Part shown: positions 1-64,000 of the stretch, in pieces
Layout: every line of letters begins with the position of its first letter
Position numbering within the stretch: the first letter of the stretch is position 1
Position numbers and translations under genes: made by a program
Notes under the pieces: model-generated
Databases searched by the model: none
The model's input: the letters and a program-made list of their open reading frames with translations, nothing else
What the model was told of the DNA's origin: nothing
Assembly (NCBI GenBank): GCA_977030845.1
Contig: OZ365110.1
Location: 21,762,001-21,826,000 of the forward strand
Source: Fimbriosthenelais zetlandica
Taxonomy: Eukaryota
Reading direction: 5' to 3'
DNA: 64,000 nucleotides

Positions 1-1296
1 TTGAAAGAACGTCTCTGTGATATTGTGTTCACCAGAATTCGATGTTTGTTGAAATAAAATTTATTTCATGATACTCGCTGTATGTTCATTTTGTTAAGCG
101 ATAGTTATATATTATGTAACTTTTTTTGAAAAGTGTGCAAGTCGACCGACCTGGGTGGCGCGCGGGGCGGGGGGATTATCTTTTAGCCCGTGATCCATGT
201 TCAAGATTTGCGTTTACTAAGATTTCCGATAAATGCGCGCATTGATAAGCGCTAATGAAGTTATCAGTATTACAGTAATCTTGAGTCCAATTTGAAGTGA
301 TAATTCCGGTACAACCTTATCTCTCATCCAAGTTTAAGTCTGGGCCCCATGTTTTCGGGGAATTATCAAGTACATTGATTTTTAAGATTGGAATTTTTCC
401 ATAACTAGGTCTGGCTGATCCCTCCCCCCGCGCTCTCTCTTTCCCTCTCTCATTTTTAAGAAATATGTTTCAATTTCTCCCTACATCAAATTGTTTGATC
501 CTTCCACCAACCTGTTTTATTCTGAGCACAATACAAATTTATAGTATTCATTCCCATTTACAAATTAATTATCAGAATCAGATCACTATAGTATGTTCTT
601 TGGATGTACTTGCGCAATATACACGTGACCATGCATGATTTCCTCGATGACATTGCAATGGGTAATGAAAGTGCACGGACAAGTATGTACAAATAGATAA
701 CGAAAGGTCAGACGTCCCAGATACCTAAACCAAACCGAGCACTAAAAAGCTTCACTTGATATCGTTATGGACTTGATAGATTGTATTTGACTTTGACAAG
801 ATAAGTATGACATGTTACAGGAAGACTGAAATATTCCCATTGACCGGGAATAGAGAGGGAAGGGTTCAAGTGTCTCATCCCAGCTTCATTCATCTCCTTT
901 CAGCCGTAACATCGATAATTATATCCAATGACAACTTAAAACCAAAGCTATCTGAACAAAATCGCTGCACTTTTTTCCAGTAATTAAAACCTAACTAAAT
1001 TAATTGTTTCACTTATCTTAGGATGAAGCAGGAGCTATATTTCTGCTATACTTGACATTGTAATCTTAGGTTATCTAGATAATTATCATTATCTATGGAG
1101 TGTTTATTTGTTTAGGGATTCAATCGATACCAAACTGTTCTTTGGCACAGTTTCTTGACCCACGGTGCTTCAAGAGCGAAACAAATTCACTACCTTCCCA
1201 TGTCAAGTGCCTCTTCAATGCATGATAACTTATGCTCAAACATCACTTAATGAAAATTATTTAAAAATGGCTGTTTACGTCTGCCCGTCCTGATTA

Positions 1297-1400
1297 AATT
1301 CTTTCTTTCTTTCTTTTTTTTCTTTCTTTAGCTTCTTTCTTTCTTACTTTCTTTAGCTTCTTTCTTTCACATATTTCTTTCTTTTTTGCTATCCTTTTGT
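1297..1400. repeat. (TTTC)n-type pyrimidine microsatellite / low-complexity tract
   Basis: Repeated ttctttctttc units are visible directly. Confidence 0.8.
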
Positions 1401-2040
1401 CCTTTTGGTGGTATTTGATGAATTCCATGTAGGATATTTGATTGATTTCATGTCATTTTATCAGTATTGACATGTCTTCGTGTATGTATTGAAAAAAGGC
1501 CTATATATGAACACCATATATGTAAATCAACACATTGGAATTTGAACTGCGCTAATGTACAGCATAAATATATGCCCGGTTCTCATGTCCTGTTGTCCTT
1601 TTGCTGGGACAGAAATTGCGAGGGTCATGTAGGTCTACCGCCTTCAACCATGTTAGAGGTATAAAGTGGCCTTGATAGGAGACTCAAATCCCCCAGTTTT
1701 AGCCCAAGGGGGGAAGGTTCGACCAAGCAAATAAAATTACTTAAGGCACCGTGACACGTGCATAATGAATGTGTCAGTTTTCTAGATCGAAAGAATATAG
1801 CTCTCATAGACATACCTAGGTGCCCTATCTAAAATGGACGATGCCAAATACTTAGCGTTGCTTGAACTGTAATTTCTAAATATACATGTATTTATAATTA
1901 TGTTATGTTTGGGCCCTGGTACGGACATATGCTCTATTGCGTATCAGATATGGAAAATATGGGCCATAGTTCAGTCTTAGAACGAGTATACATGTTATGA
2001 ACTGAAATGGAACTCTTCGTTGATTTCTGTTATTAATTGT

Positions 2041-2881
2041 ATTACAGGTGTGATGTAGTTACACGATAAGTTTATAACTTATTACACGTATTCGTTAATG
2101 GTGTGATGTATTTTATTATGTCCATTACAGGTGTGATCTATTTAACTGAGCATTTATTATATATTACAGGTGTGAATTATTTAACTCAGCATTTTATTAT
2201 TATGGAGGCATGGTGGCCCAGTGGTTAGGGCATCCGACTTGTGATCGAAGGGTCGCAGGCTCGAATCCCGGACCGGGCGCTATGTTGTGACCTTGGATAA
2301 GTCACTTCACTCTGATTATCTCGGTCTACCCAGCCGTAAATGGGTACCTTCGGAGGGCAGAGAATGTACTTGTACCGTATTACTGGGAGAGCGCCGTAAG
2401 CTACTGGCTGCCAACACCACTGTATCCTCCCCAGGGAGGTGAGAAATGTAAACTATATATATATACATGTATATATAGTAGGAGTGAAATGGCCCAATGA
2501 AGAGGGGAAAAGTATGTAAAGCGCTCTTGAACATGCAACTACATGGAAAGAGCGCTATATAAATCTGGTATATAAATAAAAAATAAATTATTACATGTGC
2601 GATCTATTTAAGTAATGATTAATTTTTTATTACAGGTGTGAACTATTTAACTAAGCATTTATTTAACTGAGCATTAATTATTTATTACAGGTGTGAATTA
2701 TTTAACTGAGCATTAATTAATTATACAGGTGATATTTAAACCAGCATTTATTATCTATTGCAGGTGTGGTCTATTCAACTGACTATTAACCTGATAATTT
2801 ATAATTCATTACAGGTGTGATCTATTTACCTGAGCATTTACTTATTACAGGTCTGATATTGTCTATTCATTACAGCTGTGA
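2041..2881 (+). repeat. Degenerate AT-rich minisatellite (~36-55 bp units, core ATTACAGGTGTGA) interrupted by a SINE
   Basis: About 11 copies of the core ATTACAGGTGTGA or variants (e.g. near 2041, 2125, 2163, 2630, 2685, 2808, 2844, 2869), usually followed by (t/a)atttaactgagcattt. Confidence 0.8.
2204..2589 (+). mobile_element. tRNA-derived SINE with a conserved central domain and an L2-like 3' tail
   Basis: Pol III A box TGGCCCAGTGG (2214-2224) and B box GGCTCGAATCCC (2258-2269). Central CCTTGGATAAGTCACTT...GTAAATGGGTACC resembles CORE/Deu-type SINE bodies. The 3' AAAGCGCTCTTGA...AAAGAGCGCTATATAAAT resembles L2-type tails, followed by an A-rich end. TSD cannot be resolved in the AT-rich flanks. 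Confidence 0.8.
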
Positions 2882-3098
2882 TTTAGTTGTAAACTCGAGT
2901 CATGTATGGTGAGAGGCATGTGAAATGCCAGCCATGTATCCCTATGTCAATGGTGAGGGGTATGTAAAAGAACCTGTTCAGGAGAAACAAGTCATTCTGT
3001 TCCTACAGCTTGTTTCCTACTCGTCCGAAGTTAGCTGAAAAACGGTGTGGATTAAAAAAAATATTCACCGACTTTCTATAGTTCATTATTGATTTCAG

Positions 3099-3541
3099 GT
3101 AATATCTAACCTGGGCCTGCTCATGGTACAGTTAGTAGGGGTATCTATCACCTTACCTGATCGTCTTGATGTAAGCCCATACACGACAGAAATGAGCTGG
3201 ACGATATTGGCGATCACAGGGCTCATTACGCTACTCTGGCTCTCTATCTTAATCTCCATCCCCGCAGAGGAAAACGCCTCCAAGGTAAAAAAAAAAAAAA
3301 AAAAAAAAAATACATAAAAAACGAAAAAATTGCACCCTGCTCATGTTAACAAATTCTGTTAGAAGGTCAAAAAGTCCCTAAAACTGAAACAAAATATATA
3401 TGCCTTTTGCAGGAGCTAGAGATTGTCCCTGAGGAAGAAGAGGAAGAAGAAAATGAAATAGAAGCAAAAGAAAGCAACATCCGAGACATGGGTGCTGACT
3501 CGATCGAGTTAACCAAGATGACAGAACCCCTTGTCATATGA
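3099..3541 (+). CDS. Last two coding exons (3099-3284, 3413-3541) of an unidentified membrane protein, possibly a transporter; 5' exons not resolved
   Basis: ttcag acceptor / AAG|gtaaaa donor and ttttgcag acceptor, both phase 0. Product VISNLGLLMVQLVGVSIT...WTILAITGLITLLWLSILISIP-AEENASK-ELEIVPEEEEEEENE...KMTEPLVI* has hydrophobic helices and an acidic tail. AATAAA near 3766. Family not recognised. Confidence 0.55.
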
Positions 3542-6500
3542 AACACTGATGCGTTCGTGTGAGCTATTCACTATATTAAACCATTGAAATATCGTGTAAA
3601 TATTTTATATTTTGAAAACTACTTTAGAAACTGATATCAATAGTGTATGCAACTTATTGTTCGTGCTTTTCACAAGTTTTCAATTCTACCTTGTGTAGTA
3701 CCGTATACCTGCGGTATCACATTTAAATGATATTCCACAATTTATTACTGTTCAAATGAATTCAAAATAAAGTTAATAGGAATATTAAATCTCTTGTAAA
3801 GTATTTGAAATTGTGACCTAGGCAGTTAGGCTAGGACAGAGAGGCTATTGTAAACGCCAAATAATCGGACCAATATCCGAGTCTTTGACCCCGTGTCCCG
3901 GAAGTCGACTGACTATATGAGTAGTATATGGAATCGTCAGTTTCACACGCGAGAGAAGGCGCGAGAAGTATATTCGGTTTTTTGACTCCTATATTTTAAT
4001 TGGCAATGTATACATACTGTGAGATTTATGAGGTGGGTCATTCACCATTTGATTTCTAAGACATCCTCAAAATCGTGACTTTATAATCGGTCAAATTTCT
4101 TTAAGCGTCTACGATTTTTTTTTGCATTAAAAAATGCGACTAAAATTTGGTCACGTCGTCCCTACATCCAACACAATGAAGCAGACATTAAGGTTAAGTC
4201 AAAATAACACTGTCAACTCCGCTAAGGTACAGTAATCTTCTAAGGTTACTCGGAAAAATCAACCAGCGTGAATTCTCAGAAGAGCTCTGTTCTGCCCCAA
4301 ATAAAAGTATTTTACTTTTCTCCCATCCGGAGCATTCCGGATTCCCAGGGTCTGCTAAGAGAGCAAGAGGAAGAAACAGGGGAGCGTGATGTCTAAACAC
4401 AAATAACGAGTCGTGAATTGGTGAACTAACCATTTTATTTGAAGAAATTACAAATTTGTAATAAAGATAAATTAAAAAAACTGTGTAAAATGCAATATTT
4501 TGCGAAGAAAGGGCACTCACTCCACCTCCATCGTTTAAAGTTACAATAGACCATGTTATCGCGATAGGTTTAACTAAACCACCGACTATGCCTACAAAAT
4601 GATACAATGTTACTCGCGGAAATGTCCTAATCATGTACTTCTAGGTTCACTCAGTCACCACTTTCCATCTCATCCACAACTAACATAAGACCAGTATTAT
4701 TTTTCAAAACCAATTACTCAATTTATAGCCTTCTAGAAGAAAATCTCGGCATTTTGTTTCTGTCTAACTCTACACAATTACATAATATATGGAAAAAGTT
4801 GTATGAATCCCGAAAAAGTATACCAACAAATTTATAGGAGTAAAAGACAATTCACACAATTACGGAAGGATTTCCACAAAAGATCTGTAAACTTATACAT
4901 AAGTAATAAGAATTCTACTTTACATGTTTGACTCGTTGTTTCACTATACAAATCCTAGCATAAACTAATCCCAGTGTCTTTCTGTTAGCAAATATGTTTC
5001 CTTTTTCATGATTCACTGGGAGAAATTGGGTAAAAACGGGGAAATGCAAACAATACCAGATGTTGAGGGGAAGGATTATCAAGGGAGAGGGACTATATAT
5101 AATGAAGATGTTTACCAGTCATATAGGGGTTACAAATTTTGTCCTTATAAGAGGTCAAACTGATTAGCCATGGGTACAGACGCAGGTACATGTCATGGAT
5201 TGTATCACTCGGGGAATGGCAATAATAAACATGGGTAAATACGCATCCCCTCAAAACCGACCCACAGTCACAACGAACTGTAAATTGATGTTATCTTTCT
5301 CACAACCTTGGGTAGAATAATACTATCAGGTAGTAGAGTGAAATTTTGCATAAGAGGGCCATGTTAATTCCATTAAATGTTCACAAACGTAAATAACACC
5401 CATATATATTATGTATACACTTATTAAATTTGTACACATGTATCCAAACGGAGAGGAAAATCTATCCCAGAAATAAGGAGTTAATACTTTGAATGTAAAG
5501 GTCTGAACGCACGCATGATATGATCAAGGAAGTATAATCAGATTTGTTTTCGCAAAAATTAAATGTTCACGCCACATGGACGCCAGTCAGGGAAAGAGAT
5601 TCCCTATTTTCTGGGAGGCCAGGAAACCGGGAAAATATAAAATTTGCGAAAATAAACAGATCAGAGTATACTATATACACTAGAAGACTGTACAAGGTAT
5701 TTGTTTTCACAAACAGAACATCAGAAGATCAAATTACGATAAATCTTTACCGTAAACTCACTACTTCAATGAAAACGTTCATGAAAATCACAGTACCATG
5801 GCTACATTTGCATGTACACGATAACAACGTCTCTGTTTAATAAAGGTTATACATTGCAGTGTTATTAAGACTTCATTGCAAAATTTGATTCGCTGGGAGC
5901 ACGGATATGATAGGAAATAATATTGGAGTCATATGGGTAGTATGGTCAATAGTTTTCCTATTCCCATGATCCATGGACGCTCAGAAATTATTTAATGTCA
6001 ACTCATGCCAATTAGACCCTCCCTTATGTTTCATAACTCATTTTTGTTAATAAGTGGGAAAAGTTCTACAGCAGAAATATGCAACAGCCACCATGGATCA
6101 GGATTGTAATTCTCTAGGAAAAGTATCAAATTTTGCAGGAAAATCCAAGTATTTGTATGGATATAGGTTTATCTTTAGGTTGCCTATATAACCTTAAACT
6201 ACAATATTTTTGTTACTGTATCACAAACCCAAATTTCACGACTTATATAATATAAAAGCAAGGGTAGCGAGGTTAAAAGGAATGGTTACAAGGGGCCATG
6301 TCTAAGTAGTTCTTGGTGAAATTCTCGATCAGTCACCCATTTTGCTTCATCAATATCGACATCAGCTATCCATGCCAAATATTAAAGTAAATGTACTTAA
6401 TATCTCATTATATGAAGATATTGGTCCTCATTAGAATATAGCGAAAATATATTATTATCTAAAAATGACAAACATTTGTGTTGGCGTTCCATTTTTAAAC

Positions 6501-8096
6501 TATTTCTTTGACCAATGTTCCAGGACAGAATAATGTGTCAACTTCCAAACTGACTGACTTTATGGAGAATTTCACCCACATCAAGATTAGTTTCAGACAT
6601 AATCTCCCAATCACAATTATTTTGGGTAAAACACGCGTCTATATACACATATATATACAATCAGGCTATAATATTATTAATAATGAGTACTAAGATATGA
6701 AGCGATATGTTGAGGAAATTGATGCTAGTCAGCACCAGGGCAAGATATAGTACCACCCAGTACTTATAGCCCGACTAGGTGAAAGAGAACAATGTGGCGT
6801 CAAAAATGCAATTTAAAGTCCTAGTTGAATGACTTAGGACACCAATAATTTGTTTAACATATTTTACCGATTCCACTGAGTCAATATATTTTCATCCAAA
6901 CTTATTGCTCTTTCTGAGATGTCTCTCTAAGACATTCGAGACCCAACAATTATAATTTTGAAAACTGTATACAGTTTTGATACTTTTGGCACAATTTAAG
7001 TAAGATATAACATAGATTCACCGTTGAGTCTTTCTTCTGTTTAGTTCCTACTGGATATACACTTTTGTTAAGGAACAAGTTAAGCAGCAACATCATGATA
7101 TGGTTTACATAGTCCTATACAGCCCGATTCAAATATTACCAGACCAATACCAGATCTCCTATAAAACTACCAAAAATTTACATACATACAAGACTTAAAT
7201 CTATCATAAAACCTATACACAAGGGAGAACATCTTCTACCAAAACCCATATATATTAAATGCAAGAAAGTCCTTATTAAAGCATGGAACACATGCCGTAA
7301 TTTTTAATCCGTGAGATCAAGAGACCTACTGAACAAAGTTAAAAATAAGAGTCCCGAGAGCTAATATACCTTAACATACCATAATCAGTAATGTATTACA
7401 TGATATCTTAGATTCCCATGTATGATAAAATCATTGTCTACGCATCCCAGTAAGTTTTGTGTCATCAAAAGTGTTTATGGCAAGTAGATAGCTTATTTTG
7501 AGTTTAGGAAAATTCACCATTAACAGTATGGGGGGAAAGGCCATACATGTCAATGCAATAAATGGTAGCTTTAAGTACTCTAGTTATAAATTTAACAAAA
7601 ACATTAAGAGGAGAGGAATAGTCTCTTTGTATATCAAAATTGTAAAATAGTATAAGTGAAAGTTTAAAATTATTCTCTCCCAAAGGGGTTTCTTATAAAG
7701 AGGGGAATTCGTGCCCCTCAATAAAATATTACATATAATAATTTTTCTATAACAATAGTTCTCCATGACAAAATGGAATCGTTAAGTGACCATTCTGATA
7801 TGTTCATATCACGCGAAGTTGAATGCAAAAAAGATTGTCTCATCTACATTATCTATGTATGGAAAATTATTATTTATTGCTACTCTAATCTTTTTTTTAA
7901 GGGCAGATTAGCCCAAAACCTAATGCAGCTCTTGTAAACGTATATGTATAGTTTAATAGATTCAGTTAAAAACAAATTAAATGCATTCTACACTAAATAA
8001 ATGCTCAAATGTGATATACTTCTCCTTAGGATACTACCGATAGATAGAGGAACTGAACTTAAGTATAGCTTCATTATGTGTTAGCTAAGTGACCAA

Positions 8097-8251
8097 CCGT
8101 ATTAACCGGAGCGTAAGCCGCGACTTTTTAAAACGAAGCTATTTTTATTTGGATTTCTATACAAAGCAGCGCTTTATATTATGGATCTTAACCTGAGCGG
8201 CCAGGGAGCGCGGTTTATAGTCAGGTGCGGTTTACACTCGGGTAAATATGG
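8097..8251. mobile_element. Short Tc1/mariner-pogo-like MITE
   Basis: Imperfect TIRs CCGTATTAACCGGAGCGTAAGCCGC versus reverse complement CCATATTTACCCGAGTGTAAACCGC; TA at the right flank. Confidence 0.5.
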
Positions 8252-10046
8252 TAATCACTTCTTCACACTTAAATCCATAAAATTGCCTACATAAAAAGGT
8301 CAAATAAAACGATAATATAAAACCGCAATTCGATGGTTCTGAATTTGTTATTTTTCGTGACATATAGTCTACATACAGAGTTACCTCGTCAAACGAAGTC
8401 CATAAGTTCTAAGACTACATAAAAGACGCATGTGAGGACTAAGAACTATGGCTGCAAATAGAAACTATATATAGAAACCAGTAATAGTGTCGTCCAAGGG
8501 CATATGTTTAGTTAAAATCTTCAATAATGGTCAATAGAAGTTCAATATCAAAATGGTTTTAGTCCTTCTATGAGAAACACATCAGTCAATCATTACAATT
8601 GTCTAATATTAATATTAATTCTGCCCCTTGAAAAGCTCCGATCAAAGACTTGGATGCAATTTCATTATTTGCATCACTAGGCAATACTACATTAGGAACA
8701 ATTCAAGCAGTCGAATCGTGACAGGCATTTGGATCTTCTATTTCAATCCTTCAGAAAAGAACTCCATATACAGTCTGAGTATAAAAATTCATTTTACTCC
8801 TATTTAATACTTTTTACTCATTATAAAAACCGCCTTCTACAGTAAAAGTTGATTTTGTATGTATTTTCACAGAGGCTTTTCGCATGAAATTTGGACAACA
8901 ATCTTGTGGGAAGCGGAAGTGACGTTTCCCTGACTAAGATGACGTCATGAGAGCAGTTAGACCACATCCGGCAAGACGTTTATGATATGAATAGAGACTA
9001 AGACAGTCTTTTGTGTTTTGGGGCAAATAAAGGCGTCATCTTGAAGACTCGATTTGCTAATGGAAGTATAACTTTCTTCTTACTAAAATTCTTAAGTTCA
9101 TCAGTCCACCTACAGGAAATAGCTTGCAATAACATTGGCAAATATTCATTCATCTCTTTTCTCACTCTAATTTTTGCGTCGGATACACCTTTGCAACAAC
9201 TTGAGTCCGAATACCATACTTTGGCATTCAGAAAAAATGTGTATAACAGTGAACATTATACGTAGTACAAGTTAAGAAATAAAAATATTGCAAAAAACCA
9301 TTAAAAAGTCCGATATTCTTTTGGCCAACCAGGAAGACTGTAATAAGTAAATTGAAAAGTACCGGTACGGTATTTTTATTTCTTTTTTGAAAATTGCGAT
9401 CCCCTAACTAACTATAGGGACGGTATAAAAAGATTAGGACTCGGGTATATAAAGAGTAACACATCTGGCGTGAAAACATGATGACGACACATTTACTACA
9501 CTTTTGTTTTTGCCACATTTATATTGCCACGTTCGTTTTTTTGCCTATTTATAGCACTTGGAGAAAAAAAAAAGTGTACTTCTGGGCATTTCTGGCAGAA
9601 ATATGTGTCAAGAAGTCTGGAATAAGTAACAAATCTTCTAACCGTGCCTTAGTTATTTTTCCCTTTCTTGGTTTTACTACGGTATGTACAGTTTTTGGCG
9701 GTTCCCAACCTCCCTCACACCCTCACCCTGCCTTGATCCTGATCTGTAAAAGCACCAGCCATACATAAAGCCAACGGCGAGTAGTCCTTATCATGCTACT
9801 GCCAAACAGTCAATAATACTGCTTCAGTACCACACATAAAACATCTCCTAACAGTTAATGACAAACCTTAACAGTTAACAGTACCAACACAGACAGTAAT
9901 AGACATTTATATAGTCTGTACTGTGCCTTATCCCCGAATATAAAGAGTGCGCGGTAGAAATAGAGACAATAGGTAAAAAGGAAGAAAGATATGTGTACAT
10001 GTATGTGTATGTGGAGAATCGGAAGTAGAGTGGTAGGGACAGAAGT

Positions 10047-13000
10047 CTAGAGGAGCTTGCGTTTCTTGGTATATGAAGAGGCGTAGTGACCCCCGATGCC
10101 TTGTGAGTGTTGACCGATGTAGTTGCCTTCAGGGCTCGGCTCTGGTGAGGGGAGGAGGTGGGGCCTGCTACGCTTACTCCCAACCGGCGTCTTAGGCGAT
10201 GTCTGTTTAAAAGGAATTAGCATAGAAAAATCTAAGTCAACAGAACCAAATTAAATGAGCTTATTTATTCCGATGAATATATGAAATGTTCAGAAATATA
10301 AACAATGGACAAGGGGAAGCAGAAGATTTGGTCGACTGCAAATGGGGCATCGGAAAAAAATTGACTTGCAAGAAATTAATTCTAGTAATCATATAAACCT
10401 TAGATGTGAGCTGCACTAAAACAGGCTATACTGTATACTGTAATTTCGTTTAATCAATTTCATTTAATACTTTCGTTAATATAATTCGTTTAATCAATTT
10501 TATTTTATATTATCAATTCAATTTCATTTAATACTTTCCTTAACAAAATTCGTTTAATCAATTTTAATTAATACATCAATTCAATTTTGTTAATTATACT
10601 TGTTAATAAAAGCATTCCCAAAAATCTCATAACTAATTTGCAATATCTAATGTGAATTGTGAGGCAAGTCTGAACAGAGATTAACAGGAAGTCCGTGGTA
10701 TTATTTCATTTAATAATTAACGAACGGATCTAGAATTAGACCAAAGTGTCTGATATGTATGACCTAGATGACCGCCCCCCGTCTAGATTCAAGACATATT
10801 TCTGGTAGAGTGAGTCTAAAAAATCTATTGCCTATCTTCCTGTTTCTGAAGTTGAATGGGGACATGTCTTCAAACGAGGTAAAATGAATTTGTCCTGAAG
10901 CAGGGACACTCAACACTGGCTCGACTTAGGTACAAGAATAATGTGCTGCCACTAGGAAAAGGCGGACACTGTGGGAACTACATGTCTGGGCGGATGGGGG
11001 TGTGGTTTGATGGGGAAGTTTCAGGGATGTGTGAAGGTGGAAGGGGTGGGACTAAATGGGAGATGTACAGGGGCGGAGATTAGATGTAAATTTATATGCG
11101 TGTGTAGGCTGGTGGTGATTGTATGCATAATTATTAAACAGACGGAGGTAAAACTTAAACACATAGCTAGAAGCTTAAGATAGGTACCAGATAGGTCTTC
11201 TCAAATTATGAAGTAAAAGTCCAATTCTAAGACTAAAGCAATTTTCTCCCATATAATATATATTGTCCACTAGACCATCCACAGAATCCACATTTTTGAA
11301 TATATATTATGTATATTATTATATGGAATGCAAGATTTATGGGTTTAATATCTTACAACTGTGAAAAACGGTGGTGAAATGATGAAACTAATTTGGAATA
11401 TATTCACGGCAATAACAATAATTTTATTTATAGAATGGATGTATAGACTTGGTAAGAATTTATATGAACTTACCCCAGCAGAGAAAGGTGTTCCTAGAAG
11501 GGACTCTGCCATACCAGATGATTCTCCAGGTAGGAGTGGGGTGCTATTCTGATTGTAGATATTAGCCACCACCTGAAAAGTATGAATTTGAATTGTTTTT
11601 ATTATAATATATTTACTTCAGAGAAGGGTTCACAGCACAAATATATTATCTTATTCTACTGCTAAACTGAATGGAGACAACTAATCAACAATATATGAGT
11701 CGTTCTTATATCAGATTCTAATTAAAATTTTTGTGGTCGTTATACACATGGAGTGAGTCTACCAAATCAAATTTGCCCGGGGCAACCGAAAAATTGTTCT
11801 AGGCAAGCACATTTGGACTAAGAATTAGGACCTAAGACACCCAAAATTCAGGCATCCACATTCGGCCAGCTATGCACACTACCAAAATACAATAAATCCT
11901 GTTTAAATTTAATAAAACATACCTGTGAATACTGTGAGAGGTACTGTTGGTACAGTTGTGTGTACTGCTGTAGGTAAGAACCGGGCTCAATACTGTCCTG
12001 TAAGAAAAATCGAGTTTCCAATTATGAAAAATGCATCTTGATATATATTTTATCAAAATAATAAAATAAATCATAAAAAGTTATCATAGTACATATTATA
12101 GCAGGGACAGGGTTCCAACTAATGTCCAGGGTAATAATTTCCTGATTCATTGCCGACTATATTTTGTAATTTCCCACTTCTAATTATCAAGTGCTGTAAT
12201 ATTTTTTCTCTCAACTACTCAACATTATATTGACTTTATTTAGCATTCGTGATTTTGGTTTTTCCATTTTTTTCCCCTGATCATTCCTGCGTTTTGCTTA
12301 AGAAATATTGTTTTTCCTGACCAGTGGTGGACACTGAGGGGTGAGGTTTGACCAGTCTGTCTAAACTAAGTTGAGCCGAAACCACAGTACATTTCTATGG
12401 CGCTTTCGGCTCAACTTGGTTGTAAATGCTGCGCTCAAAGTTTTTGACTTACATCAGGTTTTCTAAGTATGGGCTCCTTGTCCTCAGAAGAGAAGTTCTC
12501 TGATGTGTTATTACGTAGCGGTAGAGATGAAGGCGGGGGTTGGTTGACGGACTTCTCCCACAGTCCAGCCCCCCAGTCATCTCCCATTAACTGATGACCT
12601 AGCGGCTGACTACTCGATCTACTGTTCATCGGCTGCCAGCCCTCCTCACCCGAGTCGTGACTGTTATGATTGTGGTTCTGATTGTGTCCTCCACTAAACT
12701 GTTATAAAAGTAAAGATTATTACAATAGATCAAGTGCTTAACCATGTTAAATGTGAAGCGTTCTGAAATATTTCCATCAAATGTTTTTGTTATGAATTGA
12801 ATTAAAATAAATGCATTATAGTTGTCATTATTTCGCTTAAATTTTGATTAAAATCCAGAATAACTTTCATTCCAATTAGAAGAATATTCAAAATATCCCT
12901 GATTACTCCAGTATATTACATAGTGTAATGATTAGAGAAAGTCTAATGTTCGGACTACTTGTAATCATAATAAAATTAAACTCACTTGAGGTGGGGCGTC

Positions 13001-16000
13001 TCCTAGGAGTCCGACTTTCTCAGGTTTATTTGGTCGTTGATAGTTAGCCGAGTTATCTCGGTTATTGTTCATAAAACCCCTCTGACCATTATTTTCATCG
13101 GCCTGCCACGACCTGCCCCCCGACAACTGTGTAGCACCAGGGTGTTCGCCAAGCAGGCCTGGCTTGCGCATGGGTGGAGGAGGCCCCATATTACTACAGT
13201 TAGGGTTTGGCAGTAAAGGTTTGTAGGGTTTCCCCTGGGGCGGGGGTCCACTGTTCATGGGTGGTGGTGGCATGGGTGGAGGTGGCCCCATTGGTGGGGG
13301 TCTCATATCGTGGTTATGTGGTGATGGTGGAGGTGGAATGGGTGGCCGTCCGGAAGGTGGGAAGGGCATCTGTCCATGGATGGGACCTCTGGGTCCCGGT
13401 CCACCCAGGTTGGGACGCGGTGGTCGCCGGTTGGCCAATGGCCGGTGCGACATCTGAGGTCCAAGAAGTGGGGGCCTCTGCGGGAGAGGCCCTTGTGGGG
13501 GCATTGGGGGCCGCCCCCCAGGTGGGGGCATCTGATGGGCTATTGGTAAGCCACCCATACCGCCCCCACCACCCCCAGACCTCAATGTCTCTAACTGCTC
13601 TCTGATCTGACCCTCTAAGAAAAGTGCTAATAAAGGATTGGCCGGACCCACATTGACATTTTCCTTTGATCCTGGGTCAGGGAAGAGGTTTGGAGGGGGC
13701 GGGGGACCGTTACCGAGCAGGGAGCGTTTCTCTGTCTCTGCTCCCCCTCCTCCAGCTCCGCCAGGGCCTAGTAGAGGACGGCACACCGGACCTCCAGGCG
13801 TGGGCGCATCACCGAGCAATCCCAACTTAGCTGGAACACCAGGACCTGCTCCTAGTAGAGGTGTCTTCATGGGAGGGTGGTGGCCACCGGGGGCGTCACC
13901 GAGCAAGCCTTGGCCGGTACTATGGACAGGTGGTGGTGGGGGACTGTCAGGGGTATTGTTGTTATTATTGCTGCTACCTTGGGAAGTGCCTTGTACCAGG
14001 CTCATCAAATGGTTCCAGTTATAAAGCTGGTTCACGTTTATGTTACACGTGTTACCATTGGCAGGTGGGTTATTGTTGGACTGGTTTGGGAACAGATCTC
14101 TGTTTTGCATGGCAAGATTCTGGAGAAGTGCATTGGCCTGAGCTATCATCGGATTTCCAAGGAGAGATGGTCGAGTTGTACCACCCTAAGAAAAAAATAT
14201 TAATTCGATCAGGACCTAATACTACTGTACAGATTATATCAGTATACGCAATGAACCATCTCAAAATCATTATTAAAAATCGTGTAGCTTTTCTAAATAG
14301 AATTTTTCAGATATGGTTTATCTTGGCAAGAAAAAAACCATTGTCCAACTTACCGCCTCCGCCTGTTCATTGCGTAGATTAGCTGTCAGCATTGCTTTTA
14401 ATTGAGTGTTGGTCATCAGAGACGGCTCGCGCTGAAAGGGTAGAGAAAAAGTCATTTTGACCACACATACGGAAAAGAAAAATAGCTATTTTATAGAAGA
14501 GGGCCATGTGCCTCGACAGCTCAAGAATTTAATCCAAGGGTAGATGCTGCACCTATCAGAATAATAAACAACCAAATATACAAGGACATTTCCAAATTTC
14601 GAGACAAAAGATGATCCCATATACCATATCATTATTGAGAAGGAATGTTTAAAATTTTCGGCTACATACTGCCTCATTAGACAAACAGGAGTATAAATAG
14701 GGTATTTAGGGATCAAATTTACATTATTGCATGGGTTGGTAGGATAGATAGTGGGTAATTTTGCCAGTAGGGGGCCTTACCTGCTGGAGCTGCATGGCCA
14801 GGTGGACAGCCAGGAGTGCCACCTGGAGGTTAGTGTTCATCAGTGGATTTGGGGGCATGTTAGGGGCCATACCCAACAGACCTAAAATGTAACAAACATA
14901 CTCTTAGATTAAATATCAATTTTATGTTTTATATAAATGTATATTTATATTCTTTCATATAAATACAATAACTTCAATTATTTTAGTCATTTTAGGCCTA
15001 TATCAATGACATTGACCCAATTTCTATAATTTTCATTATTCTGAGAATCACCTACTATTATTTATAAGGAAATTAGTATTATTCGGGAAAGAAACACGTT
15101 TTAATGAAATGAGCTAGATACCTGGTTTGTGATTTGGAGGTTGGGTGGATTGTAACTGCTGCAAGATCTTCTGGAAACTTCGTAACACTAAAGAATGATA
15201 GAAAATCTAAGTATCACAGTAAAAATTGAATACAGCTAGACAAGCGATGGAAGTCGTAAATAAGCTTTTCAAGGACAACGTAGGTAGCAAATGGTTACAA
15301 AACTATTAAATGAGTCCACATATTATTAGGAATTTTAAATAACTTACATCAATAATATGTATTATTCATTTTGGGAATTTTTAATCTTCATTTCAAATAA
15401 ATTTGCAAGTTATTAGTACTATATAACTGACTTACACTGGGGCGACTGTCCGAGTAGGACCATCATAAGAGGGCTGGTAAGGGTGTCGTTGGTAGGCCCA
15501 GGAAGGATGCCAGGGTTAGGGAGTAGAGCCTGCTTTGAACTGTTACTCTGATAATGAAGGAGGGAAGAAATGAGTACATGTACCTTAAGTGGCAAATGGC
15601 AAATGAGTACTTACAATACAAGAGACCAATCAGTAACAAACAAATAAAGAAATTTAAGGTATACATTGTCCATTATTAAATTCTGCGTGGGCGGAATAAA
15701 GAGGATTCAGAACTCAAATTGAAGCTTAAGACGGGTAAGGGATACTGAGTAAATCGGGGATTTTTACATTCAAATTTGTTTATAATTATTGAGTCTTTTG
15801 AGGGGAAATCATCCTTAACTCAAAAGCATTAGGAACTTTAATTAACCTTTTCAGGAGGGAATTGTCGGATCGATTTTTGTATCAAAATCAGAAGCAGTGG
15901 GACATGACAATACAACAGACGAAGTAATGGCTTAAGTCATATAAATTTAGCAAAATATTTAGTTGGGGAGGAAAATGTGGAACTTACATGTGCTGCGAGG

Positions 16001-19000
16001 AGAGTGCTGAACAAGTCAACACCAGATCTGCCCGGGAGACAGAATGTGACACGTATACGCTGGAGACGGAGAGATAAACCACTGCCTTGTCTCTGAGTCT
16101 CCTCGGCAGCCTCGGCTGTCTCATACTCTACTACAGCAAAAGATCCACTACCCTTACAGTTAGACTGGCTCTCAGCAGTATGAAGCTGTCAATACAAGAA
16201 CAGGCAAATCAATGAAATCATATAATATTACGTGTTATTACAGTCATAGTCATATTGTTAATCATTTAATGATCAGCCGACCCGGTCAGGCCAGTATGGA
16301 TTCTTCATATTTGCAATTAAACTAATCAATAATTTAAATAAAAATAAAATCTCGCCAGCCCCCATACGGTGAAATTTTGTTACCGGTACGTAATATTACG
16401 TTAAAAAAAATCATATTCATTCAAATTATTAATTTTCATTTCCATGCAAGACTTTGTATTGCGGTTATGATTATTTAAAAAAATATATATTCCTAACAAG
16501 GTAGGGTAATATACAATTTTCTTTACATCGCTATCAGTCTGTATATAAAAGAAAAATGGACAATCTTGCTTGCTTGCTTACTCGGAAGAATGTTGGAGTT
16601 TTGACGAAACTAAAAATGTTCTTCAGTTCCATTTCATTGTCGTAGCCGGCAGGTAGGTGATCGATAAAGAGACATCGAGATTGGAGGTGCTCAAAAGAGA
16701 CGATGGAAGTGTCGAGGAAATCACAGTGGAGAATACACGAGCCCACGCGTTTACCGTCCAGCATATTACGAGCCTGAGTAGAGAGTTCCTTATTGTGGGA
16801 GAACTCGACAAAACCATAGCCTTTACTGCGCCCTGAGGAAAGATATGACAAAGTTAAATACCAACAGCCAGCGAGATCTTGATTGAAAGATAACTTAATC
16901 TTATGTACGGTAAATTGACTTCGGTGCCAACCAATTTAAGAGGGTTGATAATAGCCATTACAAAGTTTTTTCTCATTATATTATATGCAATAAACTTAAA
17001 GAATAGATTGACATTAGTGAACCAAAATTTTAACATTGTAGGCTACATATTTTTAAGGCAATGAGATATAATACTGGGACTGTCCAATCAATGTAATATT
17101 AGATACATTTTTATAATTACAAATAACCATACAGTCATGCCTACCTTCTATGTTGCGCATAAGAAAAGCTCTTTCGATGGAGCCATATTCGCTGACCATA
17201 TTCCTGAAGTCTGCATCATCCAGATTGAGTGGCAAGTGAGCGATACAGAGAAGGCATTCATTAGGATAGATGGCCACTGACACGGGCGTTTCCATCAGAA
17301 GTTTACTGCTGAGAAGAGCCACAGCTCCTTCAGCCTGTCCCCCGTCCGTCAGTGTGGCCACAGCTGAAATATAACAATGTATACACATTCTTAGTATAGT
17401 TTTTACCCAGAATCACAATGACTAAATGTATTTCAAATCACGGATTTAATGTAAAATGTCGATTCATTTTTTTTTTTTTTATAGATATTTTCATCAATGA
17501 TTCAGAATAATGCTAGGCCTACCGGTACCTATATTAAAAAAATAAATATACGCAGGCCTAGTACTTACCATGACGAGCTCTCTTGCTTATGGATATATTG
17601 CTTACAGAATATGAACCCAGAAACTCCTTGACTTCCTGCAAAAAGAAATACATATTTAATTGTTTTTGACTTTCATGAATAGCTGGATGTACAATGGGGC
17701 GGATGTGTATTCACCCTAGATGTATAGCCTATTCACAGAATTTCTACCTGGTAGACTAGCCCATATTTTGAGTATTCAGATTTCTAAATCCACTACCTGG
17801 GTATCCGGGAAATATATATTATAAAGCTGCGCAAGATCCTATAAGCTATATAGTATGATAATACCTTTGAATGTTATTAATTTCTGTTCGCATTTGGGTT
17901 TACTTTTAGACCTAAATAAACAGGTGGACGTATATGTAGGCCTACATATTAGTACAATATGGTAAGGTACCGTACGGTACAGATGTGTAGGCCGAGGTCC
18001 ATTAATTCATTCTTGCCTTGGGCCTGGCCTAGATCTGCCTGTACGGTTTGTGTATTCATGGACATGGAATTTCTGCCTGGCAGCCGTAGGCGTAGGCCTA
18101 CCCATGTTTTTGTGTATTCGAATTTTTAACCCACTACAGTACGTGGTCGTGGGTATCCGGGATTGTAAAGACCCTTTAATACCTTTGTATGTTTAGGGGT
18201 GTAGACATAATGGCTATGGGCCAAGCACCTGCCGCGAGCACCTGCATCATTAAAGGTGTCCATAGGAATGAAATGAAAATCGTAAATCTATAGGCATACT
18301 ATAGTATGATGCACCTGTGTCTGTGACCTGTACAAATTAAACTTATCGCTAAAGGACAAATTTTCGCTGCAACATGACCTTGTCAGTTTGTGCCTACATG
18401 TGTCTATGGTAATATACAGTCACATGTAGGCTAATATAGTAATATTATTCATATCATTATCATGGTTATGGATTCATCAAATTCTACATCACTAAATGTA
18501 ACGTTACAGATTACATGCGAGTGTGTAGGCCAACCCAGAAATTAGAAATGCTCCATATGATATCATAGCTATTAGATCTATACACAAAGAGATGCAGCAA
18601 GCAGCAGACAATCAGTGCAGGAGCAAAGAAAGTAAACCACATCTCAGCACCCGTGTAGGCTACCTGTCTGTGGAGTGTGGGTGCCTACCTCTGACACCTC
18701 CATCAAGCAGCATCACCATTTGACATGATTTTCTTGGCGGGCCATATTTAATATCAGCCTGTCGAGCTCACACATGTATCAACATATATAATATCATATG
18801 TGGAGCTCACCTCATATCTGACCGGGGGGATATTTTTGATGATTATCTTCCTGTTTTTGTTAAATTCTCGCCGTGCAGCATCCAGGGAGTCGGAGAGGCC
18901 GCCTAGGCAGCGGTCACTGCCAGCTGCCCAATGTCCCTGGTTTCTCCCGCTCCTGTCGTCGTTTAAACTGTCTGTATCACTAGATTTGAAATCCTCATCT

Positions 19001-19053
19001 CTGTAGCTAGCATCTGATTGCGACCCATCCATGCTCCCCGATGAGTTCATCAT
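10047..19053 (-). CDS. RAVER1: Ribonucleoprotein PTB-binding protein (RAVER1/RAVER2 pro-orthologue), 13 exons, ~1010 aa
   Basis: Exons (minus): 19053-18811, 17635-17569, 17363-17145, 16832-16582, 16185-15988, 15547-15436, 15187-15122, 14881-14781, 14185-12986, 12698-12453, 11997-11923, 11572-11474, 10202-10047. All GT-AG with consistent phases, 3033 nt in total. Three N-terminal RRMs (RNP1 KGYGFVEF), repeated [S/G]LLGxxP PTB-interaction motifs, and the RAVER-specific C-terminus [36 protein letters not shown]. Confidence 0.93.
10441..10610. repeat. AT-rich degenerate tandem repeat in the last RAVER intron
   Basis: AATT(T)CGTTTAATCAATTT occurs three times and CAATTTCATTTAATACTTTC twice. Confidence 0.65.
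12364..12421. repeat. Intronic inverted repeat / hairpin (short palindromic MITE-like or pre-miRNA-like)
   Basis: Perfect 14-bp arms AAGTTGAGCCGAAA (12368-12381) and TTTCGGCTCAACTT (12404-12417), extendable on both sides. Confidence 0.7.
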
Positions 19054-19206
19054 TAGAGGTTTTAAAATGACCGATGTACTTGCCCTACCCTCCCGAATTT
19101 GAAATTTTCTCTTACCCCCAGTGCGGTGTGGCGGGCATGTTCTCCCCTAAAATAAATACAGCTTCTGGCTTGCGACGCGAGGTGGCGCGACGGATGCTGA
19201 CAGATA

Positions 19207-19217
19207 TTCCCGCCAAA
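19207..19217 (-). promoter_or_regulatory. E2F consensus site in the CpG-rich RAVER promoter
   Basis: TTCCCGCCAAA (reverse complement TTTGGCGGGAA) ~155 bp upstream of the ATG. Confidence 0.5.
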
Positions 19218-19406
19218 AAGTAATAGGCCTAATCCTATATTGTTCTACACACAGGTAGGCCTATGTAGCCTAGGCCGATCAAATTTCATGTAAGAACTAA
19301 GCCTGGCCTATAATTTTAATGGAGCCTAGTCAGTTGCAGGCCTCGTTAGGCTTGCCTCGCTTGGTCCTGGCCCAATCTATAGGTAGGCCTAGGCCTAGAC
19401 CTAAGC

Positions 19407-20877
19407 TAGGGACTCTAATAAAAATTTTAAAATCGTTCTTTAATTTTTTAAATATGACCAAGGGCTGGATGTTGGGCGGAATTAGACAAAACTTTTTAAA
19501 TGGAGTGAATATCTTTATCCGTTCAGAAGTTATCGGGGATTGAACGGCCAGAAAATGGACAAGATTTCTCACTTTTTTACTATAGGCTATCGGAGAAGGA
19601 ATTGGCCACGTCACTGTGTAATGAACGTCTGTTTTTTATTCTGTCACACAAACTTTACTTTTCAACCAATTTTTGTCAAATCTTCAATATATATTCAAAT
19701 TATCTGGTGTTAAATGATTATGCAAGACTATTTGACCTTTGACCTTGTCGTCCCCTCGTAATATGTAGGTTAAAAGTCACTTGTTCTAGAGAATCAATGC
19801 TAAATGACTGCTTTGAATCAGAAATCTAATAACGGCTTTTACTCTTTCATCTTAAAGCTCCATATTCTACATATCTTAAGCTACGTATAGGTTTTTGTTT
19901 CATCGAGATCGACCCGGTAATTGCTTCAGAATTTAAACTTAAATTAACGCTGTTCTCGGACTAAAATTGTTTTGCCTTGTGGTGGTCTCACAGTGCAGCG
20001 GTCATTCACTTTCTGAGTAAGGCCAGAAAGTTGTAATGTTTGTTTCTGGTTCAACGACTGACCGTCATAAAATCCCCCATAGAATCGCCGACGTCATCGC
20101 CATTCTTTAGCTAAAAACAAAACTCTAAAGTCCTGACTCTCCTCTGAAAAATTGAAATCTACGTTGGTCTTAAAAATGTTATGTGACCTGAAACAGTATT
20201 TTGTTATTTGGCCTAACTGTAGTAGGCTGGGCCGCATGGTAAAAAATACATGAAGAATCTATTTGGATATTACATAGACTGCGCCGGTCCTAATACAATC
20301 CAAACCGACATGATTCTGGTGTAGAAATGTCGAAAAAGGTTTCTAAACCTTCAAAACGAACGCCCCGCTTATAATTTCCAGAGATTTCGGCGATTAATTC
20401 TCCGCTCGGAGCAGACGCTCGGCCTTCCTATGGCAGTTTAGTGTATTAGCCAGACATGTCGGGAAACGTCAAGGTAGAATCTTGCGTTCTATATTAAACA
20501 GACTGCGCCGGTCCTAATATCAATATAAATTACTGATTATGGAGTAAAAATGTCTGAAAAAGCCGACTAGATCATCAAATTCAGCGCCCCGATTAAAATC
20601 CTTGTAAATATTTGCGATTGTAAGTTACCCCGTTTTCTCTTGGACAATAGACATAGGAAGGACTGGTCGTATTATTATCAAAAAACGACCATCATGTACG
20701 TCGATTCGTGTTCTTTCAAATGCAGTAAAGTAGAAGTTGGTCAGATATGTTAGGACTGAGCAATGCCTCAAAACGTGAACACTACCAAATCAGTACTGTC
20801 AAGTCGCGACCCAATTTTCACATGCCCAGCTGGGTGAGAATTTGAGCGGTGGATTGCACGCGTTACTAGAGTCCCTA
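19407..20877. mobile_element. Non-autonomous TIR DNA transposon, copy 1 (1471 bp, 7-bp TSD CCTAAGC)
   Basis: Ends TAGGGACTCTA...TAGAGTCCCTA (14 of 15 bp TIR match). Direct repeat CCTAAGC at 19400-19406 and 20878-20884. Inverted twin at 29923-31393. No transposase ORF. Confidence 0.9.
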
Positions 20878-22155
20878 CCTAAGCCTTGGGTGTACCTTGG
20901 GTGTAGCCCAAGGCCCCCTAGACCTAGTATATGTATTCAACAATAGAGTTTGTATATGAGTGAATACGTTTAATAAAGTAATCAAGTTTCTCATTTCACC
21001 ATAAAGTTGTAGCAATGTAGGTAGGCTACCTAGGCCCTAGGCTTATTCCAGTTGAAGGGCTGACCCAAGTGGACTGTTAGGTTTTTTTTTAGCCTATACC
21101 GGTACCCCCTATCAAAGCGAATATGCCTCGGCTTATTTTTTGTTTTGAAAAGAAAGTCCACAAGATCATATGGGCCCACACGTTGTAGCCTATCCTGGAT
21201 GGGTTTTCTTTTTCTATGAACTTATAATGACCATATTTGTTGCACAATTACAAAAGGCTCTTTCAATATATAAAAAGGAAATGAAAATATTGGCTCTATC
21301 TATGCATATATGACGAAAGTTCGTGGCTTGTTATTTGAAGAGATTTCATGGATGTCTCTCTAGACTTCAAAAAGAGTTGTTTGTTTTAGAGCGGATAGTT
21401 CCGTGAGGCAATCCCTGAAACGATCTACATGTAGGAACTTATAGCCTACATGTAGGCCTACAGTAGTAGCCTGGTCATGATATTATGCAAACATACGGAG
21501 TAAAAGTGATGAAAACCGACTATAGGCCTATGACTTCGTGGACTGCATGGAAAATGTATTGGTCAATAAGCCTAATTATAGAGTGCTTAATGCCTAGGCC
21601 AGCTGAGCTAAATGCCATTTTTACTTTTAAAATCCAACTTTATTTTTATTTGCCACTAGTGATTCCCTCTATTTAAAATGTCAAAAAGATTAAAGGAGAA
21701 AAAAATGGACCTTGAGATGCATAGAGCTGGGCCGGGTCGATGAAGCCGGATAGGCCTACATATATAGGCTATAGATGTATGCATAAGAGTGAAATCCTGT
21801 TCACCTGAATCCCTGGTTGTCAATAATGTCATTTTAAACAAACTATTATTTAGGCCTTACAATCCCCAAATTTTCAGGGTGTGGTGTGAAAGTTTCACTG
21901 AGTGGGATTTTTGAGATCACCTAGATGGTTTATTTTCCTAGAAGTAGGCCTATGGGTATGTGGGCCTTATACTTCCCCCAGGAACATGATGTCAATGTAT
22001 ACTAACTCTGCGTGAGCTCATGTACCATCCCACATAAGCAACTCGTGTATGATCCAGGAGTTTCTTATCTATTGTGGAAACAATGTCCACCTAAATCCCT
22101 ATAAGCAAACACACATACCCCCTCCCACCTCATAGTTCCTGGTGAGTCTAACTAG

Positions 22156-22162
22156 TATAAAT
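22156..22162 (+). promoter_or_regulatory. TATA box of the chitin-binding protein gene
   Basis: TATAAAT ~105 bp upstream of the ATG at 22265. Confidence 0.5.
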
Positions 22163-22264
22163 GTGACATGAAATCAGACAGGAGTATGAATCCCGGAGAT
22201 CAAACCTCAAACAACACATATTTTCACCAGGAACCGAAGAAGGACCCTCGACTCTACCACCAAG

Positions 22265-23771
22265 ATGAAGGTAGGACCATTATTATTGATCCCAGATTAA
22301 ACTATAAAGTTTTGTAATATTTGAAAGCTTCTGAACCTTCTTATATAAAAGGTTGGAAAATTGTAGTTTTATTAATATTTATATGATACATTTCAACGAC
22401 AAGGGCTTTATAACAAAATCTAAATCATAAAAGTCTCTCATGATAATGGAAATAGGCATTTGTTGTATCATTTTCTCAAACCACGTCATTTATGAACAAG
22501 ATTTTAGGAACAATGCGTGGGTTGTTTACAATGTGGGGTGTTACTAATAACTTACATGTTATCGTTGTATTTTTCAGTTCTTTCCTTTAGCTATCTTACT
22601 GATTCTGGGGACTGTTCTCCTCATTGAACGATCCAAAGCCGCCCCCAGTAGTTCCAGAAGTGAGTAGGCAGCTCGGTAATTTTGACTTTTCTTAATTACA
22701 CTGGTAAATTCAACACTTTATCAACCAATAACTTTACTGTTGAGGATTAGAATATTACCTAAAACACTAATAATATTATATAGGGTCTATAGCTATCTTT
22801 TGTAATAATATTTAGCCTATACATGTAGGCCTATTAGTTTTACATGAGATGTCAAGATTGATTTGTAGTAATGTTAAACAAAAAAATTATCCTTTCTCTT
22901 ATATTTTACTTATTATACCGTACCTAAAATATCATAACTCAGTAAGAGTAATGGGATACTCATGATTTACACAATATCGTATAAAATTACATGTATTTCT
23001 ATAATAAATCCATTTACAGGTAGCGAGTGGGATGATGAATCTGGATCAGATGAACTGAAAGATAGCAAGGACGATAGTAGTGATTGTGATGAATCGAGTG
23101 AAGGGGCAAGTGAACCAGAGAGCGAAGGAACGAGTGAGGCAGAAAGCGAGGGAACGAGTGAGTCAGAAAGCGAGGGAACGAGTGAGCCAGAGGGCGAGGG
23201 AACGAGTGAGTCAGAAAGCGAGGGAACGAGTGAGTCAGAAAGCGAGGGAACGAGTGAGCCAGAGGGCGAGGGAACGAGTGAGCCAGAGGGCGAGGGAACG
23301 AGTGAGTCAGAAAGCGGTAAGTCTATAATTATGGCCTGATGTTGAGCCAAAGGACATGTAACAGGCCAACAACTTTTGAAAGCTATTCTACATTGGAATC
23401 GATTTGCCTGGCTTTGAATTATTAATGGTTAATTAACAAGTAATTTCTTTCGTTATTCGGAAGTATTTCCCGCTTTATTTCAACATAGAATTAATTAATT
23501 ATTAATATTTTCTGCGTCTTTGTCTCTTCACCATGGGTAGCCGACTAATCCCCATCCTTCCTTATACTTTGCAGAATGGTTGTGTTCTGAAACTGGTCTC
23601 TTCCCCAACCCTTACGACTGTGGTCATTTCTACCAATGTACTGCTGAGGGTCAGGAGCCCTATGACATGATTTGTCCTAACGGTCTTCACTTTAACCCTG
23701 TAAACAAATGGTGTGACTGGCCGGCAAACGTTAATTGTACTCCAGCGGTAAATGTGCCCGCCCGAACATAA
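22265..23771 (+). CDS. Secreted protein with a Ser/Glu-rich acidic repeat region and a C-terminal chitin-binding type-2 (peritrophin-A / CBM14) domain
   Basis: Exons 22265-22270, 22578-22659, 23020-23316, 23575-23771 (GT-AG, phases consistent). Signal peptide MKFFPLAILLILGTVLLIERSKA; 9 octapeptide repeats EGTSE[S/P/A]E[S/G]; six-Cys domain C-SETGLFPNPYD-C-GHFYQ-C-...-C-PNGLHFNPVNKW-C-DWPANVN-C. Confidence 0.88.
23100..23315 (+). repeat. Coding 24-bp tandem repeat, 9 copies
   Basis: Unit GAGGGAACGAGTGAG(T/C)CAGA(AA/GG)GC. Confidence 0.92.
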
Positions 23772-24359
23772 TGCCCAACGCTCATACATACGAACCTCTC
23801 TACTGGCAAAATGTGTATTATATTATATAAAAGGGTGGTGTTCCTTCACTGACCATCTAAACTATAATTCAATATTAGAAATGTGGTAATTAATATCATT
23901 CTCCATTTTAGAAATATGGTAGGCCTAATATAGGTATCACACACTCCGTATTTTAAACTATATGCATGTCTAAACGTTGACCAAAGATGTATTTGAGATT
24001 TAAATTAAAAAAAATGCCTAAAAAAATTTCCTGTCCATTATAATTATGTTAACTGGTTTAAGAGTGATAATGGTATAATCTGGGCTCTTATTAAGGAGAA
24101 TGTTACGGCTAATAATAGCTTAGAAACGGACCCATGGACACAGACGTGTTAAAATCGCACCAAAATTAAACCACGTACAGTGCAGGGCCTTTCATTGGTT
24201 CCTGACATGCATGGTTTTCAAAAACATCTCCGGGAAGTTCCTGTTCATCTGATTTAATGTAGTGTCTAGACTAGAGCGTCTAGAGTAGAGTACTTAACGT
24301 TAGCGTTTAGAGAAGCGTACGTAAAGCTTATACAGGCCATGTATAAAAGGTGGGGTGGC

Positions 24360-24684
24360 GTGGGTTGGGGGGTGGGGGGATCCAGGACTTCGCAAAAGCG
24401 GATCCACAGTGGTGTTGCAGCCCACCCACCCCCCCCCCCCTCTTAAATTTGCAGGACATTTTCCCAACATTTTCTCTTTTTTTCGGGAGTGGCGGGGGAC
24501 CCCGGTGATTGGGATCCATCCCTTGGGGTATAACCTGGGATATGCAACTGATTAAGGTAGGCGGGGTTAGGGGGTGGATGGGTTTAGACTTGGATATAAC
24601 TTTTTGAGTGACAACAAATCATCTCCGCGGGGCGGGGGTTGGGGGACACCCTAGACGCCCCCCCCCCCCTTTGATCCGTCACTC
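24360..24684. mobile_element. Decayed or nested GC-rich MITE fragments
   Basis: GGATCCAGG near 24375 and CCCCCC...GATCCGTCACT near 24672 resemble ends of GGCGGATCC-type MITEs; G/C homopolymer runs; boundaries uncertain. Confidence 0.3.
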
Positions 24685-25218
24685 GGACGGTAGGGTAATA
24701 GTGAGACCGATGGGAGTAACTTGGAGCAGCTCGCCTCAGCGAACATTCATACACAGCATGTGAGCAGCTTGGATCTCAACAGCAGACGCCGAAATAATCA
24801 ATAAGTTACAATCAAATTTTCAATTACTGAACATATAATCTAAGGAATAATGATAATAGAGAAGCAACAATATCTCAGGATGAGAGCTTTGGAGTTAAAT
24901 TTAAGAAGCTACATGGTTTTTTCCACTTGTTAATTTGACCCGCCTATCTGCGCATCTCAGGCCCACACAAACCCAACATATTGGATCTAATTGACATAAG
25001 GATATTTTTGCATAACCTATGGCCAACGTCTTCATCAAGGTAGGCCTACTTGAACATGGACTTTCTAATTTATCGATGAGAAATCGTAACATAATAATAC
25101 AATCTTTTTAAGGCGAATGGTCCATAAAAGTTACTTCTATTTAATAGCCACTATTTACATGTATTATACATAGGGCCAGGCGTTTCAAACGTACAGTACG
25201 TGTACATGTGTATGATGT

Positions 25219-28200
25219 CCCAGCTAACAAAATACTTCCATTTGAGGTTCGCCAACGTTAAGATAAGGCAATTATTACCAACGTCTGAAAAAATACCTCT
25301 TTTAAACGTTAATTTAACGCCATTAATAAAGAGTACTAAAAGGCAACCTCAAATTTACGTTAAATGAACTGTTGTTATCCAAACCTATTTAATCACAACG
25401 TGTTTTGACGTTAGAAAAAACAACATCCTAAAAACCAACGTTAAATAAACGTTTCTACAAAAAGCGTTGTGATTCTGACAGTGAAAATAACGTTGATTAT
25501 TATGATGTCAACTAACGTTAGTTAACGAACGTCTAATAGACGTTTGAAAACAGAAGGTTGGTTACCAGAGGTGAAAATGACGCTGGGTAATAAGATGTTC
25601 CTTTACGTTTAGAAGTCCAACAGATAATTGATGTTCAGAAAATGAACGTTGCCTATATGGAGGTTAAAAAGATGTTTTTAATAAGATGTTCTTTAACGTT
25701 TAGAAATCCAGCAGATAATTGATGTTCAGAAAATGAACGTTGCCTATATGGAGGTTAAAAAGATGTTCTTAATAAGATGTTCTTTAACGTTTATAAATCC
25801 AACGGATAATTGATGTTCAGAAAATGAACGTTGCCTATATGGAGGTTAAAAAGATGTTGGTTAATAAGATGTTTTATAACGATTAGAAATCCAACAGAAA
25901 ATTGATGTTTAGAAACAGAACGTTGGTTATCTGAACGTGCAAAACATGTTTTAAAAAGATGTCAATTAACGTTCACAAATCCACCAGATAATTTATGTTC
26001 AGAAACAAAACGTTGGTGATCTAGAGGTGAAAATGCTGTTCGTTATTAAGATGCTTTTTAACGTTGAGTAATCCAGCAGATAATATATGTTCAAAAAATG
26101 AACGTTGGATATCTGGAGGTCGAAATGGCGTTGGGTAATAAGATGTTATTTAACAGTTAGAAATCAAATGGATAATACATGTTATGAAACCGAACGTTGG
26201 TTATCTGGAGGTGAAAAAACATAATGGTTAAAAGGATGTTCATTAACAGTCAAATATCCAACGATTTTACCTCAAAACAACCTCCTGTACCAACGTTTAT
26301 GTACCAAGTCACTTTGACGTTAAATTGCGTGGACTCAAAACGCCGTCAATTTGACATTAAAAAAACGTTGGTATTTATTTTCTATAAACGTATAATTGAC
26401 ATCAAATCAGCGTCATTTTGACGTCTATCATAATGAAAATTGACCTCAAATTCACATAACGTCATAACTTCAAATTGCCTACAAATTCACATTGGTGTAA
26501 ACATCAAATAGCCATCAAATTAAGGTTAGATCTAATGTTGGGCATGTCGTAAAATCAACATCAAATTGACTGCTAATGATCTACAATATACCTCAAGTTC
26601 ATGTTGATTATTACTCCAAATTGACCTCGAATTCACATTGGCCATAACTTCAAATTGCTTTCAAAATCACATTGGTGTAAACATCAAATAGACATCAAAT
26701 TAAGGTTAGATCTAATGTCGGGCATGGCGTAAAATCAACATCTAATTGACTCTGCTAATGATCTACAATATACCTCAAGTTCACGTTGGTTATTAGTTGA
26801 AATTGTCCCCGAAATCACATTGGTGATTACTTACAAATGACGTCAATTTCACACCAGTTTAACATGAAATAAACATAGAGTTGATGTTGGCTCTTAACGT
26901 TCAAATATCCACCGGATAATATATGTTCCAAAAATGAACGTTGGTTATCTGGAGCTGAAAATAACGTTGAGTAATGAGATGTTTTTCGGCGTTCAGCAAT
27001 CTAACAGATTATATATTTTCAGAAAATGGATGGCATTAACCAGAGTTTAATAGACATCAGTTCTAAGAAATAGAGTCTGGTGATTAAGAGGTGAAATAAT
27101 GTTGAATTGCTCAACATAAATTGTTAACCTTAATCAAACAACCTTCGAGAGATATTTAGAAAATGAACTTCAGTGATTAACAGGTGAAAATCTAAATACT
27201 GAAATCTTAATACTGAATGATAGTAAAGGTGATTTTACAAGTAAAATAACGTTCTTTGCGTGGGTCTTGGCTAGTTCATGAAATGCTCACTGGGGATCTT
27301 TTGACCCAGGACACATAATTTAATAAAGTTACAAATCCTCAATTTATCTTAAATAGCACCAAACTTTAATGTCACTATTTTTACCTGAATATTATATATC
27401 AATCAGATTTTACCAGACACTTATTTTATTTAGGCATTTACCAAAGAGGTTTCAATACAAACTTACATTTTGTTAATGTCAACACCTTGTATGTGTGCGT
27501 TAAATGTAGAACAGTTTCCAGGAGTTAGAAAAGGCATTGAACAAAAAGTAGTGTGCAACATGTAGTACGGAAAATCATGTTATCCCTCAGTTGTGCACTA
27601 ACTGTCATCCATGGTCTTTACATGGACAACAGGTACGATGAACATGGCCAATGAAAGGGCCATGCAAAATCAGTCCGCTTCAGGTAGGGAAGGCCTCGAG
27701 AGTTGGGACCCCGGGTTTGGGGAACCTGACTAATAAGGTTGGCGACCTTTAAGTCAGGGGCCTCAACTCTACCCCAGGACCAATTCTCCCTGCCTTACTC
27801 TATCTTTTATCAGATTATAAAACCATCATACAATCCACATTATTTCAATGAGGCCATATTTATGACTTAATATTGATGTTAATTTGCTGTTTAAATTACC
27901 TTAAGGCCAAAGTAAATTCTATGTTTATTTTATGTTAAACTAATGTGAATTTGAAGTCAATTTGAAGTAATAACCACCGTGAACTTCAGGTATATTTGAG
28001 ATCATTAGCAGAGTCAATTTGATGTTGATTTTACACCATTCTCAACATTAAATCTAACCTTAATTTGATGGCTAGTTTCTGTTTATCAATGTGAATTTGA
28101 AGTAAATTTGAAGTAATAACCAACGTAAACGTGAGGTATATTTTTGATCATCAGCAGAGTCAATTTGATGTTGAATTTACACCATGCCCAACATTAAATC

Positions 28201-28516
28201 TAACCTTAATTTGATGGCTATTTAGTGTTTACACAAAGGTGATTTCGAGGGCAATTTGAAGTTATGACCAATGTGAATTTGAGGACAATTTACTTTATGA
28301 TTGACGTAAAAATGGGGAGCTATGAGGTATCTTGACGCTGATTTGATGTCAATTTTACATTTATAAAAAAAAATTGCCAACGTTTCTTTATTGTCAAGAT
28401 GACGGTTTCTTGAGTCCACGCAATTTGACGTAAAAGTGACTTGGTCCTTTAACGTTGGTTTATTCAAATACAGGAGGTAGTTTTGAGGTAAAATCGAAGT
28501 AATTTTGTTAGCTGGG
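25219..28516. mobile_element. Non-autonomous EnSpm/CACTA (CMC)-type DNA transposon, 3298 bp, 2-bp TSD GT
   Basis: TIRs CCCAGCTAACAAAAT(T)ACTTC at both ends; GT at 25217-25218 and 28517-28518; extensive AACGTT/GACGT-rich subterminal arrays, as is typical of animal EnSpm elements. No transposase. Confidence 0.82.
25530..26260 (+). repeat. ~91-bp tandem array inside the EnSpm element
   Basis: CAGATAATTGATGTTCAGAAAATGAACGTTG or variants recur at 25621, 25712, 25803, 25895, 25985, 26077 and ~26169. Confidence 0.85.
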
Positions 28517-28980
28517 GTAGGCCTAGCTGGCTATATAGGCCCTACCCATTCACGACGTCTTTATCGATCCACCAATCTAAGGTTCTTCTTGGGTCATGAG
28601 TATTCGGGGCATACAAAGGAAGAATCAGTCATGATTAATTGATTTTATTAACGGGCTGCCACAAGTGATTAAAAGTGTAGTACTATAGCCCAACTGTGGA
28701 AAGTCCACATCTTATACTTACCATCCATTATAACCCTTGGCAGATAGGACATTCAAAATTGTAATCAAATTTTGTAAAACGTAATAATAGCCTACAATTG
28801 AGGCTAAGGGAATTCTACTCTGATAAAAAGAATATTTTATAATTAGCCAACTATTTTCAAAGGGATAATGAATGATAATGAATGATTATAATGATATGAA
28901 TTGTCTCGTGTCATATAACAATCCTCTATATATAGCAGCAGCAATCAGGAACACAATGTGATCAGTGAGGGAAATGCATC

Positions 28981-31900
28981 ATGGGGTGTTGCGGCCAGGA
29001 ACGCACCTCTGATGGCAGGGTTGGTCCGCTGCAGGTGAGACAATTAATTAAGGCCATATAGAAACACGTTTTATTCCTTATTTTTAATAACAAATCATGG
29101 CAATCCGAAATTATACTAGTTAGGTTATGCCAATAAATCTTTTCAGGGTGAAATAAGGGATGTAGACTATGATGACCATTTTGATGGTCCATTGGAGAAA
29201 AGGTCCTGCACCGACGTCTTCTTCGTTTTATTGTTAATTGCTGCAATAGGAGGAATGGTAACGATTTCATTTCAGTTTTTTCTGAGAATTCTGAAACTTG
29301 CGATATTGAACGTAGCCTACACATCATCGATCTTCTACAATTTGACCTCTTTTACATTTAGGGTTATGTGGGTTACTTAGGGGTGATTGATGGTGACCCG
29401 GAAGTAATAATATTTGGTCGCGACAGCTGGGGTAATATTTGTAACAAACCTAACGTTGCTATTCCGAATGTCAACCTGTCAGGACGGAATATGACTGGTT
29501 TATCGTGAGTAAAATTCCAAACATCAAAATAAGAACATCGGAATTTATCCAATTTCATAGTCGATCATCATCGAGCTTTTCTCAGAATATCTCATATCTC
29601 TTTATGTTCATGAAAGATCGAACGTATTGCCTTGTCTTTTCAGGAGGGTGTATTATTTTGAATTCTCATCCTTACTGGCTCCAACTCTTGTGTCTGCCCC
29701 AGTCCTCTGTGTGAGGAAATGCCCGGATGTAAACCTTGTCACCGTTGGTGACCTTCAGGACTTCGCCCTTAATTTTAGTTCCACACTCTGCCGTTACGAT
29801 GTCGCTGTGAAAGACTACCAGAACGGAAGTACCTTGTGTCCCTCACTTCCTGTTATTCCACAGTATGCTTTCCAGAAATTCCATTTCCTGACTTCTCTAA
29901 TTCAAGTAGGCTAGGCCTATATTAGGGACTCTAGTAACGCGTGCAATCCACCGCTCAAATTCTCACCCAGCTGGGCATGTGAAAATTGGGTCGCGACTTG
30001 ACAGTACTGATTTGGTAGTGTTCACGTTTTGAGGCATTGCTCAGTCCTAACATATCTGACCAACTTCTACTTTACTGCATTTGAAAGAACACGAATCGAC
30101 GTACATGATGGTCGTTTTTTGATAATAATACGACCAGTCCTTCCTATGTCTATTGTCCAAGAGAAAACGGGGTAACTTACAATCGCAAATATTTACAAGG
30201 ATTTTAATCGGGGCGCTGAATTTGATGATCTAGTCGGCTTTTTCAGACATTTTTACTCCATAATCAGTAATTTATATTGATATTAGGACCGGCGCAGTCT
30301 GTTTAATATAGAACGCAAGATTCTACCTTGACGTTTCCCGACATGTCTGGCTAATACACTAAACTGCCATAGGAAGGCCGAGCGTCTGCTCCGAGCGGAG
30401 AATTAATCGCCGAAATCTCTGGAAATTATAAGCGGGGCGTTCGTTTTGAAGGTTTAGAAACCTTTTTCGACATTTCTACACCAGAATCATGTCGGTTTGG
30501 ATTGTATTAGGACCGGCGCAGTCTATGTAATATCCAAATAGATTCTTCATGTATTTTTTACCATGCGGCCCAGCCTACTACAGTTAGGCCAAATAACAAA
30601 ATACTGTTTCAGGTCACATAACATTTTTAAGACCAACGTAGATTTCAATTTTTCAGAGGAGAGTCAGGACTTTAGAGTTTTGTTTTTAGCTAAAGAATGG
30701 CGATGACGTCGGCGATTCTATGGGGGATTTTATGACGGTCAGTCGTTGAACCAGAAACAAACATTACAACTTTCTGGCCTTACTCAGAAAGTGAATGACC
30801 GCTGCACTGTGAGACCACCACAAGGCAAAACAATTTTAGTCCGAGAACAGCGTTAATTTAAGTTTAAATTCTGAAGCAATTACCGGGTCGATCTCGATGA
30901 AACAAAAACCTATACGTAGCTTAAGATATGTAGAATATGGAGCTTTAAGATGAAAGAGTAAAAGCCGTTATTAGATTTCTGATTCAAAGCAGTCATTTAG
31001 CATTGATTCTCTAGAACAAGTGACTTTTAACCTACATATTACGAGGGGACGACAAGGTCAAAGGTCAAATAGTCTTGCATAATCATTTAACACCAGATAA
31101 TTTGAATATATATTGAAGATTTGACAAAAATTGGTTGAAAAGTAAAGTTTGTGTGACAGAATAAAAAACAGACGTTCATTACACAGTGACGTGGCCAATT
31201 CCTTCTCCGATAGCCTATAGTAAAAAAGTGAGAAATCTTGTCCATTTTCTGGCCGTTCAATCCCCGATAACTTCTGAACGGATAAAGATATTCACTCCAT
31301 TTAAAAAGTTTTGTCTAATTCCGCCCAACATCCAGCCCTTGGTCATATTTAAAAAATTAAAGAACGATTTTAAAATTTTTATTAGAGTCCCTACCTATAT
31401 GCTTAGGGGTCACCCATATCATATTGAATATTTAGGCCATAGGCCTACGTAGGCCTGCTGTTATAGCTATAAACAACAGTTAGCAGACATGATACCGGAA
31501 ATGTCTTTTTTATTTGCATGAGTTGCATTGAATACGTAGTATTGAATTCTCTAATAATTTTTATCTATTTTGTATCTGTATTGTATCTTTATCATTTAGC
31601 CAGAACATCCTAAACCGATGTGTACCGAAAGCAGCCGTGGGTATAGCCGAGTCCATCTTGGGAGCAGTGACCAATACCTTGTCCCTGATAGAGGTACAGT
31701 GTGAGGAGGCTGGGGACTTCTGGCAAAGGGCAGCCAGGGACCTGGAGAACACCTGGAGGGAAATAGTCTACCTGTCTGCTATAGCTGTAGGTGTGGCATT
31801 GGTCATTACTTTTCTCATGGGTTTTCTGGCCAAGATTATCATCTGGATCATTGTCATAGCCGTGGCGTTGGGTTCTATGGCTGGAACAGGATACTGCTGG

Positions 31901-34668
31901 TAAGATAGACCGACCTATAGAATTTGATAGTGATCTTTTGCTATTTTTGTCTGTCAAACAATTTATGACAGATACACGAACCATAGGCCTAATTGTCGGG
32001 TTTTAACCCAGGTGATGAGTTGAGATTTGTTTCGATATATTTTCAGGTACACCTATTACAACTACAAAACCATGCTGGACAAAATACCTGAAGAGCATCG
32101 TATTGATTCTGATGTTGAAAGAGTAAAATCCTGGTTGATTTATTCTAGTTTAGCGACAGCTGGAACTGTGATAATCCTTCTTGTTCTCCTCGTCATGAGG
32201 TCGAGAATAGCGCTGGTGGCTCAGCTCTTTAGGGAAGCTGGCAAAACAATCCTCAAAATGCCAATGATATTGTTCCAACCAGTATGGACACTAATTGTTC
32301 TGGCCGCCAGTCTTGCAGGACTTGCCTATCTGTTTATGTATATTGAGACTGCAGGTCAGCCCCAGGTAAATTCTCAAACAGGATTTGTCAAGTTTAAGCA
32401 AGGTGATGTGCTATTCTACATGAAGTGGTATTACATATTTTGTGTTCTCTGGTTGGTCCAATTCATCTTTGCTTGTCATCAAATGGTCATCGCTGGAGCT
32501 GTGGCCATCTGGTATTTTAGCAGGTAGGCTAATATTTTTAATAGTTGTAGGCCCTATAATGAAAAGAAGTTTAATGAAAATAAAATTAAAAATAGAAGTC
32601 ATGAATTCATGACTTATTCAAGACGTCAGGGTATCACCGATATATCAATGTAATTATTCTAGGGATAAGAAGCTGGGCTGGCCCATTCTTGAATCAATGA
32701 GGCGGCTGATCCACTATCACCTTGGGTCCGTAGCTTTTGGCTCACTCATCATCGCCATCGTGCAACTCGCCAGAATCATTCTGGCATATATACAGAAGAA
32801 GTAAGCTCTCCATTTTGCAAATCAATTAAATTATTTTGTTCGCGAAGGGTCGATGTACACCTACCACAATAAAAAGGATATAGAATTTAAGATATATGAA
32901 ATCTCAAACTTAGACGATTTTAAATGATGTCAATGAGTAATACATATAGTCATAGCTAGAACTATACGGTACAGAAAAGATCCTAGGAGGTGGAACTAAA
33001 GGTGTATTGAACCCTAAAGCCTTAATCTGGTTGAATCTATAGTTGCTTGATGCAGGCCTGATCAGGATAACTCAATCCGCGGCTGATGACCATCCATACA
33101 AGTGTCTATTGATCAAATATCGATTAGTTCGGCAATTAATTCACGTTCTGAATATTGATAATCAATTGTACAATCATAGTTGGGTATATATATAAGTGCC
33201 TATACTAATACATGTATACCCAAGTATATGTCTTGTTTCGAGGAGAGTGCATGGATGCCTCAACAGAGGACAAGTGCACCACCTATAGATGCGTATTATA
33301 ATAACGCATGCCAACCAATGTTTAACTACGGTAATTGAATATGAATAGTTGAAGTTTTTCATCTGTCTTTAACCATTTCAGGGTTGCTGGAAAAACAGAC
33401 CCATTGGTTGCGTTTCTGTTTAAGTGTCTACAGTGTTGTTTGTGGTGTTTTGAGAAAGTTCTGAAATTTATCAATAAAAATGCATACATTATGGTTGGTA
33501 AGGACCCAAATTGCTTATACTTTTTCTAATAACTCCCAATTCAATTAATTCATATTTATAACTGATATTAATTCACTGGAAAACATATACGATCTATTCC
33601 GTTCAATCTAATCATTTCAGTCTTATTTTTTTCCAGCCATATACGGCTACAGTTTTTGCAAGGGAGCACGAAGAGCCTTCACCCTTCTACTTTCTAATGT
33701 GTTACGAGTAGCCGCCATTAATTCTGTTGGTACCTTCATTCTCTTTCTGGGCAAGGCGGGAGTGGTGGCAGTAACAGTCGTCATTGGTTTACAATTATTT
33801 AAAGTAAGGAAATTGTTACAGCCATTTGCTCTTCGGTTTCCTTGCATGATAATACATGAGTTATGTATATGAAGACACATATGTAGGCTTTATATAATAT
33901 TGCTTGCAGAAACATGGAAAATTGTTTATGGTAGTTGATCGCAAAACTTTTCCAATTGCTAAAGAACTTAATTAATAATTATTATTCATAAAATATCTTT
34001 GTTATTTTTCAGTCAAATACTACTCTGTGTTATATCTGGGTGCCCTTGATATTTGCTGGAATTGCTGCCTTCCTTGTGGCTCATACATTTTTGTCCGTCT
34101 ATGGGATGGCCATAGATACCATCTTCCTCTGCTTTTGTGAGGATTGTGAGAGGAATGATGGAATCATCAAACCCTATTACATGAGTAAAGATCTCATGGT
34201 AAGTAAGATTGATTTAATTGAATTAGTATATTGATACTAATTAATAATTGTGCTATTGATTCTATTATTAATTGACAATTCATTTTGTACTCAAACCCAT
34301 GAGACCCATTTACAATGAGATCACGACGCTTAAAACCATGTACGTTTTGGGGTTGTTTATTAACAATTATCCCTCCCCCTCCTTTATTACCGGTATATAA
34401 TTTTTCGTTGCAATACGTTAGATTTCTCAATATAATATACACTTTAAACATTCGAACCATATTTTTAATTTCATCTCTAAAGACCTACGTTGAAAATTCG
34501 AATGAAGCTCTAGATGCTTTGAAGAAGAGAGGAATGTTCCCCAAGTTTAAGGGAGGTCGAGTGGTCCCCACTACAGCAATTGAAGTTATGGAGGCGTATC
34601 CTTCACAAGCCGCTCTTGATAGTGGACACATGGGCAACGTACCAGGACCAGCAATATACAGACGCTGA
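28981..34668 (+). CDS. SLC44A1: Choline transporter-like protein (CTL1 / SLC44A1-type), 11 exons, ~698 aa
   Basis: Exons 28981-29034, 29147-29257, 29362-29504, 29644-29862, 31600-31899, 32047-32523, 32663-32800, 33382-33497, 33637-33803, 34013-34198, 34483-34668 (2097 nt). N-terminal MGCC, RSCTD, DSWGNIC, HLGSVAFGSLII, NAYIMVAIYG, AIDTIFLCFCED are hallmark CTL motifs. Confidence 0.92.
29923..31393. mobile_element. Non-autonomous TIR DNA transposon, copy 2 (1471 bp, 7-bp TSD CCTATAT), inverted relative to copy 1, in SLC44 intron 4
   Basis: TAGGGACTCTA...TAGAGTCCCTA; CCTATAT at 29916-29922 and 31394-31400; the reverse complement matches copy 1 in every segment I compared. Confidence 0.9.
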
Positions 34669-36011
34669 AACAGCACTGATTTGATTAGTTCCGGGTTTAG
34701 ACTATAGTTGCATTTTTGCCAAATTTCTATATCTTTCTCTACTATAATGCCTGTGATGAACGTGCTCATGTGATGCCTTTTTAATTATTGATGCGATAGG
34801 AGATAGGCCTACCTGATCTTAAATGCGGTCATGGGAATGGGCTTTTCTCCCAGGGAAAGTTATTTCTTATTTATCTCATAGTATTTCGCAAGCTGTGATT
34901 CATTACTGTATTAGGCCTAACACCAGGAACGAGAATATTGCTTACTGGAGGCAAGAGGCAGTCATAAGATAACCATGTCCTCAAAGAAGCCGATAGCTGT
35001 ATGGAGGGTTTCGTAACGTAAGCCTATATTCCCACAGAGTTCATTGACTTCCTCAGTTTCACCTAGTTTATATCCTACATCTAATTGGTTCCTGGGGAGA
35101 ACTCACGTGACCTCAGAACCATTTCTGCCCACACACTGACTCGTGATGAAATATTAATCGTGGTGCAGATCTAGATCTTGTCGTAACTCTAAAACACGGA
35201 AACTTCTTTAATTATACGGAGAAAAGAACACTAAAATGTAGGCCTAAACATGACATAGCCTACATCCTCAACTGTGATCACTATTTGCATAAAATCACAG
35301 AAAATAAATGTAAATGTAGATGTGAATGTGAATAAGTTGAATGTGAAAAATATTGTCAGATCTTAAGTTTGTTTACCGTAGAGTAATTGGGGAATTATTT
35401 GCCATGTGGGATTGACCAGTCGCTGAAGTTCACGAGCAACGTCACACATGAGTGATCACGCACTCAAGAAGAGTAGCTCATGCAAGGGAGAGTGCATGAA
35501 ATAAATTAATAACTCTAAAAAGTACTATATTATACCTAGGACTAAATTATATAAAGAGATATGAAACACTTACATGAATTAGGGCTGTGTAGCCTGGTAT
35601 CAGAACTGTAGGCTACCCACTTACAATTTTGTTCCCATTCCTACAATATCAAGAAAGTCACTGCTAAACTACAATTTGAATGACTTTTTAAGAAATGACC
35701 TTTTCTGTGTTTCTGATCAACTCTAACCAAACAGGTCATCATGCTTGCCAGCTCTGCTTTGTACAAAGGTGGCCTCTAGTGGGAAAACCGCAACTATATA
35801 GCCTACCCTTCATTCTGGCAGGCTTATCCCAGAAAAAAATGGCGGCCTCCATGTAGGCCTATATTTTCTTCTGGGGCAAACCATTACATTTCGGAACTGA
35901 ATTGTCTCTACGGATTTTTTTCTATAATTTTTTACCAAGTAGCCTAAAGTCAGATTACTATATGTCTAGTATTTCATATCCCTTTAATATAAAGTGTCTG
36001 GATACAATCAT

Positions 36012-39000
36012 TCATGGCATGTAACAGGTATCGTGATATTCATTGTCATGATATTCACGAATAAGTGGCTTCTTGTCAGAAGGAATGCCATTCTTATTCT
36101 CATAATTAATGATCTCTTCATCAGAGGAAAAGTCTCTATCCACTAGACTGTAGGCGGGCTTTTTACAACCTTGTGTTGCCACAATGGTCGCCATGTTAGC
36201 CTCAGTAATCTTCAGGCGATCATGAAGGACGAGAGCCGCGAGAAAGGCGAACAAAATTAGCGGCGTCCCGATGATGGTCACCATCATTGTTCTGCTAGAT
36301 TCTTGGTTTCTGTACTCAGCATGGAGGAAGTTACCAGGCCCAGGTCGCAGGAAAACTGTAATTATTAAATTAAATATTAAGGAATATATGCTAATATTTA
36401 GCATTCCTTGCATGTTACAACATATTGGTTTTAGAATGAACATAAGTCTGCTATGGAATGTATGACAATACAGTAGGCCTAGCTAGGCCTATGTTGAATC
36501 CCTGGAGCTGTGCACAACGCGATCTGCAACTGCCACCTCGTGTCAGGGCATGCCAACAGATTATGCCTTTTATAACGGAGCAAATTAAATGTAGCCTACT
36601 TAGTGAAGTTTGGAAATGGTTTAGGCTAACTTACAATCTTCCACTTCTTGCTGGCCATCTTTTAGCTTGTCACGTCCATGCTTGCCGTAGTTAAAGGTAT
36701 CAAACGTGTAACCCAGACCTCGGCTGTCAGTAATGTACCAACGATGGAAATGACGAGGATAAAAAGGCACTATGACAGCGTCACGGTTATGACCCAAAGG
36801 GGCACCCCGAGGTGGAAACTGGAATATATATGAACTTTCAGTTATTAGCCTATTTAAAAATAGTTAAAATATGCATAGATCAGAATAAATCAAATAATTA
36901 TCAATAATTGCAAAAGCCAATAGATATACATGGAAACGTTGAAATTATATGTGAAAAAAGTGTAATGTGTCGGAGAGGACATTAGTAGCCTATTGAATAT
37001 GGATGTCACATAGGGCTACATATCGTTTCCCGGGCCTACATGACGAAAATGAGTGGCATGCATGACAATTAATGCCTAAATTTCTCCATGTACATAATTT
37101 ATACATAAATGCAACAAAATATCAGAAATATGTCTATCTAATTGTCTTAGATAACAATGTAGGCCTACCAAGATCCTGAGAATAACATTACATGATTCAT
37201 GTAGGGGTTATAGGCTAAGAATGCACTTGTAGATTTTCATACAATTCTATTCTTTCTGTGAATGAAATAATTCATAAAATGCAATTCCTCGGAATTGCCA
37301 TGAGAGTGGTATTTTATATTATGGTGATAGGCACTGAATGACATCCTTCGATGTCGCAAAATATTATTCTTAGCCCGCAGCAAATTACACCCAGCCTTCC
37401 ATTGGTGGAGGTCGTGTGTGAGGCCTGGGGACCATTTGCCTCGATCGTTCTCTATGCTAATGTGATTGACCAACGAGAGGAAAGTAAAGGATTGACTAAC
37501 GTTAGCCATGCACTAAATATTACAAGCCGCCGTATATTCTTCATTGCGATAAAAGAATTGTGTCATAAAAATATAGACCAAGTACTTACATATTTACAAA
37601 GGGACATAAAATAAATGAAATATGAATTTAAAATTAATGTTTCAATTTATAGTTCTGAGATCGTTACGAGTGCCTCACAGACACGTATACATATTTTAAA
37701 TATTTTCTTAAATCACCTGTGTTTCATGGGGTCGGTGTTTTCTTATCCAGAGCTCGAAGAGCTTATCAAGGAAGCCATGATGAAGGATGAATATTGGATC
37801 ATTAGTGGATGTGGCTACATCCGACATGCTACCATTGAGATATGCATGAACCTGTGGCCAGCATAAAAAGACAAGTCTTCAGTTAAATAATTCAGTCCAA
37901 ATCAAATTCAAACTCAATGGCATTAAATTCACAATCAAATATGGCCATTGCTAAATCTTTTGAACAGATTTTACATATAAATTAGGCCTTAGGACATTCA
38001 TTATTAATTACATTAATATTTGCACCACATTAATTAGTATATTATTAGCCTACGTATGAATGGTCAGTGGTACGGAATATAATAGGCTTATTTTCATTAA
38101 TTATACGACCTCTAATCAAATGCAATATGTAATGAATAATCTTGTGATACACCAATGTATTAATGTGCATACTACTATTAGAATGTACGTGATTCTCTTA
38201 GGATACGGTCTTATAGTATTACTTTCTAAAATGTTAAGCTTTATGAATTAATATAAAGTATGGTCTATAGAGGTGCATTCTTATGGTTTAATCGATTCAT
38301 GAAAACTCACCAGGCCATGCATGCCCATAGACATACCCATGCGTGGGCATGAGCCCTCAAAGCAAGGTCGAAAAGCTACTCCGGAATGTTCATCAAAAGG
38401 AGGCACGTCATAGGTGGACAAGGTCATGACAAAATCCACTTCCGCTTCCGTTGGTAGAAGGTGAACTCCAGGATTTTTCCCTGGACGACGAATGATAGGA
38501 CCTTGTTTGACTGAAGGGTCACAAAAACGACACTGTTTAAAATGAATTAAGTGGCATACTGTCTGCCATTTTGAAAATCTGTGGTTAGGATCAATGTGAC
38601 CTTCTGGAGTGGACGCTCCCATTAAATCGTTTGTACAAACAGTGCAATTGGTACCATCGTCCGTCCAGTCCCAGTAAGGGAAAGTAAATGTGTCATCATT
38701 TGCCAGTTTTTGAATTTCTCTCTCCCATGTGAGGAGGAGTAATCTGTGGAAGGTCGGGAAAGCCGCCCCCTCGTGAGAGAAATCTAAATGGAAGGGGGAA
38801 AATTCACAGGGAGAGCTCTGGTTATAATATGTATTCCTGGCAGAATAAAAGTGCACCCATATAATAAAATCATGTATGGTGATGTTGACCCACTGGGGAT
38901 TCCTGATGGGATCCATTGTCGTGGTTTTCAATGCGACATATTCACTAATTGTATACTTAGATCGATCAATGAGTTCAATAAACCGTTGCTGTTCAGCTTT

Positions 39001-40033
39001 TGAAAGTGAGAAGATATTCCTTCGTTGTTGAATTCTTCTCTCTGTGCAGTTGAATCCATGGTATCCCCATTTACAGTCCTGACACATGTATCCAGCGAAG
39101 TTGTAGACGCAAGCACAGCCAAATTGGAAGAAAGCTTTGGGCCAGTTGAGCCGATCATCTTTGAGATGGGAGGGAAGAGGAGGCCAAAAATATTCATGTA
39201 CGTCATCAAACTGCATGCACATTCCTCTACCTGGCCCTCCACATGGAAGGGTGAACCCTGAAATGGCAAAATATCATTTGGAAACATGTACTCAAAATTA
39301 GTGTAACCATGGAAGCTGTGCATTTAGGCTATAGCAGACTAGGCCCAATAAACCTCCCGTATACATTTTCTGGAAGGTGTGTGTGGGTAATTTTCAAATC
39401 TTTCCCTGTGACCACAGAAGTAGGCAGGTGCCTAAATATAATTAGGCCTACATACAATTAGAAAAAACATCTTGCAGGAAAATTCTGTTTGAACTTACTG
39501 AAGCAGAAAATCTAACATAAACAGTTCTTTTCGGACATAAATTCACCAGGCCTACAGGACTACCGAGTAGGCCTAACTATAGGCCATATGGTTTGATGTT
39601 ATGCCCATCCAAATGTCTACATACGGCATTATATTGAAGGGCTGTATTAGACAAGCAAGTATTAGGGCCTAGACAAGCAATACCTTTTTAACCCATTGAC
39701 GTCAATGTACAGAATTTTATACGTGTATACAGGCTTATTATGGGCTTTAATTTACATTTGATAAAAATGTTCACTCCTTCAAGATATTAAGCTAGGTCTA
39801 CGTAGGCCCACATCGTTCCATTAACATCCGGTATGGCAGACCTGTTAATGAATCTACTCACCTGGAGGCACGGGACAGCACGTGCCATTCGGCTTGGTCG
39901 CATTTTCCGCACAGACACGAGCGAACTGTCCCTCAACAGGAGGTGGTGTACAAAATAAGAAGATTACAAAAAATGCTGGCAAAAGTAACCAAATCTTCTT
40001 CCAGGCCAGGTGAATGCCTACTGGGTAAATCAT
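36012..40033 (-). CDS. TYR: Membrane-bound tyrosinase (TYR/TYRP/DCT family; TYR-like active site), 5 exons, ~593 aa
   Basis: Exons (minus) 40033-39862, 39257-38311, 37851-37717, 36818-36635, 36355-36012 (1782 nt). Signal peptide then GQFARVC; Cys-rich EGF-like region; CuA ([19 protein letters not shown]); CuB ([33 protein letters not shown]); APLGHNRD; TM helix; tail DKKPLI. Confidence 0.9.
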
Positions 40034-40204
40034 AGTTACAGGCAGTAAGCTCCTTTGGTATTAAATGCTCGTCAAATATAATAACTGTCTTAGGCTACTC
40101 CTCCTATATTTTCTGACCGGCGTCTCTAAGACCGTATGAAGGTTCTCTGATTTGTAATTAATGCGTCCTCTTCTGCATTAATGATCTCTGTCGACATGGT
40201 CATT

Positions 40205-40214
40205 GTCACGTGAG
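40205..40214. promoter_or_regulatory. MITF/TFE-type E-box (GTCACGTGAG) upstream of tyrosinase
   Basis: Core TCACGTGA at 40206-40213, ~170 bp upstream of the ATG. Confidence 0.55.
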
Positions 40215-40575
40215 CTACCAGCAGGCCTATTTATGCATTTTGCCTGTGAACTTATACAAAGGGAATATGTCATTCATTGACATCAATGTTTTCTTATTTT
40301 GTGTGGGTAACATTCTAATTACTTCTTATGGACTGTGCCAAGTGCTCATGATAGGCTTGTCACTCTGTCCAAATAATTAGCCTCTGTCTATTTCATTAAA
40401 ATAGGATGTCTCAAACTTCCTTCCAATTGTATGTTGGCCACTTTAAGGGTAATCGATTTCTATAACCGGAAAAATCCAGATTGGGCCATTTTTTTAGGCC
40501 TATATGCAAGGTATATATTATAATATGTAGGACCGAGGCCTATACCGGTACTGAAAGCGTGTTGGGATGCGCGTA

Positions 40576-40599
40576 GGGGGGGGGGGGGGGGGGGGGGGG
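40576..40599 (+). repeat. Poly-G run (24 nt)
   Basis: Seen directly. Confidence 0.9.
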
Positions 40600-43500
40600 T
40601 TATGTATATTCAATACCTATCGCCATAAAATAATTATAACAGTCTTCATAACTGTCTTCATAAAGCCCTGGACATGTATATTATTATCATGTTGTCATTA
40701 TGCCTACATAAAATAACAGTCTTTGATGTAGGCCTACTTCGATAGAATATGCCAATTTTCATAGAATGTCAACGGACAATCTATAAACAGTTAGGGAAAG
40801 AGTAGGCCTATTTTTGTGTGTGTGGGGGAGGGCATATATGATTTTGTCCACGTACCAAATTATCAAGCACAATATTTATAATATCTAACCTACTAAGCTA
40901 TAGTTCTCCTTCTTTGAGATTAAGCGGTCAGAACTACTTTGCTATAGGCCTATCCTGTGTCTACATCCGCAAATGAAATCTTTAAAAATTAAATTAATAA
41001 TAATAAATCACTAAAGTACCGTAATAAACACACAGAGTAGGCCTACACCAGAGTTCCCCTCTCGTAATGGCAATGCAAAAACCTTGGTGCTCTTTGTTTG
41101 GCGAGTATATCTCGAATATGGGGAAATGGGAGTGAGCAGGTTTCCAGGTCTCGCAATTCTAAATAATTTTATCTACAGTAGAATAGGGCATACAAAGCTA
41201 AGTCACATATTAAACGTTACCATATTTGTATATCACCCATATTTAAATTAGTCCATACCCCAAAAGAGTAAATAGGATAGTCAAAATATCGCAGGGCGTG
41301 GGATATTTTATCACAGGGCGATTTCATAACGCAATCCCTGATAATTCAGGTCGTGCAACTGAAGATATTTTTATTGGTCTCCAAAATTGTGTTAGAAGAT
41401 CAGGAATCGACTTCAAGCCTTTCTTATCATGCGTTTACTTCATACATTATAGATACCAAATATGGCTTACTCAATAGCCTATAGCCATAAAAAGTTAGGA
41501 AAATGGCACAAATTTTAAAGTAGAATAATTTCCTGTGCCCATCCCTAAAGATTCAGGTCTTGCTATAACAAATATTATTCATTAGAATGGAATATCGCTT
41601 TAAAAAGCTAAAAAGAAAAGTTAAAGCTTGTCATGTTTGTCAAACATTTTGATTTACACAAATCCGTCCTCAGATTACTAAATTAGAGGCTGGATATTTA
41701 TCGCAGGGCTATTTCTTGCCGCAATCCCTGATAATTCAGGTTGCGCATTGGCGCCAAATCATTGCTGTCGCTAAAAGATCAAAACTGATTTCCACTGATT
41801 AATTCTCATAACAACATAGGGATAGGGATTATAGTTCATTGCAAGAAAAATTCCAGGAAAACATTCTACTTAATCAGTCCCGGGGTTGTGGGCCGGAAGA
41901 GGGGTTGGTTGGACCTACACTCTTTGGTTGGACAGACAGCAAAGCGCAGGTTTCTGTCCAGAGCTAGGCTCAAGACTTCAACGCTTCAGACAACTGCCGC
42001 TAGGGGTCCTACAACTTAGAATACGGCAGCCATTTTGATATCACCCAATCAGGACTTACTCAGCACAAATCGTGTATTGTATATTTAGGAGGTTACAATA
42101 TGCCACAGATGTTTTTTGGTCTTATATAAATAGATACGAACCAAAGTAATACCATTGTTCACAGTCTTTATTGATAGGACTTATCACAGATCTTATACGG
42201 TCAGTCTTAGGGAAAGAATTGTCGATAACGAACTATATTCAAAGAGCTTATAATGGGCTCTTTGCTATATTGTAAAGGATTCAAAATTATTTGGTAATTT
42301 ATCAGCTTAATTTTTTATGCGATAACAGTCAGAAAATTGTCCAGGTAGAATAATTTAATACGACACCCCAGATAATTTTGTCCCATCATTTATATCTTAG
42401 CATTTTATTTAAAAAAATATTAATTCCTAGTAGGATCTTTATTTATAAGAGTGTATATTGTTTCATTTATAAGCGAGTAGATTAACTGGATGTTCATCTA
42501 GATTATGAGTACACGTCGTCTCATGGCGTTCCATCTCTGCAATCAAGCAGATTATTTCTTCAGGACGGGAGGAGTAACAGCACCGCTCTCAGCGTTCAGC
42601 ACCTGAAAGAACATACAATACTAACCCCCTACCCCTATATAAAACATACAAAAATGATATATACTTTACTTTCATTAAAACCCCCAAAATAATTCAGATT
42701 CCTTATTTCAGGGTTCAAGGGCATAGTATAAAAATAAAATAATTTCTGTCTCAAAGGAGATTCTGTTCCCGTTCAGAAAATTGGGTTCTGGGGAAAAGTT
42801 CTAAATAAATTGTTCCCGAAATAGAATTCTGTACAATTATTCTCAAAAATGATATGATGGATGAATCCATTCACACACCATTCATTCAATCAGTCATTCA
42901 TCCGTCCATACATGATGGGTGATGGGAGTTTTGGGGGTTGGGTGAACACACGAATAATTTTCATCTCTTGGGAGAGATGGTGGGTCCTAAAAAGGACCCG
43001 GGGATGGGGTTGTGGTTTTTGGTGATCTAGAAGTTAGCCGAAAAGTCTATTGAGGTTTCTAGGCAGTCGTGGCAGTTCTATATGGCGAGTTCTCCAGTCC
43101 ATGAGTCCATGTGAAGCATAGAGTCACAAATGGGTAGGAAATAAATCAGTGGCACGGTGACACCTTGGTCCTGTCCTGCAGTCACTCTCCGATTCATCCA
43201 TGAAGTTGTCTCCAACTTCTAAATTATATATCTAAGTCATTTACTCGAGCACCGATGCATGGCAAGGTCTGCAGAACACACAGGTTGATCCACTAGGTGG
43301 CAGTGTTAAGTAGAAGTGAAGGAGTTTTCCATCAGTCAATCTTGACTATTAGCTAGGTATGTCCATATCTAGCCACACTTTTCAACTCGACAGCTACTCA
43401 GTTCCTCCTTCAGTGCTTCAGATGCATCTGCTATGCAATATCTCTTCCTCTCTCACTCTCATTCAGTACATACCACTAATATATTTGAATGCATTTCCAA

Positions 43501-44361
43501 ATGCAAAAAGGCAAAAATCGCCTTTTTTACTTGATATGTCGACAAGGATTTGGAATTTCATGAACATTGCACATGCACTCTTTTCAATGCACATTAAACA
43601 AGTTCTCAGGGACTCTATAAGTCACATGTCTATAAAAATAACTTTGTTCTGTGACTAGAGAACTTGTCATTTACACACCCAAAATATGTACATATATAAA
43701 AACTATACATTTTGACTAGATCTGTACAAGGAAGAACTGCCAAAAGGCCTAAAATAAAGCTGTATAGAGAACTAGGGATTTTGGATAGCCGAAAAAAGAA
43801 AAAGAAATGCAAGAATATTTTCTTAATGGAATTTTGAAGTTAGAAAAATATAAAGATCAAATTTAGATTGAAGATTTAGATAATAGTTTAGTAATTACTA
43901 AAGGTCCTAATACCACATATTTATCAATCAAGATAAATAAATTTCAAAATTTTTTAAACCTAAGGGATTTCGAAGTATAAATTTCTACACTAAATGTACA
44001 TTAATTGAATGAGGGTAGATGAGATCTACTTGAATTTTTCACTAATTTGATTGGGTTAATTTCGAATATTGATCTAAAATAGAAAATGTCACGAAAGGAA
44101 GGAAAACAGAGGGAAATTCAAAGAGCACATTACAAACATCTGGGACAACATACACAAAAAATATGTAAAGAAAAACTTTACATATTCGAGGACCAGCCTT
44201 GCTCATGATTCATTCATGCAGCAGTAATTGCAAGTGTCCTCTGACAAAAATGATCTGGAATGCCTGGAGAAACATTTGTTCCCTTTGAGGGATTGAAGTG
44301 GCTTCCATTGTGAAACGACGATTGATTATATATATATATCTTCTCGTTAGTTACAAGCATG

Positions 44362-46318
44362 TCACGCCTGTACTTTAAGCATACATTTCAGGACATTAGT
44401 CATCTCGCTACAGGAAACCTTGGGGTCCCTGTTCTCATTATCAATCTTCATCCAATGTGTAGGAGGCTTGGGTAGCACCTTTGGCGAAGGCGGGTCACTA
44501 AATTTGGCACCGGCATATGCAATGGGCTGACCTGACGATTTGAGTGGAGAAACGTTCACAGTTGTGGAGGGGAGCTTGGACGGAGTTGTAGCGCAACTTG
44601 CAGGCTTATCCCCTCGTGACAGGCCTGTTGGGGTGTTGTTTTCAACAGGATTGGCATGCCATCTTTTCGCTTTTGGGCTCTGCGAACCTCCTCGGTTTCT
44701 GTGTCCCTCTGGAGTGCCACTATGTTTGTGTTTGTGGCTGTTGACAGGGGTGCCTGTAGGAGAGGTTCTGCTGTTGTTGTTGTTGTTATTGTTTTGTCGC
44801 TCTGGTGTGAGGGTAACATGCTGTTGTGGCCACCGTCCTGAAGTGTTGGCTGCCACTTTTGAGGTAGATGTGTTGCTACGCTTGTTACCCTGCGGTGTTT
44901 TCACCTTGCGATCTTTTAGATGAGGTTCGCTCCGCATCCTGAAAAACATAAGGATGATAGCCAAAGTTAAACACAAATTAAACACAAAAAATTTTTTTTC
45001 TCATAAGTACTTCCTATTTTGGAAGTCAATTTGGAATAAAATTTCTAACACCGTTAAACACAAATGAACAAGATTGAAAACACAAACTGGGTAAATCTTC
45101 TACTGAGGTCAGGTGGATCTTGAGAAATTTGATGATGTGATTTTTATATAAAAAAAAAAGGTCTTATCTCCCTAGATCTACTTTAATTCATTTTTATCAA
45201 TTGGTGACTAATACACAAAAGATCCCAATACACAACCATATATCTCGCAATGACACATTTAACTCCATGTTAAATTTGGGCCGCCAATGAATACTAACAC
45301 CTGCTGTAGAAATATTTAACCGTTATTGAAGCTCTACAAACAGTGTCAGGTAAGCCCAAGTAAGGCAAACTAACATTTTACACACACCTCTATCTCAGTC
45401 CTTGTATCCAAGCTAAAAATAGGTCAACAAAGGTATGATGACAGGTGCGTCCTGAAAACACTCAGTCCCGTTATAAACTAAGCTGCCAGTGCCAACGGTC
45501 AACTACCTAATGAGGCTCATGGTGGAATATCAAATGAAGCTAATACTCCAGACTTTGGAATCGGAAGGGCGATGTTTGTTTACAGCAGTTGTGATTATGA
45601 GTAAAGCTGTAAAGGTCAATCAATGATGATAATAATAGTATGTGTTGCCGTGTCTGTGTGAGCGTCTCCCATTGGCTGGCAGTGATGACGTGAGAGCAAG
45701 CTGTCGCTTCCTTGTTTGGACCAAGTTTTAATGGGCTGGCTTCAAATAACAGCTTTTGTTTTCCACCCAAACAATGACCGAATAAAGCCTACCGATTATC
45801 CCCCGATGGGGCTTCGGTCAGGGGACAATTATAACTCGGTAAATAAATAGAAAGCCCAATGCTCGAGATTTGGACCGCAGCCAAGCGGACTTAGGTTTGG
45901 CTGGGTACCGCGTTCAAACGGGTTTAATATTTATGAGTCATGGCCCATCCTACTATTCCTGGCCTTGATGCAACAATCACAAAGTATTGACCAATTATTT
46001 CAACAGAAAAACTATCCTACTAATCACATAGTCTTTCCCCCAATAACCTGAAATAGGAAACTATTTTCGCCCAATAAACAGCACGGTGTCTTTTTGAAAT
46101 CAAGAGAAGGGCGGAAGTGAATCCACAAGTGCATAACGCCAACGGCCTTTGTTTGCTACAAAACTAGGCCCATGTAAACGATGTTTATTCCATGAAAACA
46201 ACACTTCCAACAGCTACGATCGACGTATTTTTGCGTTTTAGAATAAACTGTGATAATAAATGGGAAAACCCTACCTGATGGGATGAATTGTAATGCGCTC
46301 GGCCGGGTGTTTACACAT
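44362..46318 (-). CDS. PNRC2: Proline-rich nuclear receptor coactivator (PNRC1/2 pro-orthologue), 2 coding exons, ~206 aa
   Basis: Exons (minus) 46318-46275 ([14 protein letters not shown]) and 44938-44362, joined via cag|gtaggg and ttttcag|G. Signature [22 protein letters not shown] and C-terminal LKCMLKVQA. The track ORF start at 44985 is intronic. Confidence 0.88.
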
Positions 46319-46539
46319 TTGCGCTGTCGGAGTAAGACGTAGTTCCTACAAGAGGTCAAGTCAAGGTCTTCTTCACCAACGGTGATCGGTTAGAAACCTT
46401 TAGCCGTCTGGTGAATGTAAAACCAATGACACTAAAACGACGAAACCCCGAGTGGCAAGATCGTCTCTTTAAGACGAGTAGAAAGATCCCGGTTCGAAGA
46501 TGAAAGACTGGAATCTCAGGCCAAGTCAGCTGACGTCTC

Positions 46540-47340
46540 GGTATACAAAAATGGCGTCCTGTCGATTTGATTGTCTACCAGCTGTGTTGCTTTTCCTTGA
46601 TATTTTTCTTCCGTTCGTTCCAGGTTCAACATCCAAAATCGATCTGTCGAAATAGTCCGTTACTTTAACTTCTTATCAATTTCTGAGCAAAGGCTCCTTC
46701 CGATCTAAAGTACGCCAAACTCGCCTTTCCTTTGGAGACGTGTCTTCCTTGCTATCACATCTCCGGCCTACTGGTGGTACTGTTTACACCAGGCAAGCTG
46801 CAACCAATCATAGCTCACGGTTCATACCACGTGATAACTGAAAACCAATGACATCAGCTAAGCTAAAAATAGACCTTACATTATTTTGAATAAATTAATC
46901 TCCGGGACAAAATTCCGAACTACAAACAACTCCGAGGTTTTATATTCTTAGTTATTTCTTGTGTTAATTGATCAGTACATTAGTGTAAAAAACGTAATAA
47001 GTATTTTCTACAAATAATAGTTGATTGCTGTAAAAGTAGGTCACGCACTCCGAAGGCTCCCGGGAAGTCCCGAGGAAATCCGGATTCAGGGGAAGTGACG
47101 TCAAATTGTAGGCGGGGAATTCTGTGTACACTGAGCATGAATGATACACATGACACGGCCCGTCAAGTGGTGCAGGCTGGACTACATTACCAATTGTCTG
47201 AAAGAATTCACCCAATTCCACCGTTTCTACACAATCTATGATTACCAAACTTGTAACATCAAGGTAAGGAACGTTCACACTCACGAAATTGACTTTCGTC
47301 TCGTCTAAAATAAGGCTATATTTGCTTAAAAAGGCGTTCT
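46540..47340. promoter_or_regulatory. CpG-rich bidirectional promoter (PNRC on -, unidentified gene on +)
   Basis: YY1-type AAAATGGCG (~46549), CCAAT boxes (~46804, ~46845), GGAAGTGACGTCA ETS-CRE (47091-47103), CpG-rich sequence, divergent gene orientation. Confidence 0.6.
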
Positions 47341-48635
47341 TTGAAGTTGGTCGTGAGACTTACTATTCAGACGAGGAGGCCCTGTTCGCCAACGAAGCCG
47401 AAGGCGGAGAGATTTATCTGTGATATCCTGAACCAACAGTGCTGTGCTATTTATTCCTACCACTCGTATTTATTGCTAGAGTCCCCTACCGCCGACATGT
47501 CTCTGTGCTTGAAAGCACTTTGTCAAACTTTTGTTGGCTGAAAGCAGTGTTCTACTTCTACCACTCCATTGGCGGGCCATTTTTCTTGCCTTGTGGCAAG
47601 AGAAACGTGCCTCGACCTCGATTTGTATCTCAGCTGAGGCACAGCTCGTGCTGAAATATTGAACTTATAGGCCCGATAATAAAATACAGATAATCTTTTT
47701 TTCCGTTTTACCTGGACGATAATTTCTTTGGTTCATGTTCTTGGTTCCGCCCCGTGGAAAATGGCTTCGGCGAGCTTTAAAATTAAATACCGGTACCGGT
47801 AGGCCTAGCCCTAGGCATACGGTAGGCCCAGTAGTACCATGTAGGCCCTTTACGCCAATATAGGCCTTCTGCTAAATTTACTTGAATTTAAAAATATTAA
47901 CAGTGGCAGGATACTGCTATTGTTACATGAATTATTTGATTTTTCCTCCAGTCAAATCTGAAACCCTCATGAATACCAACATTGGCAACAACCTCCGATA
48001 TCATGAATGATATTGTCAAATAAAGTTAAAGAGACTAATTTAGTAATTAAGTCTAAGAGTTACCTACATCAGAGACAGAATACTTGTAATAATTCCATTC
48101 TGGCATTCAAACACACGTGAGTGTAATTCATCATCATACCCGGTAGGCTACATCGTGCCATGTGTGCCATGTGTGTAACTGTTTATATTAAAATTTGTGC
48201 TGTGGCTTTCTTCCATGGCCATGGGAACTGTATCTGCTTTAAATATTCACCAATGAAAAAAATTCTTGGGTCCTGGACAGTGGTTCCATTTATGCAGGAC
48301 CCTTGCAGGACATTTTGAGTTTTTTCATTGATTTGGTCGCTAGTCAAAGCTGTGTGTGCAGGGCTCTCCCTGCATTACCCAGGGGCGCATCAGCATTCAG
48401 CGTTTGCACCTGTGTCCTGAAAACTTGCAAAACTATTGCCAAGAATGCAATGCATTATTCTGATATACATATTTATTTATTTCAGGGTCCACCGGGAGCA
48501 TCCTTTGTGATTTAATAATTTTTGACATCTCAGACCAACACCAAATCGCAAATGTAATGGAGAAAGAGAAAATATTGTGACTGCTTGGGAAAACTTCAAT
48601 GCCAAGTAATTCTGGATTACCTTGCCATCACCAGG

Positions 48636-49031
48636 ATGCCAGTGGCAGCCTCACAGCAAAAAGAGGCGCATGTTCAGGCTGCTGCCCAACATTTCAGACA
48701 TCTTCTCCAGCAACCCAAACCTCCAGGCCCCGGATCGGTGCCCCTCCCCAGTGTTCACCCTATTACCACTTCTGCCAACCTTGGCCAGGATTCAGCTGCT
48801 GCATCTCTTGGAATAGTGGCCGATATGGCCGGTCAGTTGGCAGCCAATATGGCCGTGTCTAGTTCAGTGACAATCAGTGACCAAACACAGAATCAGTACT
48901 TTAGTACTCATAGTCCCCCCATACTTAACTTGAGTCCTAATTTGAGTCCAGGTGATCCCAACAGTCAGAGATCTTCTCCAGGCTATGATCTAAGGGAAAC
49001 TACACGGAGACGGAGTCTCCAACAACAGCAA

Positions 49032-49062
<31 letters not shown>

Positions 49063-49456
49063 TACAACAACATATTCAACAACAACAAGGTAGACTAATA
49101 TCCCTAGAAATTAGATTCACATTTTTCTGTTTCACGTTTATGAATTGTATCCATATTTATGTCGCTAAATATTGAAAACGGGTACCGTATTCACACTCCA
49201 AATATCCTGGAGGAAATATTTTAAAGCAAGGAATACCAAATGTGTGTTCATTGTAAATGAGTTCATGCCTTTTCCACACATGGTTGAATATTTAGGCTAC
49301 CAATTATTGAAAAGGATCTTGGAAGGAATATATTTCTAAAACCTTTTCATTTAATTGACCTTTTCAGAACAACATTATGCAAGTCTACTGCCGGGTCTTT
49401 CACGCCCACCTTGTTTAAGTGAGATCATCCATGCCGCAGAGGAGAACGGAAGAAAG
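48636..49456 (+). CDS. First coding exons (48636-49089, 49368-49456) of a large unidentified gene with a polyQ N-terminal region; continues downstream
   Basis: Acceptor at 48485, ATG at 48636 (MPVAASQQKEAHVQAAAQHF...RRRSLQ13LQQHIQQQQ), G|gtagac donor, ttttcag acceptor, EQHYASLLPGLSRPPCLSEIIHAAEENGRK|gtgagt (phase 0). No recognisable domain within the window. Confidence 0.65.
49020..49088 (+). repeat. Coding CAA/CAG repeat (polyQ)
   Basis: 13 consecutive Gln codons plus further Gln runs. Confidence 0.85.
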
Positions 49457-52400
49457 GTGAGTACTTTTTATGTCAAAATGAATATTAAAATGTGAAGGAC
49501 TTTTACATTGGGTCAGTATGTTTAATACCAGAAGCTAGAGCGGAAAACATGAGTGATTTGCCCCTAGAGTGAATCTTTATGCTAGGAAAATCACTTGTCT
49601 GGTAAATCCAGACAAGTGGTAAATCAAGTCTGGGAATTTCACGAGTGCTAAATTTTTATTTCTTTTTTTTAAGCCGCAAAATGTGGTACATAATAATTAA
49701 TATACTACATATTCATCTGATGCCGTTTACTTGAATTCCAAATACTCATCTCCTTACTCAGTTACTGTACTGTCACTACTGTGTAATTATATTATTAGTC
49801 TCTACAAAACTTTAAGGCCAGGAGTTTTGATAAAAAACCACCAAGATATGTATGTCTGAGCATTTAGAGGGAGTATACTCGCAAAATCTCACTTGGTGAA
49901 AAAAACTTATTATACACCTTTGAACATTGAAGGATATGCATTGTACTAGATGATCCTCAATCATTTATCACATAAAGATATTGTTTTTGTTTCCATGGTA
50001 AGAACGCTCTCCCGTCAGCTTTAATCTTTATCCCTACAATGTACCTTCTTTTTCCCATTCCTGACGAGGAAATAGCTGAGCCCGTGGGAAAATTCAGACT
50101 TAACCATGAGCATGTAGCAAGTTCTTAAGAAAACGTGGGAAGTTCATTCTCTGAAGATACAGAGTGTTGTCCCATCTTATTTTTTAAAAGCGTCATGGTA
50201 TTTAAAAAAATGTTTTTGCAGTTCGGTTCACGCTTGTTTCCTTGTTTTCTTTTCTTTTTTCAAGATAATATTAGTTTGATTTAATTAATATGAGTCCGAC
50301 ATAGGAGTAGGTTGTACCCATGTTGTGTCTATTTTATATTATCTTTTATTTGGGGGATATACAGAATATAGGAAATATAATCATAATATGGAGCTATAAA
50401 TGTGACAGAAACAGCTATAAATGTTCAGATACGGTAGAATTCCGGATTCCACTGAAGTTCTAACTGTTCTCACACTTGGTACACATATGGTGTCCTTCTT
50501 CTCTGTTCCCCTTCCATCCTCTCTTCCCCCTCCCTGCCCTACAGTCCCAGGGACAAAGGCCTCGCTTGGAGTGAAAGAGTGGGAAATGGGGCATGTTTTC
50601 TTTGGGAACTTGAGGCGGTGGGCCCGTGGTTTTTGCCCCTACCTCTTCAGTTGGAGAATTCTGTAATATATCGGTGATTTTTCAATGGATGTCTCCATAT
50701 TCTCGTACTAATACTTTATGCCATATTTAGTAAGACTGCTCTCTGTATAGTGGGGACTGCCAGAAATCGTTCACACTATTATATGGAGAGACTCAGAGAG
50801 CATTCATACATCAAGGACTGGCCATTCCTAGGTATTCAATAATATTCAGAAACATATAATTTATATTCACTTCTGACAGCGATCGAATTTTTACTATTAT
50901 AGCTGTATATTTATGTCTTTTGTTCAAATAAGGGCCGGAATATATTTCCGAAGCCGGAGTCTACCATGTACATGCCTTTAGGCATTGAGGGCTTTTACCT
51001 GCTGACCCATTTTCTCTTGGATCCATTATAATCGATCAGAGATAGCATTTTGGAAACTATTTACTGTAGAGAAATGAATCAGTGTCCACAACAAACCGTA
51101 TCCTGGATGCCTGCTGATATCAGCTGCACCTGCTACCCATCCTATGTGTACTCACAAAGACCCACCCACCCTCTTAACCTTTCAATTCAACCCTTGGTCT
51201 TTTCACATTTCAACATGGACTTCTCAACTGTTTTTCACCTTTTATCAACGAACAGCTTTTATGATTACTAAAAAAAAAATATGAGCACTTTTCAATTCCA
51301 GCGAAAAACATGGGATAAAATATTTATTATACTAGTTAGTACATTTAGCAGGTATCCAGACGTGAAAGGCGTATATTTGATAGGTATCACTATGTCTCAG
51401 AGTTGAAGAAAGCCCAGGTTAAAGATAGACCTTATGGTAATATGTATCTGAAGCATCAAATACCAACTCTTTACTATTTGAGGCAGGCTATGAAGGTATG
51501 GGCGCCAACAGATGGCGACACTCTAAGGGTTCGGCCGAACCTGTGCAGGTGAACCTGTTACTCTTTTATTCAAAGGAGGACCTTCACTATAGTAACTGTA
51601 GACCATAGCTCCCCCTACCAATTATGCCTAGAAGCTGAATGCTGAATAACTCGGTTGCCAGGAGCGGGGGAGTGCACAATGGAGTCCCCCTTTAAAACGC
51701 CACGACCGATTGAATTCCCCGTGTGTTGGTGCAGTGTGTATTCAGCATCTCTCCAACACACACTCACACACGGCCTGGATGGGTTCTTTTACCTCTCCCG
51801 CCACCCCTCCTCCTTTCTCCTCAACTACAGAGAGACTGTGGAGAGCCCTGAAGGACCCCAGGTTTGGGTCATGGTCGGGTCATAGTACAGGGTTCTCCCG
51901 ACAGCCAGCCACCAACTCAAGACAAACATGGGTCTTATTTTGCTCAGAAGCAGGGCTCTCCCATGATATATAAACAAGAACATAACCCATTATTGAAGAG
52001 ATATGCCTTAAGTGATTTATGACATTTGTTTGAAGAGACCATTCCCATGTGTTACCCATTGTTCCTTTAATCTCCCCGAGGAATGCATATTTATCTTCAG
52101 TTCTTAGCAAAGATGTATTCCTTTGTGATTCCCCTGCATAAAGGATACACTTTTTTCTGCAAATCATGTAATACAATAAGTTTTCATGTTAAAAGTATAG
52201 TAAATGGGAGAAAAGTACAAGCCGACATAATTTGTTTGCCCTTAAGATCTTGCGAATGCCATATTCTGCGTTACCTTTTTGCCCTCCAAGCAGGCACATA
52301 TGTTTTAACCTACTACACCTTCCACATTTTTAGTGCATGAAACATGCCTATCCACTGAAATATATGTGGCAGGCAGTATAAAAATTATATAAATATAAAC

Positions 52401-55400
52401 CATTGATATGGTGCAGTATAATAGTAAATTTATCACCACCAAGCCTTCCCAGTCCATGTCTATGGTATATTTTACTTTTGTGATATATTACCTCTAAAGT
52501 GAATCAGGTGTTCTTTGTGAGAAAGTATTGCCAACTACTACTTGCTGGAAAAAAATGGCCAGGAGAATAATAATAATCAACTCCTGCTGCCCTCCTGTGT
52601 GGACAATCATTAATAGTCCAATCTTGATTTTAAAGGTCCACGATTTCTGCACTTAAAGATCTTTTAATAGAAATAGTATACGTCAGTTCTGATATATCTG
52701 AGAGGCCTATAAATAATAGTAATACATGTATATTTAAAAAGCAGTTTAGCCAGATCAAACAGTATATATACAATTTTAGGAGTAACAACTCAAGGATACC
52801 TGGCTTGGCTTGCTTTTCAAAAATTTGAAAGTTTCTCATGATAATATATTCAATCCGTTAATGTCGTAGTAGTAATCCGCCTGTCACACATGAAGCCAAA
52901 TTTCTAACAAACATTTTGCCTTTTACAATAGCTCCAGCATAGAGCATCTAAAGACGCCATTATTGTTTTATCTCGACGTCTTGGCGGGCTTAGAACTTCT
53001 AAAGGGGCGGCAGATGCAAACGTGGTCTTTACCGTGACTCTTGAAGAGTTTCATATTGTCCTCAAACCTAGACTTATCCCCTTGGTGTTGCTATAGCTTT
53101 GAGACATCTTTTCAAGTTCCTGATTTCCAGACTGACCGCTCACTGTGCAGCTGTAAGCAATAGGCTTATGAAAATCAAAGGAAGGTTTTAAAATAAACGT
53201 CACAATGTTACAATGCATGTGTTCCATGCATTGTATTAACACTTTATTAGCATTTCATAAACACAATGAGCCTCTGCAATTTTGAATGGTTATCTCAAAT
53301 ATTTATAGTAAAAAATGTCCGCATATCTAAAAATATATTAGTTTACCATCAGACCTTAACCAATACCCAGTAACTTTAAGAACACTTCCCAATAATAAAA
53401 AAAACCACATGAAATATTCCTTGCTGCAGCACCAGGCCAGTCTGGTAGTATGAAGTATGGGGGTGATTCTGAGACAGAGATGTAGGGTAAGCGGTAGCAG
53501 ACGGGGTAAGCGGTGGCCTTACTGATTCTATTTTACTACAGCAGACGTTGTTGCCTGCCCTCAAATCACCCCTTATTGCTCATGCTAGAGGTTTTCACAA
53601 TAAAACCAAATTTATATAGTCAGTACCAGGTAGAGAAACGCAGTCTATTTTTTCATCTACCTTTGAATCTTATTTGAGATCTTCCTAGACTGCACATGTT
53701 TCACAATTACCTTGAACGACTTTAGATCACTTAGAAAATGTTTCCTTTTTCTTTGCGGAAAGTCCTTCACTAAAGATGACTCTGTTAATCTGAAAATAAA
53801 GTGTAAATTCCCTATCAATTATTGTACCTCACTACAGGCGAACCCCCTTTTGTACCGTTAATCTTTAATTTCAAAGCCCAATGAAAATTTCACCGGTTTT
53901 ACATATTATTTCTTTAGATTTAAATCGTTTTTTACCTTCAAGTTCATTAATTCTACTTTGTAGGTATTGTTGCCCTTTCCACTCCTTGTGAAAGCTCTTG
54001 TAGAAAAGTTTCATTTTGCCCTCTGTCTAATGATAATGGTGTTAAAGCGATTTACAGATTAAATTATCATGGCTTGGATTAAGGTTAAGCTTTCTATGAA
54101 AACAGTTATTGTTCATGCGCGCCTTATACTTTCCAACAAAACAATGCCTTGGTCATTCTATCAACATGATTATTTTTACAAGAAAGTAACAATAAACGAA
54201 AATATTTTAAAATGTTCTAGCACAGCCATCTCTATGGCATTGTAAGCGTTTAATGTGTCGATTTCAGGGCAATTATTCCGAGTTTAAAAGCTCTAGCCAT
54301 CTATTTAACTACTAGTTTTAGCACTTATTCTCTGTCCAACATCTGTACGACACCCCGAGGGCCTGCTGTGCAAATTGTTGGAATTCAGTATAGTCACATT
54401 TCCCCCCATCAGTATTGTATGGAGCTAGGCGCAGTTCTTGGATAGTTGTAATTTTCTTTTGATGGGATAAATACTACTAAAACTTTGATTTAGAATCCCT
54501 AAATATATAGTAAGCTCTAAGGACTGAGTTCGGGGATGAAAATACAGAAGTTTAAAGAAATTAAATAGGCTATGTGTTTTCTAAAGTAGGGAGTTTGTGG
54601 GGAAGAATGGCTGAGGGGAACAGGTGTCTGGAGTTATAAACATTTTCTGTATTTAAAGTGTGGAAAAGACCAAGTAAGCTATATTTCCTTGGCTGAGTTT
54701 GGGAAAATTCAGTCTCTAGTGCGTATACTATGAACCTTTGACAATATGTGCATTTTCGATGGGATTTCTAACATTGGTTATGTTCACTTTATTTTCTCGG
54801 GTTTATATACAAAAATAACACAGGTAAGATAGGAAAAAAATAAGACTTTAAAACATCTAATATGGCCTGCGTTGGATCAACGAGAATAGAAAGAAGACTA
54901 GTTGGTTGAATCCTCCACATTTCCATACTTGGTGGGAGTGGTGTGATTGTCCCCCGTCAGGTGTCACTCCTGACATTTAGCTGGGTGTAGCAGTAGTGGT
55001 AGGCTAACCTCCAGGTAGTCTCTTTATAATGTCACCGGCCAGGCACCACCACTGACTGACTAGCCTCTGGGACGCTTTAAATTATTCATAGAATTCATTG
55101 TCAACGTGGCCATAATAACCGCTAGATCAATAATAATTGGTGACCCACAAAGCCAATACAAGGTACTAGGTAATTGCAAATTCAGCCAGTGCAGATTTTC
55201 GGCATATATACTGTTTTCGGCATTTACCATCAAACTGACCAATCTCATTACTCATATTAAGCTTTATCTTTGCGTTGACATTTCTAACCGTTCCTTCTTG
55301 GTGGAATGCCTCTTTTCGTCCTTGGATCTCCCATAGCCACAGTTATGGTCCTATTCTCTTTCTGTTGTATTGAATACAGGGCTCTCTTCATATCTTTCCC

Positions 55401-55662
55401 TGGGATTCAGGGTTCTCTCCGAGCTTTAAGAGTACCGTACATACCTAGGTGATTATACTTTGTAGTAGATTTTTATATCCATACATGAGACATACTAAGC
55501 TCGATTTTTCTTAAAATCTATAAGAAACAATTTGGAGAGATACCGGAGCTGTGAGATATAAACGAACCGGTCATTATTAATATTTGACACCGAGCGCTGA
55601 GGGGGGTTAATACGGTAGTAGTCTCTACTTGGAGTACAAAGGCGCCTTTGCCGCGGTCAGCC

Positions 55663-56437
55663 CAGTGGTCGCGCTACCCATTCGCCACGTTCGCAATTGC
55701 GAAAAGAATTTGCATGTGGCGAAAATATTTTTAAGGTTATTCGCCACATTGGCGAATCAAAATTCTTACTAACATACTCGACAATTTGCTAAATTTTCTT
55801 GGTTGCCCTTCGGGCAACCTGTTATAGAATTCTATACTCGACAATTTTCTAAATTTTCTTGGTTGCCCTTCGGGCAACCTGTTATAGAAATCTACTTCCC
55901 CTTTTTCAAGAGTCACTGGATCCTACAGTCATAAGCATTTTGGGGAAAGTAAATAAAAATTCTTGCAGATTGGTATTGTAGGCTATATAGGAACACGAAC
56001 TTGGTGAAAGATGGCCTAAATCAAATCGTGACCTTGGTGTTATACCTAGAGCAAAAGAATTTTACCACAAATTACCGGTACAACTTCCCTTTCTTTCTTT
56101 TGCCAAGGTCGGGGACAGAGGGTTATAGGCCTAGTATTCATGGTCGAAGATGTCGCTAGGCCTAATGGAGAGAAGTGGGTAACTTCAGGGGAGAGTGGGA
56201 AGGGCGGGATGGACGGGAGAAGAGATGAAGGGATGGTGTGGGAGGAAGGAAGGGAAAAATGGAGGGCACGAATAATTAGGGGATAGAGAAAAGGTGGGAG
56301 AGTCGAAGGAGGAGAGGTTATTTGGAGGATGGGGGACATGAAAGTTTTGTGGCTAAAGACTTTTGATTGTGGCGAATACAAATTTAAAACCATTCGCCAC
56401 AGTGGCGAATGGATTTCAAACCCCAGCGCGAACACTG
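55663..56437. mobile_element. hAT-like non-autonomous element (MITE), 775 bp
   Basis: TIRs CAGTGGTCGCGCT / CAGTGTTCGCGCT (12 of 13 match); seven subterminal ATTCGCCAC/GTGGCGAA-type motifs at both ends; only a 4-bp flanking duplication AGCC is visible. Confidence 0.65.
55774..55893 (+). repeat. 60-bp direct tandem duplication, each copy with a perfect 8-bp hairpin
   Basis: ATACTCGACAATTT..TAAATTTTCTTGGTTGCCCTTCGGGCAACCTGTTATAGAA.TCT twice; GGTTGCCC-TTC-GGGCAACC at 55801-55819 and 55861-55879. Confidence 0.85.
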
Positions 56438-58392
56438 AGCCTACATTCTAGAGGGCCTGTGTCAGCAGTTGACAGATCCAGGCTAGGGTGAATGGGAGGG
56501 GAGCTATGGAGGCCACAACCCTCGGCTTTTGAAGGTTTCCTGAATACCCAGCCAAGCTGGCACCCCTGGTCCCCTACTTAAAGTATGTGTCAGTGAAAAA
56601 AATGCCACCCTATACACCCCTAACCATTCCCCTTCCCTTCACCCCAAACTTGCCAAGGGACACCCCACCCCCTTCACCACCTCCCAAACCACCCAGGAAC
56701 CCACTTGAAAAAATGTCTGGTTTCGTGTGACCTACCACAGTTATGCCATCCCTAAAATATATTACTCTGAAATATATATTCAGGTCCTTATAAACCGTTT
56801 CATGCAATAAGTAATTTACACGTTTTAATCTAAAATATTCTATGTTGAGCGCCTTGCAAGATATTTTTTTAGTCTCTACTTCTGATCTTTCTCCAAGAGC
56901 AGTTGGTTGAAGGGGTGGCATCAATCGATTCAAATTGATGTATAAATAAAAAAACTCAGTTGACGTTTTTTAGCCCCCCCCCCCCCACCTTCCGGCTCTT
57001 GCTCTGGCGCTTGGGAAGCATCAGAAAAAACACGTGGCTTTTAACTCATTTCCAGTGTGGCCTATTTCAATGGAAACCTTTAAACTGTCCGATTTAAAAC
57101 AAACTTTTGACAAATTTTAATATACAATACTTTACTGTTCGGTATTCCTTTACCTTAGAGTAAAATGAAACCTTTACTTAGAGTACACTCCTAAGATGTG
57201 TTTTTAAAATAAAACATTTTAGACGCTACAATTAAGAACAAAAAGTTTTAAAATTAATGTTCCTTCAATTCCTTGCCTTTTTAAAGCATTTCTGCATTTG
57301 CCGAGATGGAAAAGTATTCCTTAAATCAATGGATAAAATACATGAATACGTTAGCGTTCTGACTTCTGAGTGAGACTATTCACGTCAATAAATAACCAAA
57401 TAGTCCTTGGTTGGATCTGTGCGTCCTCTAGGTTGACATGTATAGAAATCATATGAGGGGACGCTGCCGATGGAGCAGCACTAGCGTCCCCTGCCTCTTC
57501 TATAGCTGAGCCTAGAGAGATGGGGGCCGTCCACAATGCAGGCCTATCTATCGATCCCCACCACCATCTCCTCCTCCTGTTCCAGCTGCCTCCCTCCAGG
57601 CTGTCATTGCCTCTGTAATGAACTTTGTGAGCAGATGGGCTCAGTATTGACAATACAATATCTAACTCACCCATCTCCCTATGTATTCCATACTCTTTAC
57701 ATAAATGGCTGATATTGACCTTTCCAACCAACCCCTGGTTACAAATATTTGTCACAACCGATGCGGTCCTCTTTTTCATTCCCTCCCACTTCCTTCCTTC
57801 TCTCCCACTATATCCTTCTTCCCATCCGCTCCCTCGTTCCCTTTCTCAACTCTTTACTTTTTCCCTGCCTGCCTGCCTCGTCCCCTGCCCCCCCCCCCCC
57901 CCTCCCCCTGAATCGCTCCCCAATCGCCTTCTTGTCCCCGCCATCCATCCATTCATTCTTCCATCCATCCTCCTAGATTAGCATTTTTCTCTGAAAGTAC
58001 AGAACATGAAGAATGAGTAGTCATTTACCATTTTCTTTCTTTTACTAAAGTCATCCTTACCAGTGAAAGGGCTTTACATATGCCTCACCCCTCGCAGGCA
58101 GAAACCAGAGACCCTCCAGAAACTCCTTAATTCCCTTCCCCATGTCCCGATTTTTATAAAACTTAAGACTTCAGTTAACTATCAGATCTTCCTCGTATAG
58201 GCCTAATTCTTTTTCGCGACTATATAGGCTAACACATTTTCACATGGACAACATTATTGCTGTATTTCCGAGGATAACTTGTTGGGGCCATAATTTTAAT
58301 GTAGCCACATGTAGGCATAATTTTAATGTAGCTTTTGGGGCCATAATTCTGAAATGCTTGGGCTAATCAGTAAATCTCATATATTCTAATGA

Positions 58393-58473
58393 TTTCTTTT
58401 TGTCCTCTTTTGCAGGTATGTACTTTTAAGCAGACTTCTGAAGTATTTGGTTTGTGACACCGAAGGGGTATGT
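58393..58473 (+). other. Candidate recursive splice site (AG|GT) with a 52-nt RS/poison exon
   Basis: TTTCTTTTTGTCCTCTTTTGCAG|GTATGT (AG 58414-58415), and a second GG|GTATGT donor at 58468. Confidence 0.45.
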
Positions 58474-61400
58474 ATACGTCACAATTCAAACAGTTTTAAA
58501 ACATTTGCACCGACACAATTTCCTGTCTATGGATCAGGGATCTATGGGTAAGGGATTGCATCCCCCCATCTTCACACACTTACACCTTCTCCCATTTCTT
58601 TCCGTCTCTGTTTCTTCCTCCTCAACTCCTTCCTCTGTCTCTCTGTCTGTCTCCCTCGCCTCTCATTCTCTCCCCCACCCTCCCTCTCTGTCCTTTGAGC
58701 GTATTCCCCGGCATTCACATTTTTTCTTGGCATGCCATTTAACGTCTTTTAGGTCTCCCCTAAGAAGGATTTTCTATGATCTTCTTCAAACCCAGTGTGA
58801 ATAATCTTCATAGTCCAGAATACCGTGCCTCTACTTCCACCCTTCACCCCCAGCTCTCCACCAATGTCCACCATAAAGTTTGAGAAGCGCCTCCACCGTC
58901 CTGTCTGTATTTATATGATTACATGTAGTTTCCATGGTGATTGGGCGTCATGTGATCGTCTTGATGGCTTTTGTGTGACATCCAATCGTTATGACAACTT
59001 TTCAAGGCCTTTTACTCTCTTTACAGCCGTCTCCTCCCTACTCGTCTATCTGGCCTTTCTATATCTTTCATTCTCTGTCTCTATCTCTCCATATATTTCT
59101 CTTTTTAATCTCCCGGTCTGTCTGTCTTGCCCTGCGCCTTCTCTCCATCTCCCCTTGCATTTATCTCGAACTTCTCGCCTTCTCTCTTCCCTTCTCCCCC
59201 CCCCCCCACCTCTATCTCTATCTCTCTTTCTCTCTCCCCCATTCACTCTCCATTCCGCCCCCTGTGTTTTAGGGTCCTCTTTGCAGGAGGCATAATCATT
59301 CTCATAATTGTTAAATATGCAGCCCACATCAGTTATGCCTCGACACACAACCAGTCCATATAAACAGACCTCACTCCAAACATAGGGCAGACGCCTCCAT
59401 TGATCCGCATAAACCCCCACCATCTAAAGCAGGGTAGGGTACTTCAGAAAAACCAGGAGACATCCCTTGTCCGTTCAAGCTCAAATCCTTAAAGCCCGTC
59501 CATTGGAGTATGCATGTAAATGAACTGTTTAAAAAGTTTTTATTTGCGGGGGATTGGACGCGGGGATTTAACCACAAAATTTTCTCCACCATATATTTGA
59601 ACTTCTGTATCATATAGTGGCGTGTTTTCCCTAGTATAGGAGTGTCATGCATTGATCATGTCACTATGTAATATTATATTTTATCATCTTTTTAAATAGT
59701 TAGTATTAATACATAATACATTTTCATTTTCGTATTTTTTCCTGAAATATGTATTAGAGGGATATCAGGACAGCAACATAGAATTATCATATATTCAGTC
59801 GATAGTGAAATCCCAATCAACAAAAAAACATCCCTGGAGTATTGAGAGAATTTTGAGGATAAATTGGAAATTCTATCCAACTCTGCCTTTCTATCCCCAT
59901 TGCCCCTTTTAAAAGGGATTTGCCAGTGGGGTGGGGGTGGAGGATAGGGGTGGGGCTGTGATAGGGGATGGAAGGGCGATGAATGGGGAGGGTGGGTGTG
60001 TGGTGGGGGAAGGTCATATCTTATTGAACTGCTCTCCAGCTGTTCTCCAGGGCAAATGACACCCATCCCCCATAAACCACCCCCCCCCCCCGCCCCGACG
60101 CACATGCACGCACGTTCAACACACACGGGCTCCCACGCAGGCAGTGCATACAAATGTGTAGCGCTATAAATAAGTGATGGGGGCGCCCGGTGCCTGTTTA
60201 ATACCTCTTCTGGCCAGACCTGCCTAGTCTAAGCCTGCGCCTGCCCTCACTAGTATTAGCATTTCCAACGCTGGCTGCAAATTTTGCCTGTGCTGGTTGG
60301 GAAATGGCTGCTACTAGTGCATGCCTCCCATTGCATAAAACATGCTAACCCTTCTACATGCACACTCTCCTTATTAGGGTTTGACTCATAGCTTCACTTG
60401 CATAGAAAGTCAATTTTCTTTGTGTATATTTGAAATTTTTGTAAAACCCTTTAGAACTGCTAACCTGATATCAATCAGCATGTATCAATGGTAATTAATT
60501 AGTTTCTCTTTGGGCATTTTCTCAGAAATTATAAGCTTTGTCTAATTTAGATGAATATTTTAAGATATGGCAATGAATGTATAAATGTTTTTAACACCGG
60601 CAGATGAACGGAATAACATAGATGAAAATACATCTAAATTATGATTGAAATCTCGGATATAGTGAAATCTTATTTCTTTGGTGTGACAAATATTAGGACA
60701 AATATAAAACTTGGCCTTGGTGCAACCCATATCCTGGAATTATGCAGGAAAGAAAAAAAGAGATTACAATCGCCATCTGGGTAACCCTGACATCCGCTCT
60801 ATGCAGGTGCCAAATTAAAAACTTGACCGAGGTACCCAAGCTCGAAACTGAGGGTACTCTGATGGTACTGAGGGTACTTGATTTGTCCTCCAGAAATTAG
60901 ACATACCCTTATATGCGGGCATTAAAGCAAGTCCACCCATGGATGCATAATAATTAGTAAAATTGCAGATCAATTGCTGCCTTGATAGCTTTTCAAAGAG
61001 AATTTTGAATTGGGTTGCCAATGTACTTGGCAATATTTATAGCCTAGCTTTCCCGGAGTTTAAAAGAAAATAAATTATATTTATTTTAGAGACTTCAAAA
61101 TATTATCCAATCTCCTAGGAAACGACTTTGTTCCGAATATGAATTGACCGGATCACTTGTCCTTGCCTTATTATTACAACTCCCCCTGCCCAGTCTCTCC
61201 CAAACAATGGTTTAGTGAAACACTATTTAAAAGTTTTCATGACCAGTGGATTTCTCCATTTTATTCTCCTCAAGTCGGTACCCCCTGTGGCCTCCCATGC
61301 TGAGTCGGGATCTCTGGTCTATACAAGTCATTTTATTAGGCCTCTATGGCCTGCTATTGTTATCAACAAATGTAATTTAAATCAGGAAATGGGGTATAGA

Positions 61401-63018
61401 CTACGAGTAACCTACTTAGAGAACTGTAAGCAGATTGTTTCAGGGTCTCCATTGTTTTGTAACAATATCACATTGAGAACAATGCGCTCAGATAACAACA
61501 AATCCCCCAGGCCTCCAAAAAATAATTTCCCACATATTACCATTTACAAGTGGAATTAAATATGGCCTAATATTAATTTATATCAGCGTTTCCAGGAGCT
61601 TTTCAAGAGATATTCTTGTAACAGAATAATTTCACTGCACGTTTTTGGGGTGTGGCTGGCTAAAAAGGGACGGGGTGGGGGCGGGGCATAGAAATGTCTT
61701 CCCTCAAAAAAGCCTGTGCACGATATCCTGTACGTTGGATACTGTATGTTTACCATTAAATCATAAAATGTCTCTTTTTAAGGAGATTTTATTTCACCGA
61801 CTGTATGAGTATTGAATATTTTTAACATTTGTGTCATGAAATCTCAAGTGAAATTATCTATGAAAACCAATTTATTTCTCTATGGGGAAAATTGCAAAGA
61901 GTGACAAATGGACAGGAAAATTGGAAGTAAAGGTGTAGGTCTTTAAATTGGATCATGTTCACACCTGTTTTATCATATCCTAAAAGTTAAGGCATGTATG
62001 TATAAATCCCTGGGGATCAGTGTCTGTATTTTATGTCTACTTTAAATAATATTCACATAAATTCTTCTGAAGTTTCGTTCAGGAAAATTAAGAAAGTTAG
62101 AGCACAGATCTCATATAGACGGTATTATGGGAACACCTGGAGTTGGTGGGAGTCTCTGGCAATAGCTAATGTTAGTAGCTGTTGCCGTGACAGTGCTTCC
62201 TCCCCCTGCTCCCGCTTAATGTGTGTGAGTGTGTATTGGCTATGCAGGCATAGAAGCAGGCAGAGAAGGCTGGAGCCCGGCTGCTGCCAGTGTTGACGGG
62301 CTAGTCTGTCGGATACGGACGCTCACCAAGCAGGGAGGCTGTAGTGCAGAGGATCCAGGGGGAGACCTCACTCACAGCCATTAAATACCAAAACCTACTG
62401 CCATTACTTTACTCTGTCCCTGCCCTCCTAACTCCCCCACTCTGACCAACCAGCCACATCCTTTAATCTTACTTCTCACGGATACAAACCCAGGCTAGGA
62501 TTTGGACTAGCATTAGGAATTCAAGGCTAGCAGCTAGCCAACCTTCTCCTCCTCCTTGAAAAGCAGCACAGGGAGGAGGGGCGGAACATGCTGCGTGAAC
62601 TGAGTGGATGTAAACCTTAGGGAAGGAATACTAGATCCTACAGAAAGGCTGTGGCTGGCACGGGGAGAGGGAAGAGAAGAAGGCTGCTAGCCTAAACTTG
62701 CCATCGCCATCTCTCCATTCTATCTACTCCTTCTCCTTAATTGTGGGATATTTCACGATTCTGCTTGTAATGTGTGTTCGGGCTAAACATTAACTGACCA
62801 CCGCCCACTTCAGCAAATGACCACAACCTTGACCATCCAACCGACACAACCACCCAGCAATACCAGACACGAGTCTAAAGGACAACTGGATGCTATATGT
62901 CATGAGCTAGTTTCAAAACCCCATCGGCTACATTTGGATTTAATATTATTAATGCCACTTGAAGTATTGGATTGCTATCTAGAATAGTGTTGCATGCACT
63001 TGTACATGACTACTTCAG

Positions 63019-63327
63019 GCAGTCGGTGCATTGTTTCTAAACGTTCTAACATTGCTGATTCCTCCACTGGCGGTTCTTGTTGGATTCTATGATATAGCAA
63101 GGCTAGATCACTCAGCATCATCTTCTAAAATCATCATGGAGCATAGAATGTGGAACCACCACCACCACCACCATCATAGTGGTGGTCACCACCACCATCA
63201 GCATCACCACCACACCAACAACCACCACCATCCTCCCCACCATAGGCGCCCCTCCCACAGACTTCTCCCCTCCCAGCATCAAAGATGGGGAGCCCCTCCC
63301 CCTCCCAATCAACCCGTCACCACTGAG
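63019..63327 (+). CDS. His-rich coding exon (alternative first exon from ATG 63136, or in-frame cassette from 63019), probably of the gene starting at 48.6 kb
   Basis: MEHRMWNHHHHHHHSGGHHHHQHHHH...PPPPNQPVTTE|gtagga, phase-0 donor at 63327/63328; a weak cttcag acceptor at 63018 is also in frame. Confidence 0.5.
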
Positions 63328-64000
63328 GTAGGACCCTATTACAGATTTTGGAAAATTTTCAAGAAATAATGGTGGAAGAGAAGCATGGAAAAGAGGAGGT
63401 GTTGTAGGGAGTTTACAGCAGGCCTGCGTTGTGGCAATATGCCAATGTTGCTTACCACCATTCATATGGGTTGTAAATAGGTTGCTCTGCTGGAGCTGTG
63501 TAACTAAGCCTATTCCTTAAATCCATGATTATTTCTAGTTCCTTCAACAATAGCCTTAAAACTGACCAAGCTATAATAAGATTCATGGCAAAATAATTGA
63601 ATTTCAATAGTTAGATATAAAACCACCATTATCATCTCTTTGTGCACTGGAAATATATTAATCATGGCACCATGTGTGTGGAAAGTTTATGCTATCTTGT
63701 GTATAGATCTGTATTTATTGAATGGATTTAGATATAATACAAAGTATGTGCAAAATGTGGCTGCACTGACGTGTATATGCAGGTTAGGTGGGTAGCCAGG
63801 TTGGCCGGTGGATGGATGTATGGTCAAGCATTACACACAGTCGTAGCATGACAGCTGCTCTGGGGAGATCGATTAATTTGGAGGCCTATAATGTGCAACA
63901 TATTCTCCAGCCTGCACTTGTAGGTCTAGTGGGTCTCATTAGCTTTTATACAATATACAGACAAATTCGGTTGCAGCGCTTTACAGATTCATATGCATGG

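What the first reader, a model, noticed from the sequence alone, without database searches (positions are those of the whole stretch)
19400..31400. Pair of apparently identical, inverted 1471-bp TIR elements with an uncommon 7-bp TSD
Seen: both copies are exactly 1471 bp with TAGGGACTCTA termini, and each has its own intact 7-bp TSD (CCTAAGC; CCTATAT), both starting CCTA. They are therefore two independent, recent insertions 9 kb apart (local hopping), and the interval has not been inverted by recombination between them. Established: TAGGG ends are hAT-like, but canonical hAT TSDs are 8 bp; 7-bp TSDs are known only from a few lineages (as I recall hATw, some P and Dada). The pair brackets the whole CBM14 gene and SLC44 exons 1-4, forming a potential composite-transposon or inversion substrate. 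This may be an active, undescribed family with target preference.
Basis: partly seen in the sequence, partly recalled or inferred. Interest (0 to 1): 0.7.

Follow-up and report, generated by a model that had tools for sequence, protein, structure and literature searches.

The report
Sister copies of a young transposon
Two identical 1.5-kb copies of a small, gene-less cut-and-paste jumping gene sit head-to-head 9 kb apart around an animal's chitin-binding gene; they are real and very recent and probably arose one from the other, but the element is an ordinary kind (P-type or hAT-type), not a new class.

Summary
Copy A (19407-20877, +) and copy B (29923-31393, -) are both 1471 bp with 0 differences. 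Each has an 11-bp TIR (TAGGGACTCTA) and its own perfect 7-bp TSD.

They belong to a non-coding family of about 75 copies in this 447-Mb genome. Of 34 copies read, 30 have a perfect 7-bp TSD and none has 8 bp. The target is weakly palindromic (n-Y-W-W-W-R-n).

There are two very young subfamilies. The two window copies alone share a private T>C change (2 of 23 genome copies), so they are sister copies. Copies cluster genome-wide (8 neighbour pairs under 100 kb against 1.2 expected), which fits local hopping.

No autonomous partner was found. No other pair of exact TIRs exists in the assembly, and no hAT or P-like transposase hit lies beside a family end. The superfamily therefore stays open. 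I lean to P-type: 7-bp TSDs are normal for Galileo and 1360, and the genome has 124 THAP9-like hits. hAT-type is the rival: the TAGGG ends fit, and Repbase lists hAT families with 7-bp TSDs.

The 7-bp TSD is not novel. A composite transposon is unlikely, because both outer ends are 5' ends. An inversion substrate is plausible. Reads and other assemblies could not be reached. This is an ordinary new family.

The parts
19400..19406 (.). TSD of copy A, left (CCTAAGC)
19407..20877 (+). Copy A, 1471-bp non-coding TIR element. The 5' end is AT-rich and the 3' end GC-richer.
   Evidence: Longest stop-to-stop frame is 77 aa, with no significant Pfam match among the ten longest (best E-value 0.025, far below cut-off), no Rfam hit and no tRNA
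19407..19421 (+). 5' TIR TAGGGACTCTAATAA (11 nt perfect, 14 of 15 with the 3' TIR)
20863..20877 (+). 3' TIR TTACTAGAGTCCCTA
20600..20600 (+). Private T>C at element position 1194, shared only by copies A and B
   Evidence: 2 of 23 genome copies carry C
20267..20519 (+). Internal imperfect direct duplication (29-nt cores 224 nt apart). This is the region where the two subfamilies differ most.
20878..20884 (.). TSD of copy A, right (CCTAAGC)
29916..29922 (.). TSD of copy B (CCTATAT on +). It overlaps a TAGGCCTA octamer at 29912.
29923..31393 (-). Copy B, identical to copy A. It lies in an intron of the SLC44-like gene, about 60 nt after a putative splice donor at 29863.
   Evidence: the donor is inferred from the sequence
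30200..30200 (-). The same private variant in copy B
31394..31400 (.). TSD of copy B (CCTATAT on +)
23541..23768 (+). CBM_14 (peritrophin-A) exon inside the bracketed interval
   Evidence: E 1.8e-13
29120..29862 (+). N-terminal exons of the SLC44/choline-transporter-like gene inside the interval (RSCTD... and CxxKCP... motifs)
   Evidence: The assignment rests on resemblance to CTL proteins recalled from memory. There is no Pfam hit, because the model covers the C-terminal half.
32027..32527 (+). Choline_transpo exon of the same gene, beyond copy B
   Evidence: E 2.7e-28

Best explanation
The two arms are sister copies of a young, non-autonomous (gene-less) cut-and-paste DNA transposon family of about 75 copies. 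A transposase supplied in trans recognises the 11-15-bp TIRs (TAGGGACTCTA...). It joins the element ends to target strands cut 7 bp apart, and gap filling gives the 7-bp TSD. It weakly prefers a palindromic n-Y-W-W-W-R-n site. One window copy, or a lost common donor nearby, gave rise to the other by short-range transposition with the donor copy restored by repair. The result is two independent insertions 9 kb apart in opposite orientation. The enzyme is most likely a P-superfamily (THAP9-like) transposase. I put P-type at about 0.5, hAT-type at about 0.35 and other at about 0.15. Shown: the anatomy, the family, the TSD length, the target logo, the youth of the copies, their sister relationship and the clustering. 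Inferred: the mechanism, the direction of the hop and the superfamily. The class-level part (non-autonomous TIR transposon, two recent independent insertions) holds at about 0.95 whichever superfamily is right.
For: The copies are identical and have their own TSDs. Genome-wide there are 76 5' ends and 77 3' ends against 0 in reversed-pattern controls, mostly paired at 1450-1481 bp. Of 34 copies, 30 have a perfect 7-bp TSD and none has 8 bp. The symmetrised target logo peaks at TSD positions 2 (C/T) and 6 (G/A) with an A/T centre. The element has no coding capacity, RNA family or tRNA. A 195-bp internal-deletion derivative has its own 7-bp TSD (L037). In the young subfamily 14 copies are 0-8 substitutions from their consensus, and a second 1480-bp subfamily is 0-2 apart. 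The private T>C at position 1194 occurs only in the two window copies, 2 of 23 genome copies. A second linked sister pair exists, L027/L028, 53 kb apart with different TSDs. There are 8 neighbour pairs under 100 kb against 1.2 expected and 3 under 15 kb against 0.18 expected, and 28 of 74 copies lie on contig C1. For the P-type lean: 1360 and Galileo make 7-bp TSDs with palindromic targets (PMC3698922, PMC4168063). The genome has 124 matches to the THAP9-like RNase-H domain PF21787, several as multi-copy open frames of 700-755 aa, against 46 hAT dimerisation-domain matches. Earlier scan notes report a P-like element and P-like excision scars with 7-bp TSDs in this genome (s1-188434, s1-188360). 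I did not verify those notes.
Against: No autonomous partner was found. Every exact 11-mer TIR outside the family (55 sites) is solitary, with no +/- pair within 10 kb. None lies beside a hAT or P-like hit except one lone site, C38:1105767 (-), 3.5 kb from a weak, stop-containing P-like match. I estimate the chance of such a coincidence at about 0.07. CAGGGACTCTA and TAGGGACTATA variants are not enriched either. The TIR starts with TA, which fits the hAT terminal consensus (5'-YARNG, from memory) better than the CA-start of known P-superfamily ends. No subterminal inverted repeats of the kind P elements carry were seen. The target motif differs from GTANTAC of Galileo. Only one candidate TIR-retaining excision scar was found, a variant 23-bp palindrome at C19:13164101, within the control count. 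Gene conversion between the inverted copies could also explain the shared variant.
Confidence: 0.5

Rival explanations
1. The family is a non-autonomous hAT element. A hAT transposase lineage that cuts the target with a 7-bp rather than 8-bp stagger mobilises it. Everything else (young family, local hop) stays as in the best explanation.
For: The TIR TAGGGACTCTA is 11 bp and starts TAGGG. This matches the hAT terminal consensus and the maize Ac 3' TIR start (TAGGGATGAAA, from memory). The short TIR has no subterminal inverted repeats. The strongest target positions are the second and the penultimate base of the TSD, as in the hAT Ac-type consensus nTnnnnAn (from memory). The genome has 46 hAT dimerisation-domain hits, including intact 636-924-aa frames and a six-copy family. 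The Repbase paper's example query, which extracts hAT families annotated '7-bp TSD', implies that such entries exist (PMC4455052). Local transposition is classic for Ac/Ds.
Against: The canonical 8-bp TSD is not met in any of 34 copies. No hAT hit lies near any family end or any exact TIR. P-like transposases are about 3 times more abundant here, and 7-bp TSDs are typical of two of the three classic P-superfamily families.
Confidence: 0.35
2. The two copies are not parent and daughter. They are older independent insertions that were made identical, including the shared C at position 1194, by gene conversion between the inverted repeats.
For: 1471-bp inverted repeats 9 kb apart are good substrates for non-crossover conversion. 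Conversion leaves the TSDs untouched, as observed.
Against: Both copies are only one substitution from the young-subfamily consensus, so they are young in any case. A second linked pair 53 kb apart shows the same sister pattern. Copies cluster genome-wide, which conversion does not explain.
Confidence: 0.12
3. One of the two copies, or their perfect identity, is an assembly artefact (a repeat collapsed or copied by the assembler or polisher).
For: Perfect identity of repeats can result from consensus polishing. No reads could be laid, because no run was listed.
Against: Each copy has unique flanks and its own perfect TSD. The copies lie in opposite orientation inside a 57-Mb contig. Other copies on other contigs differ by only 1-3 bases, so identity is expected biologically. 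The private variant is present in both.
Confidence: 0.02

Closest known systems
Galileo and 1360/Hoppel (P superfamily, Drosophila)
   Same: 7-bp TSD. Palindromic target motif. Many non-autonomous copies. Pairs of copies act as inversion substrates by ectopic recombination, recognised by exchanged TSDs (PMC4168063, PMC2775673, PMC3698922).
   Different: Galileo has very long TIRs (hundreds of bp) and the target GTANTAC. Here the TIR is 11-15 bp, starts TA, and the target is n-Y-W-W-W-R-n. No THAP9-like partner is tied to these ends.
BuT5, the roughly 1-kb MITE mobilised by a divergent P element (Drosophila repleta group)
   Same: A non-coding element of about 1-1.5 kb with very short TIRs. Its internal sequence is unrelated to any transposase gene. 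It shows recent activity and has potential to cause inversions (PMC3698922).
   Different: BuT5 makes 8-9-bp TSDs, and its master P element was found sharing the terminal 96 and 260 bp. Here the TSD is strictly 7 bp and no master was found in the assembly.
Ac/Ds and other hAT non-autonomous elements
   Same: 11-bp TIR starting (C/T)AGGG. Internal-deletion derivatives. Strong tendency to transpose to linked sites (established knowledge, from memory).
   Different: The canonical hAT TSD is 8 bp; here it is 7 bp in 30 of 34 copies and never 8 bp. No hAT transposase is linked to these ends.
Dada
   Same: TSD of 6-7 bp (PMC3706591).
   Different: Dada has no TIRs and inserts into U6, U1 or tRNA genes. 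This family has TIRs and inserts at varied, mostly A/T-centred sites.

Membership tests
Non-autonomous class II (TIR) transposon | Terminal inverted repeats at both ends | tested here: met
   11 nt perfect, 14 of 15; invariant in the fetched copies whose ends were read
Non-autonomous class II (TIR) transposon | Target-site duplication of constant length, different at each copy | tested here: met
   30 of 34 copies have a perfect 7-bp TSD, and all 30 except one reverse-complement pair (L001/L014) are different
Non-autonomous class II (TIR) transposon | Multiple dispersed copies without coding capacity | tested here: met
   About 75 copies on 11 contigs; no ORF over 77 aa and no significant Pfam, Rfam or tRNA hit
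Non-autonomous class II (TIR) transposon | An autonomous partner with the same ends in the genome | tested here: not met
   No further +/- pair of the exact TIR; no transposase hit beside any family end. Limited to exact 11-mers, and no more genome DNA could be read.
P superfamily | TSD of 7-8 (9) bp | tested here: met
   7 bp; 7 bp in 1360 and Galileo, 8 bp in P (PMC3698922)
P superfamily | THAP-DDE (THAP9-like) transposase encoded between matching TIRs | tested here: inconclusive
   124 PF21787 hits in the genome, but none lies between or beside these TIRs. One lone TIR lies 3.5 kb from a weak hit on C38.
P superfamily | Termini of the CA... type (5'-CANRG, from memory) | tested here: not met
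   The ends are TAGGG...CCCTA
P superfamily | Excision scars that keep part of both TIRs | tested here: inconclusive
   One 23-bp palindrome with a variant TIR at C19:13164101, within the control count; its flanks were not read
hAT superfamily | 8-bp TSD | tested here: not met
   0 of 34 copies. Repbase does list some hAT families with a 7-bp TSD (PMC4455052).
hAT superfamily | Short TIRs with 5'-YARNG termini (from memory) | tested here: met
   TAGGG, 11-bp TIR
hAT superfamily | hAT transposase (with C-terminal dimerisation domain) between matching TIRs | tested here: inconclusive
   46 PF05699 hits, none near a family end or an exact TIR
Dada | No TIRs; insertion into multicopy small-RNA genes | tested here: not met
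   TIRs are present; the flanks are varied and no tRNA or Rfam hit was found at the site scanned (PMC3706591)

The most novel reading that the evidence does not exclude
The family is driven by a transposase that no element with matching ends encodes in this genome. This could be a solo or domesticated THAP9-like or hAT-like gene, or an element with unrelated subterminal sequence that cross-mobilises it. It would represent a lineage with a strict 7-bp stagger, TA-start ends and a C-Y-W-W-W-R-G target that is not yet catalogued.
Probability: 0.1. Interest if true: 0.5.

Novelty: new member of a known kind. Interest (0 to 1): 0.25.

Why it matters
This is a clean, well-dated example of very recent DNA-transposon activity in a probably annelid genome. 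Dozens of copies are nearly identical, and two linked sister pairs document short-range hopping. The pair forms a 1.5-kb perfect inverted repeat. It brackets a chitin-binding gene and the 5' exons of a choline-transporter-like gene. That arrangement is the kind that produced natural inversions with Galileo and BuT5 in Drosophila. The family could serve as a presence/absence marker set and as bait to find the active transposase. It does not change what is known about transposon classes.

Tried and rejected
1. Longer 'copies' as possible autonomous elements (L031 3.7 kb, L032 4.0 kb, L033 11 kb, C1:65.3 Mb 16 kb). These are family copies with nested, mutually unrelated insertions, or with host UGT genes in between. 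None has a transposase frame.
2. Orphan and variant ends (L035/L036, L038-L040, L044-L047). These are TIR fragments inside larger segmental repeats, or chance matches.
3. Exact-TIR census with four patterns that exclude the family. It gave 55 solitary sites and no pairs.
4. The variants CAGGGACTCTA and TAGGGACTATA lie below their controls.
5. Coordinate cross-check of all ends against the hAT and P-like hits. The only coincidence is on C38.
6. Subterminal motif search in the element found nothing shared between the ends beyond the TIR.
7. Scar search TAGGGACT..AGTCCCTA gave one variant palindrome. A local scan of 341 kb for palindromic inserts in 7-bp duplications gave nothing from this family.
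8. Two exact-pattern scans of metagenome contigs found nothing.
9. The look-up of sequencing runs listed no run.
I did not try to read them by other means.
12. Two paper searches (YARNG/CANRG, hATw) returned only noise. Yuan & Wessler 2011 is not held.
13. Dada, piggyBac, Mutator and Transib were rejected on TSD length and/or end structure.
Full report
OBSERVATION. The repeat finder gives a single long inverted pair in 18-33 kb, with arms 19404-20877 and 29923-31396, 9045 nt apart. Reading both arms and comparing them by script shows two 1471-bp elements with zero differences: copy A at 19407-20877 (+) and copy B at 29923-31393 (-). The perfect TIR is 11 bp, TAGGGACTCTA, or 15 bp with one mismatch. 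Copy A is flanked by CCTAAGC on both sides. Copy B is flanked by CCTATAT on the + strand, which is ATATAGG in element orientation. Copy A alone could be read as an 8-bp duplication if the last A of the element were given to the flank. Copy B and the rest of the family exclude this.

THE FAMILY. The window is C10:21762001-21826000 of a 447-Mb assembly in 79 contigs. The element matches at least 41 places at 92-100% identity. A 29-mer from the 5' end occurs 76 times and a 30-mer from the 3' end 77 times, against 0 in the reversed-pattern controls. Most are paired at 1450-1481 bp. I read 34 copies with their flanks.
- 30 have a perfect 7-bp TSD, and apart from one reverse-complement pair (L001/L014) all 30 are different.
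- One has the 7-mer with a 1-nt deletion.
- One has the 7-mer displaced by 6 nt.
- Two have no TSD.
- None has 8 bp.

The rebuilt empty sites give a weak palindromic logo. TSD position 2 is C or T (27 of 30). Position 6 is G or A (28 of 30). The three central positions are almost always A or T. Positions 1 and 7 lean to C/A and G. This explains why both window TSDs start CCTA on the + strand.

The element has no frame longer than 77 aa. It has no significant Pfam match (best E-value 0.025, far below the family cut-off), no Rfam hit and no tRNA. Beyond the TIR its two ends share nothing. Inside there is a 224-nt-spaced imperfect duplication. A 195-bp internal-deletion derivative with its own 7-bp TSD exists (L037). 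This is a non-autonomous cut-and-paste transposon family.

AGE AND KINSHIP. An alignment of 31 copies shows a young 1471-bp subfamily, an older layer, and a 1480-bp subfamily.
- Young subfamily: 14 copies, 0-8 substitutions from their consensus.
- Older layer: 5-23 substitutions from its consensus.
- 1480-bp subfamily: 76 substitutions from the first subfamily's consensus, with most of its copies (seven of the nine aligned) only 0-3 substitutions from one another.

So two masters have been active very recently. The two window copies differ from the young consensus by a single T>C at element position 1194 (window 20600 and 30200). A genome-wide pattern search finds that 29-mer in 23 copies, and only these two carry C. 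They are therefore each other's closest relatives. A second linked pair (C1:15061420 and C1:15114822, 53 kb apart, different TSDs) is likewise identical and shares a private variant. Among 74 mapped copies, 8 neighbouring pairs lie within 100 kb (1.2 expected) and 3 within 15 kb (0.18 expected; P below 0.001 in 5000 random placements). Contig C1, 16% of the genome, holds 28 copies. Some same-orientation pairs could be segmental duplicates, and I could not read them all. Short-range transposition is the simplest reading. Gene conversion between the inverted copies is a lesser alternative for this one pair. Because each copy keeps its own matching TSDs, the interval has not been inverted by a crossover between them.

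SURROUNDINGS. Between the copies lie the following features.
- A CBM_14 exon at 23541-23768 (+), E 1.8e-13. It is preceded by an exon with eight 24-bp Ser/Glu-rich coding repeats.
- Tandem and inverted repeats at 25.5-28.5 kb.
- The N-terminal exons of an SLC44/choline-transporter-like gene at about 29.1-29.86 kb.

The Choline_transpo exons of that gene follow beyond copy B at 31.6-32.5 kb. Copy B thus sits in an intron, about 60 nt after a putative donor at 29863 (this is inference). Copy A lies about 350 bp upstream of the first ORF of an RRM-protein gene on the minus strand.

SEARCH FOR THE TRANSPOSASE. The longer paired ends are family copies carrying unrelated nested insertions or host genes. 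Variant or orphan ends lie inside larger segmental repeats or are chance matches. Four patterns that together cover every exact 11-mer TIR outside the family give 55 solitary sites. That is fewer than the reversed controls, and there is no forward/reverse pair within 10 kb. CAGGGACTCTA and TAGGGACTATA are not enriched.

The genome holds 46 hAT dimerisation-domain matches, with several intact frames of 636-924 aa and a six-copy family. It holds 124 matches to the THAP9-like RNase-H domain PF21787, several as identical multi-copy frames of 700-755 aa. None lies beside a family end. The only coincidence is a lone TIR at C38:1105767 (-), 3.5 kb upstream of a weak, stop-containing P-like match on the same strand. 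By my own estimate the chance of such a coincidence is about 0.07, and its two sister loci show no TIR.

No sequencing run was listed, so no reads were laid. Two metagenome scans were blank.

WHICH SUPERFAMILY. A 7-bp TSD together with TIRs leaves P and hAT. Dada makes 6-7-bp TSDs but has no TIRs and targets small-RNA genes (PMC3706591).

For P:
- 1360 and Galileo make 7-bp TSDs at palindromic targets (GTANTAC), and P itself makes 8 bp (PMC3698922, PMC4168063).
- P-like transposases are the more abundant and visibly young group in this genome.
- Earlier notes of this scan report a P-like element and P-like excision scars, each with 7-bp duplications, elsewhere in this genome (s1-188434, s1-188360). 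These are leads I could not check.

For hAT:
- The 11-bp TIR starts TAGGG, as in the hAT terminal consensus and the Ac 3' end (from memory).
- The informative target positions are the second and the penultimate base, as in nTnnnnAn (from memory).
- There are no subterminal inverted repeats.
- The Repbase paper gives as an example a query that extracts hAT families annotated '7-bp TSD', which implies that such entries exist (PMC4455052).

Both groups are known for local transposition. I put P-type at about 0.5, hAT-type at about 0.35 and other at about 0.15. A search for TIR-retaining scars of this family (TAGGGACT, 0-20 nt, AGTCCCTA) found one 23-bp palindrome with a variant ninth base at C19:13164101. 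This is within the control count, and its flanks are unread.

COMPOSITE OR INVERSION SUBSTRATE. In the inverted arrangement both outward-facing ends are 5' ends and both inward-facing ends are 3' ends. The two ends of the element are unrelated beyond 15 bp, so they are probably not interchangeable. A composite transposon is therefore unlikely (inference). Ectopic recombination between 1471 bp of perfect inverted identity is plausible. Galileo and BuT5 are direct precedents, where inversions are recognised by exchanged TSDs (PMC2775673, PMC3698922). Here such an inversion would cut the SLC44-like gene in two, so it would probably be selected against.

VERDICT. The finding is real, well defined and young. 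It is an ordinary non-autonomous DNA transposon family with a TSD length that is already known in two superfamilies. It is a new member of a known kind, and interest is low to moderate.

Noticed in passing
window 14993-58198 (37 sites; e.g. 19384, 19390, 29912, 31440): The octamer TAGGCCTA is about 30 times over-represented in the 341 kb in hand (0.38 per kb against 0.0125 expected). In the window it clusters at 14-41 kb. Four of 30 family insertion sites lie within about 25 bp of one, including both window copies.
   Followed up: partly
L034 (G000:C1:65315932-65325931) and C1:65332465-65332494: A 5' end and a 3' end of the family lie in the same orientation 16 kb apart, with two UDP-glucuronosyltransferase ORFs between them (L034 3249-4553, 7833-9170). 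The 5' end plus 30 bp of flank is tandemly duplicated (501-608, 695-1233). This is either a split copy or a gene-carrying macro-element; the right flank was not read.
   Followed up: partly
L027 / L028 (G000:C1:15114822 and C1:15061420): A second linked pair of identical copies, 53 kb apart, from the 1480-bp subfamily. They have different TSDs (GTGAAGG, ATTATAG) and share a private variant.
   Followed up: yes
window 22938-23340 (+): The exon upstream of the CBM_14 domain holds eight in-frame 24-bp repeats encoding SEGTSE(P/S)E, an acidic Ser/Glu-rich tract.
   Followed up: no
window 25587-28459: A 91-bp tandem array lies at 25587-26218, and several 85-89% inverted repeat pairs lie between 26.3 and 28.5 kb. 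This is probably other, older repeats in the intergenic stretch.
   Followed up: no
G000:C19:13164101-13164123: A 23-bp palindrome, TAGGGACTATA-A-TATAGTCCCTA, made of two copies of a one-base variant of the family TIR. It is a possible excision scar; the flanks were not read.
   Followed up: no
L011 (G000:C11:46819141-46820617): This copy has its 7-mer ACATGAG repeated but displaced by 6 nt on the 3' side, giving an imperfect 12-13-nt duplication.
   Followed up: no
L045 2671-2704: A 20-bp near-palindrome, CAGAGAGATTAGTCTCTCTG, lies inside a 7-bp direct repeat, GTGAGAG. It may be a TIR-retaining scar of another 7-bp-TSD family, though the sequence is partly low-complexity.
   Followed up: no
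L031 1626/3890 and L032 1375/3944: Nested insertions of 2.3 and 2.6 kb lie inside two older family copies. The host-element overlaps are 5 and 3 nt, which suggests TSDs of other transposon families. No long ORF is present.
   Followed up: partly
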